Part shown: piece by piece, positions 1 to 64,000 of the stretch
How the letters are laid out: the number at the start of each line of letters is the position of its first letter
Numbering within the stretch: the first letter of the stretch is position 1
Source: Escherichia coli
Lineage (GTDB): Bacteria > Pseudomonadota > Gammaproteobacteria > Enterobacterales > Enterobacteriaceae
DNA length: 64,000 bases
Assembly (NCBI RefSeq): GCF_044647545.1
Contig: NZ_CP172818.1
Reading direction: 5' to 3' (one strand)
The notes under the pieces: model-generated
Database searches by the model: none
Told to the model about the DNA's origin: nothing
Seen by the model: the letters and a program-made list of their open reading frames with translations, nothing else
Program-made: the position numbers and the translations under genes

Positions 1-2059
<2,059 letters not shown>

Positions 2060-2071
2060 CTATGCTTTACT

Positions 2072-2707
2072 CTATTCCAGTTGCTGGAGTTCACCGCGCG
2101 GGGTTACTCGCCAACGATGCTGACAGAAATAAAGCAGCGGGTTGTCCTGATTACTGTCGCTATAGCCACTGTACAGCCGCAGCGGCGTGCCGATTTTGCG
2201 CTCCAGTTGCGCGACCTTCTCATGCCCGAGGCAACGCATCGTCAATACCCAACCACCATAGCCACGCTGAATCTGACTGGCGATAAGATTAACCCGCGGC
2301 AGCCAGGGCGTATCGAAATAAACCGCTTCAACCAGCGGCTGCGGAGAGCCGGTAATCAACCAGATATCAGCATCGGAACTTAACAGGTAGGTGGTTAATC
2401 GCTCCTGAACCAGCGGAAAGGCGGTAACATTGTCACGAAACCAGCGTACGAAATCGGCCTGCAACGCCTGCAAACGCGCTTCATTGTGACCAAAAGTGCA
2501 TCCCCACAGAAGCAGACTCATCGGCCAGCGTGCCGCACGGCCTTTTATCAATAACGCAATGGCTATGATCGGCAACAACGGCAGGACAAGCAACGCATTC
2601 AGCGGTTGGCGACGCAGTAAATAACGCAAAAAACTGCCGAACATATCCTGCTGATGCAATGTTCCATCTAAGTCAAAAAACACCACACGACGCTCGTGAG
2701 TTGCCAA
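2072..2707 (-). CDS. pgpC: Phosphatidylglycerophosphatase C, HAD-family phosphatase
   Basis: Track ORF 211 aa; HAD motif FFDLDGTL near N-terminus; membrane-anchor segment. Confidence 0.85.
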   Translation of the reverse strand: MATHERRVVFFDLDGTLHQQDMFGSFLRYLLRRQPLNALLVLPLLPIIAIALLIKGRAARWPMSLLLWGCTFGHNEARLQALQADFVRWFRDNVTAFPLVQERLTTYLLSSDADIWLITGSPQPLVEAVYFDTPWLPRVNLIASQIQRGYGGWVLTMRCLGHEKVAQLERKIGTPLRLYSGYSDSNQDNPLLYFCQHRWRVTPRGELQQLE

Positions 2708-2915
2708 ACCATACTCCTCTGGACTGAAACATCCTGATTAATTTTCGCTACTACATAGCCTAACAGATAGATCATCACTTTTCCGGCAACAATCGACCGC
2801 ATCATGGCTAACTGGAATTTTTAATTCATGGCAATTAGCGGCAATGGAATATAAAATTCACTCGCGTTTGTCTCATATTGCCTGTTGTCGCCACTATTTC
2901 ATCGCGAGGAAAGAT

Positions 2916-3764
2916 ATGAACGGCTTACTTCGTATCCGTCAGCGTTACCAGGGGCTTGCCCAGAGTGATAAAAAACTGGCGGATTATCTGCTGCTACAAC
3001 CTGATACGGCGCGCCATTTAAGCTCTCAGCAACTGGCCAACGAAGCCGGAGTCAGTCAGTCCAGCGTCGTGAAGTTCGCGCAAAAACTCGGCTATAAAGG
3101 TTTTCCGGCACTTAAGTTGGCGTTGAGTGAAGCGCTGGCAAGCCAGCCGGAATCTCCCTCCGTGCCCATTCATAACCAAATCCGCGGTGATGATCCGTTA
3201 CGGCTGGTCGGCGAAAAATTGATTAAAGAAAATACTGCCGCCATGTACGCAACGCTAAACGTTAATAGTGAAGAGAAGCTGCATGAGTGCGTGGCAATGT
3301 TGCGCTCTGCGCGGCGGATAATTCTGACCGGTATTGGCGCTTCGGGTCTGGTGGCGCAAAACTTTGCCTGGAAGCTGATGAAGATTGGCTTCAATGCTGC
3401 CGCAGTGCGCGATATGCATGCGCTACTCGCTACAGTACAGGCGTCGTCCCCTGACGATCTGTTATTAGCCATTTCCTACACCGGTGTACGGCGCGAGTTA
3501 AACCTGGCGGCAGATGAGATGCTGCGAGTGGGCGGAAAAGTGCTGGCGATTACCGGCTTTACTCCCAATGCCCTGCAACAGCGTGCTTCTCATTGCCTGT
3601 ATACCATTGCCGAAGAACAAGCGACAAACAGTGCTTCAATCTCTGCTTGCCACGCGCAGGGAATGTTAACGGATTTGCTGTTCATTGCGCTGATTCAGCA
3701 GGATCTGGAACTGGCACCAGAACGTATTCGTCATAGTGAAGCGCTGGTGAAAAAACTGGTCTGA
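2916..3764 (+). CDS. yfhH: RpiR/MurR-family transcriptional regulator (HTH plus SIS domain)
   Basis: Track ORF 2844..3764; internal Met at 2916 gives 282 aa; N-terminal HTH region and SIS sugar-phosphate-binding region. Confidence 0.8.
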   Translation: MNGLLRIRQRYQGLAQSDKKLADYLLLQPDTARHLSSQQLANEAGVSQSSVVKFAQKLGYKGFPALKLALSEALASQPESPSVPIHNQIRGDDPLRLVGEKLIKENTAAMYATLNVNSEEKLHECVAMLRSARRIILTGIGASGLVAQNFAWKLMKIGFNAAAVRDMHALLATVQASSPDDLLLAISYTGVRRELNLAADEMLRVGGKVLAITGFTPNALQQRASHCLYTIAEEQATNSASISACHAQGMLTDLLFIALIQQDLELAPERIRHSEALVKKLV

Positions 3765-3783
3765 GTAAAGAATGCGCGTATAA

Positions 3784-4080
<297 letters not shown>

Positions 4081-4222
4081 TATTCTGCTCTGGAAGTAGA
4101 GTGTTAATTATCTTATAGAGAAACCTTAACGCTATTATATTTATTTAAATGATGAAATTAGCATAATCATTCACTAAGTAAATTTATATAGTATCTGCCC
4201 AGACACTTATTTATAGTTATTA

Positions 4223-4256
4223 AAGGCGCGTCCGACTGGTTCACCGGACGCACCTT
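4223..4256 (-). terminator. Stem-loop 3' of shoB, putative end of shoB mRNA
   Basis: About 11-bp imperfect inverted repeat GGCGCGTCCG...CGGACGCACC with 10-nt loop; only a weak U-tract follows on either strand. Confidence 0.3.
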
Positions 4257-4273
4257 AAGTACGTTTCCTTGTG

Positions 4274-4354
4274 TTATAAGAACAAAAGGAGCAGCTGTAA
4301 AACAGCAATGATGATTTTGATGACCCGTTTAATAAGGTATCGGCAATCAGTCAT
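4274..4354 (-). CDS. shoB: Type I toxin ShoB, 26-aa hydrophobic membrane peptide
   Basis: Hand translation of minus strand gives MTDCRYLIKRVIKIIIAVLQLLLLFL then stop; matches the known ShoB peptide; too short for the ORF track. Confidence 0.85.
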   Translation of the reverse strand: MTDCRYLIKRVIKIIIAVLQLLLLFL

Positions 4355-4429
4355 TCGTTTTTCCTTAAACAAGGAATGCAGCCGTTCAGATTAGCCCTTA
4401 CATCTCCCCAAAACTGAACGTGCGAGTTA

Positions 4430-4448
4430 TTGGAATCGAGTGCTGCAC
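4430..4448 (+). repeat. 19-nt direct repeat, copy 1 (TTGGAATCGAGTGCTGCAC)
   Basis: 18 of 19 identical to second copy at 4679..4697; lies in the shoB/ohsC intergenic region. Confidence 0.6.
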
Positions 4449-4678
4449 TCCACACCAGAGCTTTGACGACACCACTCGTTTCAATGGGGGAATTCAGTGG
4501 CATGGTGTAAAGCACAGCAAAATTGCCAATAACGAAACCGATTTTAATGTACTTATCAAAAAGCGGTCACGTTAATCTTTTCATCAATGTCGATTTCTTC
4601 GTAAAGGCTCGCGTTTTTTATGTCAGAGATTGCAAGTTGCTTGTACAGGTCAACTAAATTGATCCATAATTATTTCCG

Positions 4679-4697
4679 TTGGAATCGTGTGCTGCAC
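4679..4697 (+). repeat. 19-nt direct repeat, copy 2 (TTGGAATCGTGTGCTGCAC)
   Basis: 18 of 19 identical to copy at 4430..4448. Confidence 0.6.
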
Positions 4698-4717
4698 AAA
4701 ATTAAAGTTGTAAAGTG

Positions 4718-4750
4718 AAAACCCCCGTTCCTTACCAGTTCGGGGGTTTT
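4718..4750. terminator. Bidirectional stem-loop between shoB/ohsC region and acpS
   Basis: 10-bp perfect stem AAAACCCCCG / CGGGGGTTTT with 13-nt loop, T-rich flanks on both strands; 26 nt past acpS stop. Confidence 0.55.
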
Positions 4751-4775
4751 ACTTTATAAAGAGAACGGTATTTTT

Positions 4776-5156
4776 TTAACTTTCAATAATTACCGTGGCA
4801 CAAGCATAGTGGCGTTCATCTGCCAGCGTTACATGCATATTTACAACGCCGAGCTTTTCCGCCAGTTTTAATGCCTCACCCCATAGCCGTAGCCGTGGTT
4901 TGCCGAGCTCATCATTGAATACTTCAAATTGATTAAACGCCAGACCATTGCGGATCCCGGTGCCAAACGCTTTTGCCGCCGCTTCTTTCACAGCAAAACG
5001 CTTCGCCAGAAAACGCACCGGCTGGTGGTGCGTTTTCCAGATTGCCCATTCGTTATCGCTTAATACGCGGCGTGCCAGGCGCTCACCGGATCGGGCGATC
5101 ACCGATTCAATGCGAGCGATCTCCACAATATCCGTACCTAAACCTAATATTGCCAT
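4776..5156 (-). CDS. acpS: Holo-[acyl-carrier-protein] synthase
   Basis: Track ORF 126 aa beginning [13 protein letters not shown]; shares boundary base with pdxJ. Confidence 0.92.
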
Positions 5157-5887
5157 TAGCCACGCGCTTCCAGCATCAAACGCTTCATTTCTGCCACCGC
5201 ATCTTTCAGTCCGGTCATCACTGCACGACCAATAATGGCATGACCGATATTCAGTTCATGCATCTCAGGGATGGCGGCAATGGCTTTCACGTTGTGATAG
5301 GTCAGACCGTGACCAGCGTTAACTTTCAGACCGAGACTAGCGGCAAAGGTCGCGGCTTTGGCGATACGCGCCAGCTCTTGCGCCTGTTCGGCGTCAGTTT
5401 TGGCATCAGCATAGCAACCGGTGTGGATCTCGATAAACGGTGCGCCAACCTCTGCCGCAGCTTTGATCTGCTCTTCATCGGCGTCGATAAACAGAGAAAC
5501 CTGGATCCCGGCCTCCGCCAGATGTTTGCAGGCATCGCGCATTTTTTCACGCTGTCCTGCGACGTCCAGGCCGCCTTCGGTTGTTACTTCCTGACGCTTT
5601 TCCGGTACCAGACAGCAAAAATGTGGCTTCGTCTCAACGGCGATCGCCAGCATCTCTTCGGTCACCGCCATCTCCAGATTCATGCGGGTATCCAGCGTCT
5701 GACGCAGGATGCGCACATCGCGGTCGGTAATGTGGCGGCGATCTTCACGTAAATGCACGGTAATGCCGTCCGCTCCCGCCTGCTCGGCAATAAACGCCGC
5801 CTGCACCGGATCCGGGTAAGCAGTACCGCGTGCGTTACGCAGCGTTGCAATATGGTCAATGTTGACGCCTAACAGTAATTCAGCCAT
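5156..5887 (-). CDS. pdxJ: Pyridoxine 5'-phosphate synthase
   Basis: Track ORF 5156..5902; product starting [20 protein letters not shown] gives 243 aa. Confidence 0.92.
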
Positions 5888-5898
5888 GACAATCCTCA

Positions 5899-6627
5899 TC
5901 ATTCATAATGTGTTTTCACCGTTCGCTTAGGCATAAACTGCCGGAACAGTTCCCTGCTCTTTAATGGTTTACCGCCAAGATACGGCTTAAGCGCCATGCG
6001 GGTAAAGCGTTTCGCGGCGCGCAGTGTGTCTGCGTCAGGAAATTCCCGCGCGTTTAACGCTTTTAACTGCCTTCCGGTGAACGTTTTATTGTCGATAACG
6101 ACGCTTGCGATAAACCCTTTTTCTTCGCGATAACGATACGTCATGGTGTCATCTACCGGCTCGCCGCTACCCGCACAATGGGTAAAATTGACGCCATAGC
6201 CCAGATGCCCGAGCAGTGCCAGTTCAAAGCGGCGCAGCGCGGGTTCTGGCGTACCAGTGGCACCTGCAAGTGACTGAATGCAGTGCAAGTAATCGAAAAA
6301 GAGTTCAGAGAAGCGCGTCTCGTATTCCAGTACGCGGGAGAGAAGTTCGTTGATGTACAGACCGCTGTAAAGCGTGATACCGCTTAATGGCAGCGCCAGC
6401 GAGACGGCTTCAGCACTGCGCAGCGTTTTTACTTCGCCACGCCCGCCGAAACGTAGCAAGAGAGGGGTGAAAGGCTGTAATGCACCTTTCAGAGTAGAGC
6501 GTTTAGAGCGTGCGCCTTTGGCAACCAGACGCACGCGACCCGATTCCTCCGTGAAGACGTCCAGCATCAAGCTGGTTTCGCTCCACGGGCGACTATGCAG
6601 GACAAATGCGCGCTGCCAGCCTTCCAT
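5899..6627 (-). CDS. recO: DNA repair protein RecO
   Basis: Track ORF 242 aa beginning [19 protein letters not shown]. Confidence 0.9.
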
Positions 6628-6638
6628 CGGAGTTACTC

Positions 6639-8251
<1,613 letters not shown>

Positions 8252-8450
8252 TCAGCACACGAAACAGACCTGATATACATGGTTCTGCTAACTGCTTCGC
8301 TGCAGTTTCAGTTTACCGGTATATGGGGACCAACGCTGTTTCGTGTGCCGTGGCAACCTGGAGGTGCCAACCTTAAACTTCGGGGGAATATTCTATACAC
8401 AACGACGGGGGATGTCGTTAGCCACGGGAGATTTATCTCATAAATAATTC

Positions 8451-8477
8451 ACGTTGTCGCCATAACGGCGACAACGT
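8451..8477 (-). terminator. Strong stem-loop 3' of lepB, within the rnc leader region
   Basis: Perfect 11-bp inverted repeat ACGTTGTCGCC / GGCGACAACGT with 5-nt loop, 16 nt past lepB stop, followed on minus strand by an AT-rich tract. Confidence 0.55.
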
Positions 8478-8493
8478 GAACGAAGATGGGCTA

Positions 8494-9468
8494 TTAATGG
8501 ATGCCGCCAATGCGACTTAAGCGCACACCTGTCGGCCATTCGCCTTCTTGCTTATCGAAACTCATCCAGATAGCCGTTGCCCGACCGACCAGATTCGCTT
8601 CAGGCACAAAGCCCCAGTAACGGCTGTCCGCGCTGTTGTCGCGGTTGTCGCCCATCATGAAGTATTGTCCCGGCGGAACAATCCAGGTTGCCAGTTGTTG
8701 CCCTGGCTGCTGGTAATACATCCCCACCTGGTCCTGCGCAATCGGCACTGTCAGAATACGATGCGTCACATCACCCAGTGTCTCTTTACGCTCGGAAAGA
8801 CGAATTCCATTTTCTTTGGTTTCGTTTTTCGGCACTTCAAAGAATCCGCTGGTCGCCTCCCCACCATTACGGCGTGAGAAGGTCTGAACGAAATCGCTCG
8901 GTTCCACGTTGGAGTAGGTGACCGGCAGCGCGTTTTCACATGCCTGGCCGGAACTGCATCCCGGTTGAATCGTCAGCTCTTTCGAGATCGGATCATAAGT
9001 GACTTTATCGCCCGGTAAACCCACCGCGCGCTTGATGTAATCAAGCTTTGGATCTTCCGGATATTTAAAGACCACGATATCGCCGCGTTTCGGATGACCG
9101 GTTTCGATCAGCGTTTTCTGGTAGATAGGATCTTTAATGCCATAAGCAAACTTCTCTACCAGAATAAAATCACCGATTAACAGAGTCGGCATCATCGAAC
9201 CTGACGGGATCTGGAACGGTTCATAAATAAACGAACGCACAATCAATACGATAGCCAGCACCGGAAAAACAGAAGCACCGGTTTCCAGCCAGCCAGGCTT
9301 CGGCGCAACCTTTTTCAGTGTTGCTTTATCCAGTGAGTCACCGGCAGCCGCCTGCGCCGCTGCCTGACGTTCCCGCCGTTTAGGTGCGAAAAAGAATTTA
9401 TCCACGCACCATAAAATGCCCGTCACTAGTGTGGCAATCACCAGAATCAGGGCAAACATATTCGCCAT
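8494..9468 (-). CDS. lepB: Signal peptidase I
   Basis: Track ORF 324 aa; catalytic-region motifs SGSMMPTL and GDNRDNSADSRYWG. Confidence 0.95.
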   Translation of the reverse strand: MANMFALILVIATLVTGILWCVDKFFFAPKRRERQAAAQAAAGDSLDKATLKKVAPKPGWLETGASVFPVLAIVLIVRSFIYEPFQIPSGSMMPTLLIGDFILVEKFAYGIKDPIYQKTLIETGHPKRGDIVVFKYPEDPKLDYIKRAVGLPGDKVTYDPISKELTIQPGCSSGQACENALPVTYSNVEPSDFVQTFSRRNGGEATSGFFEVPKNETKENGIRLSERKETLGDVTHRILTVPIAQDQVGMYYQQPGQQLATWIVPPGQYFMMGDNRDNSADSRYWGFVPEANLVGRATAIWMSFDKQEGEWPTGVRLSRIGGIH

Positions 9469-9483
9469 GCCAACTCCTAAGGG

Positions 9484-11283
<1,800 letters not shown>

Positions 11284-11480
11284 AAAGTATGATTATTGTG
11301 CCTTAATGCCCGGTTAACCAGGCTTTTAGAAGTCGCTGTTCTGAGCTTAACGTCTGTATTAATAGAAACGCCGCATTCTACACTACAACATTGAGGCGAG
11401 GAAATGTTCATACCGTATGGATTGTGGTATCTGGAAACGTCCTCGCATTTGTTATGCAAAATGCAACAAAGCCAGTGAAA

Positions 11481-11960
11481 TCACTGGCTCGCGTCTTCCG
11501 AAGATGTTTCAAATCGCACAAGGCCAGGCGGCAATGCCACGCTTAAGATGATCGGTTGCCATTCAGACCGGGCAGCAAACTTTCGAGAGCAGCCACGTGC
11601 AATCAGGAATCCACCAACGCCACCGAGAATCGCACCGCATAATGCTGCAATATCTGAAGCAAAGAGTAGCTGAAATAGTGAAGCGATGAGGAATAGTCCC
11701 ACCAACGGCGACATATAAACCAGTAATGCGGAGCTAAGCAGGCTGCCTTCGGCGATTCCTAATTCTACTTTTTGCCCCGGCACTAACGGTTCTTCACAGG
11801 GTACGACAATGGTATGCGTGGTTTGCGGGCCAAGTTTATTCAACACGCGGCTACCGCAACCGGCGCGCGAAGCGCAGCTGCTGCATGAGGCTTTAACATC
11901 ACAACTAACCAGCGCCTGCCCGTTTTCCCAGGAGACGACGGTAGCCCACTCTTTGATCAT
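11481..11960 (-). CDS. rseC: Sigma-E regulatory protein RseC
   Basis: Track ORF 159 aa; last gene of the rpoE-rseABC cluster; 4-bp overlap with rseB. Confidence 0.85.
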   Translation of the reverse strand: MIKEWATVVSWENGQALVSCDVKASCSSCASRAGCGSRVLNKLGPQTTHTIVVPCEEPLVPGQKVELGIAEGSLLSSALLVYMSPLVGLFLIASLFQLLFASDIAALCGAILGGVGGFLIARGCSRKFAARSEWQPIILSVALPPGLVRFETSSEDASQ

Positions 11961-12913
11961 TGCGCTGCCCCGAACTTAATATTCTCGGCAATGCGTTTCG
12001 CCGTTTGCGGCGGCAGTTCACCGACAATGGTGATTTCGGCGTTATCACGTACGCTTGTACTGACGGTTCTGCGTCCGGTGCGCAACATCTGATCGGTGCT
12101 CGATGGCGTAGCGCGGTTAACGTTTACCGAGAAGCTGAATAATCCGTCGGAATAGAGACGTGATTCAATAGGCATGTTGTCCATCGTCGGTAGCGGACGT
12201 CGACTACTGGAAACTTCGCTAAAACCCTGTGGCAACCAGGTTGGCGTCCAGCTGAATTTAGCTTTTTCACCTACAGGAACAGAAAGCAACGGCGGCAAAT
12301 TTGCCTTCGCCAGCGTCTGCATACTGCTGCTGATATCCTGATTGACATTAAAAGCAATCACGCGAAATTGTTCCAGCGTTTCACCATCGCGATCAAGGAG
12401 ATCAACCCTCATCGGTAATTTCGATTCGGTGTCCATCCACACGATGTAGCTGTAGCGTGTACCATCTCGGGCAACCACGCGAATAACTTCGCAAAGACGA
12501 TCAGCAATACGCGTGCGCCCGACGGAGATAAAGTCGTAGTAAGGAGAAAGGCGTTTGAAATCGGTATAGATGAGCGATGGCAGAGAATCAACAATGTAAT
12601 CGCCATTAAGCGTGAACGGTTCAAGTCCCGGTTCAAAATAGCTGATCTCATTGCCGCGCTGTACCACTTCCCGGCGCGGGCCATCCATTTGCAACAATTG
12701 TGCAAGAGGACGGTTATCGAGGCGTGCATGTCGATAACGCAGAGACTCAACACCCTGTTTATTGATGCTGATGAATGACAGCTCGTAATTCAGTGACTGA
12801 CTGGCCAGGTTCATCTGCTGTAATAACGCCCCGGACGCGGGAGTGGCCGAGGCGTTAGCAGAGAATAACAGGCTACCTGTCACTAATGACATGGCAAACC
12901 AAAGTTGCTTCAT
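11957..12913 (-). CDS. rseB: Sigma-E regulatory protein RseB (periplasmic)
   Basis: Track ORF 318 aa with N-terminal signal peptide. Confidence 0.88.
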   Translation of the reverse strand: MKQLWFAMSLVTGSLLFSANASATPASGALLQQMNLASQSLNYELSFISINKQGVESLRYRHARLDNRPLAQLLQMDGPRREVVQRGNEISYFEPGLEPFTLNGDYIVDSLPSLIYTDFKRLSPYYDFISVGRTRIADRLCEVIRVVARDGTRYSYIVWMDTESKLPMRVDLLDRDGETLEQFRVIAFNVNQDISSSMQTLAKANLPPLLSVPVGEKAKFSWTPTWLPQGFSEVSSSRRPLPTMDNMPIESRLYSDGLFSFSVNVNRATPSSTDQMLRTGRRTVSTSVRDNAEITIVGELPPQTAKRIAENIKFGAAQ

Positions 12914-13563
12914 TACTGCGATTGCGTTCCTAAAGTTTGAATTCCTGGCACCTGTACAGCGGCTTGCTGGGTTTGCGCCTGCTCAAACTGAAGCTGTTCA
13001 GAGTGGAGTCGGCGTTGCAGTTCGTAATCCTGCAACATTGCATTAATGCGACGACGCTGCTCCTGTACCTGCTGCTGTTGACCATTGTTTGCGGTCGCTT
13101 CAGAAGGTACTCCCAGGCTTACCGGGCTGGCTTTACCCATCATCGGCAGTGTATTAAATACCGGCGTTTCGGGCTGCTGGGACGTTTCAGATTGTCCATT
13201 ATAGTGCTGGACGCCAACGATAACTGCAAGCGATACGCATGCGGCTACGCCCATTTGGGTAAGCTGTGCCGCCCACGGACGTACTTTCTGCCAGAATGGC
13301 ATTTTCTGCCATTGATGCGGCGCAGGCTGGGCTTCCGGGATCAATGTCGCCGGTTGACGTACTGGCTCTTCTTCAATGGCGGCCATCACTCGTGAAGAGA
13401 TATCGAAATGGAGCACCTCGGGAGTATCACCCCGCATTGAGTCACGGATTAAGTGATAGCTTTCCCAGGTTTTCTGCATTTCTGGGTTATGAGCCAGTTC
13501 GTTAAGCAGCTCACTATCCAGCGTTTCGCCATCCATTAAAGCGGAAAGTTGTTCTTTCTGCAT
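12913..13563 (-). CDS. rseA: Anti-sigma-E factor RseA
   Basis: Track ORF 12913..13599; product starting MQKEQLSALMDGE gives 216 aa; central transmembrane segment. Confidence 0.88.
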   Translation of the reverse strand: MQKEQLSALMDGETLDSELLNELAHNPEMQKTWESYHLIRDSMRGDTPEVLHFDISSRVMAAIEEEPVRQPATLIPEAQPAPHQWQKMPFWQKVRPWAAQLTQMGVAACVSLAVIVGVQHYNGQSETSQQPETPVFNTLPMMGKASPVSLGVPSEATANNGQQQQVQEQRRRINAMLQDYELQRRLHSEQLQFEQAQTQQAAVQVPGIQTLGTQSQ

Positions 13564-13595
13564 GCCTAATACCCTTATCCAGTATCCCGCTATCG

Positions 13596-14171
13596 TCAAC
13601 GCCTGATAAGCGGTTGAACTTTGTTATCAATAGCTTCCCTCGCTCGGAAGATACGTGAACGCACCGTACCTACCGGACAATCCATGATAGCGGCTATCTC
13701 TTCATAGCTCAGGCCATCCAGCTCCCGCAAGGTTATTGCCATGCGTAAATCTTCCGGGAGGGACTCAATAGTTCGGAAAACTATCTGTCTCAGTTCTTCT
13801 GACAACATTAAGTTCTCAGGGTTCGAAATTTCTTTCAACGCGCCGCCACTTTCGAAGTTTTCAGCTTCAATGGCATCCACATCACTGGAAGGTGGACGAC
13901 GCCCCTGAGCAACCAGGTAATTTTTCGCTGTATTTACAGCAATCCGATACAGCCATGTATAAAAAGCGCTATCTCCCCGGAACGAATCCAGCGCACGATA
14001 GGCTTTAATAAAAGCTTCTTGTACCACATCGGGAACATCACCCGACGGCACATAGCGGGAAACCAGACTCGCCACTTTATGCTGATAGCGCACTACCAGT
14101 AAGTTAAAGGCTTTCTGATCTCCCTTCTGGACCCGTTCAACCAGGACCTGGTCCGTTAACTGCTCGCTCAT
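13596..14171 (-). CDS. rpoE: ECF RNA polymerase sigma factor sigma-E
   Basis: Track ORF 13596..14204; product starting MSEQLTDQVLVERVQKGDQKAF gives 191 aa. Confidence 0.92.
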   Translation of the reverse strand: MSEQLTDQVLVERVQKGDQKAFNLLVVRYQHKVASLVSRYVPSGDVPDVVQEAFIKAYRALDSFRGDSAFYTWLYRIAVNTAKNYLVAQGRRPPSSDVDAIEAENFESGGALKEISNPENLMLSEELRQIVFRTIESLPEDLRMAITLRELDGLSYEEIAAIMDCPVGTVRSRIFRAREAIDNKVQPLIRR

Positions 14172-14253
14172 CCGAGGTAAAGTCTCCCCAAACCAAATTT
14201 CCACGCGCTATCGAAACGCCACTCCATTAGCTGCAATTTGAGCAAGCAAAGGG

Positions 14254-14281
14254 TTAGAGTGTCTCGTTTTTGTAAAGTTCC
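14254..14281 (-). promoter_or_regulatory. Sigma-E-type promoter upstream of rpoE (autoregulated)
   Basis: Minus strand reads GGAACTT, 16-nt spacer, TCTAA; matches sigma-E consensus GGAACTT / TCTGA; about 85 nt upstream of rpoE ATG. Confidence 0.5.
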
Positions 14282-14569
14282 GTAACGCATCTGTTTTTGT
14301 TTGTCATGCTGTAGACGGATCATTATCTATCATTATAAGTCTACAGAATCTGAACATCGCATTATCTGTGTAGAAATGCCCATTTAACTGCCTGAAGAGT
14401 AACCCAACGGCCTTTTTATTTCACCACCTAATCCTCCACCAGCCAGTAACTTCTCTTTTTCTCGCCGCCCTGCGTCAGCGTGTTTAGCAACTGTAACAAA
14501 TATTAAAATAGCAGGTGTTTATTCGCACAACATGATGCTATGCTGACCAAACCATGTTTAGTAAATTAA

Positions 14570-16923
<2,354 letters not shown>

Positions 16924-17054
16924 GAAAATAAAACCTTGCAGGAAAAACGGCGATAGCACCGGGTGAGAACAATACCCGAGAAGCGATATCCATACAAACA
17001 GATGAAGATTGCAGCCGTAACGTCTATAATCAGCGCCCCACACAGAGGTAGAAC

Positions 17055-18404
17055 ATGACTGTAACGACTTTTTCCGAACTTGAACTCGACGAAAGCCTGC
17101 TGGAAGCCCTCCAGGATAAAGGTTTCACTCGCCCGACCGCCATTCAGGCTGCCGCCATTCCGCCTGCGCTCGATGGCCGTGATGTACTCGGTTCTGCGCC
17201 GACAGGCACCGGTAAAACGGCGGCGTATCTGCTGCCAGCGTTGCAGCACCTGCTCGATTTCCCACGTAAGAAATCCGGTCCGCCGCGTATTTTGATCCTT
17301 ACCCCAACTCGCGAGCTGGCGATGCAGGTGGCCGATCATGCCCGCGAACTGGCGAAACATACGCATCTGGATATTGCCACCATCACCGGCGGCGTGGCCT
17401 ATATGAACCACGCAGAAGTGTTCAGCGAAAACCAGGACATTGTGGTCGCCACGACCGGACGTCTGCTGCAATACATAAAAGAAGAGAACTTCGATTGCCG
17501 CGCGGTTGAAACGCTGATCCTCGACGAAGCAGACCGTATGCTGGATATGGGCTTCGCTCAGGATATCGAACATATTGCTGGCGAAACGCGCTGGCGTAAA
17601 CAGACCCTGCTCTTTTCGGCAACGCTGGAAGGCGATGCGATTCAGGACTTTGCCGAGCGTCTGCTGGAAGATCCGGTGGAGGTTTCTGCCAATCCGTCCA
17701 CCCGTGAGCGCAAAAAAATTCATCAGTGGTATTACCGCGCCGATGACCTGGAACATAAAACCGCATTGCTGGTGCACCTGTTAAAACAGCCGGAAGCGAC
17801 CCGCTCAATTGTGTTTGTGCGTAAGCGTGAGCGTGTGCATGAGCTGGCAAACTGGCTGCGCGAAGCGGGCATCAACAACTGCTATCTCGAAGGTGAGATG
17901 GTACAGGGCAAGCGTAACGAAGCGATCAAGCGTTTGACCGAAGGTCGCGTAAACGTACTGGTTGCAACCGATGTTGCCGCGCGCGGTATCGACATTCCTG
18001 ACGTCAGCCACGTCTTTAACTTCGATATGCCGCGCAGTGGCGATACTTATTTGCACCGTATCGGACGTACCGCGCGCGCCGGTCGTAAAGGCACCGCAAT
18101 TTCGCTGGTAGAAGCCCATGACCATCTGCTGCTGGGCAAAGTTGGTCGCTATATTGAAGAGCCAATTAAAGCTCGTGTAATTGATGAGTTACGCCCGAAA
18201 ACGCGTGCGCCAAGCGAGAAGCAGACCGGCAAGCCATCGAAGAAAGTACTGGCAAAACGCGCCGAGAAGAAAAAAGCTAAAGAGAAAGAGAAGCCGCGGG
18301 TGAAAAAACGCCATCGCGACACCAAAAATATTGGTAAGCGCCGTAAACCGAGCGGAACGGGCGTGCCACCGCAAACGACAGAAGAGTATCAATGCCGGGT
18401 TTAA
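17055..18404 (+). CDS. srmB: DEAD-box ATP-dependent RNA helicase SrmB
   Basis: Track ORF 449 aa; motifs [20 protein letters not shown]; lysine-rich C-terminal tail. Confidence 0.93.
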
Positions 18405-18420
18405 GCCCGGCATTATTTTT
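18394..18420. terminator. Bidirectional terminator between srmB and yfiE
   Basis: Stem GCCGGG / CCCGGC with 5-nt loop followed by ATTATTTTTAT; overlaps srmB stop. Confidence 0.5.
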
Positions 18421-19300
18421 ATCCCGGCAAAAAACACTCTTCAACACACTGAATAAAAATGTGCATCGCCGGGCTAACCGCTTTTCCGGCATGGTGAGCG
18501 CACATTGCCGTAATCGTCTGCGACTGTTCGCCAAAAGGCAATTCGATTAATTCGCCACTCGCAAGTTCATTTGCCACTGTAAAGCGCGGCAGGTAACTGA
18601 CCCCGATATTTGCCGCGACACAACGCTTGATGCTTTCGATACTTATAAGCTCAATGGTGTTTTCCACCGTGATCCGTCGCTGGCGCAGCGTGCTCTCAAA
18701 TATCTGGCGGAAGACACATTGCGGTTCATTGATAATAAAACTACAGGCGTTATGTCTTCCCTGCTCAGTAAAATCGACATCTGCAATTTGCGGTGAAGCC
18801 ACCAGCACCAGCGATTGTTCACCCAACTCTCGCCGGTTCAGAGCATTATCATTCCCTACGCGATAAAAAACCCCGACATCGGCCTCATCATTCAGTAGCG
18901 CATCACGGATCACGTAACAGTTCAGAGACTGCAACGATAAACGCACTTTTGGTGCGCGTTGCCGAAAACGCTGCAACACCTGCGGCATTCGGTAAGAGAG
19001 CAACGTTTCGCCTGAAACAACGCGTAGTTCCCCGTCCGGATCCGACTCTTTTTTGGCAGCCTCACGAAGGGTATCCATCACTCTGGTGAGTTCATAAATG
19101 TGCGGCAGCAGCTTTTTTCCTTCGCGGGTAAGGCACATTCGTCGACCAATTTTCTCAAATAACTGGACTGAGAACTCCTGCTCAAGCTGCTGAATATGAA
19201 AAGTCACCGTCGATTGTGTACAGCACAATTTTTGCGAAGCTCGCAAAAAGGAACCCTCTTCCACCACGGTTTTAAGTGTAATAAAACGGCGCAGATCCAT
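18419..19300 (-). CDS. yfiE: LysR-family transcriptional regulator
   Basis: Track ORF 18419..19345; internal Met at 19300 gives 293 aa; N-terminal HTH plus substrate-binding domain. Confidence 0.8.
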   Translation of the reverse strand: MDLRRFITLKTVVEEGSFLRASQKLCCTQSTVTFHIQQLEQEFSVQLFEKIGRRMCLTREGKKLLPHIYELTRVMDTLREAAKKESDPDGELRVVSGETLLSYRMPQVLQRFRQRAPKVRLSLQSLNCYVIRDALLNDEADVGVFYRVGNDNALNRRELGEQSLVLVASPQIADVDFTEQGRHNACSFIINEPQCVFRQIFESTLRQRRITVENTIELISIESIKRCVAANIGVSYLPRFTVANELASGELIELPFGEQSQTITAMCAHHAGKAVSPAMHIFIQCVEECFLPG

Positions 19301-19402
19301 AACCCCAAACCTATCGAAAATATCGAATTTAGAATGTAAAAACATTCATTTTTTTAAATGTTCCGTGTCGGGTACTGTCTACCAAAACAGAGGAGATAAC
19401 AA

Positions 19403-19990
19403 GTGACACCGACCCTTTTAAGTGCTTTTTGGACTTACACCCTGATTACCGCCATGACGCCAGGACCGAACAATATTCTCGCCCTTAGCTCAGCTACAAC
19501 GCACGGATTTCGTCAGAGTACTCGCGTGCTGGCAGGGATGAGTCTGGGATTTTTAATCGTCATGTTGCTATGCGCGGGAATTTCGTTTTCACTGGCTGTT
19601 ATCGACCCGGCAGCAGTGCATCTGTTGAGTTGGGCGGGGGCGGCATATATTGTCTGGCTGGCGTGGAAAATCGCTACCAGTCCAACAAAGGAAGATGGGC
19701 TTCAGGCAAAACCAATCAGTTTTTGGGCCAGCTTTGCTTTGCAGTTTGTGAACGTCAAAATCATTTTGTATGGCATTACAGCACTGTCGACGTTTGTCCT
19801 GCCGCAAACGCAGGCGCTAAGCTGGATAATTGGCGTCAGCGTTTTGCTGGCGATGATTGGGACGTTTGGCAATGTGTGCTGGGCGCTGGCGGGGCACCTG
19901 TTTCAGCGATTGTTTCGCCAGTATGGTCGCCAGTTAAATATCGTGCTCGCGCTGCTGCTGGTCTATTGCGCGGTACGCATTTTCTATTAA
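19403..19990 (+). CDS. eamB: LysE/RhtB-family cysteine/O-acetylserine exporter
   Basis: Track ORF 195 aa, polytopic membrane protein. Confidence 0.85.
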   Translation: MTPTLLSAFWTYTLITAMTPGPNNILALSSATTHGFRQSTRVLAGMSLGFLIVMLLCAGISFSLAVIDPAAVHLLSWAGAAYIVWLAWKIATSPTKEDGLQAKPISFWASFALQFVNVKIILYGITALSTFVLPQTQALSWIIGVSVLLAMIGTFGNVCWALAGHLFQRLFRQYGRQLNIVLALLLVYCAVRIFY

Positions 19991-19992
19991 TG

Positions 19993-20024
19993 AAAAAAGC
20001 GGAAGAGGTCGCCCTCTTCCGCTT
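19993..20024. terminator. Bidirectional terminator between eamB and grcA
   Basis: 10-bp perfect stem GCGGAAGAGG / CCTCTTCCGC, 4-nt loop, A-run upstream (T-run on minus strand). Confidence 0.7.
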
Positions 20025-20044
20025 AGTAACTTGCTACTTAAGCC

Positions 20045-20428
20045 TTACAGGCTTTCAGTAAAGGTACGAGCGATAACGTCGCGCTGCTGTTCCGGAGTCA
20101 GAGAGTTAAAGCGAACTGCATAACCGGATACACGGATGGTCAGCTGCGGATATTTTTCCGGATGCTTAACTGCATCTTCCAGAGTTTCACGACGCAGAAC
20201 GTTTACGTTCAGGTGTTGACCACCTTCAACGCGAACTTCTGGTTTCACTTCTACTGGAACTTCACGGTACTCAATGTCACCCAGTTTGCTTACTGCAACC
20301 ACTTCGTCTTCTGCAAAACCTGCTTTCGCAACGATGCAACGCGCTTCGCCTTTTTCGCTGTCCAGCAGCCAGAAAGAGTTCAGCAGATCGTCGTTAGCGG
20401 CTTTAGTAATCTGGATACCTGTAATCAT
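20045..20428 (-). CDS. grcA: Autonomous glycyl radical cofactor GrcA
   Basis: Track ORF 20045..20446; product starting [20 protein letters not shown] gives 127 aa; glycyl radical motif RVSGYAV. Confidence 0.92.
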
Positions 20429-20535
20429 GTGATGCCTCCCCGGCAAAATTATTTGATTTGTTCAGCCTGTCGCGGCCAATTGGTAAAACCATTGTTGCTT
20501 GAGTGTATATATACTCCTCAAACACCCTTGAATCT

Positions 20536-20549
20536 TTGATTTAAATCAA
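20536..20549 (-). promoter_or_regulatory. FNR binding site (promoter-proximal) upstream of grcA
   Basis: Perfect FNR consensus TTGAT-TTAA-ATCAA. Confidence 0.65.
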
Positions 20550-20588
20550 TAAAAACCACACATCAAGTATGGTCGCAAATGGATTTTA

Positions 20589-20602
20589 TTGTTTTACATC
20601 AA
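20589..20602 (-). promoter_or_regulatory. Second FNR-like site upstream of grcA
   Basis: TTGTT-TTAC-ATCAA, one mismatch to consensus; centre is 53 bp from the first site. Confidence 0.5.
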
Positions 20603-20732
20603 CTTATGCAGGTGTGAAATTTTACCAATTTACATTTTTTTGCACTCGTTTAAGTCTAAAAAATGAGCATGATTTTGTTCTGTAGAAAGAAGCAGTTAAG
20701 CTAGGCGGATTGAAGATTCGCGGGAGAGCGAG

Positions 20733-21422
20733 ATGGCAAACGAATTAACCTGGCATGACGTGCTGGCTGAAGAGAAGCAACAACCCTATTTTCTTAATAC
20801 CCTACAGACCGTCGCCAGCGAGCGGCAGTCCGGCGTCACTATCTATCCGCCACAAAAGGATGTCTTTAACGCGTTCCGCTTTACAGAGTTGGGTGACGTT
20901 AAAGTGGTGATTCTCGGCCAGGATCCTTATCACGGACCGGGACAGGCGCATGGTCTGGCATTTTCCGTTCGCCCCGGCATTGCGACACCGCCGTCACTGC
21001 TGAATATGTATAAAGAGCTGGAAAATACTATTCCCGGTTTCACCCGCCCTAATCATGGTTATCTTGAAAGCTGGGCGCGTCAGGGCGTTCTGCTACTCAA
21101 TACTGTGTTGACGGTTCGCGCAGGTCAGGCGCATTCCCACGCTAGCCTCGGCTGGGAGACGTTTACTGATAAAGTCATCAGCCTGATTAACCAGCATCGC
21201 GAAGGCGTGGTGTTTTTGTTGTGGGGATCGCATGCGCAAAAGAAAGGGGCGATTATAGATAAGCAACGCCATCATGTACTGAAAGCACCGCATCCGTCGC
21301 CGCTTTCGGCGCATCGTGGATTCTTTGGCTGCAACCATTTTGTGCTGGCAAATCAGTGGCTGGAACAACGTGGCGAGACGCCGATTGACTGGATGCCAGT
21401 ATTACCGGCAGAGAGTGAGTAA
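20733..21422 (+). CDS. ung: Uracil-DNA glycosylase
   Basis: Track ORF 229 aa; motifs GQDPYH and HPSPLS. Confidence 0.95.
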
Positions 21423-21469
21423 ATTTGCGGGAAAATGCCGGATGGCAGAGTTGCCACCCGGCTGATTTA

Positions 21470-22507
21470 TCAGGCTTTATTCTGACGCCACCATTCGCCA
21501 AGAAGAACGCCGGTTGCGACAGAGATATTCAGCCCGGCAACGTTGCCAGTACCATCAATCTTCACGCGCAGATCGTTCGGATCGCGTGCGGCATCCGGTA
21601 ACCCTTCATATTCCTGACCCAGCACCAGTACCATTTTCGCTGGCAGACTGGTTTTGAACAGCGGTTTACCCTGCTCGCTGGAAGTTGTCACTACGGTGTA
21701 ACCCGCCTGACGGAAATCATCCAGCACGTTAACAATGTTGTCGCCAGTAATCGGCTGAACGTGCTCTGCGCCGCCTTCTGCGGTACGGATAGCCGCCCCA
21801 GACTCCAGCAGTGCTGCATCCTGCACCACAACACCTTTCACGCCGAAGTGCGCACAGCTACGCATCATGCCGCCCAGGTTATGCGGGTTAGATTCGTTTT
21901 CCAGGGCCAGTACACAATCCTGCGCGCCAGCCTGGCTTACCCACTGCTGCACGGTTGTACCGTTACGCTTTTTGATCAGGAAGCAAACGCCGCCGTGATG
22001 TTCCGTGCCTGACGCTTTTGTCAGTTCCGCTTCATCCACCACATGGTACGCTTTGCGGTTTGCCGCCATCCAGCGCAAGGCTTCTTTAAAACGTGGCGTT
22101 ACGCTCTGGATAAACCAGGCGCGAACAATCGCTTCCGGACGGCTCTGGAACAGTGCCTGACAGGCGTTTTCTCCGTAGACGCGGGTTTCTTCCGCACGCT
22201 GACGACGCAAAACTTCCGGATCAATAAAACTTTTACCACTGATGCCACCGTGATCGGCCTTTTCCGGCGTCTCATCACCCGGCGCGCGGGAAACTGTGCG
22301 CCACGGCGACTCTTCCCACTTGCGGTCACGGGGCTGACTCTGTTTGTCATCGCGGGCGGGGCGACGGCCACCGTCAGCACGAGATTTTCCTGGACGCCCG
22401 CCCCCTTTCCCGGTACGCGGGTTGTGGGTACGTTTATCAGAATCATCATCACTGCGGACATACATCACTTTGACCTTGCCGCTTTTACCTTTCATTTCAT
22501 CGTTCAT
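21470..22507 (-). CDS. yfiF: SpoU/TrmH-family RNA 2'-O-methyltransferase
   Basis: Track ORF 21470..22582; internal Met at 22507 gives 345 aa; basic Gly/Arg-rich N-terminal region and C-terminal SpoU-type domain. Confidence 0.8.
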
Positions 22508-22713
22508 GCTTTTCTCCACCAGCGCTGCGCGAAGCGCGCAGATTACCCGAAGTGCGCGCGGTTCGCCATGATTTCGTACCAAAGCCTACGACTATCATAC
22601 CTATTGAATAAAACAGATTGTTGTCTGGAACAATGTCCCCGATAATATGTAACATATTAGAAACATACCGGCGTCGTTGCCGATAAGTCTCCTTACTCAT
22701 CCCGAGGTTAGTT

Positions 22714-23133
22714 ATGAATACCGTTTGTACCCATTGTCAGGCCATCAATCGCATTCCCGACGATCGGATCGAAGATGCGGCAAAATGCGGACGCTGCGGT
22801 CACGACTTGTTTGACGGAGAGGTGATTAATGCGACCGGTGAAACGCTCGACAAATTGCTGAAAGATGATCTACCTGTGGTGATCGACTTCTGGGCACCGT
22901 GGTGCGGCCCCTGCCGTAATTTCGCGCCAATTTTTGAAGATGTCGCGCAAGAGCGTAGCGGTAAAGTGCGCTTTGTGAAAGTGAATACCGAAGCTGAACG
23001 TGAATTGAGCAGTCGCTTTGGAATTCGTAGTATACCGACGATCATGATTTTCAAAAACGGTCAGGTTGTCGACATGCTTAATGGCGCAGTACCGAAAGCG
23101 CCGTTTGATAGCTGGCTGAACGAATCTCTTTAA
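22714..23133 (+). CDS. trxC: Thioredoxin 2
   Basis: Track ORF 139 aa; N-terminal zinc-finger cysteine pairs (CTHC...CGRC) and WCGPC active site. Confidence 0.93.
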
Positions 23134-23139
23134 TCTTAC

Positions 23140-23166
23140 CGGGGCGCATCTTGTGCCCCGTTTTCT
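23140..23166 (+). terminator. Rho-independent terminator after trxC
   Basis: Stem CGGGGCGC / GTGCCCCG (one G-U pair) followed by TTTTCTCC. Confidence 0.55.
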
Positions 23167-23201
23167 CCTCTGCGACAATGGCGTTTTTTCGACGCTCTCT
23201 T

Positions 23202-23900
23202 ATGACCGAAAACGCTGTTCTCCAGTTACGCGCCGAGCGTATTGCGCGCGCAACACGTCCTTTTCTTGCCCGCGGTAATCGCGTTCGTCGCTGCCAACGC
23301 TGTCTTTTGCCAGAGAAATTATGTCTCTGTTCGACAATTACCCCAGCACAAGCAAAAAGTCGCTTCTGTTTGCTGATGTTCGACACCGAGCCAATGAAGC
23401 CCAGTAATACCGGGCGTCTGATTGCTGATATTTTGCCTGATACCGTTGCGTTTCAATGGTCGCGTACCGAACCCTCGCTAGATTTGCTGGATCTGGTACA
23501 AAACCCGGACTATCAGCCAATGGTGGTCTTTCCCGCCTCGTATGCTGATGAGCAACGGGAAGTGATCTTCACACCACCTGCCGGTAAGCCTCCGCTATTT
23601 ATCATGCTCGATGGTACCTGGCCGGAAGCTCGCAAGATGTTTCGTAAAAGTCCGTATCTGGATAATCTTCCCGTCATTTCCGTCGATCTTTCCCGGCTTT
23701 CTGCCTATCGCCTGCGTGAAGCCCAGGCTGAAGGCCAATATTGTACTGCCGAGGTAGCCATCGCACTGTTAGATATGGTCGGCGATACCGGGGCGGCGGC
23801 AGGGTTAGGCGAGCATTTTACCCGCTTTAAAACACGCTATCTGGCAGGAAAAACGCAACATCTGGGTAGCATCACAGCAGAACAGTTAGAAAGCGTTTAA
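23202..23900 (+). CDS. tapT: DTW-domain tRNA-uridine aminocarboxypropyltransferase
   Basis: Track ORF 23151..23900; internal Met at 23202 gives 232 aa; CxxC...CxC cysteine motif and DGTW motif. Confidence 0.8.
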   Translation: MTENAVLQLRAERIARATRPFLARGNRVRRCQRCLLPEKLCLCSTITPAQAKSRFCLLMFDTEPMKPSNTGRLIADILPDTVAFQWSRTEPSLDLLDLVQNPDYQPMVVFPASYADEQREVIFTPPAGKPPLFIMLDGTWPEARKMFRKSPYLDNLPVISVDLSRLSAYRLREAQAEGQYCTAEVAIALLDMVGDTGAAAGLGEHFTRFKTRYLAGKTQHLGSITAEQLESV

Positions 23901-23931
23901 AATCATTCGGTCACTTCTGCGGGAGACCGGT

Positions 23932-26592
23932 ATGAGTCAGCGAGGACTGGAAGCACTACTGCGACCAAAATCGATTGCGGTAATTGGCGCATCGATGAAA
24001 CCCAATCGCGCAGGTTACCTGATGATGCGTAACCTGCTGGCGGGAGGCTTTAACGGACCGGTACTCCCGGTGACGCCTGCCTGGAAAGCAGTGTTGGGTG
24101 TGTTGGCCTGGCCGGATATTGCCAGCTTGCCCTTTACACCAGACCTTGCGGTTTTATGTACCAATGCCAGCCGTAATCTTGCTCTTCTGGAAGAGCTCGG
24201 CGAGAAAGGCTGTAAAACCTGCATTATTCTTTCCGCCCCGGTATCGCAACACGAAGATCTCCGCGCCTGCGCCCTGCGCCATAACATGCGCCTGCTTGGA
24301 CCAAACAGTCTGGGTTTACTGGCTCCCTGGCAAGGTCTGAATGCCAGCTTTTCGCCTGTGCCGATTAAACGCGGCAAGCTGGCGTTTATTTCGCAATCGG
24401 CTGCTGTCTCCAACACCATCCTCGACTGGGCGCAACAGCGTGAGATGGGCTTTTCCTACTTTATTGCGCTCGGCGACAGCCTGGATATCGACGTTGATGA
24501 ATTGCTCGACTATCTGGCACGCGACAGTAAAACCAGCGCCATCCTGCTCTATCTCGAACAGTTAAGCGACGCGCGACGCTTTGTTTCGGCGGCCCGTAGT
24601 GCCTCGCGCAATAAACCGATTCTGGTGATTAAAAGCGGACGTAGCCCGGCGGCTCAACGTCTGTTGAACACCACGGCAGGAATGGATCCGGCGTGGGATG
24701 CGGCTATTCAGCGTGCCGGTTTGTTGCGGGTACAGGATACCCACGAACTGTTTTCGGCGGTGGAAACCCTTAGCCATATGCGCCCGCTGCGTGGTGACCG
24801 GTTGATGATTATCAGCAACGGTGCTGCGCCTGCCGCGCTGGCGCTGGATGCCTTATGGTCACGCAATGGCAAGCTGGCAACGCTAAGCGAAGAAACCTGC
24901 CAGAAACTGCGCGATGCACTGCCTGGACATGTGGCAATCTCTAACCCTCTCGATCTGCGCGATGACGCCAGCAGCGAGCATTATGTCAAAACGCTGGACA
25001 TTCTGCTCCACAGCCAGGATTTTGATGCGCTGATGGTTATTCATTCGCCCAGCGCCGCTGCTCCCGCAACAGAAAGCGCGCAAGCATTAATTGAAGCGGT
25101 AAAGCATCATCCCCGCAGCAAGTATGTTTCTCTGCTGACGAACTGGTGTGGCGAGTACTCCTCGCAAGAGGCACGACGATTATTCAGTGAAGCCGGGCTG
25201 CCGACCTATCGCACACCGGAAGGAACCATCACTGCTTTTATGCATATGGTGGAGTACCGGCGTAATCAGAAGCAACTACGCGAAACGCCGGCGTTGCCCA
25301 GCAATCTGACCTCCAATACCGCAGAAGCGCATCTTCTGTTGCAACAGGCGATTGCCGAAGGGGCTACGTCGCTTGATACCCATGAGGTTCAGCCCATCCT
25401 GCAAGCGTATGGCATGAACACGCTCCCCACCTGGATTGCCAACGATAGCACCGAAGCGGTGCATATTGCCGAACAGATTGGTTATCCGGTGGCGCTGAAA
25501 TTGCGTTCGCCGGATATTCCACATAAATCGGAAGTTCAGGGCGTCATGCTCTACCTGCGTACAGCTAATGAAGTCCAGCAAGCGGCAAACGCTATTTTCG
25601 ATCGCGTAAAAATGGCCTGGCCGCAGGCGCGGATCCACGGCCTGTTGGTGCAAAGTATGGCTAACCGTGCTGGCGCTCAGGAGTTGCGGGTTGTGGTTGA
25701 GTACGATCCGGTTTTCGGGCCGTTGATCATGCTGGGCGAAGGCGGTGTGGAGTGGCGTCCTGAAGATCAAGCCGTCGTCGCGTTACCACCGCTGAACATG
25801 AACCTGGCCCGCTATCTGGTTATTCAGGGGATCAAAAGTAAAAAGATTCGTGCGCGCAGTGCGCTACGCCCCTTGGATGTTGCAGGCTTGAGCCAGCTTC
25901 TGGTACAGGTTTCCAACTTGATTGTCGATTGTCCGGAAATTCAACGGCTGGATATTCATCCTTTGCTGGCTTCTGGCAGTGAATTTACCGCGCTGGATGT
26001 CACGCTGGATATCGCGCCGTTTGAAGGCGATAACGAGAGCCGGCTGGCAGTGCGCCCTTATCCGCATCAGCTGGAAGAGTGGGTAGAATTGAAAAACGGT
26101 GAACGCTGCTTGTTCCGCCCGATTTTGCCAGAAGATGAGCCACAACTTCAGCAGTTCATTTCGCGAGTCACCAAAGAAGATCTTTATTACCGCTACTTTA
26201 GCGAGATCAACGAATTTACCCATGAAGATTTAGCCAACATGACGCAGATCGACTACGATCGGGAAATGGCATTTGTAGCGGTACGACGTATTGATCAAAC
26301 GGAAGAGATCCTCGGCGTCACGCGTGCGATCTCCGACCCTGATAACATCGATGCCGAATTTGCCGTGCTGGTTCGCTCGGATCTCAAAGGGTTAGGCTTA
26401 GGTCGACGCTTAATGGAAAAATTGATTACCTATACGCGAGATCACGGACTGCAACGTCTGAATGGTATTACGATGCCAAACAATCGTGGCATGGTGGCGC
26501 TGGCCCGCAAGCTCGGGTTTAACGTTGATATCCAGCTCGAAGAGGGGATCGTTGGGCTTACGCTAAATCTTGCCCAGCGCGAGGAATCATGA
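23932..26592 (+). CDS. patZ: Protein lysine acetyltransferase (acyl-CoA synthetase-like domain plus C-terminal GNAT)
   Basis: Track ORF 886 aa; CoA-binding N-terminal region and GNAT-type C-terminus. Confidence 0.9.
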   Translation: MSQRGLEALLRPKSIAVIGASMKPNRAGYLMMRNLLAGGFNGPVLPVTPAWKAVLGVLAWPDIASLPFTPDLAVLCTNASRNLALLEELGEKGCKTCIILSAPVSQHEDLRACALRHNMRLLGPNSLGLLAPWQGLNASFSPVPIKRGKLAFISQSAAVSNTILDWAQQREMGFSYFIALGDSLDIDVDELLDYLARDSKTSAILLYLEQLSDARRFVSAARSASRNKPILVIKSGRSPAAQRLLNTTAGMDPAWDAAIQRAGLLRVQDTHELFSAVETLSHMRPLRGDRLMIISNGAAPAALALDALWSRNGKLATLSEETCQKLRDALPGHVAISNPLDLRDDASSEHYVKTLDILLHSQDFDALMVIHSPSAAAPATESAQALIEAVKHHPRSKYVSLLTNWCGEYSSQEARRLFSEAGLPTYRTPEGTITAFMHMVEYRRNQKQLRETPALPSNLTSNTAEAHLLLQQAIAEGATSLDTHEVQPILQAYGMNTLPTWIANDSTEAVHIAEQIGYPVALKLRSPDIPHKSEVQGVMLYLRTANEVQQAANAIFDRVKMAWPQARIHGLLVQSMANRAGAQELRVVVEYDPVFGPLIMLGEGGVEWRPEDQAVVALPPLNMNLARYLVIQGIKSKKIRARSALRPLDVAGLSQLLVQVSNLIVDCPEIQRLDIHPLLASGSEFTALDVTLDIAPFEGDNESRLAVRPYPHQLEEWVELKNGERCLFRPILPEDEPQLQQFISRVTKEDLYYRYFSEINEFTHEDLANMTQIDYDREMAFVAVRRIDQTEEILGVTRAISDPDNIDAEFAVLVRSDLKGLGLGRRLMEKLITYTRDHGLQRLNGITMPNNRGMVALARKLGFNVDIQLEEGIVGLTLNLAQREES

Positions 26593-26705
26593 GTAAGGTA
26601 CTGGAAATGTTGACCACTTAATCGGGACTGGTGTTATTATTGCCCGCTTATGTCGTCTGCATTGCACAGAGGACCCTTCAATGAACAGAGAAGAAATGCA
26701 CTGTG

Positions 26706-28061
26706 ATGTTGTCAAAATTTAAGCGTAATAAACATCAACAACACCTTGCCCAACTACCCAAGATTTCTCAATCAGTTGATGATGTCGATTTCTTTTACGC
26801 TCCCGCCGACTTCCGGGAGACGCTGCTGGAAAAAATAGCCAGCGCGAAGCAGCGCATTTGCATTGTCGCCCTGTATCTCGAACAGGATGACGGTGGCAAA
26901 GGCATTCTGAACGCGTTGTATGAGGCTAAAAGGCAGCGTCCGGAACTGGATGTACGGGTGCTGGTCGACTGGCATCGTGCACAACGTGGACGCATTGGCG
27001 CTGCGGCATCTAACACTAACGCTGACTGGTACTGCCGCATGGCGCAGGAAAATCCGGGCGTAGATGTTCCGGTTTATGGCGTTCCAATCAATACCCGTGA
27101 AGCCCTTGGTGTTCTGCACTTTAAAGGCTTTATCATCGACGATAGCGTACTTTATAGCGGTGCCAGCCTGAACGATGTTTACCTGCATCAGCACGATAAA
27201 TATCGCTACGACCGTTATCATCTGATCCGTAACCGTAAGATGTCAGACATTATGTTTGAATGGGTTACACAGAATATTATGAATGGCCGCGGCGTTAATC
27301 GTCTGGATGATGTTAATCGGCCAAAAAGCCCGGAAATCAAGAACGACATTCGCCTGTTCCGCCAGGAGCTGCGTGATGCCGCTTATCATTTCCAGGGCGA
27401 TGCCGACAACGATCAGCTTTCCGTAACGCCGCTAGTGGGGCTGGGGAAATCGAGTCTGTTGAACAAGACCATTTTCCATCTTATGCCTTGTGCCGAGCAG
27501 AAACTAACCATCTGTACGCCATACTTCAACCTGCCAGCAATCCTTGTGCGCAATATTATCCAGTTGCTGCGCGAAGGGAAAAAGGTCGAAATTATTGTTG
27601 GTGATAAAACCGCGAATGACTTCTACATTCCGGAAGATGAACCTTTCAAGATAATTGGCGCATTGCCTTATCTCTATGAGATCAATCTGCGTCGTTTCCT
27701 GAGCCGTTTGCAGTATTACGTCAATACTGACCAGTTAGTGGTTCGGTTATGGAAAGACGACGACAACACCTATCACCTGAAAGGGATGTGGGTTGATGAT
27801 AAGTGGATGCTGGTAACCGGCAATAACCTGAACCCGCGCGCCTGGCGTCTGGATCTGGAAAACGCCATTTTGATCCACGATCCACAACTGGAGCTTGCGC
27901 CGCAGCGAGAGAAAGAACTGGAGCTGATCCGCGAGCATACCACCATCGTTAAGCACTATCGCGATCTGCAAAGTATTGCCGATTATCCGGTGAAGGTTCG
28001 TAAACTCATCCGCCGTTTGCGCCGTATCCGCATCGACCGATTAATTAGCCGCATCCTGTAA
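26706..28061 (+). CDS. pssA: CDP-diacylglycerol--serine O-phosphatidyltransferase
   Basis: Track ORF 26703..28061 (GTG); ATG at 26706 gives 451 aa starting MLSKFKRNKHQQHL. Confidence 0.93.
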   Translation: MLSKFKRNKHQQHLAQLPKISQSVDDVDFFYAPADFRETLLEKIASAKQRICIVALYLEQDDGGKGILNALYEAKRQRPELDVRVLVDWHRAQRGRIGAAASNTNADWYCRMAQENPGVDVPVYGVPINTREALGVLHFKGFIIDDSVLYSGASLNDVYLHQHDKYRYDRYHLIRNRKMSDIMFEWVTQNIMNGRGVNRLDDVNRPKSPEIKNDIRLFRQELRDAAYHFQGDADNDQLSVTPLVGLGKSSLLNKTIFHLMPCAEQKLTICTPYFNLPAILVRNIIQLLREGKKVEIIVGDKTANDFYIPEDEPFKIIGALPYLYEINLRRFLSRLQYYVNTDQLVVRLWKDDDNTYHLKGMWVDDKWMLVTGNNLNPRAWRLDLENAILIHDPQLELAPQREKELELIREHTTIVKHYRDLQSIADYPVKVRKLIRRLRRIRIDRLISRIL

Positions 28062-28066
28062 TCACA

Positions 28067-28094
28067 ACCCCGTCCTGTACGGGGTTTGTTTTTT
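28067..28094 (+). terminator. Rho-independent terminator after pssA
   Basis: Stem ACCCCGT / ACGGGGT with 5-nt loop followed by a T-run. Confidence 0.6.
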
Positions 28095-28106
28095 GGAGGC
28101 CACGTT

Positions 28107-28430
28107 TTGCGTATTCTTTTTGTCTGTTCGCTATTGTTACTTTCTGGATGCAGCCATATGGCTAACGATAGCTGGAGCGGGCAGGATAAAGCTCAACACT
28201 TTATCGCCTCGGCGATGCTTTCCGCCGCCGGAAATGAATATTCACAGCATCAGGGGATGAGCCGGGATCGCAGTGCCATGTTTGGATTGATGTTCTCTGT
28301 CAGTTTGGGGGCGTCAAAAGAGCTTTGGGATAGCCGCCCCGAAGGGAGCGGCTGGAGCTGGAAGGATTTTGCCTGGGATATCGCCGGTGCAAGCACCGGC
28401 TATACCGTCTGGCAACTGACCCGTCACTAA
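28107..28430 (+). CDS. yfiM: Small lipoprotein
   Basis: Track ORF 28086..28430; TTG at 28107 preceded by GGAGG with 7-nt spacing gives 107 aa; lipobox LLSGC; 4-bp convergent overlap with kgtP. Confidence 0.7.
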
Positions 28431-29725
28431 AGACGCATCCCCTTCCCTTTGCGATGTAGCATCAAAGAAACCAGAAACGCCACCACGGCCATCAAGGTCA
28501 CATACCAGAAGAAGGCTGTTTCCATTCCTATTGATTTCAGCGACAACGCTACGTACTCCGCCGAACCACCAAATATAGCATTGGCGACCGCATATGACAG
28601 ACCAACACCTAATGCGCGAACCTGGGCCGGGAACATTTCAGCCTTCAGTATTCCACTGATTGAAGTATAAAAACTCACTATCAGCAGGGCACACATCACC
28701 AGACCAAAAGCGGCATAAGGCGAGGAAACGTTTTGCAATGCTGAGAGAATAGGAACGGTAAAAATGGCTGCCAGCGAACCGAAACATAACATTGAGGTAC
28801 GGCGACCAATCTTATCCGACAGCGCGCCAATGAGTGGTTGAATAAGCATGAATACAAACAATGCGGCAGTCATAATGCCACTCGCCACGTTGGCATGCAT
28901 TCCCGCAGTATTTACCAGATACTTCTGCATATAAGTGGTGAAGGTATAGAAACAAAGGGAGCCCGCAGCGGTAAAACCGAGAACCATGATGAATGCACGG
29001 CGATTGCGCCATAATCCTTTCAGAGATCCAGCTTCTTTTAAAGCGCGCGTTTCTTGTTGTGAAGTTTCATCTAACTGACGACGTAACCACAACGCCACAA
29101 CAGCTAACACAGCTCCTAACGCGAAAGGAATACGCCATCCCCACTCTCTGAGTGCAGCGTCTTCCATGGTGTGTTGTAAAACCACGACAACCAGTAGAGC
29201 TAGCAGTTGCCCGCCGATCAACGTCACATACTGAAATGATGCGTAAAAACCTTTGCGCCCTTCAACGGCAACTTCACTCATATAGGTGGCGCTGGTGCCA
29301 TATTCTCCGCCAACGGATAATCCCTGGAATAAACGAGCAAGAAGCAATAATGCCGGAGCCCAGGTACCGATTGTTTCGTAGCCTGGCAAACAGGCGATAA
29401 CCAGTGAGCCGAAACACATCATACACACCGATAATAGCATCGATTTTTTGCGACCATGTTTATCGGCTATGCGGCCAAATAGCCAACCGCCTATTGGGCG
29501 CATCAGAAATCCCGCAGCAAAAACACCTGCTGTTTGTAGTAGTTGAGTCGTCGTGTTCCCGGAAGGGAAGAAGATGTGGGCAAAGTAGAGTGAACAGAAC
29601 GAGTAGACATAGAAATCGAACCACTCGACCAGATTACCTGAAGAGGCCCCCACAATCGCCCAAATGCGGCGACGAGTATCACTACTTGTCAGTTTGCTGT
29701 CTGCCGTTACAGTACTTTCAGCCAT
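28427..29725 (-). CDS. kgtP: Alpha-ketoglutarate:proton symporter (MFS)
   Basis: Track ORF 432 aa, 12-TM MFS-type sequence. Confidence 0.93.
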
Positions 29726-30008
29726 GCCATTATGTCTCCTGCCGTAATCCGATGCTTTTGTCGGTCGCTGTTGTTTATTTTTTTTGGTAAAAAAATGTTA
29801 TACATTTGTTGCGTATCATTATGCAACCTTAACCATGAATTTAGTTAGCAGGAAAATGGTTATTGAGGAGCTTAAGGATAAATTTCTGGTAAGGAGGACA
29901 CGTATGGAAGTAGGCAAGTTGGGGAAACCGTATCCGTTGCTGAATCTGGCATATGTGGGAGTATAAGACGCGCAGCATCGCATCAGGCATTTTTTTCTGC
30001 ACCAATGC

Positions 30009-30035
30009 AAAAAGGCCATCCTGACGGATGGCCTT
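30009..30035 (-). terminator. rRNA operon terminator (T1-like)
   Basis: Stem GGCCATCC / GGATGGCC, 4-nt loop, T-run on minus strand, 13 nt past the 5S 3' end. Confidence 0.75.
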
Positions 30036-30047
30036 CTGCTTAATTTG

Positions 30048-30167
30048 ATGCCTGGCAGTTCCCTACTCTCGCATGGGGAGACCCCACACTACCATCGGCG
30101 CTACGGCGTTTCACTTCTGAGTTCGGCATGGGGTCAGGTGGGACCACCGCGCTAAGGCCGCCAGGCA
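30048..30167 (-). rRNA. rrfG: 5S ribosomal RNA
   Basis: Exactly 120 nt; reverse complement begins TGCCTGGCGGC and ends CAGGCAT. Confidence 0.97.
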
Positions 30168-30259
30168 AATTCTGTTTCATCAGACCGCTTCTGCGTTCTG
30201 ATTTAATCTGTATCAGGCTGAAAATCTTCTCTCTTCCGCCAAAACATCTTCGGCGTTGT

Positions 30260-33163
<2,904 letters not shown>

Positions 33164-33356
33164 TCACAACCCGAAGATGTTTCTTTCGACTCATCATCGT
33201 GTTGCGAAAATTTGAGAGACTCACGAACAACTTTCGTTGTTCAGTGTTTCAATTTTCAGCTTGATCCAGATTTTTAAAGAGCAAATATCTCAAACATCAC
33301 CCGAAGATGAGCTTTGAGATATTAAGGCAGGTGACTTTCACTCACAAACCAGCAAG

Positions 33357-33432
33357 TGGCGTCCCCTAGGGGATTCGAACCCCTGTTACCGCCGTGAAAG
33401 GGCGGTGTCCTGGGCCTCTAGACGAAGGGGAC
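33357..33432 (-). tRNA. gltW: tRNA-Glu (anticodon UUC) in the 16S-23S spacer
   Basis: 76 nt; reverse complement reads GTCCCCTTCGTCTAGAGGCCCAGGACACCGCCCTTTCACGGCGGTAACAGGGGTTCGAATCCCCTAGGGGACGCCA. Confidence 0.97.
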
Positions 33433-33507
33433 GTGTCGCAAGACGCCTTGCTTTTCACTTTCTATCAGACAATCTGTGTGAGCACTTCAAAGTACGCTTC
33501 TTTAAGG

Positions 33508-35049
<1,542 letters not shown>

Positions 35050-35180
35050 AAAAGTTTGATGCTCAAAGAATTAAACTTCGTAATGAATTACGTGTTCACT
35101 CTTGAGACTTGGTATTCATTTTTCGTCTTGCGACGTTAAGAATCCGTATCTTCGAGTGCCCACACAGATTGTCTGATAAA

Positions 35181-35193
35181 TTGTTAAAGAGCA
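35181..35193 (-). promoter_or_regulatory. rrn leader boxA antitermination element
   Basis: Minus strand reads TGCTCTTTAACAA, the canonical rrn boxA. Confidence 0.7.
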
Positions 35194-35230
35194 GTGCCGC
35201 TTCGCTTTTTCTCAGCGGCGCGGGGTGTGC

Positions 35231-35258
35231 ATAATACGCTTTCCCGCTACAGAGTCAA
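35231..35258 (-). promoter_or_regulatory. rRNA operon promoter P2
   Basis: Minus strand TTGACT, 16-nt spacer, TATTAT. Confidence 0.7.
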
Positions 35259-35349
35259 GCATTTATTTTTGCTTTCTCTGCCGGAGTTCTCAGGAGAACC
35301 CCGCTGACCCGGCGGCGTGCTTGCCGTTGTTCCGTGTCAGTGGTGGCGC

Positions 35350-35377
35350 ATTATAGGGAGTTATTCCGGCCTGACAA
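35350..35377 (-). promoter_or_regulatory. rRNA operon promoter P1
   Basis: Minus strand TTGTCA, 16-nt spacer, TATAAT, GC-rich discriminator GCGCCACC; AT-rich UP-like tract upstream. Confidence 0.75.
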
Positions 35378-35460
35378 GAGGAAAATATAAAAACTTTATC
35401 GTTCGCTCATTTTTCAGGCAAAACATCTTAAATATAGTCTTTCCCGTCTAACTTATAGAC

Positions 35461-35488
35461 AAAAACGAGCCCCGAAGGGCTCGTTTTA
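35461..35488 (-). terminator. Rho-independent terminator after clpB
   Basis: Stem ACGAGCCC / GGGCTCGT with 4-nt loop, T-run on minus strand, 5 nt past clpB stop. Confidence 0.7.
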
Positions 35489-35492
35489 TCAT

Positions 35493-38066
35493 TTACTGGA
35501 CGGCGACAATCCGGTCTTCATTAACTTCCAGGCGAATCACTTTACCCGGAACCAATTCACCAGACAGTATTTGCTGTGCCAGCGGGTTTTCGATCTGCTG
35601 CTGAATTGCACGTTTCAGAGGACGTGCACCATAGACCGGATCGTAACCGTTCTCGCTCAGCAGTTTCAGCGCCTCGTCAGAAATGTGGATTTCATAACCA
35701 CGTTCTTCCAGACGTTTATACAGACGTTTCAACTGAATCTGCGCAATCGACGCAATGTGCTGTTCACCCAGCGGATGGAAGACCACCACTTCATCGATAC
35801 GGTTAATGAATTCCGGACGGAAGTTATGGCTTACCACACCGAGCACCAGCTCTTTCATGTGCGCATAATCCAGTTCACCGAAGCGTTCCTGAATCAAATC
35901 GGAACCGAGGTTAGAGGTCATAATGACAACCGTATTACGGAAGTCGACCGTTCTCCCCTGCCCGTCAGTCAGACGCCCATCATCCAATACCTGCAACAGA
36001 ATGTTGAAGACATCCGGATGCGCTTTTTCCACTTCATCCAGCAGGATGACGGAATACGGACGACGACGCACCGCTTCGGTCAGGTAGCCACCTTCTTCAT
36101 AACCGACATATCCCGGAGGCGCACCAACCAGACGAGACACCGAGTGTTTCTCCATAAACTCGGACATATCGATACGGACCATCGCCTCGTCGCTATCAAA
36201 CATAAAGTTCGCCAGCGCCTTACAAAGCTCAGTTTTCCCCACACCCGTTGGGCCGAGGAACAGGAATGAACCAATCGGGCGATTTGGATCCGCCAGCCCC
36301 GCACGGCTACGACGAATAGCGTTAGATACCGCATCAACCGCTTCGTTCTGACCAATAACGCGATGGTGCAGTTCTTGCTCCATACGCAGCAGTTTTTCGC
36401 GCTCGCTTTCCATCATGCGAGAAACCGGAATCCCCGTCCAACGCGCCAGCACTTCAGCAATTTCGGCATCGGTCACTTTATTACGCAACAGACGCATAGT
36501 TTTGCCTTCGAGCTGCGTTGCGGCTTCCAGTTGCTTTTCCAGTTCCGGGATTTTGCCGTATTGCAGTTCAGACATCCGCGCCAGGTCACCCACACGGCGA
36601 GCCTGTTCAATAGCGATTTTCGCCTGTTCCAGTTCCGCTTTAATGGTCTGCGTACCAGAAAGCGATGCTTTCTCTGCTTTCCACTCTTCTTCTAACTCGG
36701 AGTACTGACGTTCTTTGTCGCTCAGTTCTTCGTTGAGCATATCCAGACGTTTTTTACTGGCTTCATCAGACTCTTTCATTAACGCCTGTTGTTCCAGTTT
36801 GAGCTGGATGATACGGCGATCGAGTCGGTCGAGTTCTTCTGGTTTTGAGTCAATCTGCATACGAATGCTGGATGCTGCCTCATCGATCAGGTCGATGGCT
36901 TTATCTGGCAGCTGGCGGTCAGCAATGTAGCGATGAGACAACGTCGCCGCTGCAACAATTGCCGGGTCAGTAATTTGCACATGGTGGTGCAGCTCGTAAC
37001 GTTCTTTCAGGCCACGTAGAATCGCAATGGTATCTTCAACAGAAGGCTCGGCAACAAACACTTTCTGGAAACGACGTTCCAGCGCAGCATCTTTTTCGAT
37101 GTACTGGCGATATTCGTCAAGCGTCGTGGCACCTACGCAGTGCAATTCACCACGCGCCAGCGCCGGTTTCAGCATGTTTCCGGCGTCCATTGCGCCATCG
37201 GCTTTACCCGCGCCGACCATGGTATGTAATTCGTCGATAAACAGGATGACGTTGCCTTCCTGTTTGGCAAGATCGTTAAGTACGCCTTTTAAACGTTCTT
37301 CAAACTCACCGCGATATTTCGCCCCAGCCACCAGCGCGCCCATATCCAGCGCCAGTACGCGGCGGCCTTTCAACCCTTCGGGCACTTCGCCGTTGATAAT
37401 ACGCTGCGCCAGACCTTCAACGATGGCAGTCTTACCGACGCCTGGTTCACCAATCAGTACCGGGTTATTTTTAGTACGACGTTGCAGCACCTGAATGGTA
37501 CGGCGAATTTCTTCATCACGACCAATCACCGGATCGAGTTTACCCTGTTCGGCTCGTTCGGTAAGGTCGATGGTATATTTTTTCAAAGCCTGACGTTGGT
37601 CTTCAGCACCTTGATCGTTCACGCTTTCACCTCCACGCATTTGTTCAATCGCTTGAGTAATGTTGGCGGTGGTCGCCCCTGCTGCTTTCAGGATGTCGGC
37701 CAGCGTGCCGCGAGACTCAAGTGCCGCCAGAACGAACAGTTCTGACGAGATAAAGTTATCACCACGTTTTTGCGCCAGCTTGTCGCAAAGATTAAGAACG
37801 CGCACCAGATCCTGTGATGGCTGGACATCACCACCAGTACCTTCAACCTGCGGTAAACGATTTAATGCCTGATTGATATCTGTGCGCAACTGGCCAGCAT
37901 TTATGCCAGCGGATGTTAATAAAGGACTAACCGAACCCCCTTCCTGATTCAGCAGGGCGCTCATTAAATGAAGTGGTTCGATGAATTGGTTGTCGTGCCC
38001 GAGTGCAAGTGATTGGGCATCGGCAAGAGCAAGCTGGAATTTATTAGTAAGACGATCCAGACGCAT
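35493..38066 (-). CDS. clpB: Chaperone ClpB (Hsp100 disaggregase, two AAA+ modules)
   Basis: Track ORF 35493..38078; ATG at 38066 with GGAGG upstream gives 857 aa starting [14 protein letters not shown]; Walker A GEPGVGKT and GPTGVGKT. Confidence 0.95.
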
Positions 38067-38105
38067 AACTCCTCCCATAACGGATCAAAGTTGCTACTGG
38101 AGATT

Positions 38106-38133
38106 AAATGAGGTCATCCCTCAATTATTCAAG
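38106..38133 (-). promoter_or_regulatory. Sigma-32 (heat-shock) type promoter for clpB
   Basis: Minus strand CTTGAA, 13-nt spacer, CCTCATTT; resembles sigma-32 consensus CTTGAAA / CCCCATNT. Confidence 0.5.
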
Positions 38134-38195
38134 GTTATTGACCAGATTAATGTGAAAAGAAAATCACGCGTACCGGATCGTCTTGATTCTTTAGG

Positions 38196-38927
38196 TTATA
38201 TCAGCCAAATGAAACTTGCCATACGACCGGTGGTCTTGTCGCGACGATAAGAGAAGAAAGTCTCATTTTCCGTATATGTACAACGGTCGCCGCCGAAAAT
38301 TTGTTCAACACCAACGCTCGCCAGACGCTGCCGGGCAAGCTGATAAATGTCCGCCAGATACTTATCACCATGCTGAATGAAAGCTGTACTCGCTTCGGCG
38401 TCTACTGCCATAAACGCCTCGCGAACCTCCGCCCCCACTTCAAACGCGCGTGGACCAATTGCCGGCCCTAACCAGGCGAGAATATTTTCTGGATTATCAG
38501 CAAAACAGGAAACTGTCTCTTCCAGCACGCCTGCGCACAGTCCACGCCAGCCAGCATGAGCGGCGGCGACTTCCGTTCCCGCTCGATTGCAAAACAGCAC
38601 AGGGAGGCAGTCGGCAGTCATCACTGCGCAAACCGTGCCGGGCGTATTGCTATAAGAGGCATCTGCTCGTTTTGAGGCATAAGGTTCGCCAGTAAGCTTA
38701 AGCACATCTTTGCCGTGTACCTGCTCAAGCCAGACCGGTTTAGAAGGCAAATTGCCCGCAGCAAAAAGTCGCTTGCGATTCTCCTCAACGTGATCCGGGT
38801 TATCGCCACAATGGGCACCGAGGTTGAGCGAGTCATACGGGGGCAAGCTCACGCCGCCGATACGAGTAGAGCTACAGGCCGCAACACCTTTTGGCAGCGG
38901 CCACTGCGGGACAATCAGCTTACTCAT
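38196..38927 (-). CDS. pgeF: Purine nucleoside phosphorylase/laccase-family protein (YfiH, DUF152)
   Basis: Track ORF 243 aa; 4-bp overlap with rluD. Confidence 0.85.
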   Translation of the reverse strand: MSKLIVPQWPLPKGVAACSSTRIGGVSLPPYDSLNLGAHCGDNPDHVEENRKRLFAAGNLPSKPVWLEQVHGKDVLKLTGEPYASKRADASYSNTPGTVCAVMTADCLPVLFCNRAGTEVAAAHAGWRGLCAGVLEETVSCFADNPENILAWLGPAIGPRAFEVGAEVREAFMAVDAEASTAFIQHGDKYLADIYQLARQRLASVGVEQIFGGDRCTYTENETFFSYRRDKTTGRMASFIWLI

Positions 38928-39904
38928 AACCAGTCCACTTCATCTTTATGCTCTTCGAAATCGGCGCGCATCACCTCAATCAGCTCCACCATATCTTGTG
39001 GAATAGGCGCATGCCATTCCATTTCGATACCGGAGATCGGGTGATAAAGACGCAGCATGGTTGCATGAAGCGCCTGGCGGTCAAATTTACGCAGCGTGGA
39101 GATAAACGCTTCCGAAGCACCTTTTGGCGGACGCGGACGGCCACCATAAACCGGATCGCCCACCAGCGGATGAGTGATATGGGCCATATGCACGCGGATC
39201 TGGTGCGTACGTCCAGTTTCCAGACGCAACCGCAGACGCGTGTGCACACGGAAGTGTTCCATGATGCGATAGTGAGTCACCGCTGGTTTGCCCATCGGAT
39301 GCACCGCCATATGGGTACGTTTGGTCGGGTGGCGGCTGATTGGTTCATCTACTGTACCGCCAGCGGTCATATGACCAATTGCCACCGCTTCATACTCACG
39401 AGTCATTTCACGCCTTTGCAAAGATTCGACTAAACGCGTCTGAGCCGGAACGGTTTTTGCCACAACCATCAGGCCAGTGGTGTCTTTATCCAGACGATGG
39501 ACGATGCCTGCACGCGGTACATCGGCAATGGGCGGATAATAATGAAGCAATGCATTCAGTACCGTGCCATCCGGGTTACCCGCGCCAGGATGTACCACCA
39601 GGTCGCGCGGTTTATTAATGACGATGATATCGTCATCTTCATAGACGATATCCAGCGGGATATCCTGCGGTTCAAAACGCGCTTCTTCTTCAATCTCAGC
39701 GTTGATGGCCACCTGCTCGCCACCCAATACTTTTTCTTTCGGCTTATCACAAACTTTGCCGTTAACCAGCACGCGCTGGTCGAGGATCCATTCTTTTATC
39801 CGCGAACGTGAATAATCCGGGAACATTTCGGCCAAAGCCTGATCTAAGCGTTGACCGAGTTGGTTTTCGGACACCGTTGCAGTGAGCTGTACTCGTTGTG
39901 CCAT
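38924..39904 (-). CDS. rluD: 23S rRNA pseudouridine synthase D
   Basis: Track ORF 326 aa; S4-like N-terminus and catalytic motif HRLDKDTTG. Confidence 0.93.
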   Translation of the reverse strand: MAQRVQLTATVSENQLGQRLDQALAEMFPDYSRSRIKEWILDQRVLVNGKVCDKPKEKVLGGEQVAINAEIEEEARFEPQDIPLDIVYEDDDIIVINKPRDLVVHPGAGNPDGTVLNALLHYYPPIADVPRAGIVHRLDKDTTGLMVVAKTVPAQTRLVESLQRREMTREYEAVAIGHMTAGGTVDEPISRHPTKRTHMAVHPMGKPAVTHYRIMEHFRVHTRLRLRLETGRTHQIRVHMAHITHPLVGDPVYGGRPRPPKGASEAFISTLRKFDRQALHATMLRLYHPISGIEMEWHAPIPQDMVELIEVMRADFEEHKDEVDWL

Positions 39905-40038
39905 ATATACTGCTTCTTCGTTTATCGTTGGGGTTTTACGGCTTTGCCGTTTAATATAGTGTGCTATTGTAGCTGGTCTTAACCGGGAGCAGGAACAGAG
40001 AATCTCCCGTATTACATTTTGAGGAAAGTCAAAACGTC

Positions 40039-40776
40039 ATGACGCGCATGAAATATCTGGTGGCAGCCGCCACACTAAGCCTGTTTTTGGCGGGTTGCTC
40101 GGGGTCAAAGGAAGAAGTACCTGATAATCCGCCAAATGAAATTTACGCGACTGCACAACAAAAGCTGCAGGACGGTAACTGGAGACAGGCAATAACGCAA
40201 CTGGAAGCGTTAGATAATCGCTATCCGTTTGGTCCGTATTCGCAGCAGGTGCAGCTGGATCTCATCTACGCCTACTATAAAAACGCCGATCTGCCGTTAG
40301 CACAGGCTGCCATCGATCGTTTTATTCGCCTCAACCCGACCCATCCGAATATCGATTATGTCATGTACATGCGTGGCCTGACCAATATGGCGCTGGATGA
40401 CAGTGCGCTGCAAGGGTTCTTTGGCGTTGACCGTAGCGATCGCGATCCTCAACATGCTCGAGCTGCGTTTAGTGACTTTTCCAAACTGGTGCGCGGCTAT
40501 CCAAACAGCCAATACACCACTGATGCAACCAAACGTCTGGTGTTCCTGAAAGATCGTCTGGCGAAATATGAATACTCCGTTGCAGAGTACTACACCGAAC
40601 GTGGCGCATGGGTTGCCGTCGTCAACCGCGTCGAAGGCATGCTGCGTGACTACCCGGATACCCAAGCTACGCGTGATGCGCTGCCGCTGATGGAAAATGC
40701 TTACCGCCAGATGCAGATGAACGCTCAGGCTGAAAAAGTCGCAAAAATTATTGCCGCTAACAGCAGCAACACTTAA
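40039..40776 (+). CDS. bamD: Outer membrane protein assembly factor BamD (lipoprotein, TPR)
   Basis: Track ORF 245 aa; lipobox LAGCSG. Confidence 0.92.
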
Positions 40777-40796
40777 CAGGTGTTATAAACGCAAAA

Positions 40797-40823
40797 CGGC
40801 AGCCCTTGAGCTGCCGTTTTTTT
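40797..40823 (+). terminator. Rho-independent terminator after bamD
   Basis: Stem CGGCAGC / GCTGCCG with 6-nt loop followed by TTTTTTT. Confidence 0.7.
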
Positions 40824-40992
40824 ATTCTGTTAGTTGTGAAACTGAAGCGATTTAGTCACTATCGATCTCATCAAATATGGCTCGCTTTGAGATATTCCTC
40901 AAGTAAAAAAACACCTCTTCCTGCGATTTCTCACAAAAAAGATTCGTTGACAAAAAGTGACAAAATTATGAGATTTCCATCACACATTTTGA

Positions 40993-41388
<396 letters not shown>

Positions 41389-41412
41389 TCCTTTATATTG
41401 AGTGTATCGCCA

Positions 41413-41436
41413 ACGCGCCTTCGGGCGCGTTTTTTG
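41413..41436 (+). terminator. Rho-independent terminator after raiA
   Basis: Stem ACGCGCC / GGCGCGT with TTCG loop followed by TTTTTT. Confidence 0.7.
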
Positions 41437-41491
41437 TTGACAGCGTGAAAACAGTACGGGTACTGTACTAAAGTCACTTAAGGAAACAAAC

Positions 41492-41539
41492 ATGAAACAC
41501 ACACCGTTTTTCTTCGCATTCTTTTTTACCTTCCCCTGA
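41492..41539 (+). CDS. pheL: pheA leader peptide (Phe-rich, 15 aa)
   Basis: Hand translation gives MKHTPFFFAFFFTFP then stop; seven Phe codons; absent from ORF track. Confidence 0.9.
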   Translation: MKHTPFFFAFFFTFP

Positions 41540-41585
41540 ATGGGAGGCGTTTCGTCGTGTGAAACAGAATGCGAAGACGAACAAT

Positions 41586-41615
41586 AAGGCCTCCCAAATC
41601 GGGGGGCCTTTTTTA
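41586..41615 (+). promoter_or_regulatory. pheA attenuator terminator hairpin
   Basis: Stem GGCCTCCC / GGGGGGCC (one G-U pair) followed by TTTTTTT, between pheL and pheA. Confidence 0.75.
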
Positions 41616-41637
41616 TTGATAACAAAAAGGCAACACT

Positions 41638-42798
41638 ATGACATCGGAAAACCCGTTACTGGCGCTGCGAGAGAAAATCAGCGCGCTGGATGAAAAATTA
41701 TTAGCATTACTGGCAGAGCGACGCGAACTGGCCGTCGAGGTGGGAAAAGCCAAACTGCTCTCGCATCGCCCGGTACGTGATATTGATCGTGAACGCGATT
41801 TGCTGGAAAGATTAATTACGCTCGGTAAAGCGCACCATCTGGACGCCCATTACATTACTCGCCTGTTCCAGCTCATCATTGAAGATTCCGTATTAACTCA
41901 GCAGGCTTTGCTCCAGCAACATCTCAATAAAATTAATCCGCACTCAGCACGCATCGCTTTTCTCGGCCCCAAAGGTTCTTATTCCCATCTTGCGGCGCGC
42001 CAGTATGCTGCCCGTCACTTTGAGCAATTCATTGAAAGTGGCTGCGCCAAATTTGCCGATATTTTTAATCAGGTGGAAACCGGCCAGGCCGACTATGCCG
42101 TCGTACCGATTGAAAATACCAGCTCCGGTGCCATAAATGACGTTTACGATCTGCTGCAACATACCAGTTTGTCGATTGTTGGCGAGATGACGTTAACTAT
42201 CGACCATTGTTTGTTGGTCTCCGGCACTACTGATTTATCCACCATCAATACGGTCTACAGCCATCCGCAGCCATTCCAGCAATGCAGCAAATTCCTTAAT
42301 CGTTATCCGCAATGGAAGATTGAATATACCGAAAGTACGTCTGCGGCAATGGAAAAGGTTGCACAGGCAAAATCACCGCATGTTGCTGCGTTGGGAAGCG
42401 AAGCTGGCGGCACTTTGTACGGTTTGCAGGTACTGGAGCGTATTGAAGCGAATCAGCGACAAAACTTCACCCGATTTGTGGTGTTGGCACGTAAAGCCAT
42501 TAACGTGTCTGACCAGGTTCCAGCGAAAACGACGTTGTTAATGGCGACCGGGCAACAAGCTGGTGCGCTGGTTGAAGCGTTGCTGGTACTGCGCAACCAC
42601 AATCTGATTATGACCCGTCTGGAGTCACGCCCGATTCACGGTAATCCATGGGAAGAGATGTTTTATCTGGATATTCAGGCCAATCTTGAATCAGCGGAAA
42701 TGCAAAAAGCATTGAAAGAGTTAGGGGACATCACCCGTTCGATGAAGGTATTGGGCTGTTACCCAAGTGAGAACGTAGTGCCTGTTGATCCAACCTGA
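41638..42798 (+). CDS. pheA: Bifunctional chorismate mutase / prephenate dehydratase
   Basis: Track ORF 386 aa. Confidence 0.95.
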
Positions 42799-42804
42799 TG
42801 AAAA

Positions 42805-42835
42805 GGTGCCGGATGATGTGAATCACCCGGCACTG
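42805..42835. terminator. Bidirectional stem-loop between pheA and tyrA
   Basis: Stem GTGCCGG / CCGGCAC enclosing a shorter GTGA/TCAC stem. Confidence 0.5.
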
Positions 42836-42840
42836 GATTA

Positions 42841-43962
42841 TTAGTGACGGTTGTCATTCGCCTGACGCAATAACACGCGGCTTTCACTCTGAAAACGCTG
42901 TGCGTAATCGCCGAACCAGTGCTCCACCTTGCGGAAACTGTCAATAAACGCCTGCTTATCGCCCTGCTCCAGCAACTCAATCGCCTCGCCGAAACGCTTA
43001 TAGTAACGTTTGATTAACGCCAGATTACGCTCTGACGACATAATAATGTCGGCATAAAGCTGCGGATCCTGAGCAAACAGTCGCCCAACCATCGCCAGTT
43101 CAAGGCGGTAAATCGGCGAAGAGAGCGCCAGAAGTTGCTCAAGCTGAACATTTTCTTCTGCCAGGTGCAGCCCATAAGCAAAAGTAGCAAAGTGGCGCAG
43201 AGCCTGAATAAACGCCATATTCTGATCGTGCTCGACAGCGCTAATACGATGCAGCCGAGCGCCCCAGACCTGAATTTGCTCCAGAAACCATTGGTATGCT
43301 TCCGGCTTACGTCCATCACACCAGACCACAACTTGCTTTGCCAGGCTACCGCTGTCCGGGCCGAACATCGGGTGTACCCCCAGCACCGGACCATCATGCG
43401 CCGCCAGCATGGCCTGTAATGGTCCATTTTTCACCGATGCCAGATCGACCAGAATACAATCTTTCGGTAAAGGCGGTAATTTGCCGATAACTTGCTCAGT
43501 AACGTGGATTGGCACACTAACAATCACCATTCCGGCATCGGCAACAATATCAGCCGCTCGATCCCAGTCATGTTGCTCCAGAATCCGCACCTGATAACCC
43601 GATAGTGTCAGCATCTTCTCGAACAGGCGTCCCATCTGACCGCCACCGCCGACGATAACCACCGGACGCAGTGACGGACAAAGCGTTTTAAATCCTTTGT
43701 CGTTTTCACTGGAGTAAGATTCACGCATCACCCGACGCAAAACATCCTCAATCAGATCTGGCGGTACACCCAGAGCTTCCGCCTCTGCACGCCGCGAGGC
43801 CAGCATAGATGCCTCGCGCTCCGGAACATAAATAGGCAGTCCAAAGCGGCTTTTCACCTCGCCAACTTCAGCAACCAGTTCCAGACGCTTCGCTAATAAA
43901 TTCAGCAGCGCTTTATCGACTTCATCAATTTGATCGCGTAATGCGGTCAATTCAGCAACCAT
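42841..43962 (-). CDS. tyrA: Bifunctional chorismate mutase / prephenate dehydrogenase
   Basis: Track ORF 373 aa; NAD-binding GGGGQMG. Confidence 0.95.
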
Positions 43963-43972
43963 AATAAACCTC

Positions 43973-45043
43973 TTAAGCCACGCGAGCCGTCAGCTGCCCG
44001 TTCAGATCCTGATGAATTTCACGCAGCAAGGCATCGGTCATTTCCCAACTAATGCAGGCATCGGTGACGGATACACCGTATTTCATTTCACTGCGCGGTT
44101 GCTCGGAAGACTGATTGCCCTCGTGGATATTACTTTCAATCATCAGACCAATAATTGAGCGATTGCCATCTTTGATTTGAGCAACCACGGATTCTGCCAC
44201 CGCAGGCTGACGGCGATAATCTTTATTGGAATTACCGTGGCTGCAATCTACCATCAGAGACGGGCGCAGTCCCGCCTGTTCCATCTCTTTTTCACATTGC
44301 GCAACATCCGCAGGGCTATAGTTCGGCGCTTTACCACCGCGCAGGATCACATGCCCGTCCGGATTCCCCTGAGTTTGTAGCAACGCCACCTGCCCTGCCT
44401 GGTTAATGCCAACAAAACGGTGCGGCTGGGCGGCGGCACGCATAGCGTTAATAGCCGTTGCAAGGCTGCCGTCGGTGCCGTTTTTAAAACCAACCGGCAT
44501 GGAAAGCCCGGAGGCCATTTCACGGTGTGTTTGCGATTCCGTTGTACGAGCACCAATTGCTGACCAGCTAAACAGATCGCCCAGGTATTGCGGGCTATTC
44601 GGATCTAACGCTTCCGTCGCCAGTGGCAGTCCCATATTCACCAGCTCAAGCAGCAATTTACGCGCGATCTGCAGCCCGGCTTCTACATCAAAAGAGCCAT
44701 CCATATGGGGATCGTTAATCAACCCTTTCCAACCGACAGTGGTACGGGGTTTTTCAAAATAGACGCGCATTACCAGATAGAGGCTATCGCTGACCTCTGC
44801 GGCAAGGGCTTTAAATCGACGAGCATATTCCAGAGCAGTTTCCGGATCATGAATGGAACAAGGACCACAGACTACCAACAGACGAGGATCGCGCCCGGCG
44901 ATAATATCTGAAATGGTTTTACGCGAGTCAGCAATCTGGGCTTCCTGTTGCAGGCTTAATGGAAAAGCGGCCTTCAGTTGTTCCGGAGTCATTAAAACTT
45001 GTTCGTCGGTAATATGTACGTTATTCAGCGCGTCTTTTTGCAT
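43973..45043 (-). CDS. aroF: Tyr-sensitive DAHP synthase
   Basis: Track ORF 43973..45112; product starting [15 protein letters not shown] gives 356 aa. Confidence 0.93.
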
Positions 45044-45137
45044 GATGGCGATCCTGTTTATGCTCGTTTGCGATAGTTGATCCTCAGCGAGGATGACGTA
45101 ACGATAACACATAAAGTAAAGTTTTCAATCCATATTT

Positions 45138-45155
45138 CGTACATTTTTCTTTACA
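45138..45155 (-). promoter_or_regulatory. TyrR box upstream of aroF
   Basis: CGTACA-N6-TTTACA, two mismatches to TGTAAA-N6-TTTACA. Confidence 0.45.
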
Positions 45156-45189
45156 CAAGCAATTTATTCGCGCTTTTAACCCTTGTTTA

Positions 45190-45207
45190 TGTATAAATAA
45201 ATTTACA
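45190..45207 (-). promoter_or_regulatory. TyrR box upstream of aroF
   Basis: TGTATA-AATAAA-TTTACA, one mismatch to TyrR consensus. Confidence 0.5.
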
Positions 45208-45252
45208 CCACCTTTGAAAACAATCCGCTATGCTTTGAAAAAGGAGAAAGAA

Positions 45253-45618
45253 ATGATGAAAAAGTTTATTGCCCCCTTGTTGGCTTTACTGGTTAGCGGA
45301 TGTCAGATTGATCCTTATACTCACGCGCCAACCTTGACCAGCACCGACTGGTATGATGTCGGTATGGAAGATGCGATATCGGGCAGCACCATAAAAGATG
45401 ACGATGCATTTAGCGATTCACAGGCGGATCGCGGTCTATACCTTAAAGGATATGCCGAAGGACAAAAGAAAACTTGCCAGACCGATTTTACTTATGCCCG
45501 GGGACTTTCCGGTAAAAGCTTTCCTGCCAGCTGCAACAATGTTGAAAATGCCAGCCAACTGCATGAAGTATGGCAAAAAGGGGCTGATGAAAATGCCAGC
45601 ACAATACGATTAAATTAA
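45253..45618 (+). CDS. yfiL: Small lipoprotein (DUF2799 family)
   Basis: Track ORF 45214..45618; ATG at 45253 preceded by AGGAG gives 121 aa; lipobox LVSGC. Confidence 0.7.
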   Translation: MMKKFIAPLLALLVSGCQIDPYTHAPTLTSTDWYDVGMEDAISGSTIKDDDAFSDSQADRGLYLKGYAEGQKKTCQTDFTYARGLSGKSFPASCNNVENASQLHEVWQKGADENASTIRLN

Positions 45619-45767
45619 TTAAACCCCCACAAATAAATTAAACATGAGATTCTACTCATTGTGTTTTATTTCTCACATTGATGACGACCGCATGAAAGAA
45701 TGATATTTTAATGAGCATTCTGAAAAAATATCGATGCATTTCGAGCGAAGATGGTGAGGATCCCTGA

Positions 45768-46286
45768 ATGCGTTTTTCTCACCGACTGTTCTTACTGCTG
45801 ATTCTCCTGCTGACGGGAGCACCAATACTCGCTCAGGAACCTTCTGACGTTGCGAAAAACGTGCGTATGATGGTTTCCGGTATTGTCAGTTACACCCGCT
45901 GGCCTGCGCTATCAGGGCCACCAAAGTTATGTATCTTTTCATCTTCACATTTTAGTAACGCCCTACAAGAGAATGGCACGACATCTTTGCCTTATCTACC
46001 TGTCATCATTCACACTCAACAAGAGGCGATGATTTCAGGCTGCAATGGTTTTTATTTTGGCAACGAGTCACCGACATTCCAGATGGAATTAACCGAACAA
46101 TATCCGTCAAAGGCGTTATTATTAATTGCCGAACAAAATACCGAGTGCATTATTGGTAGCGCCTTTTGTCTAATCATCCACAATAATGACGTCAGATTTG
46201 CCGTAAACCTGGATGCCTTATCGCGTAGCGGTGTAAAGGTCAACCCGGATGTCTTAATGCTCGCACGGAAGAAAAATGATGGATAA
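45768..46286 (+). CDS. yfiR: Periplasmic repressor of diguanylate cyclase DgcN
   Basis: Track ORF 172 aa with signal peptide; overlaps dgcN start by 11 nt. Confidence 0.85.
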
Positions 46287-47502
46287 CGATAATTCTCTTC
46301 ATAAGCGCCCCACGTTTAAAAGAGCATTACGCAACATCAGCATGACCAGCATATTTATCACTATGATGCTGATCTGGCTGCTGCTTTCCGTGACGTCAGT
46401 GCTAACCCTGAAACAGTACGCGCAAAAAAACCTGGCACTGACAGCAGCAACAATGACTTACAGTCTGGAAGCAGCTGTCGTTTTTGCCGATGGCCCTGCA
46501 GCAACTGAAACACTGGCAGCGCTGGGGCAGCAAGGCCAATTTTCAACTGCAGAAGTGCGTGATAAGCAGCAAAATATTCTGGCATCCTGGCATTACACCC
46601 ATAAGGAACCAGGCGATACTTTCAGCAATTTCATAAGCCACTGGCTCTTCCCTGCCCCCATCATTCAGCCGATTCGTCACAATGGTGAAACCATTGGCGA
46701 AGTACGCTTAACTGCTCGCGACAGTTCAATCAGCCATTTTATCTGGTTTTCGCTCGCTGTCCTGACCGGTTGTATTCTGCTGGCATCAGGCATCGCAATT
46801 ACCCTCACCCGCCATTTGCACAATGGCCTGGTTGAAGCGTTAAAAAACATCACCGATGTCGTACATGATGTGCGTTCCAACCGCAATTTTTCCCGACGAG
46901 TTTCGGAAGAACGTATCGCAGAGTTTCACCGCTTCGCTCTCGACTTCAACAGTCTGCTGGATGAAATGGAAGAGTGGCAGCTTCGTTTACAGGCCAAAAA
47001 TGCGCAGCTTCTACGTACCGCGCTACATGACCCATTAACCGGGCTGGCTAACCGCGCAGCGTTTCGTAGCGGCATCAACACGTTGATGAACAATTCCGAT
47101 GCCCGAAAAACGTCGGCGTTACTATTTCTTGATGGCGATAATTTCAAATATATCAATGATACCTGGGGTCATGCGACGGGCGATAGAGTCTTGATTGAAA
47201 TAGCAAAACGGTTAACTGAATTTGGCGGGCTGCGACATAAAGCATACCGACTGGGCGGCGATGAATTCGCTATGGTGCTCTATGATGTACAATCGGAATC
47301 TGAAGTGCAGCAGATATGCTCAGCACTGACACAAATTTTTAATCTCCCGTTTGATCTTCATAATGGCCATCAGACTACCATGACATTAAGCATTGGTTAC
47401 GCGATGACCATTGAGCACGCCTCTGCGGAAAATTTACAAGAGCTTGCCGATCACAATATGTATCAGGCCAAACACCAGCGTGCCGAAAAGCTGGTGAGAT
47501 AA
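46276..47502 (+). CDS. dgcN: Membrane diguanylate cyclase (HAMP plus GGDEF)
   Basis: Track ORF 408 aa; two TM segments, HAMP region, active-site RLGGDEF. Confidence 0.92.
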
Positions 47503-47517
47503 CAAGGATATATCGAT

Positions 47518-48000
47518 ATGATAAAGCACCTGGTAGCACCCCTGATTTTCACCTCACTAATACTGACTGGCTGCCAGTCCCCTCAGGGAAAGTTTACTCC
47601 TGAGCAAGTCGCCGCTATGCAATCTTATGGATTTACTGAATCCGCCGGCGACTGGTCGCTGGGCTTATCAGATGCCATTCTGTTCGCAAAAAATGACTAC
47701 AAATTGCTCCCGGAAAGCCAGCAACAGATCCAAACCATGGCAGCCAAATTGGCCTCGACAGGGCTAACGCATGCCCGTATGGATGGACACACCGACAACT
47801 ATGGTGAAGACAGTTACAACGAAGCCTTATCATTGAAACGGGCGAATGTCGTGGCCGATGCATGGGCTATGGGTGGACAAATTCCGCGCAGCAATCTCAC
47901 CACACAAGGTTTAGGAAAAAAATATCCCATAGCCAGTAACAAGACCGCCCAGGGCCGCGCCGAGAACCGCCGCGTCGCAGTGGTGATTACAACCCCTTAA
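47518..48000 (+). CDS. yfiB: OmpA-family outer-membrane lipoprotein, DgcN activator
   Basis: Track ORF 160 aa; lipobox ILTGC; OmpA-like C-terminal region. Confidence 0.88.
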   Translation: MIKHLVAPLIFTSLILTGCQSPQGKFTPEQVAAMQSYGFTESAGDWSLGLSDAILFAKNDYKLLPESQQQIQTMAAKLASTGLTHARMDGHTDNYGEDSYNEALSLKRANVVADAWAMGGQIPRSNLTTQGLGKKYPIASNKTAQGRAENRRVAVVITTP

Positions 48001-48017
48001 AACACGAGCAAACAGAT

Positions 48018-48046
48018 AAAAAAAGGGCCAGCCAATTGGCCAGCCC
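48018..48046 (-). terminator. Rho-independent terminator after rplS (bidirectional with yfiB)
   Basis: GGGCCAGCC-AATT-GGCCAGCCC stem-loop preceded on plus strand by AAAAAAA (T-run on minus strand). Confidence 0.65.
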
Positions 48047-48076
48047 TTCTTAACAGGATGTCGCTTAAGCGAAATC

Positions 48077-48427
<351 letters not shown>

Positions 48428-48465
48428 TTAATCTCTTATCCTGGGTAAACTGATATCTCGGGGGC

Positions 48466-49233
48466 TTACGCCATCCCATCATGTTTATGTTGCTGTTGTG
48501 CGTGTTCCGTTTTGAACTCCGCCAGCAACCTTGCTTGCTCTTCAGTCAGAGCCAGGTTTTCCAGAAGTTCAGGTCTTCTAAGCCAGGTACGGCCCAGCGA
48601 CTGTTTCAAACGCCAGCGACGTATCTCGGCATGGTTGCCCGACAGTAACACTGGCGGAACTTCCATCCCTTCTAACACCTCAGGCCGCGTATAGTGCGGG
48701 CAATCCAGCAATCCTTCAGCAAAGGAATCTTCCGTTGCCGAGGCCTCATGTCCCAGTACTCCCGGAATAAACCGGGAAACGGAGTCAATCAGCGTCATTG
48801 CTGGTAACTCACCACCACTGAGAACGTAATCGCCGATTGACCATTCTTCGTCAATTTCGGTTTGGATCACGCGCTCATCTATACCTTCGTAGCGACCGCA
48901 CACCAGAATCAATTTTTGATTCGTTGCCAGTTCGCTGACGCCCGCTTGATCAAGCTTGCGTCCCTGTGGTGACAGATAAATCACCTTTGCGCCTTCACCC
49001 GCCGCGGCTTTTGCTGCATGAATGGCGTCCCGCAAGGGTTGCACCATCATTAACATCCCCGGTCCGCCGCCGTAAGGACGATCGTCCACGGTACGGTGCC
49101 GGTCATGCGTGAAGTCGCGAGGACTCCAGCTCTGGATGCTCAGCAGGCCATTTTTAACTGCCCGGCCAGTTACCCCGTAATCGGTAATTGCGCGGAACAT
49201 TTCAGGAAACAGGCTAATTATGCCAATCCACAT
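48466..49233 (-). CDS. trmD: tRNA (guanine37-N1)-methyltransferase
   Basis: Track ORF 255 aa. Confidence 0.95.
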
Positions 49234-49263
49234 AGCGCCGTCTTTTACCGTTTATCCGGTGGT

Positions 49264-49812
49264 TTAAAAACCAGGATCCCAATCTACTTCGATTGAACGA
49301 GTAGTGAGATCGACTTTCTTGATAACCTGCCCATCGAGGAACGGTACGAGACGTTCCTTGATACCAAACGCATCTTTCAGGTTTGCCTTAATGACGAGAA
49401 CGTCATTAGATCCGGTTTCCATCATATCGACGACTTTACCGAGATCGTAGCCTTCAGTGGTTACTACCTGGCAGCCCATCAGGTCTTTCCAGTAGTAGTC
49501 ACCCTCTTCAAGCTGAGGCAACTGCGATGAATCCACGACAATTTCACAATTCGTCAGCAGGTTCGCCGCATCACGATCGTCAACGCCTTTCAGCTTGATG
49601 ATCATGTCCTGATTGTGGTGCTTCCAGCTTTCCAGCTGGACTTGCTGCCACTGACCCGCCTTCTGGATAAACCAGGGCTGATAGTCAAAAATGCTTTCGG
49701 CGTCTTCGGTGGAAGAAAACACTCTGAGCCACCCACGAATACCGTAAGACGAACCCATTTTTCCCAAAACGATGGGATCAACAGGTGCTTGCGCGGTGAG
49801 TTGTTTGCTCAT
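49264..49812 (-). CDS. rimM: Ribosome maturation factor RimM
   Basis: Track ORF 49264..49821; product starting [28 protein letters not shown] gives 182 aa. Confidence 0.92.
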
Positions 49813-49830
49813 CATGACCACCGTGACAGA

Positions 49831-50157
<327 letters not shown>

Positions 50158-50213
50158 TTACTGATTTCTGGAGAAAATGCAATCAGCAGTTAATAACTCT
50201 GTCGCATAAGGTT

Positions 50214-51575
50214 TTAGCGACCAGGAAATCCCGGCGGCATCATCCCCTTCATGCTTCTCATCATCTTCGCCATTCCGCCCTTCTTCATTTTCTTCATCAT
50301 GCGCTGCATGTCGTCGAACTGTTTCAGAAGACGGTTAACGTCCTGCACCTGCATACCGCAACCGGCGGCGATACGACGCTTACGCGAACCTTTGATGATT
50401 TCTGGCTTAGCGCGCTCTTTCATCGTCATCGAGTTGATGATGGCTTCCATACGCACCAGCACTTTATCGTCCATCTGCGACTTGACGTTATCCGGGATCT
50501 GCCCCATGCCCGGCAGTTTGCCCATCAGGCTGGCCATGCCGCCCATATTTTTCATCTGGCGCAGTTGCTCAAGGAAGTCATTGAGATCGAAGCCGTCGCC
50601 TTTTTTCAGCTTGCTGGCTAATTTCTCAGCTTGCGCGCGGTCAACTTTGCTTTCGATATCTTCGATCAGCGACAGTACGTCGCCCATGCCGAGAATACGG
50701 GAAGCGATGCGGTCCGGATGGAACGGCTCCAGCGCCTCGGTTTTCTCGCCAACACCGAGGAACTTGATCGGTTTGCCAGTGATGTGACGAATAGAGAGCG
50801 CCGCACCGCCACGAGCATCGCCGTCGACTTTAGTCAGTACCACACCGGTCAGCGGTAACGCTTCATTGAATGCTTTTGCCGTATTGGCCGCATCCTGACC
50901 AGTCATGGCATCAACCACAAACAGGGTTTCAACCGGATTAATCGACGCATGGACTTGTTTGATCTCGTCCATCATCGCTTCGTCAACGTGCAGACGACCG
51001 GCGGTATCCACCAGCAGCACGTCGTAGAATTTCAGTTTGGCTTCTTTCAGCGCCGCGTTAACGATATCTACCGGCTTCTGACCAACATCAGAAGGGAAGA
51101 AATCAACGCCCACCTGCTCTGCCAGCGTCTCAAGCTGTTTGATTGCCGCCGGACGATAAACGTCGGCAGAAACCACCAGCACTTTCTTCTTGTGCTTCTC
51201 GCGCAGGAACTTACCGAGTTTACCAACGCTGGTTGTTTTACCGGCACCTTGCAGGCCCGCCATCAGCACGACCGCAGGCGGTTGCGCAGCCAGGTTCAGG
51301 GTCTGGTTCTCTTCGCCCATCGCCGCAACCAGTTCGTTACGGACAATTTTGACGAACTCCTGCCCCGGCGTCAGGCTCTTATTAACTTCATGACCAACCG
51401 CTTTCTCTTTTACGCGATTGATAAACTCACGCACTACCGGCAGGGCGACGTCCGCCTCCAGCAGCGCCATGCGCACTTCGCGCAGCGTATCTTTTACGTT
51501 GTCTTCAGTGAGGCGTCCACGGCCACTGATATTGCGCAGCGTGCGCGACAAACGATCGGTTAAATTATCAAACAT
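50214..51575 (-). CDS. ffh: Signal recognition particle protein Ffh
   Basis: Track ORF 453 aa; GTPase motifs GLQGAGKTT and DTAGR; Met-rich C-terminal M domain. Confidence 0.95.
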   Translation of the reverse strand: MFDNLTDRLSRTLRNISGRGRLTEDNVKDTLREVRMALLEADVALPVVREFINRVKEKAVGHEVNKSLTPGQEFVKIVRNELVAAMGEENQTLNLAAQPPAVVLMAGLQGAGKTTSVGKLGKFLREKHKKKVLVVSADVYRPAAIKQLETLAEQVGVDFFPSDVGQKPVDIVNAALKEAKLKFYDVLLVDTAGRLHVDEAMMDEIKQVHASINPVETLFVVDAMTGQDAANTAKAFNEALPLTGVVLTKVDGDARGGAALSIRHITGKPIKFLGVGEKTEALEPFHPDRIASRILGMGDVLSLIEDIESKVDRAQAEKLASKLKKGDGFDLNDFLEQLRQMKNMGGMASLMGKLPGMGQIPDNVKSQMDDKVLVRMEAIINSMTMKERAKPEIIKGSRKRRIAAGCGMQVQDVNRLLKQFDDMQRMMKKMKKGGMAKMMRSMKGMMPPGFPGR

Positions 51576-51741
51576 TGTCTCTCGCCTGGGGTGGAAACGG
51601 TTGGCCGCAATCGCGACACATCATCAGTATTTTGCCGCAGTATAACATGAAGGCGTCTTTGTTGTTATGCAACGGTTGGAGCAGCGTTCACCTGACGCTA
51701 TACTGCTTCTCTTTCTTATTGCTCAAACTGTCGACATTACT

Positions 51742-52533
51742 ATGCCCGTTTTTGCTCTGCTCGCGCTTGTCGCCTACTCCGTCAGTCTTGCGCTGATTGT
51801 ACCCGGTCTGCTGCAAAAAAACGGCGGCTGGCGGCGCATGGCTATTATTTCTGCGGTCATTGCGCTGGTCTGCCACGCAATCGCTCTGGAAGCCCGCATC
51901 CTGCCCGACGGTGATAGCGGACAAAACCTCAGCCTGCTGAACGTTGGTTCATTGGTCAGTTTGATGATCTGTACGGTAATGACCATTGTGGCTTCTCGCA
52001 ATCGTGGCTGGTTGCTGCTACCCATTGTCTATGCCTTTGCGCTTATCAACCTGGCGCTGGCGACCTTCATGCCCAATGAATACATAACCCATCTGGAAGC
52101 AACGCCTGGGATGCTGGTGCACATTGGCTTATCGCTCTTTTCCTATGCCACGCTAATTATCGCCGCCCTGTACGCGCTGCAACTGGCGTGGATTGATTAC
52201 CAACTGAAGAACAAGAAACTAGCGTTTAACCAGGAAATGCCGCCATTGATGAGTATCGAGCGTAAAATGTTCCACATCACGCAGATTGGCGTGGTGCTGC
52301 TAACGCTCACGCTTTGCACTGGCCTGTTCTACATGCACAACTTATTTAGCATGGAAAATATCGACAAGGCCGTGCTCTCTATCGTGGCGTGGTTTGTCTA
52401 TATTGTGCTGCTGTGGGGACATTATCATGAAGGATGGCGTGGACGCCGCGTCGTCTGGTTTAACGTTGCGGGTGCAGTCATTCTGACACTGGCCTACTTC
52501 GGCAGCCGAATTGTCCAGCAGTTAATCAGCTAA
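51742..52533 (+). CDS. ypjD: Inner membrane protein, cytochrome c assembly (CcmC/CcsA-like) family
   Basis: Track ORF 51667..52533; internal Met at 51742 gives 263 aa; polytopic membrane sequence. Confidence 0.7.
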   Translation: MPVFALLALVAYSVSLALIVPGLLQKNGGWRRMAIISAVIALVCHAIALEARILPDGDSGQNLSLLNVGSLVSLMICTVMTIVASRNRGWLLLPIVYAFALINLALATFMPNEYITHLEATPGMLVHIGLSLFSYATLIIAALYALQLAWIDYQLKNKKLAFNQEMPPLMSIERKMFHITQIGVVLLTLTLCTGLFYMHNLFSMENIDKAVLSIVAWFVYIVLLWGHYHEGWRGRRVVWFNVAGAVILTLAYFGSRIVQQLIS

Positions 52534-52577
52534 ACCCAGAAAAGGAGTTTCCCCTGGAACACATTTCTACTACTACG

Positions 52578-53840
52578 TTGATCATTATTCTGATCATCAT
52601 GGTGGTCATTTCAGCCTATTTTTCCGGGTCCGAAACCGGAATGATGACCCTCAACCGCTATCGTCTGCGACATATGGCGAAACAGGGTAATCGCTCGGCC
52701 AAACGCGTCGAAAAATTGCTGCGTAAGCCAGACCGCCTGATTAGCCTGGTGTTAATCGGCAATAACCTGGTCAATATTCTTGCCTCCGCGCTCGGCACTA
52801 TTGTTGGGATGCGTTTGTACGGCGATGCGGGCGTGGCAATTGCGACTGGTGTGCTGACTTTTGTCGTACTGGTTTTTGCTGAGGTATTGCCGAAAACCAT
52901 TGCCGCGCTGTACCCGGAAAAAGTCGCTTATCCGAGTAGTTTTCTGCTGGCTCCGCTGCAAATTTTGATGATGCCGCTGGTCTGGTTGCTGAATGCTATT
53001 ACCCGCATGTTAATGCGCATGATGGGCATCAAAACCGATATCGTGGTTAGCGGCTCTTTGAGCAAAGAAGAGTTGCGCACCATCGTGCACGAATCGCGCT
53101 CACAAATTTCCCGTCGCAATCAGGATATGCTGCTGTCGGTGCTCGATCTGGAAAAAATGACCGTTGATGACATCATGGTGCCGCGCAGTGAAATTATCGG
53201 TATTGATATCAACGATGACTGGAAATCGATTCTGCGCCAACTCTCCCACTCACCTCACGGGCGCATCGTGCTCTACCGTGATTCGCTGGACGACGCCATC
53301 AGTATGCTGCGTGTGCGTGAAGCCTGGCGACTCATGTCGGAGAAAAAAGAGTTCACCAAAGAAACCATGCTACGCGCCGCGGACGAGATCTATTTTGTCC
53401 CGGAAGGTACGCCGCTCAGCACGCAGTTGGTGAAGTTTCAGCGCAACAAAAAGAAAGTCGGCCTGGTCGTCAACGAGTATGGAGACATTCAGGGGCTGGT
53501 GACGGTTGAAGATATTCTGGAAGAGATTGTCGGCGATTTCACTACCTCGATGTCGCCAACACTTGCCGAAGAGGTCACGCCGCAAAACGACGGTTCGGTG
53601 ATTATCGATGGCACCGCCAACGTGCGAGAAATCAACAAAGCCTTTAACTGGCATCTACCTGAAGACGATGCCCGCACGGTTAATGGCGTCATTCTTGAAG
53701 CTCTGGAAGAGATCCCTGTCGCTGGCACCCGCGTGCGTATTGGCGAGTACGATATCGATATTCTCGACGTACAGGATAATATGATTAAGCAGGTAAAAGT
53801 TTTTCCTGTGAAACCGCTGCGCGAGAGTGTGGCGGAGTAA
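52578..53840 (+). CDS. yfjD: CNNM/CorC-family membrane protein (DUF21, CBS pair, CorC domains)
   Basis: Track ORF 420 aa beginning at a TTG codon; true start may differ slightly. Confidence 0.8.
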   Translation: MIIILIIMVVISAYFSGSETGMMTLNRYRLRHMAKQGNRSAKRVEKLLRKPDRLISLVLIGNNLVNILASALGTIVGMRLYGDAGVAIATGVLTFVVLVFAEVLPKTIAALYPEKVAYPSSFLLAPLQILMMPLVWLLNAITRMLMRMMGIKTDIVVSGSLSKEELRTIVHESRSQISRRNQDMLLSVLDLEKMTVDDIMVPRSEIIGIDINDDWKSILRQLSHSPHGRIVLYRDSLDDAISMLRVREAWRLMSEKKEFTKETMLRAADEIYFVPEGTPLSTQLVKFQRNKKKVGLVVNEYGDIQGLVTVEDILEEIVGDFTTSMSPTLAEEVTPQNDGSVIIDGTANVREINKAFNWHLPEDDARTVNGVILEALEEIPVAGTRVRIGEYDIDILDVQDNMIKQVKVFPVKPLRESVAE

Positions 53841-53876
53841 AAAAACGGCCCGGCATTCGCATGCTGGGCCGTGATT
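53841..53876. terminator. Bidirectional terminator between yfjD and grpE
   Basis: Stem ACGGCCCGG / CTGGGCCGT (one G-U pair), A-run on plus side gives a T-run on the minus strand. Confidence 0.6.
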
Positions 53877-53893
53877 TATTACGAAAGCAGAAA

Positions 53894-54520
<627 letters not shown>

Positions 54521-54533
54521 CTAACTTCGCTTA

Positions 54534-54561
54534 TTATGGGGATCAGTTTCAGGGTTTCAAG
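54534..54561 (-). promoter_or_regulatory. Sigma-32 (heat-shock) promoter for grpE
   Basis: Minus strand CTTGAAA, 13-nt spacer, CCCCATAA; near-perfect sigma-32 consensus. Confidence 0.7.
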
Positions 54562-54609
54562 GGAAGCACTCACATTGTCATCAATCTTCGCAACAAGGAC
54601 CTCGGAAAA

Positions 54610-55488
54610 ATGAATAATCATTTCAAGTGTATTGGCATTGTGGGACACCCACGGCACCCCACTGCACTGACAACACATGAAATGCTCTACCGCTGGCTGT
54701 GCGCAAAAGGTTACGAGGTCATCGTTGAGCAACAAATCGCTCACGAACTGCAACTGAAGAATGTGAAAACTGGCACGCTCGCGGAGATTGGGCAACTGGC
54801 AGATCTCGCGGTAGTTGTTGGTGGCGACGGTAATATGCTGGGCGCGGCGCGCACGCTCGCCCGCTACGATATTAAAGTTATTGGAATCAACCGTGGCAAC
54901 CTGGGTTTCCTGACTGACCTTGATCCCGATAACGCCCAGCAACAATTAGCCGATGTGCTGGAAGGCCACTACATCAGCGAGAAACGTTTTTTGCTGGAAG
55001 CGCAAGTCTGTCAGCAAGATTGCCAGAAACGCATCAGCACGGCGATTAACGAAGTGGTACTTCATCCTGGCAAAGTGGCGCATATGATTGAGTTCGAAGT
55101 GTATATCGACGAGATCTTTGCGTTTTCGCAGCGTTCCGATGGACTGATTATTTCGACGCCAACAGGCTCCACCGCCTATTCCCTCTCTGCGGGCGGTCCT
55201 ATTCTGACACCCTCTCTGGATGCGATTACCCTGGTGCCCATGTTCCCGCATACGTTGTCAGCACGACCACTGGTCATAAACAGCAGCAGCACGATCCGTC
55301 TGCGTTTTTCGCATCGCCGTAACGACCTGGAAATCAGTTGCGACAGCCAGATAGCACTGCCGATTCAGGAAGGTGAAGATGTCCTGATTCGTCGCTGTGA
55401 TTACCATCTGAATCTTATTCATCCGAAAGATTACAGTTATTTCAATACATTAAGCACCAAGCTCGGCTGGTCAAAAAAATTATTCTAA
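54610..55488 (+). CDS. nadK: NAD kinase
   Basis: Track ORF 292 aa; GGDGN motif. Confidence 0.95.
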
Positions 55489-55505
55489 TTTTACGCCAGC
55501 CTCTT

Positions 55506-55525
55506 TACTGTATATAAAACCAGTT
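55506..55525 (+). promoter_or_regulatory. LexA (SOS) box 1 upstream of recN
   Basis: TACTGTATATAAAACCAGTT, CTG-N10-CAG. Confidence 0.65.
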
Positions 55526-55527
55526 TA

Positions 55528-55547
55528 TACTGTACACAATAACAGTA
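55528..55547 (+). promoter_or_regulatory. LexA (SOS) box 2 upstream of recN
   Basis: TACTGTACACAATAACAGTA, CTG-N10-CAG; a weaker third half-site follows at about 55548..55563. Confidence 0.65.
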
Positions 55548-55573
55548 ATGGTTTTTCATACAGGAAAACAACT

Positions 55574-57235
55574 ATGTTGGCACAACTGACCATCAGCAAC
55601 TTTGCTATCGTTCGTGAGCTTGAGATTGATTTTCATAGCGGCATGACCGTAATAACTGGCGAGACCGGCGCGGGTAAATCTATTGCAATAGATGCCCTCT
55701 GTCTTTGTCTCGGTGGTCGCGCTGAAGCCGACATGGTGCGTACCGGCGCTGCTCGCGCTGACCTGTGCGCCCGTTTTTCTCTGAAAGATACGCCAGCGGC
55801 CCTGCGCTGGCTGGAAGAAAACCAGCTTGAAGACGGGCATGAATGTTTGCTTCGTCGCGTAATCAGCAGCGATGGTCGCTCCCGTGGTTTTATCAACGGT
55901 ACAGCGGTTCCTCTTTCACAACTGCGCGAACTGGGTCAGTTGCTGATTCAGATCCATGGTCAGCACGCTCATCAGTTACTCACCAAACCCGAGCACCAAA
56001 AATTCCTGCTTGATGGCTATGCCAATGAAACCTCTCTACTCCAGGAAATGACCGCACGTTATCAGTTGTGGCATCAAAGCTGCCGTGACCTCGCGCATCA
56101 TCAACAGTTAAGTCAGGAACGCGCCGCCCGTGCAGAACTGCTGCAATACCAATTAAAAGAACTTAACGAATTTAATCCGCAGCCCGGAGAGTTTGAGCAA
56201 ATCGACGAAGAGTACAAACGTCTGGCGAACAGCGGTCAATTGCTGACTACTAGCCAGAATGCATTGGCAGTAATGGCCGACGGTGAAGACGCAAACCTGC
56301 AAAGTCAGCTTTACACGGCTAAACAACTGGTGAGCGAATTGATTGGCATGGACAGCAAACTGTCCGGCGTACTTGATATGCTGGAAGAAGCTACCATCCA
56401 GATTGCTGAAGCCAGCGATGAACTGCGCCACTACTGCGATCGTCTGGATCTCGATCCCAACCGACTGTTTGAACTTGAACAGCGCATCTCAAGACAGATT
56501 TCGCTGGCACGTAAACATCACGTCAGCCCTGAGGCATTGCCACAGTATTACCAGTCGCTACTGGAAGAACAGCAGCAACTGGACGATCAGGCCGACTCAC
56601 AAGAAACGCTCGCGCTGGCGGTAACGAAACATCATCAGCAGGCACTGGAAACGGCGCGCGCGTTACACCAGCAACGCCAGCACTATGCAGAAGAACTTGC
56701 ACAGCTGATCACCGACAGTATGCATGCACTCTCTATGCCGCATGGGCAGTTTACGATCGATGTTAAATTTGACGAGCATCACCTGGGCGCTGACGGCGCT
56801 GATCGTATTGAGTTTCGGGTAACCACCAACCCAGGTCAGCCAATGCAGCCTATTGCCAAAGTCGCATCCGGTGGTGAGTTGTCCCGCATCGCATTGGCAA
56901 TTCAGGTCATCACGGCGCGTAAAATGGAAACCCCGGCACTGATTTTTGATGAAGTGGATGTAGGGATTAGCGGCCCAACAGCGGCAGTTGTCGGCAAACT
57001 GCTGCGTCAACTTGGCGAATCAACTCAGGTGATGTGTGTTACCCACCTGCCACAAGTCGCGGGATGTGGTCATCAACACTATTTTGTCAGCAAAGAAACC
57101 GATGGTGCGATGACAGAAACGCACATGCAATCCCTGGATAAAAAAGCGCGGTTACAAGAGCTGGCACGCCTGCTTGGTGGCAGTGAAGTCACACGTAACA
57201 CACTGGCGAATGCGAAAGAACTACTTGCGGCGTAA
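55574..57235 (+). CDS. recN: DNA repair protein RecN (SMC-like ATPase)
   Basis: Track ORF 553 aa; Walker A GETGAGKS. Confidence 0.95.
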
Positions 57236-57383
57236 ACTTTTTTCCTGCTTCACGGTCAGAGTAAACAGCAAAACGCCGTAGGACCGGAAAGCAAAAGGTT
57301 TTAAAGTGATGAAAGGTCTATTATCATCGGCATATTACAGATGAGCCACGTACTGCTCGGGCCCGAAAAGGAATCAAATCACT

Positions 57384-57725
57384 ATGCGCTGTAAAACGCT
57401 GACTGCTGCAGCAGCAGTACTATTGATGTTGACCGCAGGCTGTTCCACTCTGGAGCGAGTGGTTTACCGTCCTGACATCAACCAGGGGAATTATCTGACC
57501 GCTAACGACGTATCCAAAATACGTGTTGGCATGACGCAACAACAAGTTGCGTACGCATTGGGTACACCGCTGATGTCCGACCCATTTGGTACAAATACCT
57601 GGTTCTATGTCTTCCGCCAGCAACCTGGTCATGAAGGTGTAACGCAGCAAACGCTGACGCTGACCTTTAACAGTAGCGGTGTGTTGACCAACATTGATAA
57701 CAAACCTGCGCTGAGTGGTAACTAA
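57384..57725 (+). CDS. bamE: Outer membrane protein assembly factor BamE (lipoprotein)
   Basis: Track ORF 113 aa; lipobox LTAGCS. Confidence 0.92.
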
Positions 57726-57750
57726 TAATAAAGTTGCTCTCAAAGAGGTT

Positions 57751-57779
57751 AAAAAAGGTGCTCAATGAGCACCTTTTTT
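57751..57779. terminator. Bidirectional terminator between bamE and ratB
   Basis: Stem GGTGCTC / GAGCACC with 3-nt loop flanked by AAAAAA and TTTTTT. Confidence 0.7.
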
Positions 57780-57786
57780 CTGTCTG

Positions 57787-58077
57787 TTATTTATTCGCTG
57801 ATTTTTCTGCTCGTTGCCTGCGAAGCTCTTTCGGATCGGCAATGAGAGGACGATAAATCTCCACCCGATCGCCATCATGCACCGTATCGCTCAGTTTGGC
57901 CGGACGGCTGTAAATGCCGACTTTGTTTTTAGTTAAATCGATATCGGTACGCAATTCCAGCAAGCCACTGGCACGAATAGCTTCTTCAACCGTCGCACCC
58001 TCCTGCAGCGTCACGCGCTGCAGGTACTGCTTCTCAGGTAGCGCATAAGCCACCTCAACGGCAATTTTACCTGGCAC
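57787..58077 (-). CDS. ratB: Small protein RatB (ubiquitin-like fold family)
   Basis: Track ORF 57787..58161; internal Met at 58077 gives 96 aa; 11-bp overlap with ratA. Confidence 0.7.
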
Positions 58078-58543
58078 TGTAAACCTCTTTCGCACGAACC
58101 GTAAAAGCCTGGACCATATTAGCCGCCAGCTCTTTAAACACGCGACCAAAGGCGAGTTCAATCAACTTATTGGTAAACTCAAAGTCGAGATGAAACTCGA
58201 TACGACACGCCTCCTGGCTCAGCGGCGTAAACTTCCATCCACCGATCAATTTCTTGAACGGCCCATCCACCAGATTCATAAGAATACTTTGGTTACTGGT
58301 CAACTGGTTGCGGGTAGTAAACGTTTTGCTGATCCCAGCCTTAGAGACATCTACCGCCGCAGTCATCTGCCCAGGAGTGGACTCCAGAATCCGACTTCCG
58401 GTACAACCCGGCAAAAACTGAGGATAAGACTGAACGTCATTCACTAACTGATACATTTGCTCCGCGCTGTAGGGTACCAGTGCGGTCCGGCTAATCTGAG
58501 GCATAACAATTTCCATCAACAAAAATCCAACAAATAATATCAT
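58067..58543 (-). CDS. ratA: Ribosome association toxin RatA (SRPBCC fold)
   Basis: Track ORF 158 aa; start could instead be the internal MPQISRT Met. Confidence 0.8.
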
Positions 58544-58674
58544 TTATCCTGCTGTAAAAAAAACGCTATCCCGGCGCTGGGTAACATCGGGTTCATGCTA
58601 AGATAGAGCCTTGTCCCCCGCAGGATTGATATGGGGTGTTTTCGATTTCAGATTACCGATGATTCACGACGCTT

Positions 58675-59157
58675 ATGACGAAGAAAAAAGCACATAAACC
58701 TGGTTCAGCGACCATCGCGCTTAACAAGCGCGCCCGGCACGAATACTTTATCGAAGAAGAGTTCGAGGCGGGACTTGCCCTGCAAGGCTGGGAGGTTAAA
58801 TCCCTGCGCGCAGGAAAAGCCAATATCAGCGACAGCTACGTCCTTCTGCGTGACGGAGAGGCATTTCTGTTTGGCGCTAACATCACGCCAATGGCTGTGG
58901 CCTCCACGCATGTGGTGTGCGATCCTACCCGTACCCGCAAGTTACTTCTCAACCAGCGCGAACTGGACTCATTGTACGGTCGCGTCAATCGAGAAGGCTA
59001 TACCGTAGTGGCGCTCTCCCTGTACTGGAAAAATGCCTGGTGCAAAGTGAAAATCGGCGTCGCCAAAGGTAAGAAACAGCATGATAAACGTTCAGATATC
59101 AAAGAACGCGAATGGCAGGTGGATAAAGCGCGTATCATGAAAAACGCCCACCGTTAA
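58675..59157 (+). CDS. smpB: SsrA-binding protein SmpB
   Basis: Track ORF 160 aa. Confidence 0.95.
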
Positions 59158-59371
59158 ACCTGCACTGCAATTATTGATCCGCTCCTCACCGCGCCTCCCT
59201 CTCCGGCGGCGCGAATGCACATCTTATTGGCTATCACATCCGACCCAAATGTTGCCATCCCATTGCTTAATCGAATAAAAATCAGGCTACATGGGTGCTA
59301 AATCTTTAACGATAACGCCATTGAGGCTGGTCATGGCACTCATGAATCTGGTATACTTACCGTTACACATT

Positions 59372-59734
59372 GGGGCTGATTCTGGATTCGACGGGATTTG
59401 CGAAACCCAAGGTGCATGCCGAGGGGCGGTTGGCCTCGTAAAAAGCCGCAAAAAATAGTCGCAAACGACGAAAACTACGCTTTAGCAGCTTAATAACCTG
59501 CTTAGAGCCCTCTCTCCCTAGCCTCCGCTCTTAGGACGGGGATCAAGAGAGGTCAAACCCAAAAGAGATCGCGTGGAAGCCCTGCCTGGGGTTGAAGCGT
59601 TAAAACTTAATCAGGCTAGTTTGTTAGTGGCGTGTCCGTCCGCAGCTGGCAAGCGAATGTAAAGACTGACTAAGCATGTAGTACCGAGGACGTAGGAATT
59701 TCGGACGCGGGTTCAACTCCCGCCAGCTCCACCA
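59372..59734 (+). ncRNA. ssrA: Transfer-messenger RNA (tmRNA)
   Basis: 363 nt from GGGGCTGATTCTGGATTCGACGGG to GGGTTCAACTCCCGCCAGCTCCACCA; internal frame GCAAACGACGAAAACTACGCTTTAGCAGCTTAA encodes tag ANDENYALAA; TATACT -10-like hexamer upstream. Confidence 0.97.
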
Positions 59735-59781
59735 AAATTCTCCATCGGTGATTACCAGAGTCATCCGATGAAGTCCTAAGA

Positions 59782-59813
59782 GCCCGCACGGCGCAAGCCC
59801 TGCGGGCTTTTTT
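59782..59813 (+). terminator. Rho-independent terminator after ssrA
   Basis: Stem AAGCCC / GGGCTT with 3-nt loop (within a larger GCCCGCA / TGCGGGC repeat) followed by TTTTT. Confidence 0.65.
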
Positions 59814-59868
59814 GTGCCCTCAATTTGTCCCGCGAAGTCCGAAGAGAACTAATTAAATCCGAACCTTT

Positions 59869-59919
59869 TAGGCCCATTGATAGGCCCAACGAAAAGCTCT
59901 ATTGTTTACGTTGGGCCTA
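59869..59919 (+). promoter_or_regulatory. Repeat cluster upstream of intA (candidate Int/regulator binding sites)
   Basis: Two direct copies of TAGGCCCA (59869, 59881) and a perfect 10-bp inverted repeat TAGGCCCAAC...GTTGGGCCTA (59881..59890 and 59910..59919), 19-57 bp upstream of intA ATG. Confidence 0.4.
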
Positions 59920-59937
59920 AACGCAGGGAGACTCCCC

Positions 59938-61179
59938 ATGGCAAGAAAAACCAAGCCGTTAACTGATACGGAAATCAAAGCCGCCAAACCTAAAGATGCC
60001 GATTACCAGCTTTATGACGGTGACGGGCTTACTCTGTTAATCAAGTCCAGTGGCAGTAAGCTTTGGCAATTCCGTTACTATCGGCCTTTGACCAAGCAGC
60101 GAACCAAACAGAGCTTCGGTGCCTATCCTGCCGTCTCGCTTTCTGATGCACGTAAACTCAGAGCCGAATCTAAAGTTTTATTGGCGAAAGACATTGATCC
60201 TCAGGAACATCAGAAAGAACAGGTGAGGAATTCTCAAGAGGCCAAAACCAATACCTTCTTGTTAGTTGCCGAGCGTTGGTGGAATGTGAAGAAAACCAGC
60301 GTAACAGAGGACTATGCCGACGATATCTGGCGCTCGCTTGAGAGAGATATTTTCCCGGCAATCGGTGATATCAGTATCACTGAGATTAAGGCTCATACTC
60401 TGGTTAAAGCAGTTCAGCCGGTTCAGGCCAGAGGTGCATTAGAGACTGTTCGCCGCCTTTGTCAGCGTATTAACGAAGTCATGATTTATGCGCAGAACAC
60501 AGGCCTGATTGATGCTGTTCCTAGTGTAAATATCGGAAAAGCTTTCGAGAAACCGCAAAAGAAAAACATGCCAAGCATCCGGCCGGATCAACTTCCGCAG
60601 CTAATGCACACCATGCGTACGGCAAGTATCAGCATGTCCACAAGATGCCTGTTCATGTGGCAACTTCTAACCATCACCCGCCCTGCCGAAGCTGCTGAGG
60701 CTCGATGGGATGAGATCGATTTCAATGCTAGCGAATGGAAAATTCCTGCAGCTCGAATGAAGATGAACCGGGACCATACGGTTCCACTATCTGATGGGGC
60801 TCTTGCTATTCTGGAAATGATGAAGCCTCTCAGTGGTGGCCGAGAATTTATCTTTCCTAGCCGTATCAAGCCCAACCAACCAATGAATAGCCAAACAGTG
60901 AATGCAGCACTCAAGCGTGCTGGCTTAGGAGGTGTACTTGTTTCACACGGCTTGCGTTCTATCGCCAGTACGGCACTCAATGAGGAAGGATTTCCACCTG
61001 ATGTCATTGAAGCAGCGCTTGCTCATGTAGACAAAAATGAGGTGCGTCGCGCTTATAACCGCAGTGATTATCTTGAGCAACGTCGTCCGATGATGCAATG
61101 GTGGGCTGATCTCGTAAAAGCAGCAGATAGTGGTAGCATCGTTTTAACTCATTTGAGCAAAATTCGTCTTGTCGGATAA
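59938..61179 (+). CDS. intA: Tyrosine-type prophage integrase
   Basis: Track ORF 59902..61179; ATG at 59938 preceded by GGGAG gives 413 aa; catalytic-region motifs HGLRS and RAYNRSDY. Confidence 0.92.
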   Translation: MARKTKPLTDTEIKAAKPKDADYQLYDGDGLTLLIKSSGSKLWQFRYYRPLTKQRTKQSFGAYPAVSLSDARKLRAESKVLLAKDIDPQEHQKEQVRNSQEAKTNTFLLVAERWWNVKKTSVTEDYADDIWRSLERDIFPAIGDISITEIKAHTLVKAVQPVQARGALETVRRLCQRINEVMIYAQNTGLIDAVPSVNIGKAFEKPQKKNMPSIRPDQLPQLMHTMRTASISMSTRCLFMWQLLTITRPAEAAEARWDEIDFNASEWKIPAARMKMNRDHTVPLSDGALAILEMMKPLSGGREFIFPSRIKPNQPMNSQTVNAALKRAGLGGVLVSHGLRSIASTALNEEGFPPDVIEAALAHVDKNEVRRAYNRSDYLEQRRPMMQWWADLVKAADSGSIVLTHLSKIRLVG

Positions 61180-61186
61180 AATATTT

Positions 61187-61216
61187 ATCAGCCCAGCTCT
61201 CTGGGCTGATATTTCT
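61187..61216 (+). terminator. Stem-loop terminator after intA
   Basis: Perfect 10-bp stem ATCAGCCCAG / CTGGGCTGAT with 4-nt loop, AT-rich flanks, 8 nt past intA stop. Confidence 0.6.
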
Positions 61217-61304
61217 AAAAGATCGCACTAAATAGCTACGCGGAATAGTGCTCTACTTTCGTTTAGCCCTTTCAGAGGTAAGACATTAGGGCAATTTCAC
61301 TGTA

Positions 61305-61318
61305 TGACTGCGCAGTCA
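61305..61318. repeat. Perfect 14-bp palindrome TGACTGCGCAGTCA
   Basis: Self-complementary 14-mer in the intA-yfjH intergenic region; possible operator or part of the yfjH 3' structure. Confidence 0.4.
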
Positions 61319-61422
61319 TCGAGTCTGTGGGGTGTTGCTCCTTTTGCAACGTATCACTTGTCAATAAATAGAAAGTGTAGATGTATTAGGCGCAGCTATT
61401 TAGTCTATATGGCAAGTAGTAA

Positions 61423-62379
61423 TTATTTACTTCTTTTTTTTCTACGAACAGCGCTATCGAAAGCTTGTTTTACATCTTCATTTTTTAAAGACCATTGATT
61501 TAAAATAGTATCAACCAAAGCATCTTGACTCATTGTTGCTACACGATATTTTTTATTTTGATTATTTATCTCAAACTCTGACATTTGAATAAAATCCCAT
61601 AGCGGTTCGATAAGTTCATTAACTGCTACAACCTTATTTTTCCACCCATCATTCGGAACAGAGTCATTAATTAGCTCAACCAACTTCAGTTGAATGATAT
61701 GGTACACTTCCGCTTTGCTTTTGCCACCCTTCTTTCCTGCACTCCGCCTGACTTCTGATAATTTTTTTTGATTACAAACAGAGATGTTAAACCAAGTCAT
61801 ACCTATGCACTTATCAAATAACTCCGCAGCCCGATGAAATGCTTTAAAGGCAACGTTTTCATTTTCAGACATGATAGATTTTCCCCAGAAAAAAGAGATT
61901 GAGGCGAACATAAGGTGTGCCTTGAAAATGTCATTAATGGAAAATGGCTCGATAACAAGAGGTAAAAACGTTTCCTTGGTAAGGTTTGAACTTAGATTTT
62001 TCCAGCATTCTTGAGCTGGATCATATAATTCAGTGTATTCTTCCTTTATCTCCAGTTGCCCATTCACTGTATGGTGCCTTGTTTCCCATGGTACATCGCA
62101 GGAATATAACCTCACACGAGTACCTATTTTCTCAGAGCTCCAGAATTGCTCTCGCATTCTGCCTAGCTCAATCCGTATTTCCGGATGATCTTCCTCTAGA
62201 ACATCAGTATCCACCGCCCATTCGCATTCGGACATGTGATAGGCGAGATCACGTCGTTTTCTACAAATTTGTTCATAAAAATCATTCAGAGAAATCATAA
62301 AACCACCATAAATCAATGTATTAGAGGTTGTAAAAATTGTATTTTTGGTACATGGGTTTTTTGCCTTAAAGATACCCAT
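61423..62379 (-). CDS. yfjH: Uncharacterized prophage protein, AT-rich orphan gene adjacent to integrase
   Basis: Track ORF 61423..62499; internal Met at 62379 gives 318 aa and avoids overlap with alpA; strongly AT-rich; no motif I can assign. Confidence 0.6.
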   Translation of the reverse strand: MGIFKAKNPCTKNTIFTTSNTLIYGGFMISLNDFYEQICRKRRDLAYHMSECEWAVDTDVLEEDHPEIRIELGRMREQFWSSEKIGTRVRLYSCDVPWETRHHTVNGQLEIKEEYTELYDPAQECWKNLSSNLTKETFLPLVIEPFSINDIFKAHLMFASISFFWGKSIMSENENVAFKAFHRAAELFDKCIGMTWFNISVCNQKKLSEVRRSAGKKGGKSKAEVYHIIQLKLVELINDSVPNDGWKNKVVAVNELIEPLWDFIQMSEFEINNQNKKYRVATMSQDALVDTILNQWSLKNEDVKQAFDSAVRRKKRSK

Positions 62380-62422
62380 TAATCTCTCTGCAACCAAAGT
62401 GAACCAATGAGAGGCAACAAGA

Positions 62423-62635
62423 ATGAACAATCGATCGGCCGTTAGAATACTACGGTTACCAGCGGTTATCCAAAAAACAGGTATGGCACGGGCCACCATC
62501 TATGACTGGTTGAACCCCAAATCACCACGATACGATGCCACCTTTCCCAAAAAGCGAATGCTCGGCGTGAAATCTGTCGGATGGATTGAGGCCGAGATTG
62601 ATGAGTGGTTATCACAACGCTGTAAACTTATTTGA
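62423..62635 (+). CDS. alpA: AlpA-family prophage transcriptional regulator / excisionase-like protein
   Basis: Track ORF 70 aa beginning MNNRSAVRILRLPAVIQKTGMARATIYDW; GAGG ribosome-binding site upstream. Confidence 0.85.
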   Translation: MNNRSAVRILRLPAVIQKTGMARATIYDWLNPKSPRYDATFPKKRMLGVKSVGWIEAEIDEWLSQRCKLI

Positions 62636-62763
62636 GGGTGTTACATGAATTCATACTCAATTGCTGTCATCGGAGTGTAAACATCCTGCTATTTCCGCCA
62701 TTAATAGCGGAATAGCCATATTTGCTAAACAATTTCTTAATTTAATTAAATAAGAGGCATTGC

Positions 62764-64000
62764 ATGTTCAATGGTCGTCCTTTCCCTGTAGATGCATTTC
62801 CTAAAATTATCAGGAATGCAATTTATGAAGTGGAACAGCATACGCAGGCCCCTCAAGGTTTGATTGCTGCTTCTGCTCTTGGGGTAATTTCTCTTGCCTG
62901 TCAGAACCGGATTGATGTTTGCCGATTGAATAATCTACGTGGCCCGGTATCACTTTTCTTAATGACTCTGGCTGAATCAGGTGAACGTAAGAGTACGGTT
63001 GATAAACTGCTGATGAAGCCATTATATCAACTGGAAGAGGATTTATTTGAAAAATACACCCACGATCTTACCGCATGGAGAAATGATGAAGCAATTTTTA
63101 ATATTGAAAAAAAAGCACTGATGTCAAAACTTAAATCAGATATTCGACGTAACAAAGATCACTTGGCAACAAATGAAAGACTTAAAGAACTACTTACGAC
63201 AAACCCGAAAGCTCCAGTGAGATTCAAATTTTTATTTAACGATGCCACACCTGCAGCTATTAAAGCTCATCTCTGTGGGCACTGGCGATCAGTCGGCATC
63301 ATGTCTGATGAAGCTGGGATCATTTTTAATGGTTACACACTTAACGAGCTGCCGTTTATCAATAAGATGTGGGATGGTTCAATATTTACGGTGGAAAGGA
63401 AAAACGAGCCCGAGAAATTAATTAGAGATGCAAGAATAACACTGTCGCTGATGGTCCAGCCTAATGTTTTTAAGGGTTATATCGACAGGAAAGGAGATAT
63501 GGCAAAGGGGATTGGATTTTTTGCACGGTGCCTCATGTGCCAGCCTGCTTCAACACAAGGTAACAGAAAAATTTCCAACCCAATTTTTTCAAATGAACAT
63601 TTGCCGGTATTTCACCAACGTCTTATGGAAATTGTTAATGAGAGCATCATTAAAATTAATGAAAATAATCGCATCTGCCTCCGATTCTCTGCAGAAGCAG
63701 AAAGACATTGGATCGAATTCTACAACCAGGTCGAGTCAGAAATGAGAATGATTGGCCTTCTTTATGATTTTAAGGATTATGCTTCTAAAATGGCGGAGAA
63801 CATGGCGAGGCTTGCTGCCTTACTTCATTACTTCAGCGGTGATGGAGGCGATATATCTGTTACCGCAGTAAAAGCAGCAGTGGAGATAGTGGCTTGGTAT
63901 ATTGAAGAATACATCCGCTTGTTCTCTAAAAAAGAAGAGTTTTCTTTAGATGTTTCAGAAGCAGATGAGCTTTATTGTTGGATAAAAGATTACTGCACGC
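62764..64000 (+). CDS. yfjI: Uncharacterized prophage protein (DUF3987-like by recollection), 3' end beyond window
   Basis: Hand translation from ATG 62764 (AGAGG 7 nt upstream) is open to the window end (412 codons) beginning MFNGRPFPVDAFPKIIRNAIYEVEQHTQAPQGL; absent from ORF track because no stop lies in the window. Confidence 0.7.
   Translation, partial: MFNGRPFPVDAFPKIIRNAIYEVEQHTQAPQGLIAASALGVISLACQNRIDVCRLNNLRGPVSLFLMTLAESGERKSTVDKLLMKPLYQLEEDLFEKYTHDLTAWRNDEAIFNIEKKALMSKLKSDIRRNKDHLATNERLKELLTTNPKAPVRFKFLFNDATPAAIKAHLCGHWRSVGIMSDEAGIIFNGYTLNELPFINKMWDGSIFTVERKNEPEKLIRDARITLSLMVQPNVFKGYIDRKGDMAKGIGFFARCLMCQPASTQGNRKISNPIFSNEHLPVFHQRLMEIVNESIIKINENNRICLRFSAEAERHWIEFYNQVESEMRMIGLLYDFKDYASKMAENMARLAALLHYFSGDGGDISVTAVKAAVEIVAWYIEEYIRLFSKKEEFSLDVSEADELYCWIKDYCT

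What the first reader, a model, noticed from the sequence alone, without database searches (positions are those of the whole stretch)
4274..4720. Type I toxin-antitoxin locus shoB/ohsC hidden in the yfhL-acpS intergenic region
The 26-codon ShoB toxin is read exactly on the minus strand at 4274..4354, and the roughly 700-bp intergenic region is AT-rich and structured. From established knowledge the cognate antisense RNA OhsC is transcribed divergently on the plus strand to the right of shoB, but I cannot place its ends from sequence alone. Nothing here appears in the ORF track.
Basis: partly seen in the sequence, partly recalled or inferred. Interest (0 to 1): 0.4.

Follow-up and report, generated by a model that had tools for sequence, protein, structure and literature searches.

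The report
Known shoB/ohsC toxin-antitoxin locus

Summary
A 26-codon ORF at 4274..4354 (-) encodes ShoB (25/26 identical to K-12) in the 695-bp, AT-rich yfhL-acpS spacer of an E. coli chromosome. Rfam places OhsC at 4678..4755 (+) with 95.4 bits (threshold 50), and projecting the K-12 annotation gives 4678..4757. OhsC does not overlap shoB. Its first 20 nt pair in trans with the shoB 5' UTR at 4429..4448, 75-94 nt upstream of the AUG. Both published promoters are present, which puts the shoB mRNA at about 4222..4533. The locus is already known.

One addition: E. coli has two alleles of the pairing region. The window carries the minority type (about 31% of 5,426 complete genomes). The same seven positions differ from K-12 in both the target and OhsC, and six of the seven changes are identical. 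The predicted duplex is 19 pairs with one U.U mismatch (-34 kcal/mol, against -41 for K-12 and -21 to -23 for cross-allele pairs). All 72 metagenome contigs carrying both sites had matched alleles. Interest is low, apart from possible allele specificity.

The parts
4274..4354 (-). shoB coding sequence: a 26-aa hydrophobic toxin plus stop, the I22L variant (WP_000128777.1)
   Evidence: Translation, RefSeq annotation of a 100%-identical genome, and comparison with K-12 and other Escherichia.
4361..4376 (-). Shine-Dalgarno AAGGAA (4366..4361) held in a small hairpin with UUCCUU (4376..4371)
   Evidence: MFE and consensus folds. P(unpaired) of the SD is 0.08-0.11. PMC11264685 Table 2 reports the AAGGAA RBS as 100% conserved.
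4223..4256 (-). shoB 3' stem-loop of 13-14 pairs, the predicted terminator and 3' end of the mRNA
   Evidence: Folds. Two of its pairs show double-sided changes across Escherichia (4252:4227 and 4246:4233). The simple terminator scan did not flag it because the U tract is weak.
4222..4533 (-). Inferred full-length shoB mRNA of about 312 nt. The processed, active form is inferred to start near 4492.
   Evidence: Promoter position and terminator. The sizes agree with the published ~320-nt and ~280-nt species, with the second 5' end 41 nt downstream (PMC5668327, PMC5066626). The ends were not measured in this strain.
4429..4448 (-). OhsC target in the shoB 5' UTR, 75-94 nt upstream of the AUG. 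The allele-specific block is 4433..4440.
   Evidence: RNAduplex gives 20 positions with 19 pairs (including one G.U) and one U.U mismatch at 4439/4688, -34.2 kcal/mol.
4541..4570 (-). shoB promoter: -35 GTGACC (4570..4565), 18-bp spacer, -10 TAAAAT (4546..4541)
   Evidence: Consensus scan. The hexamers are identical to those listed for shoB in PMC11264685 Table 2.
4641..4670 (+). ohsC promoter: -35 TTGTAC (4641..4646, the 33% variant) and -10 CATAAT (4665..4670). It overlaps the K-12 CpxR site CB2, which is not conserved here.
   Evidence: Consensus scan, PMC11264685 Table 2, and the alignment with K-12.
4678..4757 (+). OhsC antitoxin sRNA (80 nt): pairing stretch 4678..4697, linker, and terminator hairpin 4710..4757
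   Evidence: Rfam RF02495 at 95.4 bits against a gathering score of 50, over 4678..4755. The K-12 ohsC annotation (b4608, 79 nt) projects through the alignment. Fold.

Best explanation
The region is the chromosomal shoB/ohsC type I toxin-antitoxin locus of E. coli. shoB (minus strand) is transcribed from a sigma-70 promoter at 4570..4541 into an mRNA of about 312 nt. Its long 5' UTR folds so that the Shine-Dalgarno sequence is locked in a small hairpin and the mRNA's own 5' end pairs with the flanks of the OhsC target. According to published K-12 work, this full-length form is not translated, and a form shortened by 41 nt is. OhsC (plus strand, 4678..4757) is transcribed divergently from a promoter about 144 bp away. 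[quoted passage not shown] This most likely blocks ribosome loading (a standby site or a structural switch, as in tisB/IstR-1, zorO/OrzO and dinQ/AgrB) and creates an RNase III substrate, keeping the membrane-depolarising 26-aa peptide unmade. Shown here: the sequence identity of both genes, the promoters, the complementarity, the predicted folds and the allele covariation. Taken from the literature: toxicity, rescue by OhsC, 5' processing, RNase III cleavage and CpxR control. Inferred only: the standby or switch step, and that the window's allele behaves like K-12's.
For: The ShoB ORF is exact and is annotated as ShoB in identical genomes, between yfhL and acpS. OhsC scores 95.4 bits against RF02495 (threshold 50) over the full model length, and it aligns to K-12 ohsC b4608. 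The consensus scan returns exactly the two published promoters (PMC11264685 Table 2). The OhsC 5' end and the shoB 5' UTR form a 20-position duplex at -34.2 kcal/mol. The shoB mRNA fold has z = -5.3, with the SD and AUG paired. The consensus fold of 14 Escherichia sequences keeps the helix between the 5' end and the target flanks, with one compensatory pair. The same seven positions differ between the two E. coli alleles in both partners, and alleles were matched on all 72 metagenome contigs that carried both sites. From the literature: OhsC abolishes ShoB toxicity; a ~320-nt inactive and a ~280-nt active mRNA exist (PMC5668327, PMC5066626); 19 nt of complementarity at the OhsC 5' end is reported (PMC3919570); RNase III cleavage occurs in the duplex region in vivo (PMC6212723); CpxR binds and regulates both promoters (PMC9600279).
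Against: There are no expression data for this strain. The window's duplex has an internal U.U mismatch (10(1)9 pairing). In the sister zorO/OrzO system a 9(1)8 variant repressed less well (PMC3919570), so repression here may be weaker than in K-12. Thermodynamic folding did not reproduce a clear on/off switch after removing 41 nt, because the SD stays paired in every form. The activating step therefore remains unexplained in silico. The K-12 CpxR site CB2 is not conserved in this allele (PMC11264685). The primary paper (Fozo 2008) was not available to read, so transcript ends are taken second-hand.
Confidence: 0.93

Rival explanations
1. The plus-strand element at 4710..4757 is only a bidirectional terminator for the convergent pdxJ-acpS operon, and no functional antitoxin RNA is made in this strain.
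For: The hairpin is nearly palindromic and also matches the OhsC model on the minus strand (25 bits). It begins 19 nt downstream of the acpS stop at 4776. RefSeq does not annotate ohsC in any of 60 sampled non-reference genomes.
Against: The Rfam match covers the whole 77-position model, including the 5' pairing stretch. A promoter with the published hexamers sits at the right distance, with the -10 ending 7 nt before 4678. The 5' stretch co-varies with its target in shoB at seven positions, which a plain terminator would not do. The two roles are not mutually exclusive.
Confidence: 0.04
2. ShoB translation is controlled as in hok/mok. An upstream reading frame (4503..4351, minus strand) ends in TGA overlapping the shoB ATG (ATGA). 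Its translation would open the SD hairpin and couple into shoB, and OhsC would act by blocking ribosomes travelling through that frame rather than a standby site.
For: The frame is open from the 5' end of the mRNA to the ATGA overlap in all 14 Escherichia sequences, and the OhsC target lies inside it. The SD of shoB is sequestered in every predicted form, so some unfolding mechanism is needed.
Against: There is no Shine-Dalgarno sequence ahead of its AUG (sequence ACACCAUG). The AUG is lost in strain E69 (ATA). Substitutions are spread evenly over codon positions (8/6/10) and are mostly non-synonymous, so there is no coding signature. The AUG lies upstream of the inferred processed 5' end (~4492), so it is absent from the translationally active form. 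The region is so conserved at the nucleotide level that an open frame is expected by chance.
Confidence: 0.05
3. The locus is a decayed remnant in this strain. The U.U mismatch, the I22L change and the altered ohsC -35/CpxR site would mean that toxin or antitoxin no longer works.
For: The duplex is 7 kcal/mol weaker than in K-12. The K-12 CB2 site is absent. Interrupted loci do exist, such as the IS1 insertion in EC96.
Against: The same allele, including the mismatch, is found in about 1,690 of 5,426 complete genomes and on 30 of 72 metagenome contigs, with the ORF, RBS and both promoters intact. I22L is a conservative change in a hydrophobic helix. The 19 discontinuous pairs exceed the 17 needed in the zorO/OrzO system (PMC3919570).
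Confidence: 0.05

Closest known systems
shoB/ohsC (ryfB/ryfC) of E. coli K-12 MG1655 (b4687/b4608)
   Same: It sits in the same genomic slot (yfhL-acpS), with the same orientation, the same promoter hexamers for shoB, the same -10 for ohsC, the same RBS and terminators, and a 25/26 identical peptide. OhsC is 95.4 bits to RF02495. The 5' end of OhsC is complementary to the 5' UTR about 75-94 nt upstream of the AUG.
   Different: Seven of the 20 pairing positions differ in both partners (window GGAATCG[A/T]G, K-12 AGGGTGCAT). The window duplex has one U.U mismatch (-34.2 against -41.4 kcal/mol). The ohsC -35 is TTGTAC rather than TTGTAA. The promoter spacer is 20% divergent and lacks the K-12 CB2 sequence. 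ShoB carries I22L, and OhsC has a 1-nt insertion.
tisB/istR-1, zorO/orzO and dinQ/agrB (divergent, trans-pairing type I systems of E. coli)
   Same: All have a divergently transcribed short sRNA whose 5' end pairs with 18-21 nt of a long toxin 5' UTR far upstream of a sequestered RBS. In each, the full-length mRNA is inert and a 5'-processed form is active, and the duplex is cut by RNase III (PMC4147584, PMC5668327, PMC5066626, PMC6212723).
   Different: There is no sequence similarity to these systems. shoB has no LexA control (CpxR is reported instead, PMC9600279). A standby site or a dinQ-like four-element switch has not been demonstrated for shoB, and my folds do not settle the question.
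zorO/orzO versus zorP/orzP 'V1' discrimination, and cognate Ibs/Sib pairs
   Same: A few nucleotides in the sRNA 5' pairing stretch and the matching mRNA site determine which antitoxin represses which toxin (PMC3919570, PMC2943612). The two shoB/ohsC alleles differ in the same kind of short block, and cross-allele duplexes are predicted to be 11-20 kcal/mol weaker than cognate ones.
   Different: In zor/orz and ibs/sib the variants are paralogues within one genome. Here they are alternative alleles of a single-copy locus in different strains, and discrimination has not been tested.

Membership tests
ShoB/OhsC type I toxin-antitoxin locus | 26-aa hydrophobic ShoB ORF | tested here: met
   Translation. 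It is 25/26 identical to K-12 ShoB, and RefSeq names it ShoB in an identical genome. Pfam and NCBIfam have no HMM for it, so membership rests on direct similarity.
ShoB/OhsC type I toxin-antitoxin locus | OhsC sRNA matching the curated family model | tested here: met
   RF02495 scores 95.4 bits against a gathering score of 50, covering model positions 1-77 of 77, at 4678..4755 (+).
ShoB/OhsC type I toxin-antitoxin locus | Divergent, non-overlapping genes in the yfhL-acpS spacer | tested here: met
   Annotation of the identical genome and of K-12. The inferred transcription starts are about 4533 (-) and 4678 (+), roughly 144 bp apart.
ShoB/OhsC type I toxin-antitoxin locus | About 19 nt of complementarity between the OhsC 5' end and the shoB 5' UTR | tested here: met
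   There are 20 positions, of which 18 are Watson-Crick pairs, one is a G.U pair and one is a U.U mismatch; -34.2 kcal/mol. K-12 has 19 Watson-Crick pairs plus one G.U.
ShoB/OhsC type I toxin-antitoxin locus | Promoters for both genes | tested here: met
   GTGACC-18-TAAAAT on the minus strand and TTGTAC-18-CATAAT on the plus strand, identical to PMC11264685 Table 2. This is a consensus match, not a measurement of activity.
ShoB/OhsC type I toxin-antitoxin locus | Both RNAs are expressed; full-length (~320 nt) and processed (~280 nt) shoB mRNAs exist | not testable with these tools
   Known for K-12 only (PMC5668327, PMC5066626). The predicted lengths here, 312 and 271 nt, are consistent.
ShoB/OhsC type I toxin-antitoxin locus | ShoB overproduction is toxic and OhsC rescues | not testable with these tools
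   Published for the K-12 allele (Fozo 2008, via PMC5668327 and PMC8309996). It has not been tested for the window's allele pair.
Divergent trans-pairing type I systems (tisB/istR-1 class) | The antitoxin site lies far upstream of a structurally sequestered RBS | tested here: met
   The target is 75-94 nt upstream of the AUG. P(unpaired) is 0.08-0.11 for the SD and 0.01 for the AUG.
Divergent trans-pairing type I systems (tisB/istR-1 class) | 5' processing exposes a standby or target site and activates translation | tested here: inconclusive
   In the full-length fold the mRNA 5' end pairs with the target flanks. Removing 41 nt raises target accessibility only from 0.16 to 0.34 and leaves the SD paired.
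hok/mok-type translational coupling | A translated upstream frame overlaps the toxin start and shows coding constraint | tested here: not met
   The frame is open in 14/14 sequences and ends in ATGA. However, it has no SD, its AUG is lost in E69, and substitutions fall evenly over codon positions and are mostly non-synonymous.

The most novel reading that the evidence does not exclude
E. coli maintains two mutually non-cross-reacting 'specificity alleles' of a single-copy chromosomal type I toxin-antitoxin. The derived allele (this window, about 31% of genomes, including the O157:H7 and ST648 lineages) changed the same seven positions in the shoB 5' UTR target and in the OhsC 5' end, and it keeps a fixed U.U mismatch. 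A recombinant carrying one partner of each allele would lose 11-20 kcal/mol of pairing and could fail to repress the toxin. Such a built-in incompatibility would explain why no mixed combinations were seen. The matched change may have arisen by gene conversion between the two 20-nt direct repeats.
Probability: 0.35. Interest if true: 0.45.

Novelty: already known. Interest (0 to 1): 0.17.

Why it matters
The finding itself matters little, because shoB/ohsC has been described since 2005-2008 and surveyed across E. coli in 2024. It has some practical value: automated RefSeq annotation names shoB but omitted ohsC in all 60 sampled genomes, so a reader relying on the gene track would miss the antitoxin. 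The allele analysis addresses a point the 2024 survey (PMC11264685) left open, namely whether pairing potential survives the 'large variation' in the shoB-ohsC pairing regions. In this sample it does, through concerted change at both sites. This is natural compensatory evidence for the in-trans pairing model, and it supplies a ready-made pair of variants for testing antitoxin specificity.

Tried and rejected
Pfam and NCBIfam scans of the 26-aa peptide returned nothing, because no HMM for ShoB exists in these libraries.

The primary paper (Fozo 2008, PMC2597788) is not held. Transcript sizes and the 41-nt processing distance therefore come from papers that cite it.

The simple terminator scan found neither real terminator, only a 5-pair hairpin inside the shoB CDS at 4294..4306. 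I treated that hairpin as chance, since 0.8 are expected from shuffles.

I tested the upstream ORF as a possible mok-like leader and rejected it.

I looked for a thermodynamic switch on removing 41 nt, or on blocking the target. The SD hairpin persisted in every condition, so I do not claim a specific switch.

The E. albertii and E. whittamii loci end before ohsC. Cross-species covariation between target and OhsC could therefore only be checked in the Escherichia clade genomes.

A literature search for 'OhsC' plus 'compensatory' returned only hippocampal slice-culture papers.

The supplement of PMC11264685 that is held as text has no pairing analysis for shoB-ohsC.

The CpxR boxes CB1 and CB2 could not be placed precisely, because their sequences are given only in figures.

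Full report
**What is in the sequence.** On the minus strand, 4354..4274 reads ATG...TAA and translates to MTDCRYLIKRVIKIIIAVLQLLLLFL*. Small ORFs are frequent here: 48 ORFs of at least 20 aa overlap a 3-kb stretch. The ORF alone therefore proves nothing. Its meaning comes from homology. The 751 bp around it match 5,425 of 5,426 complete E. coli genomes, always on the chromosome. In a 100%-identical genome (FDAARGOS_497), RefSeq annotates exactly this ORF as 'type I toxin-antitoxin system toxin ShoB' (WP_000128777.1), between yfhL (a 4Fe-4S ferredoxin) and acpS. The peptide differs from K-12 ShoB by I22L only. Other Escherichia species and clades carry conservative V/A/I and I/V changes at positions 11, 14 and 15. 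The spacer between the yfhL stop (4080) and the acpS stop (4776) is 695 bp. Its GC content is 0.33-0.44, against about 0.5-0.58 in the flanking genes.

**Where OhsC is.** A scan against Rfam gives a full-length match to RF02495 (ohsC_RNA) at 4678..4755 on the plus strand, 95.4 bits against a gathering score of 50. K-12 annotates ohsC (b4608) as a 79-nt ncRNA. Through the pairwise alignment this projects onto 4678..4757, with a 1-nt insertion in the window. A simple sigma-70 scan of 4050..4800 returns three sites, two of which are the promoters published for this locus. One is GTGACC-18-TAAAAT on the minus strand (4570..4541) for shoB. The other is the CATAAT -10 at 4665..4670, preceded by TTGTAC at 4641..4646, on the plus strand for ohsC (hexamers as in Table 2 of PMC11264685). 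The ohsC -10 ends 7 nt before G4678. The shoB -10 places its start at about 4533. A 13-14-pair stem-loop at 4256..4223 closes the shoB transcript. The inferred mRNA is thus about 312 nt, matching the published ~320 nt. The published second 5' end, 41 nt downstream, would fall near 4492 and give about 271 nt, against the published ~280 nt (PMC5668327, PMC5066626). These ends are inferred, not measured.

**How the two RNAs relate.** The genes do not overlap; their starts are about 144 bp apart. Instead, the first 20 nt of OhsC (4678..4697, GTTGGAATCGTGTGCTGCAC) repeat, in direct orientation, the plus-strand sequence at 4429..4448 (ATTGGAATCGAGTGCTGCAC). OhsC is therefore complementary to the minus-strand shoB 5' UTR, 75-94 nt upstream of the AUG. 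RNAduplex predicts 19 pairs out of 20 positions (one of them G.U) with a single U.U mismatch (OhsC U11 at 4688 opposite the mRNA U at 4439), at -34.2 kcal/mol. This is the arrangement described for shoB-ohsC in the literature: 19 nt of complementarity between the OhsC 5' end and the shoB 5' UTR, in the class of divergent, trans-pairing type I systems (PMC3919570, PMC4147584).

**Predicted structure and likely mechanism.** The full-length shoB mRNA folds far better than shuffled controls (-111.2 against -81.5 +/- 5.7 kcal/mol, z = -5.3). The Shine-Dalgarno AAGGAA pairs with UUCCUU ten bases upstream, and the AUG is paired as well. P(unpaired) is 0.08-0.11 for the SD and 0.01 for the AUG. In the full-length form, the mRNA's own 5' end (4533..4526 and 4519..4503) pairs with the two conserved flanks of the OhsC target. 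The consensus fold of 14 Escherichia sequences keeps this helix, with one compensatory pair (4526:4433 as G-C, A-U or G-U). The OhsC 5' end is mostly single-stranded (P(unpaired) 0.83 for nt 1-9), ahead of a strong terminator hairpin. Several facts come from the literature. OhsC abolishes ShoB toxicity. Only the 5'-shortened mRNA supports translation of a reporter (PMC5668327, PMC5066626). ShoB depolarises the membrane within minutes (PMC8309996). RNase III cuts within the shoB/OhsC duplex region in vivo (PMC6212723). CpxR binds the shared promoter region and changes the levels of both RNAs (PMC9600279). The best-supported mechanism is therefore a self-inhibited primary transcript that is activated by 5' processing. 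OhsC then holds it in check by binding upstream of the RBS, which blocks ribosome loading and triggers cleavage. The loading step (standby site or dinQ-like switch) is inferred by analogy. My folds did not reproduce a clean switch: removing 41 nt raised target accessibility only from 0.16 to 0.34 and left the SD paired.

**What was not expected: two matched alleles.** Against 5,426 complete genomes, the 361 bp from the target to the end of OhsC show a bimodal identity distribution: at least 95% in 1,735 genomes, 80-90% in 3,671, and 90-95% in only 19. Compared with K-12, divergence is concentrated in three places. It is 35% in the 20-nt target, 35% in the 20-nt OhsC 5' end and 20% in the promoter spacer (4520..4677). 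It is only 1.3-1.4% in the rest of the 5' UTR and 1.8-3.1% in the neighbouring genes. The same seven positions of the pairing stretch (5, 6, 7, 8, 9, 11 and 12) differ in both partners. Six of the seven changes are identical. Position 11 is C in both copies in K-12, but A in the target and T in OhsC in the window, which produces the U.U mismatch.

**Allele counts and linkage.** Word-exact queries find the window-type target in 1,694 genomes and the window-type OhsC 5' end in 1,692. The K-12-type target is found in 3,694. K-12-type OhsC is found in 3,085, plus 506 genomes with an A-to-G variant that gives a G.U pair. On 80 metagenome contigs, all 72 that carry both sites have matched alleles, 30 window-type and 42 K-12-type. 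Linkage over 250 bp is expected for any two nearby polymorphisms, so it is not the argument. The argument is that an island of seven changes in an otherwise near-identical 5' UTR mirrors the changes in the antitoxin. Predicted cross-allele duplexes are much weaker (-21.5 and -23.0 kcal/mol) than cognate ones (-34.2 and -41.4). Outgroups (E. albertii, E. whittamii and the Escherichia clades) carry K-12-like targets, so the window's allele is the derived one.

[quoted passage not shown] Its 66.8/33.1% split of the ohsC -35 hexamer is close to the frequencies of the two haplotypes found here. In the sister zorO/OrzO system, 17 discontinuous pairs sufficed but a 9(1)8 variant was attenuated (PMC3919570). 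The window's 10(1)9 duplex should therefore work, perhaps less tightly than K-12's. That is inference.

**Alternatives considered.** (a) The OhsC hairpin might be only a bidirectional terminator for acpS. It is near-palindromic and matches the model weakly on the minus strand. It probably does serve acpS as well, but the promoter, the full-length Rfam match and the covarying 5' end argue for a real sRNA. (b) There might be hok/mok-type coupling through an upstream frame (4503..4351) that ends in ATGA over the shoB start. The frame is open in 14/14 sequences. However, it has no SD, it loses its AUG in one lineage, it shows no coding signature, and its AUG is absent from the active processed form. 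(c) The locus might be a decayed remnant. The allele's frequency and its intact signals argue against this.

**Verdict.** The finding is a correct identification of a known locus, with coordinates that needed widening. The full unit is about 4222..4757, OhsC is 4678..4757, and the pairing site is 4429..4448. Novelty: already known. Interest is low. The matched-allele observation is a modest, testable addition.

Noticed in passing
window 4433-4440 and 4682-4689: There are two alleles of the shoB/ohsC pairing region in E. coli. The same seven positions differ in the toxin 5' UTR target and in the OhsC 5' end, and six of the changes are identical. The window type occurs in about 31% of complete genomes and keeps a fixed U.U mismatch. 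All 72 metagenome contigs with both sites had matched alleles, and cross-allele duplexes are predicted to be 11-20 kcal/mol weaker.
   Followed up: yes
window 4678-4757: RefSeq/PGAP annotation names shoB but lists no feature over ohsC in any of the 60 sampled genomes, although an Rfam model exists and scores 95 bits here. This is an annotation gap rather than a biological finding.
   Followed up: partly
window 4351-4503 (- strand): An upstream reading frame in the shoB 5' UTR contains the OhsC target and ends in TGA overlapping the shoB ATG (ATGA). It is open in all 14 Escherichia sequences but has no SD, no coding signature, and loses its AUG in strain E69.
   Followed up: yes
L015 (NZ_CP060748.1, strain EC96) 763-1570: An IS1B element replaces shoB and most of the spacer. 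Only the last ~70 nt of ohsC remain next to acpS, so this is an example of an interrupted locus.
   Followed up: partly
window 4710-4776: The OhsC terminator hairpin is nearly palindromic and starts 19 nt downstream of the convergent acpS stop codon. It probably terminates the pdxJ-acpS operon as well as ohsC.
   Followed up: partly
window 4520-4677: The spacer between the two promoters is 20% divergent from K-12 and carries TTGTAC instead of TTGTAA at the ohsC -35. The CpxR site CB2 defined in K-12 is therefore not conserved in this allele, and CpxR control may differ between the two haplotypes.
   Followed up: no
window 4081-4221: The yfhL-shoB spacer is the most AT-rich part of the region (GC 0.33) and is 7.8% divergent from K-12. 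About 77 bp of it are deleted in Escherichia sp. MOD1-EC7003 (L008). No function is evident.
   Followed up: no
L014 (FDAARGOS_944) and L013 (F5505-C1), pairing site and OhsC terminator: Two rare single changes were seen. FDAARGOS_944 has a C-to-T change in the target that creates an A.C mismatch (duplex -34.9 kcal/mol). F5505-C1 has a 1-nt deletion in the G run of the OhsC terminator stem.
   Followed up: no
window 8167-8381, 11165-11996, 30050-35049, 38047-38185, 41491-41616, 59372-59734: Other Rfam matches above the gathering threshold in the window are rncO, AsrC (antisense of rseC), an rRNA operon with a tRNA and StyR-44, RyfD, the Phe leader and tmRNA. All are as expected for this part of the E. 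coli chromosome.
   Followed up: no

What the first reader, a model, noticed from the sequence alone, without database searches (positions are those of the whole stretch)
4430..4697. 19-nt near-perfect direct repeat flanking the shoB/ohsC region
TTGGAATCG(A/T)GTGCTGCAC occurs at 4430 and 4679 with one mismatch, 249 bp apart. Chance occurrence of an 18/19 match this close is improbable. It may mark duplicated regulatory or processing sites for the small-RNA locus.
Basis: seen in the sequence. Interest (0 to 1): 0.35.

Follow-up and report, generated by a model that had tools for sequence, protein, structure and literature searches.

The report
OhsC antitoxin–shoB toxin RNA pairing site
The 19-base repeat is real, but it is the already-published pairing site between the small antitoxin RNA OhsC and the leader of the shoB toxin mRNA: the two RNAs are made from opposite DNA strands, so their complementarity shows up in the DNA as a direct repeat.

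Summary
TTGGAATCG(A/T)GTGCTGCAC occurs at 4430-4448 and 4679-4697, matches at 18 of 19 positions, and occurs nowhere else in the window (0.03 matches expected by chance).

It is not a pair of duplicated sites. Copy 2 is nt 2-20 of the OhsC sRNA (Rfam RF02495, 95 bits, + strand). Copy 1 lies in the 5' UTR of the divergently transcribed shoB toxin mRNA (- strand), 76-94 nt upstream of its AUG. Because the two transcripts come from opposite strands, a DNA direct repeat means the RNAs are complementary. This is the published "19 nt of complementarity" of the ShoB-OhsC type I toxin-antitoxin pair.

Comparison with other strains supports function:
- K-12 carries a different 19-mer (TTGAGGGTGCATGCTGCAC) at both sites.
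- Seven positions differ from the window in each copy, and six changed to the same base.
- Six of the 20 duplex pairs show compensatory changes.
- No mixed A/B allele combination occurs among 94 alleles.
- E. albertii keeps the pairing.

Two additional points: the target is predicted to be masked by the mRNA's own 5' end in the unprocessed transcript, and the window's haplotype is unusually diverged at this locus.

Verdict: already known, low interest.

The parts
4679..4697 (+). Repeat copy 2: the antisense pairing region of the OhsC antitoxin sRNA (nt 2-20 of the RNA)
   Evidence: Searches give the sequence. Rfam RF02495 places OhsC at 4678-4755. The K-12 ohsC annotation starts at the equivalent G. 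The literature states that the 5' end of OhsC has 19 nt of complementarity to the shoB 5' UTR (PMC3919570).
4430..4448 (-). Repeat copy 1: the OhsC target site in the shoB mRNA 5' UTR. Read on the - strand it is GUGCAGCACUCGAUUCCAA, about nt 87-105 of the mRNA and 76-94 nt upstream of the shoB AUG.
   Evidence: duplexfold places the best OhsC 5'-end duplex here, at -34.2 kcal/mol. Six compensatory pairs are seen across alleles.
4678..4755 (+). OhsC sRNA (type I antitoxin): a largely unstructured 5' pairing region followed by a terminator hairpin
   Evidence: Rfam RF02495 scores 95.4 bits (gathering score 50), E = 8e-16, full model length. Fold.
4642..4670 (+). ohsC promoter (-35 TGTACA/TTGTAC, -10 CATAAT). 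It puts the transcription start at about 4678, one base before the repeat.
   Evidence: Promoter scan. The same hexamers are listed for ohsC in PMC11264685, Table 2.
4274..4354 (-). shoB ORF: the 26-aa hydrophobic toxin MTDCRYLIKRVIKIIIAVLQLLLLFL
   Evidence: ORF list. RefSeq annotates 'type I toxin-antitoxin system toxin ShoB' in identical genomes. K-12 b4687.
4222..4534 (-). Approximate full-length shoB mRNA (~313 nt). The 5' end is inferred from the promoter and the 3' end from the terminator hairpin at 4223-4256.
   Evidence: Promoter scan. Fold with z = -5.3. The literature reports a ~320-nt full-length form and a ~280-nt processed form (PMC5397157).
4541..4570 (-). shoB promoter (-35 GTGACC, -10 TAAAAT)
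   Evidence: The same hexamers are given for shoB in PMC11264685, Table 2.
4503..4533 (-). 5' arm of the shoB primary transcript (mRNA nt 2-32). It is predicted to pair with nt 78-109 and so mask the OhsC target. It is a degenerate, OhsC-like third element that would be removed by the reported +40 processing.
   Evidence: MFE and centroid folds of both alleles. Two compensatory pairs, 9:102 and 11:101. Three of the few K-12/window differences in the mRNA fall at 4524-4526. This is a prediction only.
4361..4376 (-). Small hairpin UUCCUU-GUUU-AAGGAA that sequesters the shoB Shine-Dalgarno sequence (AAGGAA)
   Evidence: Predicted in the MFE and centroid structures of both alleles. The AAGGAA RBS is reported as 100% conserved (PMC11264685).

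Best explanation
The two 19-mers are the interaction determinants of the ShoB-OhsC type I toxin-antitoxin module. OhsC is transcribed from the + strand starting at about 4678. shoB is transcribed divergently from the - strand starting at about 4534. A sequence repeated in direct orientation in the DNA therefore makes OhsC nt 2-20 the reverse complement of shoB mRNA nt ~87-105. In this strain the duplex has 9 + 9 Watson-Crick pairs around a central U.U mismatch, plus a flanking G.U pair.

Shown here or in the literature:
- The geometry of the two transcripts.
- The identity of OhsC.
- Covariation of both sites across alleles and species.
- Published repression of ShoB synthesis by OhsC.
- RNase III cleavage within the duplex region in K-12.

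Inferred:
- The primary shoB transcript is inert because its 5' arm (nt 2-32) masks the target region and a local hairpin hides the Shine-Dalgarno sequence.
- Processing near +40 frees the region.
- OhsC then binds there, far upstream of the RBS, and blocks translation. The likely routes are occupying a ribosome standby site, as IstR-1 does on tisB, and/or triggering RNase III cleavage.
For: Rfam places OhsC at 4678-4755 (+) at 95.4 bits. The shoB ORF and its annotation are on the - strand. The promoters are correctly placed and match the published hexamers. [quoted passage not shown]

K-12 has a different 19-mer at both sites, and 6 of the 7 changes are identical in the two copies. The joint probability under independent change is about 1e-7. 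Among 94 alleles there are three haplotypes, each internally matched, and no mixed A/B combination. Six of the 20 duplex pairs are compensatory, and 97.3% of cells are paired against 25-50% when the partner is slid. Cognate duplexes score -41.4 and -34.2 kcal/mol against -23.0 and -21.5 for cross-allele pairs. Substitutions are concentrated in the sites: 7/19 versus 9/294 in the rest of the shoB mRNA, p = 8e-6. E. albertii keeps the pairing, with one G.U.
Against: No experiment was done on this allele. [quoted passage not shown] The standby-site step is only a hypothesis for shoB in the literature. The predicted unpaired probability of the target rises only modestly after removing the first 40 nt (0.17 to 0.32). 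The A-to-B switch is essentially one historical divergence, so the number of independent covariation events is small even though many sequences carry each haplotype. The shoB transcription start is inferred from the promoter, not mapped here.
Confidence: 0.93

Rival explanations
1. OhsC binding works like Sok on mok/hok. It would block translation of a leader reading frame that runs through the target site and whose UGA stop overlaps the shoB AUG (AUGA), so shoB translation would be coupled to that frame rather than depending on a standby site.
For: A frame is open from the 5' end of the leader (GUG at 4515, AUG at 4503) down to a stop at 4351-4353 that overlaps the shoB start. It is open in most of the 94 alleles despite 7 changes in the target. 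A review leaves open 'another translational element, like Sok' (PMC4147584).
Against: No Shine-Dalgarno sequence precedes either start codon. Both starts lie in the first 40 nt, which are removed in the only translated form. An open frame of about 54 codons has a chance probability of about 0.07. A few natural alleles carry in-frame stops or shifts while shoB stays intact.
Confidence: 0.05
2. The repeats are DNA-level operator sites for a transcription factor (for example CpxR, which regulates this locus) and coordinate the two divergent promoters.
For: CpxR is reported to act at two sites (CB1 and CB2) in this locus (PMC11264685). Copy 2 overlaps the ohsC transcription start.
Against: The published CB2 site overlaps the ohsC -35 (around 4640), not the 19-mer. 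Copy 1 lies about 87-105 nt downstream of the shoB start, which is a poor operator position. The 19-mers have no GTAAA-N5-GTAAA character (the CpxR consensus is from my own knowledge). A protein site would not be expected to change 7 of 19 bases in parallel at both copies while preserving exact mutual identity. In two E. albertii genomes an IS1 separates the two halves by a further 777 bp with both 19-mers intact.
Confidence: 0.02
3. The repeat is a chance match or an inert remnant of a local duplication with no function.
For: Only 19 nt are repeated and there is no extended homology in the flanks.
Against: Chance expectation is 0.03. The concerted change of both copies across haplotypes and species cannot be explained without selection for identity or gene conversion.
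Confidence: 0.01

Closest known systems
ShoB-OhsC type I toxin-antitoxin locus of E. coli K-12 (Fozo et al. 2008, Mol Microbiol 70:1076; formerly ryfB/ryfC)
   Same: Same locus and synteny (yfhL | shoB | ohsC | acpS). Same 26-aa toxin apart from one residue (L22 here, I22 in K-12). Same sRNA family (RF02495), same divergent arrangement, and same position and length of the complementarity (19 nt; OhsC 5' end against the shoB 5' UTR).
   Different: The pairing sequence itself differs at 7 of 19 positions (TTGGAATCG[A/T]GTGCTGCAC versus TTGAGGGTGCATGCTGCAC). This allele carries a central U.U mismatch, whereas K-12 is perfect. The promoter-to-promoter spacer is about 20% diverged.
tisB/IstR-1 (Vogel 2004; Darfeuille 2007)
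   Same: A divergently encoded sRNA pairs through its 5' end with about 20 nt far upstream of a sequestered RBS. The primary transcript is inert and a 5'-processed form is active. RNase III cleaves the duplex. Here too the complementarity appears in the DNA as a short direct repeat.
   Different: There is no sequence homology and the toxin is different. A standby site has been shown for tisB but is only hypothesised for shoB. shoB is not known to be under LexA control.
zorO/OrzO and dinQ/AgrB
   Same: Same architecture: divergent genes and short 5'-end pairing within a long 5' UTR. In zor/orz the pairing region is also hypervariable between copies and alleles, and this sets specificity (PMC3919570; PMC11264685).
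   Different: zor/orz variation separates paralogous copies within one genome. shoB-ohsC is single-copy, so its variation is allelic between lineages.

Membership tests
ShoB-OhsC type I toxin-antitoxin locus | An sRNA belonging to the OhsC family | tested here: met
   RF02495 scores 95.4 bits (gathering score 50), full length, at 4678-4755 (+).
ShoB-OhsC type I toxin-antitoxin locus | A 26-aa hydrophobic ShoB ORF with an AAGGAA ribosome-binding site | tested here: met
   ORF at 4274-4354 (-), MTDCRYLIKRVIKIIIAVLQLLLLFL. Annotated as ShoB in RefSeq genomes that are 100% identical over the region. AAGGAA lies 7 nt upstream of the ATG.
ShoB-OhsC type I toxin-antitoxin locus | Divergent, non-overlapping genes between yfhL and acpS | tested here: met
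ShoB-OhsC type I toxin-antitoxin locus | About 19 nt of complementarity between the OhsC 5' end and the shoB 5' UTR | tested here: met
   18 of 19 Watson-Crick pairs plus a flanking G.U; -34.2 kcal/mol. Covariation.
ShoB-OhsC type I toxin-antitoxin locus | ShoB overproduction is toxic and OhsC represses ShoB synthesis | not testable with these tools
   Known for K-12 from the literature only (cited). Not tested for this allele.
Standby-site antisense control (tisB/IstR-1 type) | The sRNA pairs far upstream of the RBS, not over it | tested here: met
   The target lies 76-94 nt upstream of the AUG.
Standby-site antisense control (tisB/IstR-1 type) | The RBS is sequestered in stable structure | tested here: inconclusive
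   A UUCCUU/AAGGAA hairpin is predicted in both alleles. This is in silico only.
Standby-site antisense control (tisB/IstR-1 type) | The primary transcript is inert because its 5' end masks the standby/target region, and 5' processing activates it | tested here: inconclusive
   Predicted pairing of nt 2-32 with nt 78-109, z = -5.3, with two compensatory pairs. The +40 active form comes from the literature. The predicted gain in accessibility is modest.
Standby-site antisense control (tisB/IstR-1 type) | 30S subunits bind the single-stranded standby site and the sRNA competes with them | not testable with these tools
   This is a hypothesis for shoB in PMC5397157 and PMC7708055.

The most novel reading that the evidence does not exclude
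The window carries a distinct 'specificity allele' of shoB-ohsC. It is found in about 32% of complete E. coli genomes, including strain 536, a Nissle-derived strain and O157:H7. Its pairing sites and promoter spacer are more diverged from the K-12 allele (20-37%) than K-12's are from the sister species E. albertii (4-11%), even though the flanking genes follow the normal species tree. This could mean that the antitoxin-toxin recognition sequence is under diversifying or balancing selection, or was imported from an unsampled lineage. The result would be two mutually non-cross-reacting toxin-antitoxin types within one species. The fixed central U.U mismatch might then be a tuned feature, for example weaker repression or altered RNase III cleavage.
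Probability: 0.2. Interest if true: 0.45.

Novelty: already known. Interest (0 to 1): 0.15.

Why it matters
The main practical value is as a rule for reading raw sequence. A short direct repeat shared between two divergently (or convergently) transcribed units is the DNA signature of a trans-acting antisense pair. The same signature marks tisB/istR-1, zor/orz and dinQ/agrB.

The biology itself, OhsC repressing the ShoB membrane toxin, is established. The small addition from this work bears on a gap stated in a 2024 survey (PMC11264685): the variable pairing regions of shoB and ohsC vary in lockstep. All three haplotypes sampled here keep 18-19 of the 19 repeat positions paired, and the cross-allele duplexes are predicted to be much weaker.

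Tried and rejected
- The primary paper (Fozo 2008, PMC2597788) and the 2012 review (doi 10.4161/rna.22568) are not held. The '19 nt' statement is therefore cited second-hand from PMC3919570.
It returned only E. coli and a truncated E. albertii contig among Escherichia, so E. fergusonii, E. marmotae and E. ruysiae were not sampled. E. albertii was recovered through an exact-AcpS lookup instead.
- blastn and tblastn of shoB/ohsC against 78 acpS loci of other genera (Citrobacter, Salmonella, Enterobacter, Klebsiella, Kluyvera, Erwinia, Pectobacterium and others) gave only chance-level peptide hits. The locus is therefore Escherichia-restricted, as published (PMC2887945).
- A full-length OhsC/shoB duplexfold suggested extra pairing beyond the 19-mer (-52.7 kcal/mol for this allele, -58.5 for K-12). 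I disregarded it because it ignores the stable OhsC terminator hairpin.
- The leader-ORF coupling idea was examined and judged weak.
- The CpxR-operator idea was rejected from the published site positions.

Full report
**Observation**

The window contains TTGGAATCGAGTGCTGCAC at 4430-4448 and TTGGAATCGTGTGCTGCAC at 4679-4697, both on the + strand. The copies match at 18 of 19 positions and their starts are 249 bp apart. Allowing up to three mismatches on either strand, these are the only two occurrences in the 64 kb. Dinucleotide-preserving shuffles give 0.03 matches on average, and none of 100 shuffles gave two. The repeat does not extend into the flanks.

**Context**

The region is the E. coli yfhL - shoB - ohsC - acpS interval. 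It is 100% identical to several RefSeq E. coli chromosomes that annotate "type I toxin-antitoxin system toxin ShoB" here.

- The shoB ORF is at 4274-4354 on the - strand and encodes the 26-aa peptide MTDCRYLIKRVIKIIIAVLQLLLLFL.
- Rfam's OhsC model (RF02495) matches 4678-4755 on the + strand over its full length, at 95.4 bits against a gathering score of 50.
- The curated K-12 ohsC gene begins at the equivalent G.
- A sigma-70-like promoter for ohsC (TGTACA, 17-nt spacer, CATAAT; 4642-4670, +) and one for shoB (GTGACC, 18-nt spacer, TAAAAT; 4570-4541, -) are found by the scan. They match the hexamers tabulated for these genes in PMC11264685.
- Copy 2 is therefore nt 2-20 of OhsC.
- With a shoB start near 4534, copy 1 is about nt 87-105 of the shoB mRNA. 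That is 76-94 nt upstream of the AUG at 4354.

**What the repeat is**

The two RNAs are made from opposite strands. A sequence that is repeated in direct orientation in the DNA therefore appears in sense in one RNA and as its reverse complement in the other. The direct repeat is RNA-RNA complementarity. [quoted passage not shown] 2008). The same arrangement is described for tisB/istR-1, zor/orz and dinQ/agrB.

In this strain the duplex has 9 + 9 Watson-Crick pairs around a central U.U mismatch, plus a flanking G.U. Its predicted energy is -34.2 kcal/mol, and it is the best site for the OhsC 5' end anywhere on the shoB mRNA.

**Comparative test**

K-12 has a different 19-mer, TTGAGGGTGCATGCTGCAC, and it is perfect at both sites. 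Relative to the window, seven positions differ in each copy, they are the same seven positions, and six changed to the same base. Under independent change this has a joint probability of about 1e-7.

Substitutions are concentrated in the two sites:

| Region | Substitutions (K-12 vs window) | Fisher p |
|---|---|---|
| shoB target 19-mer | 7/19 | |
| Rest of shoB mRNA | 9/294 | 8e-6 |
| OhsC pairing 19-mer | 7/19 | |
| Rest of OhsC | 2/59 | 5e-4 |

I extracted both sites from 17 RefSeq E. coli loci chosen across the identity range, and from 78 metagenome contigs. The contigs were retrieved with an OhsC pattern that left the variable positions free. Only three haplotypes occur:

| Haplotype | Count | Copy 1 / copy 2 | Pairing |
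|---|---|---|---|
| B (window type) | ~40 | TTGGAATCGAGTGCTGCAC / TTGGAATCGTGTGCTGCAC | always the same U.U mismatch |
| A1 (K-12) | ~41 | TTGAGGGTGCATGCTGCAC at both | perfect |
| A2 | ~11 | TTGAGGGTGCATGCTGCAC / TTGAGGGTGCGTGCTGCAC | one G.U wobble |

There are also a few singletons. No sequence combines an A-type site with a B-type site.

Scored formally on the 11 distinct haplotype rows, the 20-pair intermolecular helix has six pairs with changes on both sides. 97.3% of cells are paired, against 25-50% when the partner strand is slid by 1-3 columns. Predicted cross-allele duplexes are much weaker (-23.0 and -21.5 kcal/mol) than cognate ones (-41.4 and -34.2).

In the sister species E. albertii the sites are TTGAGGATGCGTGCTGCAC and TTGAGGGTGCGTGCTGCAC, which gives 18 Watson-Crick pairs plus one G.U. 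In Citrobacter, Salmonella, Enterobacter, Klebsiella and other genera the acpS-downstream region has no shoB or ohsC. This agrees with the published Escherichia/Shigella restriction (PMC2887945).

One caveat applies. The A/B split is essentially one historical divergence, and the sampled sequences are not independent. The strength of the argument lies in the roughly 13 coordinated substitutions, not in the number of genomes.

**Mechanism**

Established in the literature for K-12:
- ShoB is a toxic membrane peptide, and OhsC represses its synthesis (cited).
- Only a 5'-processed (~280 nt, "+40") form of the ~320-nt shoB mRNA is translated.
- RNase III cleavage is detected in the duplex region in vivo (PMC6212723).

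Inferred here:
- The full-length leader is predicted to fold into a long hairpin in which nt 2-32 (window 4503-4533) pair with nt 78-109 and so cover the OhsC target. The fold energy is -111 kcal/mol with z = -5.3, and the same fold is predicted for both alleles.
- Two pairs of this hairpin (9:102 and 11:101) change on both sides between haplotypes. Three of the few remaining K-12/window differences in the mRNA fall in this arm, at 4524-4526.
- The Shine-Dalgarno sequence AAGGAA is predicted to be closed in a UUCCUU/AAGGAA hairpin at 4361-4376.

This anatomy matches the tisB/IstR-1 scheme: an inert primary transcript, activation by 5' trimming, and antisense binding at an upstream region needed for ribosome loading. 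That is what Wen et al. and Romilly et al. propose for shoB without proof.

I put the pairing role at about 0.93 and the standby-site detail at roughly 0.5. The predicted increase in target accessibility after trimming is modest (0.17 to 0.32), and none of the structure has been probed.

**Rival explanations**

- A Sok/mok-like coupling model is suggested by a leader reading frame that runs through the target and ends in a UGA overlapping the shoB AUG. However, it has no Shine-Dalgarno sequence, its start codons lie in the 40 nt that are removed from the active form, and a few natural alleles interrupt it.
- A DNA operator model (for example CpxR) does not fit the published site positions, the location of copy 1 deep inside a transcript, or the parallel 7-base switch.
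- Chance, or an inert duplication remnant, is excluded by the covariation.

**An extra, unexplained point**

Between the window strain and K-12, the flanking genes differ by 2-3%, and each differs from E. albertii by 6-13%, as expected. At this locus the pattern is different:

| Region | B vs K-12 | B vs E. albertii | K-12 vs E. albertii |
|---|---|---|---|
| Promoter-to-promoter spacer (4535-4677) | 20% | 21% | 4% |
| shoB target 19-mer | 7/19 | 6/19 | 2/19 |
| OhsC 19-mer | 7/19 | 6/19 | 1/19 |

The leader segment between the sites (4449-4502) is almost invariant in all three. Haplotype B accounts for about 32% of complete E. coli genomes (identity bands). This is consistent with the 33.1% TTGTAC -35 variant reported in PMC11264685.

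Haplotype B is therefore either fast-evolving, an old trans-species allele, or a short import from an unsampled lineage. I could not resolve this because other Escherichia species were not obtained.

[quoted passage not shown] The lockstep variation shown here is a modest addition to that point.

**Verdict**

The repeat is real, non-random and functional. [quoted passage not shown] Novelty: already known. Interest: low.

Noticed in passing
window 4535-4677 (and 4430-4448, 4679-4697): The shoB-ohsC promoter spacer and both pairing sites of this strain's haplotype are 20-37% diverged from K-12 and from E. albertii. K-12 and E. albertii differ by only 4-11% there. The flanking genes follow the normal tree (2-3% within E. 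coli, 6-13% to E. albertii). This could be an old, imported or fast-evolving haplotype.
   Followed up: partly
window 4503-4533 (- strand): The 5' end of the shoB primary transcript resembles the OhsC 5' end (UUGGCAAUUUUGCUGUGC versus UUGGAAUCGUGUGCUGCAC). It is predicted to pair with the same target region, with two compensatory pairs between haplotypes. It acts as a cis 'mimic' of the antitoxin that would be removed by the reported +40 processing.
   Followed up: partly
window 4351-4515 (- strand): A leader reading frame (GUG at 4515, in-frame AUG at 4503) runs through the OhsC target and ends with a UGA overlapping the shoB AUG (AUGA). It is open in most of the 94 alleles, but it lacks a Shine-Dalgarno sequence and is interrupted in a few natural alleles. 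It is probably not functional.
   Followed up: partly
window 4712-4759: The OhsC terminator hairpin is nearly palindromic, with U-runs on both strands; Rfam also gives a weak reverse-strand hit of 25 bits. It lies 20 nt from the stop codon of the convergent acpS gene (4776). It probably serves as a bidirectional terminator for ohsC and the pdxJ-acpS operon.
   Followed up: no
L179 and L181 (E. albertii), equivalent to window ~4586: An IS1 (777-bp insertion) sits between the shoB and ohsC promoters in two E. albertii genomes, 92 nt upstream of the OhsC start. shoB, ohsC and both 19-mers remain intact, which fits the pair acting in trans.
   Followed up: partly
window 4641-4655: This haplotype has TTGTACAGGTCAACT where K-12 has TTGTAAAAGATAAGT. 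The latter is the region reported as CpxR site CB2, which overlaps the ohsC -35. The window allele therefore appears to lack the K-12 CB2 sequence, and Cpx control of ohsC may differ between haplotypes.
   Followed up: no
window 4291 (shoB codon 22): ShoB has L22 in this haplotype (…LQLLLLFL) and I22 in K-12, most other alleles and E. albertii (…LQLILLFL). Some B-haplotype alleles carry I22.
   Followed up: no

What the first reader, a model, noticed from the sequence alone, without database searches (positions are those of the whole stretch)
14254..14281. Sigma-E-type promoter upstream of rpoE
GGAACTT-16-TCTAA upstream of rpoE matches the sigma-E consensus. It fits positive autoregulation of the rpoE-rseABC operon.
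Basis: partly seen in the sequence, partly recalled or inferred. Interest (0 to 1): 0.25.

Follow-up and report, generated by a model that had tools for sequence, protein, structure and literature searches.

The report
Known sigma-E self-activating promoter of rpoE

Summary
GGAACTT-16 nt-TCTAA lies at 14281..14254 on the minus strand, 83-110 nt upstream of the rpoE start codon (14171). It is the only exact match in the window, against 0.01 expected by chance.

The window is E. coli. It is identical to K-12 MG1655 from -410 to +21 of rpoE apart from one base at -352, so the K-12 experiments apply directly. The site is the σE-dependent promoter originally called rpoE P2 and now rpoE P6. Published evidence includes:
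- a mapped start at -75, which is 7-8 nt downstream of TCTAA;
- transposon insertions in the spacer that abolish stress induction;
- an in-vitro EσE SELEX peak and σE ChIP regions over the site.

My own comparison of 102 distinct Enterobacterales upstream regions gives a clear footprint. GAACTT is invariant and the -10 is 95% conserved. The spacer is always 16 nt long but has 56 different sequences. An invariant block begins at the predicted +1.

- the promoter lies inside the leader-peptide gene rseD;
- it is one of six rpoE promoters;
- a second σE promoter (rseA P3) sits inside rpoE.

Verdict: interpretation supported, already known, low interest.

The parts
14275..14281 (-). -35 element GGAACTT (perfect match to the σE -35 consensus)
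   Evidence: GAACTT is 100% conserved and the first G 88% conserved in 102 distinct Enterobacterales upstream regions. Consensus taken from Rhodius 2006.
14259..14274 (-). 16-nt spacer TACAAAAACGAGACAC
   Evidence: The length is 16 nt in 102 of 102 orthologous sequences, with 56 distinct sequences and a mean major-base frequency of 0.63. 16 nt is the strongly preferred σE spacer. Published Tn10 and Tn10dCam insertions fall here.
14254..14258 (-). -10 element TCTAA (consensus TCAAA; 4 of 5 match)
   Evidence: Among orthologues: TCTAA 78, TCCAA 16, TCAAA 4. T, C and the final A are 100% conserved. A Tn10 at -90 described as '3 nt upstream of the -10 rpoEP6 element' maps the -10 start to -87 = 14258.
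14248..14253 (-). Discriminator CCCTTT (6 nt, variable between species)
   Evidence: Mean major-base frequency 0.51. The length is 6 nt in 101 of 102 sequences. A 5/6-nt discriminator is preferred by σE.
14246..14247 (-). Transcription start: published -75 (C, 14246); adjacent invariant purine G at -76 (14247)
   Evidence: The P6 start at -75 is cited from Klein 2016 in PMC8103513. G at -76 is 99% conserved and its only variant is A. σE starts prefer a purine.
14240..14247 (-). Invariant initial transcribed block GCTTGCTC
   Evidence: 99-100% conserved in 102 sequences. It pairs with GAGCGAGC at the rpoE start codon in the MFE and centroid folds, but the fold is no better than shuffles, z = -0.33. 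Its function is inferred, not shown.
14294..14298 (-). Conserved A-tract (AAAAA) at about -51 to -47 from the start, UP-element-like
   Evidence: 82-99% conserved. Rhodius 2006 reports conserved A/T-rich peaks at -48/-49 and -57/-58 of σE promoters. The assignment is an inference.
14168..14323 (-). rseD, the 51-codon rpoE leader-peptide ORF; its stop overlaps the rpoE ATG (ATGA) and it contains the promoter
   Evidence: RefSeq annotation and ORF list. The -35 falls on codons 15-17, the -10 on codons 22-24 and the start on codon 26 (read directly from the sequence).
13596..14171 (-). rpoE (σE) coding sequence, the gene driven by the promoter
13791..13825 (-). rseA P3, the second σE promoter, inside rpoE: cGAACcc-16-TCAGA-6 nt-G(+1 at 13791)
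   Evidence: The geometry found places +1 exactly 228 nt upstream of the rseA ATG (13563). That is the published start site (PMC8595263; Rhodius 2006). The choice of hexamers is my inference.
11481..13563 (-). rseA (12913..13563), rseB (11957..12913) and rseC (11481..11960): anti-σ and regulators co-transcribed downstream

Best explanation
The motif is the σE-dependent, gene-proximal promoter of rpoE (historically rpoE P2, now rpoE P6). RNA polymerase carrying σE binds GGAACTT through σ region 4 and TCTAA through σ region 2 across a fixed 16-nt spacer. It starts transcription 7-8 nt downstream of TCTAA, at 14246/14247, which gives a 75-76-nt leader followed by rpoE-rseA-rseB-rseC. When envelope stress triggers proteolysis of the anti-σ RseA, the freed σE transcribes its own gene. 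This is positive autoregulation, and it amplifies the response. The same transcript, together with the internal σE promoter rseA P3, re-makes RseA. That is the negative feedback that shuts the response off. Sequence, position, uniqueness and conservation are shown here. σE dependence, the mapped start and the role in induction come from published K-12 experiments on identical sequence.
For: - Exact, unique match: 1 found against 0.01 expected, and the only 12/12 site in the window.
- The site lies 83-110 nt upstream of the rpoE ATG on the correct strand.
- The sequence is identical to MG1655 from -410 to +21 except at -352. It is 100% identical over the 65-nt core in 5,254 of 5,425 complete E. 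coli genomes.
- Phylogenetic footprint in 102 distinct Enterobacterales upstream regions: mean conservation 0.98 for the -35, 0.95 for the -10, 0.63 for the spacer and 0.51 for the discriminator. The spacer is always 16 nt with 56 different sequences. The motif-versus-spacer contrast is the best of 172 possible placements.
- The motif persists in genera where the rseD reading frame does not cover it.
- It matches the published σE consensus GGAACTT-16-TCAAA with a 5/6-nt discriminator and a purine start.
- Literature on the identical K-12 sequence: the -10 of rpoEP6 starts 3 nt downstream of -90. The P6 start is at -75, P6 equals the old P2, and it is autoregulated. A Tn10dCam between the -35 and -10 blocks stress induction of the σE response (measured with an rpoH P3-lacZ reporter) without killing the cell. 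Two conserved σE promoters provide self-activation plus RseA feedback.
- In-vitro EσE genomic SELEX peak at 2,708,134 in the rpoE/nadB spacer, and σE ChIP regions spanning the site.
- Internal controls: the second-best site in the window precedes bamD, and rseA P3 shows the same 16-nt/6-nt geometry at its published start.
Against: - The -10 differs from the TCAAA consensus at one base, although TCTAA is the majority form among orthologues.
- The published start (-75) is a C with a 7-nt discriminator, not the preferred 5/6 nt and purine. The invariant G is one base upstream, so the two differ by 1 nt.
- I could not read the primary mapping papers (Rouvière 1995, Raina 1995, Klein 2016, Yakhnin 2017), which are not held. 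The start site and σE dependence therefore rest on secondary citations.
- No genome-wide TSS table that I could open contained the site.
- The SELEX signal is modest: 6.3, against 55 for rybB.
- Converting U00096.2 to U00096.3 coordinates uses an offset of 1,978 that I recalled from memory. It was checked only roughly, against the yfhB/yfhH spacer.
Confidence: 0.97

Rival explanations
1. The match is a chance resemblance to the σE consensus with no promoter function. rpoE would be transcribed only from the upstream σ70/σ54/σS promoters.
For: Short bipartite motifs with one or two mismatches are common: 4 found against 3.9 expected at up to 2 mismatches. Five other rpoE promoters exist upstream.
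Against: The exact match is expected 0.01 times. It is conserved as a bipartite footprint with a fixed 16-nt variable spacer across 102 sequences. Published insertions, start mapping, SELEX and ChIP all place σE activity here.
Confidence: 0.01
2. The conservation of GGAACTT and TCTAA reflects selection on the RseD leader peptide (Gly15-Thr16-Leu17 and Thr22-Leu23), not on a promoter.
For: The motif lies wholly inside the annotated rseD ORF. RseD homologues in Escherichia, Citrobacter and Salmonella keep GTL...TL...CLL.
Against: Conservation is not codon-periodic. All 16 spacer positions, which cover five codons, vary freely, while both hexamers are fixed at all three codon positions. In many genera (for example Enterobacter, Klebsiella, Pantoea, Sodalis) the first in-frame ATG lies downstream of the -35, or even of the start site, yet GAACTT remains 100% conserved.
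Confidence: 0.01
3. The site is a real promoter but is used mainly by a different holoenzyme (σ70, σS or σ32). In that case σE dependence would be indirect.
For: Some σE-regulon genes have overlapping promoters. 36 of 136 EσE SELEX sites overlap Eσ32 sites. σ70 and σS ChIP regions also cover the rpoE/nadB spacer.
Against: No σ70-like hexamer pair is found in 14100-14650. The conserved bases are exactly those of the σE consensus. Reconstituted EσE alone binds here. The σ70 and σS ChIP signal is accounted for by the published P1-P5 promoters further upstream.
Confidence: 0.01

Closest known systems
E. coli K-12 rpoE P2 (Rouvière 1995; Raina 1995), renamed rpoE P6 (Klein 2016)
   Same: It is the same locus and, across the whole promoter, the same sequence: identical from -410 to +21 except one base at -352. 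The -10 position, the start at -75 and the σE autoregulation all match.
   Different: Nothing of substance. The window comes from a non-K-12 E. coli strain.
rseA P3, the second σE promoter of the same operon (Rhodius 2006)
   Same: 16-nt spacer, 6-nt discriminator, G start and a TC-purine-rich -10 (TCAGA). It lies in the same window at 13825..13791.
   Different: Its -35 is weak (cGAACcc). It lies inside the rpoE coding sequence and drives only rseABC, so it feeds the negative arm and not σE synthesis.
Other E. coli σE promoters (rpoH P3, degP, micA, rybB, bamD/yfiO)
   Same: All follow the GGAACTT-16-TCAAA architecture with an A/T-rich upstream region. The bamD candidate in this window is GGAACAT-16-TCTAA.
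   Different: Those promoters drive effector genes or sRNAs. This one drives the σ factor itself and closes the positive loop.
Autoregulated ECF σ/anti-σ operons in general (e.g. P. aeruginosa algU-mucABCD, Salmonella rpoE)
   Same: An ECF σ gene is preceded by a promoter it recognises itself and followed by its anti-σ gene. An AAC core in the -35 is typical of ECF promoters (my own knowledge; also the general description in PMC8103513).
   Different: The -10 sequences and stress inputs differ between species. Rhodius 2006 notes that the E. coli model fails in Pseudomonas, Vibrio and Shewanella.

Membership tests
σE (RpoE, σ24)-dependent promoter of Enterobacteriaceae | -35 element matching GGAACTT | tested here: met
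   7 of 7 match at 14281..14275. GAACTT is invariant in 102 orthologous regions.
σE (RpoE, σ24)-dependent promoter of Enterobacteriaceae | Spacer of 15-19 nt between the -35 and -10, with 16 strongly preferred | tested here: met
   16 nt here and in 102 of 102 orthologues. Rule taken.
σE (RpoE, σ24)-dependent promoter of Enterobacteriaceae | -10 element matching TCAAA | tested here: met
   TCTAA matches 4 of 5. T, C and the last A are invariant, and the third base varies T/C/A among orthologues.
σE (RpoE, σ24)-dependent promoter of Enterobacteriaceae | 5/6-nt discriminator followed by a purine start | tested here: inconclusive
   An invariant G lies 6 nt after TCTAA. The published start is -75, a C one base further on. 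The two agree within 1 nt, and I could not read the primary mapping data.
σE (RpoE, σ24)-dependent promoter of Enterobacteriaceae | A/T-rich UP-like sequence upstream of the -35 (peaks near -48/-49 and -57/-58) | tested here: met
   A conserved AAAAA lies at about -51 to -47 from the start (window 14298..14294). The feature is defined. It is only weakly diagnostic.
σE (RpoE, σ24)-dependent promoter of Enterobacteriaceae | Transcription depends on EσE in vitro and in vivo | not testable with these tools
   This rests on the literature only, for identical K-12 sequence: transcribed by EσE, insertion in the spacer blocks induction, EσE SELEX peak and σE ChIP.
Positively autoregulated ECF σ / anti-σ operon | A promoter recognised by the σ factor lies upstream of that σ factor's own gene, on the same strand | tested here: met
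   The motif is 83-110 nt upstream of the rpoE ATG on the minus strand.
Positively autoregulated ECF σ / anti-σ operon | The anti-σ gene is co-transcribed immediately downstream | tested here: met
   rseA starts 33 nt after the rpoE stop, and rseB and rseC overlap or abut. No terminator-like site is predicted in 14100-14650. Co-transcription itself comes from the literature.

The most novel reading that the evidence does not exclude
The σE promoter starts transcription at rseD codon 26, so P6 mRNAs cannot make full-length RseD and should escape RseD-rpoE translational coupling. The upstream promoters differ: published P5 starts 1 nt before the rseD ATG and would give a near-leaderless rseD message. 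Stress-induced and basal rpoE mRNAs could therefore be translated and controlled differently. In addition, the invariant 5' end of the P6 mRNA (GCUUGCUC) may pair with the rpoE start-codon region (GAGCGAGC) as a P6-specific translational or stability element. These are inferences from geometry and one fold. They may already be discussed in Yakhnin 2017, which I could not read.
Probability: 0.2. Interest if true: 0.3.

Novelty: already known. Interest (0 to 1): 0.06.

Why it matters
This promoter closes the positive feedback loop of the essential σE envelope-stress response. It has been a textbook example since 1995 and is used routinely as a reporter (rpoEP6-lacZ). Confirming it here adds no new biology. 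It does show that the first-stage reader can recognise a real σE promoter from sequence alone. It also gives a clean calibration example of a bipartite phylogenetic footprint: fixed hexamers, fixed spacer length and free spacer sequence. The only open point is a modest one, namely how starting inside rseD affects translation of the stress-induced rpoE mRNA.

Tried and rejected
- Primary papers were not held: Klein 2016 JBC, Yakhnin 2017, Rouvière 1995 and Raina 1995. I used later open-access papers that cite them.
- Rhodius 2006 has no supplements held, and its Table 1 text is not stored, so I could not read their listed rpoE promoter sequence and start.
- Genome-wide TSS supplements gave nothing. 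Kim 2012 has no entry near 2,708,10x-2,708,12x in the stored, possibly truncated, files. Conway 2014 has no supplements held.
- The generic σ70/terminator scan of 14100-14650 found nothing. It therefore says nothing about the published upstream promoters P1-P5, which have weak or non-σ70 elements.
- Allowing two mismatches in the pattern gave chance-level counts, so I dropped it as evidence.
- A looser GAACTT-15/17-TC.[AG]A scan added only a site inside yfiE (18568..18542). I treat that as chance.
- Folding the P6 leader gave an MFE no better than shuffles (z = -0.33), so I do not claim a structured leader. Covariation cannot be tested because both arms of the candidate helix are invariant in the sequences collected.
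- A short RseD isoform starting at Met33 on P6 mRNA looks unlikely. That ATG is present in only about 60% of species and has no Shine-Dalgarno sequence.
- My quick search for the bamE start failed because I guessed the wrong sequence. I did not pursue it.

Full report
**What is in the sequence.** On the + strand, 14254-14281 reads TTAGAGTGTCTCGTTTTTGTAAAGTTCC. The reverse complement is GGAACTT-TACAAAAACGAGACAC-TCTAA, which is 7 + 16 + 5 nt. The motif is therefore on the minus strand, something the finding did not say.

The flanking ORFs on that strand are rseD (14168..14323), rpoE (13596..14171), rseA, rseB, rseC and lepA. nadB diverges on the + strand from 14579. The motif spans -110 to -83 relative to the A of the rpoE ATG.

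**Is it more than chance?**
- The exact pattern occurs once in the 64-kb window on both strands, against 0.01 expected from dinucleotide-preserving shuffles.
- With two mismatches allowed the count is at chance level, 4 found against 3.9 expected. Only the exact match carries information.
- In a consensus scan with 15-17 nt spacers it is the only 12/12 site.
- The runner-up is GGAACAT-16-TCTAA at 39820-39847 (+). It lies 192 nt upstream of bamD (yfiO), a core σE-regulon gene according to Rhodius 2006. That is a useful internal positive control.

**Identity of the locus.**
- The region matches 5,425 of 5,426 complete E. coli genomes, always once and always chromosomal.
- From -410 to +21 of rpoE the window is identical to K-12 MG1655 except for one base at -352.
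- The 65-nt promoter core is 100% identical in 5,254 of 5,425 genomes.
- Experiments done on K-12 therefore apply directly to this sequence.

**Independent comparative test.** I made one DNA-pattern scan of the reference-genome collection, using a degenerate back-translation of the RpoE N-terminus. It returned 109 Enterobacterales loci. After extracting 200 nt upstream of each rpoE ATG and removing duplicates, 102 distinct sequences remained. In the MAFFT alignment:
- GAACTT is conserved in 102 of 102 sequences. The first G is conserved in 88%, and the 12 exceptions read TGAACTT.
- The -10 is TCTAA in 78, TCCAA in 16 and TCAAA in 4. T, C and the final A are invariant.
- The spacer is exactly 16 nt in all 102 sequences, yet it has 56 different sequences (mean major-base frequency 0.63).
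- The discriminator is 6 nt in 101 of 102 and is poorly conserved (0.51).
- An invariant block, GCTTGCTC, begins at -76. The only variant at -76 is G to A.
- The contrast between hexamer and spacer conservation is the largest of all 172 possible placements of such a mask in the 200-nt region.

This is the expected signature of a bipartite σ-factor binding site.

**Could the conservation be a coding constraint?** It is not explained by rseD. All 16 spacer positions vary regardless of codon phase. In many genera the first in-frame ATG lies downstream of the -35, or even of the start site, while the hexamers persist.

**Fit to the σE rule.** Rhodius et al. 2006 (PMC1312014) mapped 28 starts and derived GGAACTT and TCAAA with a strongly preferred 16-nt spacer. 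They also found a 5/6-nt discriminator, a purine start and A/T-rich peaks near -48/-49 and -57/-58. The site here compares as follows:
- It has a perfect -35.
- It has a 16-nt spacer.
- Its -10 matches at 4 of 5 positions.
- An invariant G lies 6 nt after the -10.
- A conserved A-tract lies at about -51 to -47 from that G.

**Published experiments on this exact sequence.**
- Klein and Raina's group describe a Tn10 at -90 from the rpoE ATG as '3 nt upstream of the -10 rpoEP6 promoter element'. They call P6 the most proximal promoter, transcribed by EσE (PMC7461557). Position -90 is window 14261, exactly 3 nt upstream of the T of TCTAA (14258).
- rpoE has six promoters with starts at -381, -327 (P2 and P3 share this start), -218, -153 and -75. 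P6 (-75) is the original P2 and is positively autoregulated by σE (PMC8103513 and PMC8745692, citing Klein 2016). Position -75 is window 14246, which is 8 nt after TCTAA and next to the invariant G at 14247.
- Gibson et al. 2010 isolated a Tn10dCam between the -35 and -10 of this promoter. It abolishes induction of the σE response by the OMP-mimic peptide but leaves cells viable (PMC2909356).
- rpoEP6-lacZ is used as a standard reporter of σE activity (PMC12652820).
[quoted passage not shown] These give positive autoregulation plus negative feedback through RseA.
- Genomic SELEX with reconstituted EσE alone gives a peak at 2,708,134 in the rpoE/nadB spacer (PMC5493296, Table 5).
- σE ChIP regions SigE_38 (2,708,009-2,708,609) and SigE_40 (2,707,554-2,708,154) cover the site (PMC3923258, Table S2).

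With the U00096.3-to-U00096.2 offset of 1,978 at this position, the motif is 2,708,117-2,708,144. The SELEX peak falls inside it, and SigE_40 also covers rseA P3. I recalled the offset from memory. It is consistent with the yfhB/yfhH SELEX peak landing in that spacer at window position about 2779.

**Second σE promoter as a control.** The published rseA P3 start is 228 nt upstream of the rseA ATG (PMC8595263), which is window 13791. Reading upstream from there gives cGAACcc-16 nt-TCAGA-6 nt-G. That is the same 16/6 geometry with a weaker -35. The hexamer assignment is my inference.

**Mechanism.** EσE recognises the two hexamers and initiates at 14246/14247. The transcript has a 75-76-nt leader followed by rpoE-rseABC. 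Release of σE from RseA by regulated proteolysis raises transcription of rpoE itself, which is the positive loop. It also raises transcription of rseA, from both P6 and rseA P3, which is the negative loop. Sequence, geometry and conservation are shown here. σE dependence and the physiological role come from the literature cited above.

- The strand is minus.
- The promoter lies inside rseD, the 51-codon leader ORF annotated in RefSeq. London 2021 likewise says the promoters lie 'upstream of, or within' rseD. The operon is now written rseD-rpoE-rseABC.
- This is one of six rpoE promoters.
- A second σE promoter exists inside rpoE.

**Things that did not help.** Several primary papers and TSS supplements were not available. 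The generic σ70 scan found nothing in the intergenic region. Rfam has no family over the leader. The P6 leader does not fold better than shuffles, z = -0.33.

**Residual open point.**
- P6 transcripts begin at rseD codon 26, so they lack the rseD start codon.
- The published P5 start (-153, window 14324) is 1 nt before the rseD ATG, with a perfect TATAAT 7 nt upstream. P5 mRNA would therefore be nearly leaderless for rseD.
- The invariant 5' block GCUUGCUC of P6 mRNA pairs with GAGCGAGC at the rpoE start codon in both the MFE and centroid structures.
- Whether basal and stress-induced rpoE mRNAs are translated differently is an inference I could not test. It may already be covered in Yakhnin 2017.

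**Verdict.** The feature is already known (rpoE P2/P6) and is of low interest.

Noticed in passing
window 14168-14323 (-), rseD: The σE promoter lies wholly inside the rseD leader-peptide ORF. The -35 is Gly15-Thr16-Leu17, the -10 is Thr22-Leu23 and the start block is Cys26-Leu27-Leu28. These are the residues that look conserved in RseD homologues. The full 51-54-codon ORF is seen only in Escherichia, Citrobacter and Salmonella-like genomes. In other genera the first in-frame ATG gives 18-36 codons, and only the C-terminal ...EWRF..AW..GLGR.YLG part is shared.
   Followed up: partly
window 14240-14247 (-) and 14162-14169 (-): The first 8 nt of the P6 transcript (GCUUGCUC) are invariant in 102 species-level sequences. 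They are complementary to GAGCGAGC at rpoE codons 1-3. The helix appears in the MFE and centroid folds, but the fold is no better than shuffles (z = -0.33), and no covariation is available because both arms are invariant.
   Followed up: partly
window 14324 and 14332-14337 (-): The published rpoE P5 start (-153) falls 1 nt upstream of the rseD ATG (14323). A perfect TATAAT lies 7 nt upstream of it. P5 mRNA would therefore be essentially leaderless for rseD.
   Followed up: no
window 13791-13825 (-): rseA P3, the second σE promoter, lies inside rpoE. It reads cGAACcc-16-TCAGA-6-G, with +1 exactly at the published position 228 nt upstream of the rseA ATG.
   Followed up: yes
window 39820-39847 (+): The second-best σE-like site in the window is GGAACAT-16-TCTAA. 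It lies inside the 5' end of rluD on the opposite strand, 192 nt upstream of the bamD (yfiO) ATG at 40039. It is a plausible σE promoter for bamD, a known core-regulon gene.
   Followed up: partly
window 11165-11996 (+): Strong Rfam match (511 bits) to AsrC, an antisense RNA of rseC described in Salmonella Typhi as a positive regulator of rpoE-rseABC. It spans rseC and the rseC-lepA spacer on the opposite strand. Because it is antisense to conserved coding sequence, the match may simply reflect rseC conservation.
   Followed up: no
window ~40800-41450 compared with L113 8893-10239: The best-matching genome (FDAARGOS_497) carries a 1.45-kb IS4 between bamD and raiA that the window lacks. The Phe leader is at 41491 in the window, against the 42944 expected from that genome. 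The window therefore comes from a different E. coli strain.
   Followed up: partly
window 18542-18568 (-): TGAACTT-15-TCGAA lies inside the yfiE coding sequence. It is a σE-like match that I take to be chance.
   Followed up: no
window 4678-4755, 8167-8381, 30050-35049, 38047-38185, 41491-41616, 59372-59734: Other known RNA elements found by Rfam: ohsC (next to shoB), the rncO leader, an rrn operon (5S, 23S, a tRNA annotated as tRNA-Glu in the matching genome, 16S), RyfD, the pheL leader and tmRNA (ssrA). All are as expected for this E. coli region.
   Followed up: no

What the first reader, a model, noticed from the sequence alone, without database searches (positions are those of the whole stretch)
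20536..20602. Tandem FNR sites upstream of grcA
A perfect TTGAT-N4-ATCAA site and a one-mismatch second site lie 53 bp apart upstream of grcA. This spacing is consistent with a class II activator site plus an upstream modulating site for anaerobic induction.
Basis: partly seen in the sequence, partly recalled or inferred. Interest (0 to 1): 0.3.

Follow-up and report, generated by a model that had tools for sequence, protein, structure and literature searches.

The report
Known tandem FNR sites, grcA promoter
The two FNR-binding boxes are real, but they are the already well-studied oxygen-sensing switch of the E. coli grcA (yfiD) promoter, so the finding is correct and ordinary.

Summary
The window is E. 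coli chromosome with the gene order eamB, grcA (minus strand), ung (plus strand). A perfect FNR box, TTGATttaaATCAA, lies at 20536-20549. A one-mismatch box, TTGTTttacATCAA, lies at 20589-20602, and the two centres are 53 bp apart, exactly as reported. These are the published FNR I and FNR II sites of the yfiD (now grcA) promoter, centred at -40.5 and -93.5 from a transcription start that maps to window 20502. The promoter sequence is identical to K-12 MG1655. Published FNR ChIP-seq lists both 14-mers as bound, with a peak between them. A sigma-70 ChIP peak sits within 1-2 bp of the start site. Delta-fnr transcriptomics lists yfiD as FNR-activated. The refinement is that the upstream box is a negative modulator: FNR bound there damps activation under full anaerobiosis, so expression peaks microaerobically. 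New here, but incremental: in 81 of 81 Enterobacteriaceae species examined both boxes are kept 52-53 bp apart, and the upstream box is never a perfect consensus, which suggests selection for weak binding. Pasteurellaceae carry a different tandem layout. Verdict: confirmed, already known, low interest.

The parts
20536..20549 (-). FNR I: perfect FNR box TTGATttaaATCAA, centred at -40.5 from the grcA start site. This is the class II activating site.
   Evidence: Sequence. It is the only perfect match in the window. Myers 2013 Table S6 lists it at 2714579 (U00096.2), score 17.25, bound. It is perfect in 66 and has one mismatch in 15 of 81 Enterobacteriaceae species.
20589..20602 (-). FNR II: one-mismatch FNR box, centred at -93.5. 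On the grcA strand it reads TTGATgtaaAACAA. This is the lower-affinity, down-regulating site.
   Evidence: Myers 2013 Table S6 lists it at 2714632, score 13.87, bound. Oligo m097 of PMC10208419 mutates exactly this box to make the stronger yfiD-m promoter. It is present in 81 of 81 species and never perfect.
20508..20513 (-). Probable -10 hexamer TATATA of the grcA promoter. There is no -35 consensus because FNR I overlaps that position.
   Evidence: Sequence. It is fully conserved in the 80-species alignment. The consensus promoter scan finds no complete sigma-70 promoter here, as expected for a class II activator-dependent promoter. The hexamer assignment is my inference from its position relative to the start site.
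20502..20502 (-). grcA transcription start (+1), taken from the literature, giving a 74-nt 5' UTR (20429-20502).
   Evidence: Myers 2013 gives the FNR site at -40.5. The Park 2013 supplement gives the ArcA site 2714524-2714555 as '-10/22', which implies +1 at 2714545, equal to window 20502. Sigma-70 ChIP-seq peaks at 2714544 and 2714546 equal window 20501 and 20503. The start was not mapped here.
20481..20512 (+). Published ArcA-P site of three direct repeats, spanning -10 to +22 of the grcA promoter.
   Evidence: The Park 2013 supplement sequence TGGTAAAACCATTGTTGCTTGAGTGTATATAT matches the window exactly. It lies within a 44-nt block that is 91% conserved.
20479..20493 (+). PdhR-like box ATTGGTaaaACCATT at +10 to +24 of the transcript, probably the pyruvate-responsive repressor site.
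   Evidence: Sequence, almost invariant in 80 species. yfiD is described as a PdhR target (Wyborn 2002, as cited in PMC10572922). Assigning this box to PdhR rests on the consensus as I remember it and was not tested.
20045..20428 (-). grcA (yfiD) coding sequence, 127 aa, the autonomous glycyl-radical cofactor.
20733..21422 (+). ung, transcribed divergently. It shares the 304-bp intergenic region but is not part of the FNR switch.
   Evidence: ung (b2580) is absent from the FNR-dependent and O2-dependent operon lists, which do contain yfiD (Tables S8 and S12).

Best explanation
This is the FNR-controlled promoter of E. coli grcA (formerly yfiD).

Shown in the literature:
- When oxygen falls, [4Fe-4S]-FNR dimers first fill the perfect, high-affinity box FNR I. 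It is centred at -40.5, overlaps the -35 position, and activates RNA polymerase as a class II activator.
- As active FNR rises further under full anaerobiosis, the weaker box FNR II at -93.5 is also filled. FNR bound there damps the activation by FNR I. FNR II lies five helical turns upstream (53 bp), so on the same face of the DNA.
- The result is a band-pass response with maximal expression under microaerobic conditions.
- ArcA-P and PdhR add redox and pyruvate inputs. ArcA-P is reported to counteract the FNR II effect.

Shown here: the identity of the sequence with the characterised promoter, and the positions, spacing and evolutionary conservation of the boxes.

Inferred: the weak affinity of FNR II and the exact phasing are themselves selected traits. 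The molecular contact by which upstream FNR represses is not settled.
For: 1. Identity. The window is 100% identical to several E. coli genomes. It is identical to MG1655 from the grcA ATG through both boxes.
2. Match to tested constructs. The promoter fragments in PMC10208419 map exactly. yfiD-P1 equals window 20485-20562 and contains FNR I only. Oligo m097 alters the G and the C of box II. Both constructs without a functional FNR II were much stronger under full anaerobiosis than the wild type, which was weak there and stronger when oxygen fell slowly.
3. Positions. The FNR site is listed at -40.5 in Myers 2013 Table 1. The title and citations of Green 1998 give -93.5. The 53-bp spacing measured here equals 93.5 minus 40.5. 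An independent start-site back-calculation from the ArcA table gives window 20502.
4. Occupancy in vivo. FNR ChIP peaks at 2714605 and 2714607 equal window 20562 and 20564, between the boxes. Both 14-mers are listed as bound predicted sites, and a sigma-70 peak lies at the start site.
5. Function. yfiD is listed as FNR-activated, and the aerobic/anaerobic ratio is 0.11.
6. Repression by position. Upstream FNR between -85 and -95 represses an FNR-activated promoter (Barnard 2003, as summarised in PMC11264516). The alpha-CTD is not involved at yfiD (PMC3445967). ArcA acts by disrupting FNR (PMC3798270).
7. Conservation. In 81 of 81 Enterobacteriaceae species both boxes are present, 53 bp apart in 76 and 52 bp in 5. 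The cores are 98-99% conserved against 62% for the spacer. Six divergent E. coli haplotypes have SNPs in the spacer but none in either box and no indels.
Against: - Nothing in the data contradicts the model.
- The primary papers (Green 1998, Marshall 2001, Wyborn 2002, Barnard 2003) were not readable here. Their content is taken from titles and from how later open papers summarise them.
- The start site was not measured here, and window 20502 is a T on the transcribed strand, an unusual initiating base.
- ChIP-seq resolution cannot by itself prove that both boxes, rather than only box I, are occupied.
- The relative affinity of the two boxes is inferred from match quality (PWM scores 17.25 against 13.87).
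Confidence: 0.95

Rival explanations
1. The upstream box FNR II is a co-activator (a class I-like helper) that increases anaerobic induction, which is how the first reader's wording could be read.
For: Tandem CRP or FNR sites are synergistic at many other spacings (Barnard 2003, as summarised). The box is on the same helical face as FNR I.
Against: Promoters with FNR II mutated (yfiD-m) or deleted (yfiD-P1) were far stronger under complete anaerobiosis than the wild type. The title of Green 1998 is 'Downregulation ... by FNR occupying a site at -93.5'. Positions -85 to -95 are specifically repressive.
Confidence: 0.03
2. FNR II (or both boxes) mainly serves the divergent ung gene, whose ATG lies 137 bp from the FNR II centre.
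For: The intergenic region is shared, and the ChIP tables label the peak 'yfiD/ung'. Conserved blocks of unknown role lie between FNR II and ung.
Against: ung (b2580) is absent from the list of operons differentially expressed in Delta-fnr and from the aerobic/anaerobic list, and yfiD is present in both (Tables S8 and S12). Mutation of FNR II changes grcA promoter output on a fragment that lacks ung.
Confidence: 0.03
3. The boxes are CRP sites, or sites for another CRP/FNR-family protein, rather than FNR sites.
For: CRP and FNR recognise related inverted repeats.
Against: Both boxes have the FNR-type TTGA core, with T where CRP needs G (GTGA). FNR ChIP-seq shows occupancy, and expression is FNR-dependent.
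Confidence: 0.01
4. The second, imperfect box is a chance match in AT-rich intergenic DNA.
For: Matches with at most one mismatch occur six times in the window against 2.67 expected, which alone is not significant.
Against: Its core is 99% conserved, with a fixed 52-53 bp distance from box I, in 81 of 81 species whose flanking DNA has diverged to about 62%. It is invariant among E. coli haplotypes whose spacer carries several SNPs. Its mutation has a phenotype.
Confidence: 0.01

Closest known systems
E. coli K-12 yfiD (grcA) promoter, FNR I (-40.5) and FNR II (-93.5) (Green, Baldwin and Richardson 1998, Mol Microbiol 29:1113; Marshall et al. 2001, Mol Microbiol 39:747)
   Same: It is the same locus. 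The sequence from the ATG through both boxes is identical to MG1655, both 14-mers are the same, and the spacing is the same 53 bp. The published coordinates 2714579 and 2714632 map onto 20536 and 20589 with a single offset.
   Different: There is no functional difference. A single T/C SNP lies 7 bp upstream of FNR II (window 20610), and two more lie near the ung start.
Synthetic tandem-FNR promoters derived from melR (Barnard, Green and Busby 2003, J Bacteriol 185:5993)
   Same: They combine a class II FNR site with a second upstream FNR site, and repression occurs specifically when the upstream site lies between -85 and -95. grcA's -93.5 falls in that zone.
   Different: They are engineered promoters with consensus sites. 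At grcA the upstream site is naturally sub-consensus, which adds the affinity difference needed for a microaerobic peak.
Tandem-CRP promoters with a repressing upstream site, such as guaB with CRP at -117.5 and the synthetic CC promoters (PMC3445967)
   Same: An upstream-bound CRP/FNR-family dimer reduces the output of an otherwise active promoter.
   Different: At the CRP promoters repression works through the alpha-CTD. At yfiD the alpha-CTD is reported not to be involved.
E. coli ndh promoter, repressed by tandem FNR sites (from my own memory, Meng, Green and Guest 1997; not checked here)
   Same: Two FNR dimers are bound in tandem upstream of the start site.
   Different: At ndh both sites repress and neither is a class II activating site. 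At grcA the net effect of FNR is activation.

Membership tests
FNR binding site (CRP/FNR-family operator) | A 14-bp inverted repeat TTGAT-N4-ATCAA with the FNR-specific T-T-G-A core | tested here: met
   Site I matches 10 of 10 core bases and site II 9 of 10.
FNR binding site (CRP/FNR-family operator) | Occupied by FNR in vivo | tested here: met
   This was not measured here. It is matched to published ChIP-seq on identical sequence: a peak at 2714605/7, and both 14-mers listed as bound in Table S6 of PMC3688515.
Class II FNR-activated promoter | Site centred near -41.5 (between -39.5 and -42.5), overlapping the -35 region, with a recognisable -10 and no -35 consensus | tested here: met
   The site is centred at -40.5 relative to the literature start site, window 20502. 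TATATA lies at 20513-20508. No complete sigma-70 consensus promoter was found. The start site itself comes from the literature and from the sigma-70 ChIP peak, not from this work.
Class II FNR-activated promoter | Expression depends on fnr and rises without oxygen | tested here: met
   Literature tables list yfiD as 'Activated' in WT against Delta-fnr and give an aerobic/anaerobic ratio of 0.11.
Tandem-FNR down-regulated (microaerobic) promoter architecture of yfiD | A second FNR site 52-53 bp upstream, at -85 to -95, on the same helical face | tested here: met
   The centre-to-centre distance is 53 bp, placing the site at -93.5. The spacing is kept at 52-53 bp in 81 of 81 species.
Tandem-FNR down-regulated (microaerobic) promoter architecture of yfiD | Removing the upstream site raises fully anaerobic expression | not testable with these tools
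   This is reported for constructs whose oligonucleotides map exactly onto the window.
Tandem-FNR down-regulated (microaerobic) promoter architecture of yfiD | The upstream site has lower affinity than the downstream site | tested here: inconclusive
   Only sequence proxies are available: one mismatch against none, published PWM scores 13.87 against 17.25, and an upstream box that is never perfect in 81 species. No binding constants were seen.

The most novel reading that the evidence does not exclude
The non-consensus base of FNR II and its 53-bp phasing may be under purifying selection across Enterobacteriaceae. On the grcA strand the promoter-proximal half-site reads AACAA instead of ATCAA. 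It is A in 76, G in 4, and T in only one of 81 species, and that one species has a compensating mismatch in the other half. On this reading the weakness of the site is the selected trait that sets the oxygen level at which grcA peaks. Pasteurellaceae may have independently rebuilt a tandem FNR arrangement with the opposite polarity: a strong distal box and a weak proximal box, 42-43 bp apart.
Probability: 0.5. Interest if true: 0.3.

Novelty: already known. Interest (0 to 1): 0.08.

Why it matters
Biologically nothing new is established for E. coli. The yfiD/grcA promoter has been the textbook example of 'activation by one FNR dimer, damping by a second' since 1998-2003, and it is already used as an oxygen-responsive part in metabolic engineering. 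The only added value is comparative. The weak upstream box and its helical phasing are kept in every enterobacterial species sampled, which fits a tuned, band-pass oxygen response being the selected function. Pasteurellaceae show a differently organised pair that nobody appears to have mapped.

Tried and rejected
- Reading the primary papers by DOI or PMC id failed: Green 1998, Marshall 2001, Barnard 2003 and the Thomason 2015 TSS atlas are not held. Their content was taken from citing papers and from supplementary tables instead.
- The first literature query with '-93.5' was rejected for syntax. The 'grcA FNR ChIP' search gave nothing relevant.
- The Rfam scan of 19900-20900 gave only two sub-threshold chance hits: a plant miRNA at 22.5 bits against a gathering score of 100, and SorY at 18 against 111. 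No known RNA element explains the region.
- A terminator-like hairpin on the minus strand at 20574-20554, between the two boxes, was considered and dismissed. It has 8 pairs with only 3 G-C, no upstream minus-strand gene to terminate, and lies in the SNP-rich spacer.
- A lone TTGAT half-site in the spacer (20566-20562 on the minus strand) has no partner half-site and is TCGAT in some E. coli strains, so it was rejected as a third FNR box.
- CRP-site, ung-regulation and chance explanations were considered and rejected (see rival explanations).
- I tried to locate the ung promoter by eye among the conserved blocks at 20672-20677 and 20686-20707, without a convincing result.

Full report
**Observation**

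The sequence at 20536-20549 is TTGATTTAAATCAA and at 20589-20602 is TTGTTTTACATCAA.
- The first is the only perfect TTGAT-N4-ATCAA match in the 64-kb window. Shuffles give 0.09 expected, and 9 of 100 shuffles contain one.
- The second is one of six matches with at most one mismatch, against 2.67 expected.

The window is E. coli chromosome. The stretch 19900-21000 is 100% identical to several complete genomes and is annotated eamB, grcA, ung. grcA lies on the minus strand with its ATG at 20428 and stop at 20045. ung starts at 20733 on the plus strand. Both boxes are therefore upstream of grcA, in the 304-bp divergent intergenic region.

**Identity with the characterised promoter**

The region from the grcA ATG through both boxes is identical to K-12 MG1655. 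The 361 bp compared contain three SNPs, none in a box. grcA is the current name of yfiD (b2579).

The yfiD promoter carries two published FNR sites, at -40.5 and -93.5. The sources are:
- Marshall et al. [quoted passage not shown]

I could not open either paper. They are cited and summarised in PMC3688515, PMC10208419, PMC3445967, PMC3050613 and PMC11264516. The published separation, 93.5 minus 40.5, is 53 bp, which matches the window.

**Transcription start**

Two independent tables fix +1.
- Myers et al. 2013 list the yfiD FNR site at -40.5. This puts +1 at window 20502.
- The supplement of Park et al. 2013 gives the ArcA site 2714524-2714555 (U00096.2) as '-10/22'. This implies +1 at 2714545.

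The 14-mer coordinates in Myers Table S6 (2714579 and 2714632) give a single offset of 2,694,043 to the window, so 2714545 equals window 20502. Sigma-70 ChIP-seq peaks at 2714544 (anaerobic) and 2714546 map to window 20501 and 20503.

TATATA at 20513-20508 is a suitably placed -10 and is invariant in 80 species. The consensus scan finds no complete -35/-10 promoter, as expected where the activator site replaces the -35.

**In vivo occupancy and function (literature, identical sequence)**

- The FNR ChIP peak at 2714605/7 equals window 20562/20564, between the boxes.
- Both 14-mers are listed verbatim as predicted sites that are bound, with scores 17.25 and 13.87.
- yfiD is 'Activated' in the WT against Delta-fnr comparison, and its aerobic/anaerobic ratio is 0.11.
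- ung (b2580) is absent from both lists, which argues against the boxes serving ung.

**Direction of the upstream site's effect**

The supplement of PMC10208419 gives the oligonucleotides used to build yfiD promoter variants.
- m098/m099 (yfiD-P1, FNR I only) equals window 20485-20562 exactly.
- m097 (yfiD-m) changes the G of TTGAT and the C of AACAA in the box at 20589-20602.

Both variants were much stronger under complete anaerobiosis than the wild type.

Citing papers add three points.
- The upstream site down-regulates even when the downstream site is occupied. An upstream FNR represses specifically between -85 and -95.
- The alpha-CTD is not involved.
- ArcA activates yfiD by disrupting FNR.

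The output is a microaerobic maximum, not simple anaerobic induction.

**Comparative analysis (new here)**

I scanned one genome per species with a degenerate pattern for the GrcA N-terminus. All have the ATG 33 nt before the pattern.

*Enterobacteriaceae.* In 81 of 81 sequences (80 usable loci plus the window) both boxes are present.

| Feature | Count (of 81) |
|---|---|
| Spacing 53 bp | 76 |
| Spacing 52 bp | 5 |
| Box I perfect | 66 |
| Box I one mismatch | 15 |
| Box II perfect | 0 |
| Box II one mismatch | 78 |
| Box II two mismatches | 3 |

The deviation in box II is almost always the same base (AACAA on the grcA strand). It is A in 76 species, G in 4, and T in one that has CTGAT in the other half-site.

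In an alignment of 80 distinct upstream regions (median 63% identity to the window), conservation is as follows:

| Region | Conservation |
|---|---|
| Box I core | 98% |
| Box II core | 99% |
| Inter-box spacer | 62% |
| Box I to -10 interval | 58% |

Only windows inside one other block score higher.

*Within E. coli.* The 73-bp stretch covering both boxes is identical in only 1520 of 5411 genomes, and 1980 are at 90-95% identity. Six sampled haplotypes carry all their SNPs outside the two 14-mers and have no indels.

These patterns fit selection on both boxes, on their phasing, and plausibly on the weakness of box II. The last point is an inference.

**Other inputs**

The other highly conserved block (20471-20514, 91%) coincides with the published ArcA three-repeat site, window 20481-20512. 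It also contains ATTGGTaaaACCATT at 20479-20493. This resembles the PdhR operator as I remember it, and yfiD is described as a PdhR target. I did not test that assignment.

**Mechanism**

*Shown in the literature:* FNR I activates as a class II site, FNR II down-regulates, and the promoter peaks microaerobically.

*Shown here:* sequence identity with the characterised promoter, exact positions, conservation of both boxes and of their spacing, and the conserved imperfection of box II.

*Inferred:* sequential filling of the strong and then the weak site as active FNR rises, and the weakness of box II as a selected trait.

*Unknown:* the protein contact by which the upstream FNR interferes. AR1 is implicated by the 1998 title, and the alpha-CTD is reported not to be involved.

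**Comparison and novelty**

This is the yfiD/grcA promoter itself, not a relative of it. It is already known, mapped, mutated, ChIP-verified and used as an engineering part. Interest is low. The comparative observations are incremental.

**Noticed in passing**

Pasteurellaceae have a different tandem layout. There are also conserved blocks of unknown role nearer ung. The SNP-rich spacer and the eamB/grcA terminator hairpin are listed separately.

Noticed in passing
Loci L002, L010, L016, L025, L035, L038, L041 and other Pasteurellaceae loci; about 150 to 40 nt upstream of the grcA ATG: In 33 of 39 Pasteurellaceae species grcA is preceded by two FNR-like boxes 42-43 bp apart with the opposite polarity to E. 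coli. The distal box is strong (perfect in 18) and the proximal box is never perfect (1-3 mismatches). All 39 have an extended -10-like TGnTAAAAT whose hexamer starts 34.5-35.5 bp (25 loci) or 45.5 bp (6 loci) after the proximal box centre. If that is the -10, the boxes would sit near -47.5 and -90. A TTGAA-N3-TTCAA palindrome lies between them. No start-site data were available.
   Followed up: partly
window 20471-20514: This 44-nt block spans -12 to +32 of grcA and is 91% conserved across 80 Enterobacteriaceae species, more than either FNR box. It coincides with the published ArcA three-repeat site (20481-20512) and contains a PdhR-like box ATTGGTaaaACCATT at 20479-20493.
   Followed up: partly
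window 20672-20677 and 20686-20707: Two strongly conserved blocks lie between FNR II and the ung start codon. On the minus strand they read as a promoter-like pair: TTAACT, a 16-nt spacer, then CAAAAT. On the plus strand they might belong to the ung promoter or leader. No separate sigma-70 ChIP peak is listed there. Their function is unresolved.
   Followed up: no
window 20550-20588: The spacer between the two FNR boxes is a SNP hot spot within E. coli. Only 1520 of 5411 genomes are identical over 20533-20605, and 1980 are at 90-95% identity. Both boxes and the 53-bp distance are nevertheless intact in all six haplotypes inspected.
   Followed up: partly
window 19997-20024: A hairpin of 12 pairs (7 G-C) followed by a T-run lies between the convergent eamB and grcA genes. 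It is probably a shared or bidirectional intrinsic terminator.
   Followed up: no
window 19403-19990 (eamB/yfiK): Myers 2013 Table S8 lists the neighbouring gene yfiK (eamB, b2578) as FNR-'Activated' in one of three data sets. No FNR box for it was looked for here.
   Followed up: no

What the first reader, a model, noticed from the sequence alone, without database searches (positions are those of the whole stretch)
26668..26722. Short upstream ORF overlapping the pssA start
AGAGGA then ATG 26681 gives a 13-codon ORF (MNREEMHCDVVKI) that overlaps the pssA start codon in another frame. This could mean translational coupling or be a chance ORF.
Basis: seen in the sequence. Interest (0 to 1): 0.2.

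Follow-up and report, generated by a model that had tools for sequence, protein, structure and literature searches.

The report
pssL, known leader ORF of pssA
The short ORF is real but already known: it is pssL, an annotated and experimentally confirmed 13-codon leader ORF of the E. coli phosphatidylserine synthase gene pssA, and blocking its start lowers pssA reporter expression by about 30%.

Summary
AGAGGA (26668-26673), a 7-nt spacer, ATG 26681 and TAA 26720-22 give MNREEMHCDVVKI, which overlaps the pssA ATG (26706) by 17 nt in another frame. The window is identical to E. coli K-12 MG1655 here, where this ORF is annotated as pssL (b4782). Weaver et al. 2019 predicted it by initiation-site ribosome profiling. 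They showed that a pssL-lacZ fusion is expressed, and that replacing the pssL start with a stop lowers pssA-lacZ by 30%. PIRT-Seq (2025) scored it as coding independently.

New here:
- **Distribution:** among 81 Enterobacteriaceae leaders, only Escherichia, Salmonella, Citrobacter and one Enterobacter sp. have both the SD and the ATG. 26 have the ATG without an SD, and 31 have ATA, TTA or an indel.
- **Conservation:** the surrounding leader and pssA codons 1-30 are the most conserved stretch of the locus.
- **Structure:** the pssL SD is the 3' arm of a conserved 5' stem-loop.
- **Selection:** there is no amino-acid-level selection on the peptide.

pssL therefore looks like a clade-specific, cis-acting add-on inside an older, uncharacterised pssA leader. 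From sequence alone such ORFs arise by chance in about 3-5% of shuffles. Novelty: already known. Interest: low.

The parts
26681..26722 (+). pssL coding sequence (13 codons plus TAA), MNREEMHCDVVKI*. It is followed by two more in-frame stops (TAA 26726-28 and TAA 26729-31).
   Evidence: Identical to the annotated pssL b4782 (NC_000913.3 2722702-2722743).
26668..26673 (+). Shine-Dalgarno of pssL (AGAGGA), 7 nt upstream of the ATG.
   Evidence: Duplex with the 16S 3' end is -5.8 kcal/mol. It lies in the 3' arm of the 5' stem-loop, with predicted unpaired probability 0.17.
26706..28061 (+). pssA (phosphatidylserine synthase, 451 aa). Its start is overlapped by pssL over 26706-26722.
   Evidence: It has no canonical SD: the best upstream duplex is -2.7 kcal/mol.
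26610..26640 (+). Predicted pssA promoter: -35 TTGACC (26610-15), 19-nt spacer including an extended -10, TGtTATTAT (26632-40). The predicted transcription start is about 26647.
   Evidence: Read from the sequence. The conservation pattern T-G-n-T-A-T-n-A-T fits. The motif TGnTATnAT occurs at a fixed distance in 71 of 81 leaders. The consensus scan missed it because of the 19-nt spacer. The transcription start is inferred, not measured here.
26652..26674 (+). 5' stem-loop of the leader: GUCGUCUG (26652-59) pairs with CAGAGGAC (26667-74), with a 7-nt loop and a G·G mismatch at 26655/26671 in E. coli.
   Evidence: -8.5 kcal/mol, z = -1.7. It folds in the same register in Enterobacter (-7.3) and Klebsiella (-6.2). 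84% of cells are paired versus 33-54% for slid controls, and C-G changes to U-A at 26654/26672 in 16 sequences.
26684..26696 (+). Purine-rich tract AACAGAGAAGAAA (pssL codons 2-6), invariant through 26693. It is the only SD-like sequence upstream of pssA.
   Evidence: Columns covering 26686-26693 are identical in all 60 distinct leader sequences.
26698..26749 (+). Candidate helix that sequesters the pssA start: GCA..GUG.UGUUG (26698-26711) with CAACA.CAC..UGC (26736-26749).
   Evidence: RNAalifold consensus. All 11 pairs are invariant, so there is no covariation for or against it. -9.3 kcal/mol, z = -1.05. pssA AUG unpaired probability is 0.32.
26706..26795 (+). pssA codons 1-30, with suppressed synonymous variation.
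   Evidence: Majority-codon fraction is 0.88-0.95 versus 0.65 for the whole gene. The ten best 15-codon windows of 416 all start in codons 1-12. This is the conservation maximum of the 4.3-kb locus.

Best explanation
The ORF is pssL, a translated 13-codon leader ORF in the 5' UTR of the pssA mRNA of E. coli. It acts in cis. Ribosomes load at its canonical RBS (AGAGGA, 7 nt, AUG), which pssA itself lacks. They translate across the pssA start codon and terminate at UAA, 14 nt past the pssA AUG. In doing so they open the local pairing around the pssA AUG, and some re-initiate at it. This termination-reinitiation adds roughly a third to pssA initiation, and the rest is direct initiation. The peptide itself most likely has no function. 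Shown: the ORF's identity, its translation, and the 30% reporter effect (literature). Inferred: reinitiation and unfolding as the mechanism. Shown here: pssL is a clade-specific feature (Escherichia, Salmonella, Citrobacter) sitting inside a much more widely conserved pssA leader.
For: Identity: the window is 100% identical to MG1655 over 26590-26760, and the ORF coincides with the annotated pssL b4782. Translation: initiation-site ribosome profiling plus a pssL-lacZ fusion diminished by a stop at the start-codon position. PIRT-Seq in-frame reporter insertions provide independent support. Coupling: a stop at the pssL start lowers pssA-lacZ by 30%. Anatomy: the pssL SD duplex is -5.8 kcal/mol versus -2.7 for pssA. 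The overlap is 17 nt and out of frame. The pssA AUG is predicted to be mostly paired (unpaired probability 0.32) in a helix whose 5' arm lies entirely inside pssL. Acting in cis rather than as a peptide: the observed substitutions in pssL-specific codons are all non-synonymous (E5D; M6T/L/S/P), while codons 2-4 are invariant even at third positions. Within E. coli the 66-nt stretch is identical in 5417 of 5425 genomes.
Against: The effect is small. It was measured on arabinose-induced fusions that carried only the first codons of pssA, so they possibly lacked the conserved block at codons 10-30. The start-to-stop replacement alters bases 26681 and 26682. These are (nearly) invariant even in species without a pssL start, so the 30% drop may not be due to lost translation. 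The pssL ATG is missing in 31 of 81 leaders, and the SD is missing in 26 more, although the leader is otherwise nearly invariant. The pssL SD is predicted to be largely base-paired. Neither helix is significantly more stable than shuffles (z = -1.7 and -1.05), and the start-site helix shows no covariation.
Confidence: 0.7

Rival explanations
1. pssL is translated but functionally incidental. An SD-like 3' arm of a conserved stem-loop and a G at 26683 happen to create an RBS in one clade. The 30% reporter drop reflects damage to the conserved leader sequence, not loss of pssL translation.
For: ATG and SD vary independently on the pssA tree, needing at least 4 and at least 10 changes respectively. 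10 of 81 leaders have no ATG-initiated uORF at all. The leader is the conservation maximum of the locus whether or not a pssL start is present. The mutated bases 26681 and 26682 are (nearly) invariant in all species. Such ORFs arise in 3-5% of shuffles.
Against: SD+ATG is fixed across the whole Escherichia-Salmonella-Citrobacter group and in 5417 of 5425 E. coli genomes, although the whole leader is equally fixed. The direction of the reporter effect fits coupling.
Confidence: 0.22
2. pssL is a sensory leader peptide. Ribosome stalling on particular codons (for example the rare AGA Arg codon, or Cys/His) would adjust pssA translation in response to a metabolite or to tRNA charging, as in classical attenuators or in mgtL and speFL.
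For: Weaver et al. group it with leader peptides. Codons 2-4 (AAC AGA GAA) are invariant.
Against: There is no terminator-like element or alternative-structure signature and no Rfam leader family match. There are no runs of regulatory codons. The invariance extends to species that lack the start codon, so it is not due to decoding.
Confidence: 0.05
3. PssL is a small protein that acts in trans.
For: It is translated and invariant within E. coli.
Against: It is 13 residues long and hydrophilic. Its last 6 codons are dictated by the pssA N-terminus. Codon 6 varies among M, T, L, S and P. The start is lost in 31 of 81 leaders.
Confidence: 0.03

Closest known systems
pssL (b4782, YP_010051192.1) of E. 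coli K-12 MG1655
   Same: Identical sequence, position and overlap with pssA. It is the same gene.
   Different: Nothing differs. Most RefSeq E. coli genomes list only pssA under this stretch.
Other 5'-overlapping leader smORFs from the same study (yoaL-yoaE, baxL-baxA, argL-argF, evgL-evgA)
   Same: Each is a short ORF in the 5' UTR that overlaps the downstream start out of frame, and mutating its start changes downstream reporter expression.
   Different: Losing pssL and yoaL lowers downstream expression (positive coupling), whereas losing baxL and argL raises it. The pssL effect is the mildest at 30%.
Termination-reinitiation coupling of overlapping bacterial genes (for example AUGA or UGAUG junctions; the scanning model of Adhin and van Duin 1990; Huber et al. 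2019; both cited from my own knowledge)
   Same: The upstream stop lies close to the downstream start, and the downstream gene has a weak SD of its own.
   Different: The overlap is 17 nt rather than 1 or 4 nt, so the ribosome would have to move 14 nt backwards. Reinitiation has not been demonstrated for pssL-pssA.
Attenuator-type leader peptides (trpL, hisL, mgtL, speFL)
   Same: A short translated ORF in a leader.
   Different: There is no terminator or anti-terminator, no regulatory codon run and no Rfam match.

Membership tests
pssL (b4782) of E. coli | Same sequence and same position relative to patZ and pssA as the annotated CDS | tested here: met
   100% identity over 171 nt. The annotated CDS at 2722702-2722743 corresponds to window 26681-26722.
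pssL (b4782) of E. coli | Translated in vivo | not testable with these tools
   Literature only: profiling plus a lacZ fusion and PIRT-Seq.
Translationally coupled overlapping leader ORF | Own SD and start codon at functional spacing | tested here: met
   AGAGGA, 7 nt, ATG; -5.8 kcal/mol.
Translationally coupled overlapping leader ORF | Stop codon at or beyond the downstream start, in another frame | tested here: met
   17-nt overlap; the two starts are 25 nt apart.
Translationally coupled overlapping leader ORF | Downstream expression depends on initiation at the upstream ORF | not testable with these tools
   Published 30% decrease. The result is confounded because the mutation also changes invariant leader bases.
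Translationally coupled overlapping leader ORF | Arrangement conserved among relatives that keep the downstream gene | tested here: inconclusive
   SD+ATG is present in 24 of 81 leaders (one clade plus one stray), ATG alone in 26, and no ATG in 31.
Attenuator-type leader peptide | Terminator or alternative RNA structures downstream of the peptide; a known leader family | tested here: not met
   No terminator-like site. No Rfam family above threshold.
Conserved functional small protein | Amino-acid-level purifying selection (synonymous changes outnumber non-synonymous; start codon retained) | tested here: not met
   No synonymous and only non-synonymous changes in the pssL-specific codons. The start is lost in 31 of 81 leaders. 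There are few substitution events, so statistical power is low.
Known cis-regulatory RNA (Rfam) | Match to a curated covariance model | tested here: not met
   The only hit is mir-6 at 24.7 bits against a gathering score of 58, on the minus strand.

The most novel reading that the evidence does not exclude
The real functional unit may not be pssL. It may be an undescribed, family-wide cis-regulatory leader of pssA spanning about 150 nt (roughly 26647-26795). Its parts are a covarying 5' stem-loop, an invariant purine-rich tract, a paired start codon, and 30 codons with suppressed synonymous change. Such an element could set the synthesis of the essential phosphatidylserine synthase through mRNA stability, controlled weak initiation, or binding of a factor. 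One candidate factor is PssA itself, which is known to bind ribosomes and polyanions. That link is my own speculation from background knowledge. On this reading pssL is a recent de novo uORF, born when two single-base changes (AGAAGA to AGAGGA, and ATA to ATG) coincided in the Escherichia-Salmonella-Citrobacter lineage.
Probability: 0.3. Interest if true: 0.45.

Novelty: already known. Interest (0 to 1): 0.15.

Why it matters
PssA catalyses the committed step of phosphatidylethanolamine synthesis and is essential, yet little is established about how its level is set. pssL itself is already in the K-12 annotation, so the finding adds nothing new as stated. The comparison made here changes how the published 30% coupling effect should be read. 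The uORF is clade-specific, its SD doubles as one arm of a conserved stem-loop, and the mutation used to silence it hits invariant leader bases. The comparison also points to a strongly conserved pssA leader that nobody appears to have characterised. That leader may connect to the old pssR1 observation that an anti-SD change in one 16S rRNA gene raises pssA expression.

Tried and rejected
1. GcvB sRNA pairing to the C/A-rich run at 26728-26759. The R1-seed duplex is -21.6 kcal/mol, ranks 48th of 83 gene starts, and matches the background mean of -22.2. Rejected. An earlier full-length duplexfold was meaningless.
2. Rfam scan of 26300-27100 at E<=10. It returned only a sub-threshold mir-6 hit.
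3. The consensus promoter/terminator scan found nothing.
4. Whole-leader folding is not more stable than shuffles (z = -0.58). The individual helices give z = -1.7 and -1.05.
5. Outgroups beyond Enterobacteriaceae could not be obtained. The genome scan kept only the best 80 loci, all at 87% PssA identity or more. The protein search listed only hits at 86% identity or more. Two degenerate-codon metagenome scans for the PssA N-terminus returned nothing, and there was no positive control, so those zeros cannot be interpreted. The ancestral state (ATG or ATA) is therefore unresolved. Salmonella was recovered indirectly through its Pat protein.
6. The supplementary oligo tables of Weaver et al. and the paper by Bartoli et al. 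2017 (pssR1) are not held. I could not establish the exact fusion boundaries, the mapped transcription start, or the identity of the pssR1 base.
7. Other leader uORFs (ATG 26650; the ATG at -45 in other genera) were considered as conserved alternatives to pssL. None is universal.

Full report
**1. Observation**

- AGAGGA lies at 26668-26673, followed by a 7-nt spacer and ATG at 26681.
- Thirteen sense codons (MNREEMHCDVVKI) follow, ending in TAA at 26720-22. Two more in-frame TAAs come right after.
- The flanking genes are patZ (23932-26592) and pssA. The pssA ATG is at 26706, 25 nt after the pssL ATG, so the two ORFs are in different frames and overlap by 17 nt.

**2. Identity**

- A 401-nt query around the site matches 5425 of 5426 complete E. 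coli genomes.
- The window is 100% identical to K-12 MG1655 over 26590-26760.
- In NC_000913.3 this exact ORF is annotated as pssL (b4782, YP_010051192.1, 2722702-2722743), upstream of pssA at 2722727-2724082.

**3. What is published**

Weaver et al. 2019 (bioRxiv 10.1101/511675) predicted pssL from ribosome profiling with Onc112 and retapamulin, which trap initiating ribosomes.
- They could not epitope-tag it because pssA is essential.
- A chromosomal pssL-lacZ fusion is clearly expressed, and a stop at the start-codon position diminishes it.
- The same mutation lowers a pssA-lacZ fusion by 30%. The authors suggest this reflects loss of translational coupling.

PIRT-Seq (NAR 2025, PMC12350097) independently recovered pssL as coding, using in-frame reporter transposon insertions.

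One later paper (mBio 2022, PMC9426594) cites pssL as lying in the 5' UTR of ppsA. That is a gene-name mix-up: the annotation places it upstream of pssA.

**4. Chance**

Sequence alone would not have settled the question.
- 157-233 of 5000 dinucleotide shuffles of the 113-nt upstream region (3-5%) produce an SD+ATG out-of-frame ORF that overlaps the pssA start.
- 4 of 58 long ATG-ORFs in this window have such an ORF.

**5. Comparative analysis (new here)**

I collected 80 species-level Enterobacteriaceae pssA loci plus Salmonella enterica.

*Distribution of the pssL start and SD:*

| State at the pssL position | Leaders (of 81) | Taxa |
|---|---|---|
| ATG plus GAGG-type SD | 24 | Escherichia, Citrobacter, Salmonella, one Enterobacter sp. 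|
| ATG without an SD | 26 | Enterobacter, Lelliottia, Leclercia, Silvania and others |
| ATA | 24 | Klebsiella, Raoultella, Kosakonia, Phytobacter, Trabulsiella and others |
| TTA | 5 | Pluralibacter, three unnamed Enterobacteriaceae isolates, one Enterobacter sp. |
| Indel that shifts the frame | 2 | L035 (insertion), L049 (deletion; carries ATA) |

On a pssA gene tree the ATG state needs at least 4 changes and the SD state at least 10, so the two features vary independently.

*Conservation of the surrounding sequence:*
- 60-nt windows between 26666 and 26795 score 0.94-0.98. Typical coding sequence scores about 0.83, and the pssA-yfiM spacer about 0.65.
- The G of the pssL ATG (26683) and pssL codons 5-6 (26695-97) are among the few variable positions.
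- In the pssL-specific codons every observed change is non-synonymous (E5D; M6T/L/S/P). Codons 2-4 never change, even at third positions, and this holds in species without a start codon. The constraint is therefore on the RNA or DNA, not on the peptide.
- pssA codons 1-30 show majority-codon fractions of 0.88-0.95 against 0.65 for the gene. This extends well beyond the 6 codons that pssL overlaps.
- Some reduction in synonymous change at gene starts is a known general effect in enterobacteria (Eyre-Walker and Bulmer 1993, from my own knowledge). I had only one comparator start in the same loci, yfiM, and it shows no such conservation.
- Within E. coli the 66-nt pssL stretch is identical in 5417 of 5425 genomes. 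A comparator of equal length at the patZ 3' end differs from the window in 3022 of 5418.

**6. Anatomy of the leader**

- **Promoter.** The conservation pattern picks out a -35 TTGACC (26610-15) and an extended -10 TGtTATTAT (26632-40). TGnTATnAT is present at a fixed distance in 71 of 81 leaders. This predicts a transcription start near 26647. That position is inferred, not measured.
- **5' stem-loop.** It begins five nucleotides downstream of the predicted start, pairing 26652-59 with 26667-74.
  - Its energy is -8.5 kcal/mol in E. coli. It folds in the same register in Enterobacter (-7.3) and Klebsiella (-6.2).
  - 84% of alignment cells are paired, against 33-54% for slid controls. One pair switches from C-G to U-A in 16 sequences. 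These probably represent few independent events.
  - The pssL SD is the 3' arm of this stem-loop. The GG that makes it an SD costs one base pair, a G·G mismatch.
- **Purine-rich tract.** AACAGAGAAGAAA, invariant through 26693, is the only SD-like sequence upstream of pssA (-2.7 kcal/mol).
- **Start-site helix.** RNAalifold proposes that 26698-26711 pairs with 26736-26749, enclosing the pssA AUG. All 11 pairs are invariant, so covariation cannot test it. Its stability is unremarkable (-9.3 kcal/mol, z = -1.05).
- No Rfam family matches this region.

**7. Mechanism**

Best-supported reading (confidence about 0.7, most of it resting on identity and translation):
- pssL acts in cis. Its canonical RBS recruits ribosomes that pssA's own weak site recruits poorly.
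- These ribosomes traverse and unfold the pssA start region, then terminate 14 nt past the AUG. A fraction re-initiates there.
- The translation and the 30% effect are shown in the literature. Reinitiation and unfolding are my inference, based on the geometry and on established models of bacterial coupling.

Main rival (about 0.22): pssL translation is incidental.
- The start-to-stop mutation changes bases 26681 and 26682, which are (nearly) invariant even where there is no start codon.
- The reporters may have lacked the conserved block at codons 10-30.
- 31 of 81 leaders have no pssL ATG, and 10 have no ATG-initiated leader ORF at all.

A sensory leader peptide or a trans-acting peptide is unlikely.

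**8. Dead ends**

- GcvB pairing to the C/A-rich run is no better than background.
- No outgroups could be obtained.
- The supplements of Weaver et al. and the paper of Bartoli et al. 2017 are not held.
- From memory, Bartoli et al. reported that pssR1 is a single-base change in the anti-SD of the rrnC 16S rRNA and that it enhances pssA translation. Weaver et al. say it increases pssA expression. I could not check which base is changed.

**9. Verdict**

Interest is low. The part worth carrying forward is the unusually conserved pssA leader in which pssL sits, together with the clean natural-allele experiment (G26683A) that would separate pssL translation from the leader sequence.

Noticed in passing
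window 26600-26795: The promoter, 5' UTR and first 30 codons of pssA form the most conserved stretch of the 4.3-kb locus across 71-80 Enterobacteriaceae species (60-nt windows score 0.94-0.98, against about 0.83 for coding sequence). Synonymous change is suppressed well beyond the pssL overlap. No known RNA family matches.
   Followed up: partly
window 26652-26674: A conserved 5' stem-loop lies five nucleotides downstream of the predicted transcription start, and its 3' arm is the pssL Shine-Dalgarno. One pair covaries between C-G and U-A. In Enterobacter the stem is a perfect 8 bp and there is no SD.
   Followed up: yes
window 26650-26706: A second upstream ORF lies in the third frame: ATG 26650, 18 codons (MSSALHRGPFNEQRRNAL), with TGA 26704-06 overlapping the pssA ATG as UGAUG. 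The ATG sits about 3 nt from the predicted transcription start, so the ORF is nearly leaderless. It is only 4 codons long in Salmonella and most Citrobacter, and its ATG is absent in Klebsiella and some Kosakonia/Phytobacter.
   Followed up: partly
window 26661-26684; e.g. L059, L072 at -45 relative to pssA: Positions 26682-84 read T-G/A-A in all 80 species, so there is always a stop in the pssA frame. Many Enterobacter, Klebsiella, Raoultella and Trabulsiella have an ATG at -45 that opens a 7-codon ORF ending at this stop. Where the pssL ATG is also present, as in several Enterobacter, the stop overlaps it as AUGA.
   Followed up: partly
L035 (E. asburiae) about 1475-1503; L049 about 1477: A 1-nt insertion in L035 turns pssL into an 8-codon ORF that ends TGATG on the pssA start. 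A 1-nt deletion in L049 puts the ATA codon in frame with pssA.
   Followed up: no
window 26196-26275 (inside patZ, GNAT domain region EINEFTHEDLANMTQIDYDREMAF): This is the second conservation peak of the locus (0.93-0.94). Third-codon-position conservation is 0.83 against a patZ mean of 0.61. It is unexplained and could be an internal promoter or another overlapping signal.
   Followed up: partly
literature: PMC9426594 (mBio 2022): [quoted passage not shown]
   Followed up: yes
window 29904-29966 (+): Another annotated small-protein gene, yfiS (b4783, 20 codons), lies just upstream of kgtP according to the MG1655 annotation.
   Followed up: no
window minus strand: ATGs at about 29730 (5 nt upstream of the kgtP start at 29725), 41519 and 38971: The crude scan for SD+ATG out-of-frame ORFs overlapping the first ATG of long ORFs flagged three other cases. 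The long-ORF starts are proxies only, so these may be artefacts.
   Followed up: no

What the first reader, a model, noticed from the sequence alone, without database searches (positions are those of the whole stretch)
41492..41616. pheL leader peptide and attenuator missed by the ORF track
A 15-codon ORF with seven Phe codons is followed by a GC-rich hairpin and T-run before pheA. This is the classic Phe-sensing transcription attenuator.
Basis: partly seen in the sequence, partly recalled or inferred. Interest (0 to 1): 0.25.

Follow-up and report, generated by a model that had tools for sequence, protein, structure and literature searches.

The report
Known E. coli pheL–pheA attenuator
This is the textbook phenylalanine-sensing leader peptide and transcription attenuator in front of the E. 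coli pheA gene; it is real and correctly interpreted, but it is already annotated and experimentally characterised.

Summary
Window 41492-41539 encodes MKHTPFFFAFFFTFP* (15 codons, 7 Phe). A 10-bp GC-rich hairpin (41586-41610) and a T-run follow it, 22 nt before pheA (41638-42798). Rfam Phe_leader (RF01859) matches 41491-41616 end to end at 132.2 bits against a gathering score of 55. The stretch is 100% identical to many complete E. coli genomes, where RefSeq annotates 'pheL', 'Phe leader region' and 'pheA'. It differs from K-12 MG1655 at 1 of 272 bases (41502, Thr4 in place of Ile4), which lies outside every stem. With a ribosome masked on the Phe codons, segment 2 (41532-41551) pairs with segment 3 (41586-41606) and removes the terminator. 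With no ribosome, or one at the stop codon, the terminator forms. Fifty-one non-redundant leaders from across Enterobacterales keep all three helices, with compensatory changes in 1:2 and 3:4. The element was 'missed by the ORF track' only because it is 15 codons long. There is nothing new here, so interest is low.

The parts
41437..41442 (+). -35 hexamer TTGACA of the pheL-pheA promoter (inferred)
   Evidence: 6/6 match to consensus. TTGACA is present at the same place in 46 of 51 orthologous upstream regions. It directly abuts the T-run of the raiA terminator (41412-41431). The simple promoter scan did not call it because the -10 hexamer has only 3/6 matches.
41461..41466 (+). -10 hexamer TACTGT (inferred; 18-nt spacer; TSS expected near 41472-41474)
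   Evidence: TAnnnT is kept as TACTGT/TACTTT in most orthologs. Its function as a promoter and the TSS position are inferred, not shown here.
41480..41484 (+). Shine-Dalgarno AAGGA of pheL
   Evidence: It lies 7 nt before the ATG. The consensus is nAGGAA in the 51-sequence alignment.
41492..41539 (+). pheL leader peptide ORF, MKHTPFFFAFFFTFP*
   Evidence: Translation. Annotated as pheL (WP_001386991.1) at the identical sequence in NZ_AP018808.1.
41507..41533 (+). Regulatory codons: 7 Phe codons among 9 (FFFAFFFTF)
   Evidence: FFFAFFFTFP* was recovered in 116 unique leaders upstream of pheA in Enterobacterales, but the search pattern itself required FAFFFTFP*.
41534..41539 (+). CCC_TGA 'shifty stop' ending pheL
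   Evidence: Sequence. The +1 frame stays open to the TGA at 41691-41693. Frameshifting here is documented and judged incidental (PMC3082878; also PMC5373646).
41506..41582 (+). 1:2 hairpin (pause/'protector' structure): 41506-41535 pairs with 41542-41582
   Evidence: MFE gives 28 pairs and -31.2 kcal/mol in isolation. 94-99% of cells are paired across 51 orthologs, with an AU<->UA compensatory change in 7 sequences. It is part of the Rfam consensus structure. A NusA-sensitive pause at pheL is reported in PMC9291695.
41532..41606 (+). 2:3 antiterminator: 41532-41551 pairs with 41586-41606 (core GGGAGGC 41543-41549 with GCCTCCC 41589-41595)
   Evidence: It forms when the ribosome footprint covers segment 1. 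Energy is -36.6 kcal/mol. The seg2:seg3 duplex is -31.2 against -10.3 +/- 3.0 for shuffled segment 2 (0/1000), and none of 12,796 20-mers from the window binds as well. 87.8% of cells are paired in orthologs against 41-53% when partners are slid.
41586..41617 (+). 3:4 intrinsic terminator (attenuator): stem 41586-41595/41601-41610, then T-run
   Evidence: -18.5 kcal/mol. Compensatory changes at two pairs (AU<->GC in 20 sequences, CG<->UA in 6).
41638..42798 (+). pheA, the regulated gene (chorismate mutase/prephenate dehydratase)
   Evidence: NF007910 equivalog at 823.6 bits, full length. Annotated pheA in the RefSeq genome.

Best explanation
This is the pheL leader peptide gene and ribosome-mediated transcription attenuator of the E. 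coli pheA operon. Transcription starts about 20 nt upstream of pheL. RNA polymerase transcribes segments 1 and 2, which fold into a long hairpin (41506-41582) that also acts as a pause signal. A ribosome then begins translating pheL. When charged tRNA-Phe is plentiful, the ribosome runs through the seven Phe codons to the UGA stop. There it covers the GGGAGGC core of segment 2, so segment 3 pairs with segment 4 and forms the terminator (41586-41610 plus U-run). Transcription then ends before pheA. When charged tRNA-Phe is scarce, the ribosome stalls in 41507-41533. This holds segment 1 open and leaves segment 2 free, so segment 2 pairs with segment 3 as soon as segment 3 emerges. The terminator cannot form and polymerase reads on into pheA. 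Shown here: all the sequence parts, their order, the mutually exclusive pairings, their conservation, and identity with the characterised K-12 locus. Taken from the literature or inferred: the in vivo response to Phe, the pause, and the promoter and TSS.
For: Rfam RF01859 Phe_leader matches full length (1-125/125) at 132.2 bits against a gathering score of 55, E = 1.5e-23. A 321-nt stretch is 100% identical to many E. coli chromosomes annotated 'pheL / Phe leader region / pheA', and a match is found in 5425 of 5426 genomes. The leader is 271/272 identical to K-12 MG1655 pheL (b2598)-pheA (b2599). Peptide and codons. Constraint folding: with no ribosome the RNA forms 1:2 plus the terminator (-52.2 kcal/mol). 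A ribosome at Phe codons 1-4 gives the 2:3 antiterminator with no terminator. A ribosome at the stop codon gives the terminator. On transcripts ending before segment 4, stalls at six of the seven Phe codons tested directly or bracketed (A-site 41507-41525) put 41587-41595 in pairs with 41542-41550, whereas a ribosome at the last Phe codon or at the stop leaves them free. Helix energies and the specificity of seg2:seg3 are. Across 51 leaders under 90% identical to one another, from many genera, 95% of 1:2/3:4 cells are paired against 45-59% when slid, and 33 cells carry double changes (0/500 shuffles reach this). For 2:3, 87.8% are paired against 41-53% when slid. The downstream gene is the pheA equivalog. 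The mechanism for K-12 and Salmonella is described in PMC3082878 (Fig. 1 legend; 6-7-fold derepression in a pheR tRNA-Phe mutant), and the pause in PMC9291695.
Against: Nothing contradicts it. There are four limits. (1) The 2:3 core is almost invariant, so covariation can neither prove nor disprove it (8 double-change cells, reached by 65/500 shuffles). Its support is conservation of pairing plus energetics. (2) At equilibrium on the full-length leader, stalls at Phe codons 5-7 still give the terminator as MFE. Antitermination there depends on co-transcriptional order, which is modelled only crudely, with an assumed +15-nt footprint. (3) The consensus promoter scan found no site because the -10 is weak, so the promoter is inferred from conservation. 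(4) In PMC9291695 the compensatory mutant of the pause hairpin did not restore pausing, so the pause role of 1:2 is not fully settled.
Confidence: 0.97

Rival explanations
1. Coincidence: a chance Phe-rich mini-ORF lies next to an ordinary intrinsic terminator or insulator between raiA and pheA, with no coupling between translation and termination.
For: Stop-free 15-codon windows with at least 7 Phe codons do arise by chance. One sits at 18263-18310(-), antisense inside a 449-aa ORF, and 3% of simulated windows have one.
Against: raiA already has its own terminator at 41412-41431. The ORF has an ATG, an SD and a stop positioned over segment 2. The peptide, the three helices and the promoter are conserved across genera upstream of pheA. 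The Rfam match is 77 bits above threshold. The seg2:seg3 complementarity is unmatched by 1000 shuffles.
Confidence: 0.005
2. The main product is functional in its own right. Either the PheL peptide or the +1 frameshift product made at CCC_UGA (about 50 extra codons, ending at 41693 inside pheA) has a function or tunes pheA expression.
For: CCC_TGA is kept, and the +1 frame is open to 41693. Frameshifting of 15% or more at this site is reported in K-12 (PMC3082878; PMC5373646 S6 Fig legend).
Against: PMC3082878 found that the +1 peptide is not conserved in length or sequence. It also found that tRNA-Pro mutants changing frameshifting up to 14.5-fold did not change pheA-lacZ expression in Salmonella, and concluded the shift is incidental. 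PMC5373646 saw no extended products with the RF2-B variant, which suggests a K-12 RF2 peculiarity.
Confidence: 0.02
3. The terminated leader transcript (about 140 nt) additionally acts in trans as a small RNA, as reported for attenuator-derived trpL RNAs. The trpL comparison is from my own knowledge and was not checked here.
For: The leader is a very stable, abundant-by-design terminated RNA (z = -5.6). Its non-coding part is extremely conserved (GGGAGGC is invariant in 51/51).
Against: No target and no data were examined here. The conservation is fully explained by the cis-acting switch.
Confidence: 0.03

Closest known systems
E. coli K-12 pheL (b2598) - pheA (b2599) leader/attenuator; Rfam RF01859 Phe_leader
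   Same: Same locus and synteny (rluD-bamD-raiA-pheL-pheA-tyrA-aroF). 271/272 nt identical across raiA terminator, promoter, leader and the start of pheA. Identical stems, terminator, CCC_UGA ending and spacing.
   Different: One base: 41502 is C where K-12 has T, so codon 4 is ACA (Thr) instead of ATA (Ile). It lies 5' of the Phe run and outside all helices. The window's form gives an exact 71-nt match in 3560 of 5422 complete E. coli genomes, so K-12 carries the less common form.
Group A ('CCC_UGA') pheL genes of Enterobacteria (Gurvich et al. 2011, PMC3082878)
   Same: A conserved nucleotide sequence ending UUC_CCC_UGA, a run of Phe codons, a pause hairpin, an antiterminator and a terminator. 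The window is a typical member.
   Different: None of substance. The N-terminal four residues vary freely between genera.
trpL, hisL, leuL, thrL, ilvL ribosome-mediated attenuators
   Same: The same logic: a leader peptide rich in the cognate amino acid, segments 1-4 with alternative 1:2/3:4 and 2:3 pairings, and an RNAP pause that synchronises ribosome and polymerase.
   Different: Different regulatory codons and unrelated sequences. pheL has an unusually long and stable 1:2 hairpin, classed as 'hyperstable' in PMC9291695.
pheM leader of pheST (phenylalanyl-tRNA synthetase operon)
   Same: Also a Phe-codon-rich leader peptide attenuator in E. coli (mentioned in PMC9291695).
   Different: A different locus and a different downstream operon. 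It is not in this window, and its pause is reported as not hairpin/NusA dependent (PMC9291695).

Membership tests
Phe_leader (Rfam RF01859) / pheL-pheA ribosome-mediated attenuator | Covariance-model score at or above the curated gathering score, over the full model | tested here: met
   132.2 bits against 55, model positions 1-125/125, window 41491-41616 +.
Phe_leader (Rfam RF01859) / pheL-pheA ribosome-mediated attenuator | Short translatable leader ORF (SD, start, stop) with a run of Phe codons | tested here: met
   AAGGA-7 nt-ATG; 15 codons, 7 Phe; TGA stop.
Phe_leader (Rfam RF01859) / pheL-pheA ribosome-mediated attenuator | Intrinsic terminator (GC-rich hairpin plus U-run) between the leader ORF and the structural gene | tested here: met
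   41586-41610, 10 bp with 7 G-C, then TTTTATT; 22 nt before the pheA ATG. Compensatory changes in orthologs.
Phe_leader (Rfam RF01859) / pheL-pheA ribosome-mediated attenuator | Antiterminator (2:3) mutually exclusive with the terminator | tested here: met
   41532-41551 with 41586-41606 uses the terminator's 5' arm. Energy -36.6 kcal/mol. 0/1000 shuffles match the duplex energy. Pairing is kept in 87.8% of ortholog cells. Covariation is uninformative because the core is invariant.
Phe_leader (Rfam RF01859) / pheL-pheA ribosome-mediated attenuator | Regulatory codons lie in segment 1, so that a stalled ribosome frees segment 2, while a ribosome at the stop codon covers it | tested here: met
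   Masking simulations, both at equilibrium and on truncated transcripts. The footprint size is assumed.
Phe_leader (Rfam RF01859) / pheL-pheA ribosome-mediated attenuator | The downstream gene is the Phe-branch enzyme pheA | tested here: met
   NF007910 equivalog at 823.6 bits against 577. RefSeq annotation.
Phe_leader (Rfam RF01859) / pheL-pheA ribosome-mediated attenuator | Orthology with the experimentally studied K-12 element | tested here: met
   271/272 identity and the same gene neighbourhood.
Phe_leader (Rfam RF01859) / pheL-pheA ribosome-mediated attenuator | pheA transcription rises when charged tRNA-Phe is limiting | not testable with these tools
   Reported for K-12 and Salmonella in the literature (PMC3082878 introduction and Fig. 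7 text). Not measured for this allele.

The most novel reading that the evidence does not exclude
The most novel reading still open has two parts. First, the Thr4 (ACA) allele, which replaces K-12's rare AUA Ile codon, might measurably change ribosome loading or timing on pheL. That would shift the basal read-through of the attenuator, so the K-12 textbook numbers would not represent most E. coli. Second, the terminated leader RNA might moonlight as a trans-acting sRNA. Neither idea was tested here, and neither has any positive evidence.
Probability: 0.04. Interest if true: 0.3.

Novelty: already known. Interest (0 to 1): 0.05.

Why it matters
It matters mainly as a quality check. The first-stage reader recognised a real regulatory element of 125 nt from raw sequence, with correct coordinates and the correct mechanism, and an ORF-length filter had hidden the 15-codon gene. 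Biologically it is the standard Phe-sensing switch that sets pheA expression. It is relevant to aromatic amino-acid strain engineering, where the leader is routinely removed, but it offers no new biology.

Tried and rejected
(1) The consensus sigma-70 scan of 41000-42000 found no promoter. I rejected this as evidence of absence, because the -35 is perfect and the -10 (TACTGT) has only 3/6 matches, below the scan's 4/6 rule. Conservation across orthologs supports both hexamers.

(2) The reverse-strand Phe_leader hit (41492-41597, 32.7 bits, below the gathering score) comes from the near-palindromic 1:2 stem. It is not a second element.

(3) The other sub-threshold Rfam hits in 41380-41700 (Arrc14, STnc130, ctRNA_p42d, anti-hemB, BTnc231, sok; all far below gathering) are terminator-hairpin look-alikes.

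(4) The second Phe-rich 15-codon window, at 18263-18310(-), lies antisense inside a long ORF and has no start codon, so it is chance.

(5) Covariation as proof of the 2:3 helix was inconclusive, because the core never varies. I relied on pairing retention, slide controls and duplex energetics instead.

(6) Equilibrium folding with stalls at Phe codons 5-7 gave the terminator. Folding truncated transcripts resolved this.

(7) L065, a MAG labelled Faecalicatena, matched the DNA pattern but has no pheL start and no pheA, so I excluded it.

(8) The leader peptide (15 aa) is too short for the protein-family tools, so none were run on it.

Full report
**1. What is in the sequence**

Window 41492-41539 (+) reads ATG AAA CAC ACA CCG TTT TTC TTC GCA TTC TTT TTT ACC TTC CCC TGA. 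This translates to MKHTPFFFAFFFTFP*, 15 sense codons of which seven are Phe. AAGGA sits 7 nt upstream of the ATG.

Downstream, AAGGCCTCCC-AAATC-GGGGGGCCTT (41586-41610; 10 pairs, 7 G-C) is followed by TTTTATT. It is the best terminator-like site in 41000-42000, where 7 sites were found against 1.1 expected. A 386-aa ORF starts at 41638. It matches the NCBIfam equivalog for bifunctional chorismate mutase/prephenate dehydratase (PheA) over its full length, at 823.6 bits against a cutoff of 577.

The ORF does not appear in a 20-aa-minimum ORF list. That is the only sense in which it was 'missed'.

**2. Is it more than chance?**

- A stop-free 15-codon stretch with at least 7 Phe codons occurred in 3 of 100 Markov-1 simulated 64-kb windows.
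- The real window has one other such stretch, at 18263-18310(-). It lies antisense inside a 449-aa ORF and lacks a start codon, so it serves as a useful negative control.
- The leader RNA folds at -52.2 kcal/mol against -32.2 +/- 3.6 for dinucleotide shuffles (z = -5.6, 0 of 200 as good).
- Rfam's Phe_leader model (RF01859) matches 41491-41616 end to end at 132.2 bits against a gathering score of 55 (E = 1.5e-23 for the whole window).

**3. Identity with annotated genomes**

A 321-nt stretch (41380-41700) is found in 5425 of 5426 complete E. coli genomes, always on the chromosome. It is 100% identical in many of them. There RefSeq annotates 'raiA', 'Phe leader region', 'pheL: pheA operon leader peptide PheL' and 'pheA' under the match.

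In NZ_AP018808.1 the neighbourhood is yfiH-rluD-bamD-raiA-pheL-pheA-tyrA-aroF. This is the same order as in K-12 MG1655, b2593-b2601, and in the window's ORFs.

Against K-12, the 272 nt from the raiA stop to the start of pheA differ at one base, 41502 C for T. This makes codon 4 ACA (Thr) rather than ATA (Ile). The base lies 5' of the Phe run and outside every helix. The window's exact 71-nt pheL sequence occurs in 3560 of 5422 genomes. K-12-lineage strains (C600, H10407) fall in the one-mismatch band, so the window carries the commoner form. That band could also hold other single differences.

**4.

Without a ribosome, the leader forms two structures:
- a long 1:2 hairpin, 41506-41535 paired with 41542-41582, 28 pairs;
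- the 3:4 terminator, 41587-41595 paired with 41601-41609.

I then masked the RNA from the 5' end to 15 nt past the A-site codon, as a crude ribosome footprint.

- Stall at Phe codons 1-4: the minimum-energy fold drops the terminator. It forms a 2:3 antiterminator instead, 41532-41539 with 41599-41606 and 41541-41551 with 41586-41596, over a small inner stem.
- Ribosome at the stop codon: segment 2 is covered and the terminator forms.
- Stall at Phe codons 5-7: equilibrium folding of the full leader still gave the terminator. On transcripts that end before segment 4 has emerged (RNA to 41598 or 41603), stalls with the A-site anywhere from 41507 to 41525 put 41587-41595 into pairs with 41542-41550. 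A ribosome at the last Phe codon or at the stop leaves them free for segment 4. This is the order-of-synthesis logic of the classical model.

Isolated helix energies are -31.2 (1:2), -36.6 (2:3) and -18.5 kcal/mol (3:4). The seg2:seg3 duplex (-31.2) is unmatched by 1000 shuffles of segment 2 (-10.3 +/- 3.0) or by any of 12,796 20-mers sampled from the window. The stated refutation condition, 'no alternative pairing', is therefore not met.

**5. Comparative evidence**

- 116 unique leaders came from Citrobacter, Enterobacter, Klebsiella, Serratia, Pantoea, Erwinia, Yersinia, Rahnella and others. Almost all are followed within about 100-250 nt by a PheA-like ORF beginning MT.ENPLL.LR.KISALD.
- 51 sequences under 90% identical to one another were aligned.
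- On the 1:2 plus 3:4 structure, 95.0% of cells are standard pairs, against 45-59% when partners are slid by 1-3 columns. Thirty-three cells carry changes on both sides: AU<->UA in the middle of 1:2, and AU<->GC and CG<->UA in the terminator. None of 500 shuffles reaches the observed count of such cells, the percentage paired or the covariation score.
- On the 2:3 structure, 87.8% of cells pair, against 41-53% when slid. The GGGAGGC:GCCTCCC core is almost invariant, so covariation is uninformative (8 double-change cells, reached by 65/500 shuffles). Where the 3' partner changes C to U, a G-U pair is kept.
- GGGAGGC, which is non-coding, is invariant in 51/51 sequences.
- Caveat: the search pattern fixed the last nine codons of pheL, so conservation there is by construction. 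Everything downstream of the stop codon and upstream of codon 8 was free to vary.

**6. Promoter (inferred)**

TTGACA (41437-41442) immediately follows the T-run of the raiA terminator (41412-41431). TACTGT (41461-41466) lies 18 nt further on. The consensus scan did not report a promoter because the -10 has 3/6 matches. TTGACA is present in 46 of 51 orthologous upstream regions, and TACTKT is conserved with it. A start near 41472-41474 would give a terminated leader of about 140 nt. This part is inference.

**7. What the literature says**

Gurvich et al. (PMC3082878) describe exactly this arrangement.
- pheL translation controls attenuation of pheA.
- 1:2 is a pause structure, 3:4 the attenuator and 2:3 the antiterminator.
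- The basal level with abundant Phe is about 10% of the starved level.
- Derepression is 6-7-fold in a pheR (tRNA-Phe gene) mutant.
- They note that pheL is often unannotated because it is so short.
- Enterobacterial pheL genes form a conserved group ending UUC_CCC_UGA, where +1 frameshifting reaches 15% in K-12 but does not affect pheA expression.

The window keeps that ending, and the +1 frame is open to the TGA at 41691-41693 inside pheA. Baggett et al. (PMC5373646) link the extended PheL products to the weak K-12 RF2 variant. A 2022 study (PMC9291695) measured a NusA-enhanced pause at pheL (half-life 16.7 s, about 1.9-fold longer with NusA) and equates the hairpin with the 'protector' 1:2 structure. 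Its compensatory mutant did not restore pausing, however.

**8. Verdict**

The element is a full member of the known family. Every defining feature testable in silico was met, and only the in vivo response could not be tested. It is already known and already annotated at this exact sequence.

The only differences from the K-12 reference are a common Thr/Ile polymorphism at codon 4 and the trivial fact that a length filter hid the ORF. Interest is low. The residual novel readings (an allele effect on basal read-through, or a trans-acting role for the leader RNA) have no positive evidence.

Noticed in passing
window 41274-41435 (+), by transfer from K-12 b4805 (L002 2382-2543): The K-12 annotation places the small RNA RaiZ over the 3' end of raiA, ending at the raiA terminator (41412-41431). 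The terminator's T-run runs straight into the pheL -35 hexamer (41437-41442). This terminator-promoter junction (GGGCGCGTTTTTT-A/G-TTGACA) is conserved in most Enterobacterales orthologs.
   Followed up: partly
window 41534-41539 and 41538-41693 (+): pheL ends in the +1 shift-prone CCC_TGA(A). The +1 frame is open for about 51 codons, to a TGA at 41691-41693 inside pheA. Frameshifting here is documented as incidental (PMC3082878) and dependent on the RF2 variant (PMC5373646).
   Followed up: partly
window 41502: Codon 4 of pheL is ACA (Thr) where K-12 has the rare ATA (Ile). The window's exact 71-nt sequence is in 3560 of 5422 complete E. coli genomes. E. albertii (L004) and one other species (L100) also encode MKHTP. 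The K-12 form appears to be the minority.
   Followed up: partly
window 41492-41597 (-): A sub-threshold reverse-strand match to Phe_leader (32.7 bits against 55), caused by the near-palindromic 1:2 stem. It is an artefact rather than an antisense element.
   Followed up: yes
window 18263-18310 (-): This is the only other stop-free 15-codon stretch with at least 7 Phe codons ([16 protein letters not shown]). It lies antisense inside the 449-aa ORF 17055..18404(+), with no ATG, no terminator and no downstream gene, so it is chance.
   Followed up: yes
window 42806-42833: pheA (stop at 42798) and tyrA (stop at 42841, minus strand) converge with a 42-nt gap. The gap holds a 12-bp hairpin that scores as a terminator for the tyrA strand. 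It may be a shared or bidirectional terminator.
   Followed up: no
window 43973-45112 (-): The mechanical ORF for aroF (379 aa) starts upstream of the annotated 356-aa AroF (K-12 aroF is 1071 nt). The extra 23 codons (MCYRYVILAEDQLSQTSINRIAI) are probably 5' UTR or operator sequence, not coding.
   Followed up: no
(E. coli genomes): The 321-nt query gave 5580 places in 5425 genomes, with some genomes having two. The 71-nt pheL-only query gave exactly one place per genome. A flanking piece (raiA 3' end/terminator or pheA 5' end) must therefore be repeated in about 155 genomes. The cause was not examined.
   Followed up: no
window 4678-4755, 8167-8381, 11165-11996, 30050-35049, 38047-38185, 59372-59734: Other Rfam matches above gathering score: ohsC, rncO, AsrC (antisense to rseC), a complete rrn operon (5S, 23S, spacer tRNA, 16S, with StyR-44 in the spacer), RyfD and tmRNA. 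All are expected for this part of the E. coli chromosome.
   Followed up: no
L065 4277-4431 (MAG labelled Faecalicatena sp.): This contig contains the pheL 3' pattern but has no upstream start/Phe run and no pheA downstream. It is either a chance match or a mis-binned contig, and it was excluded from the alignment.
   Followed up: no
L004, L011, L014, L020, L025 and other ortholog loci: In many genera a long ORF is open from within the pheL-pheA leader (starting MRRRT... or MGGVSSC...) and runs in frame into pheA. This agrees with the PheL-PheA fusion potential that PMC3082878 noted for Klebsiella and E. sakazakii.
   Followed up: no
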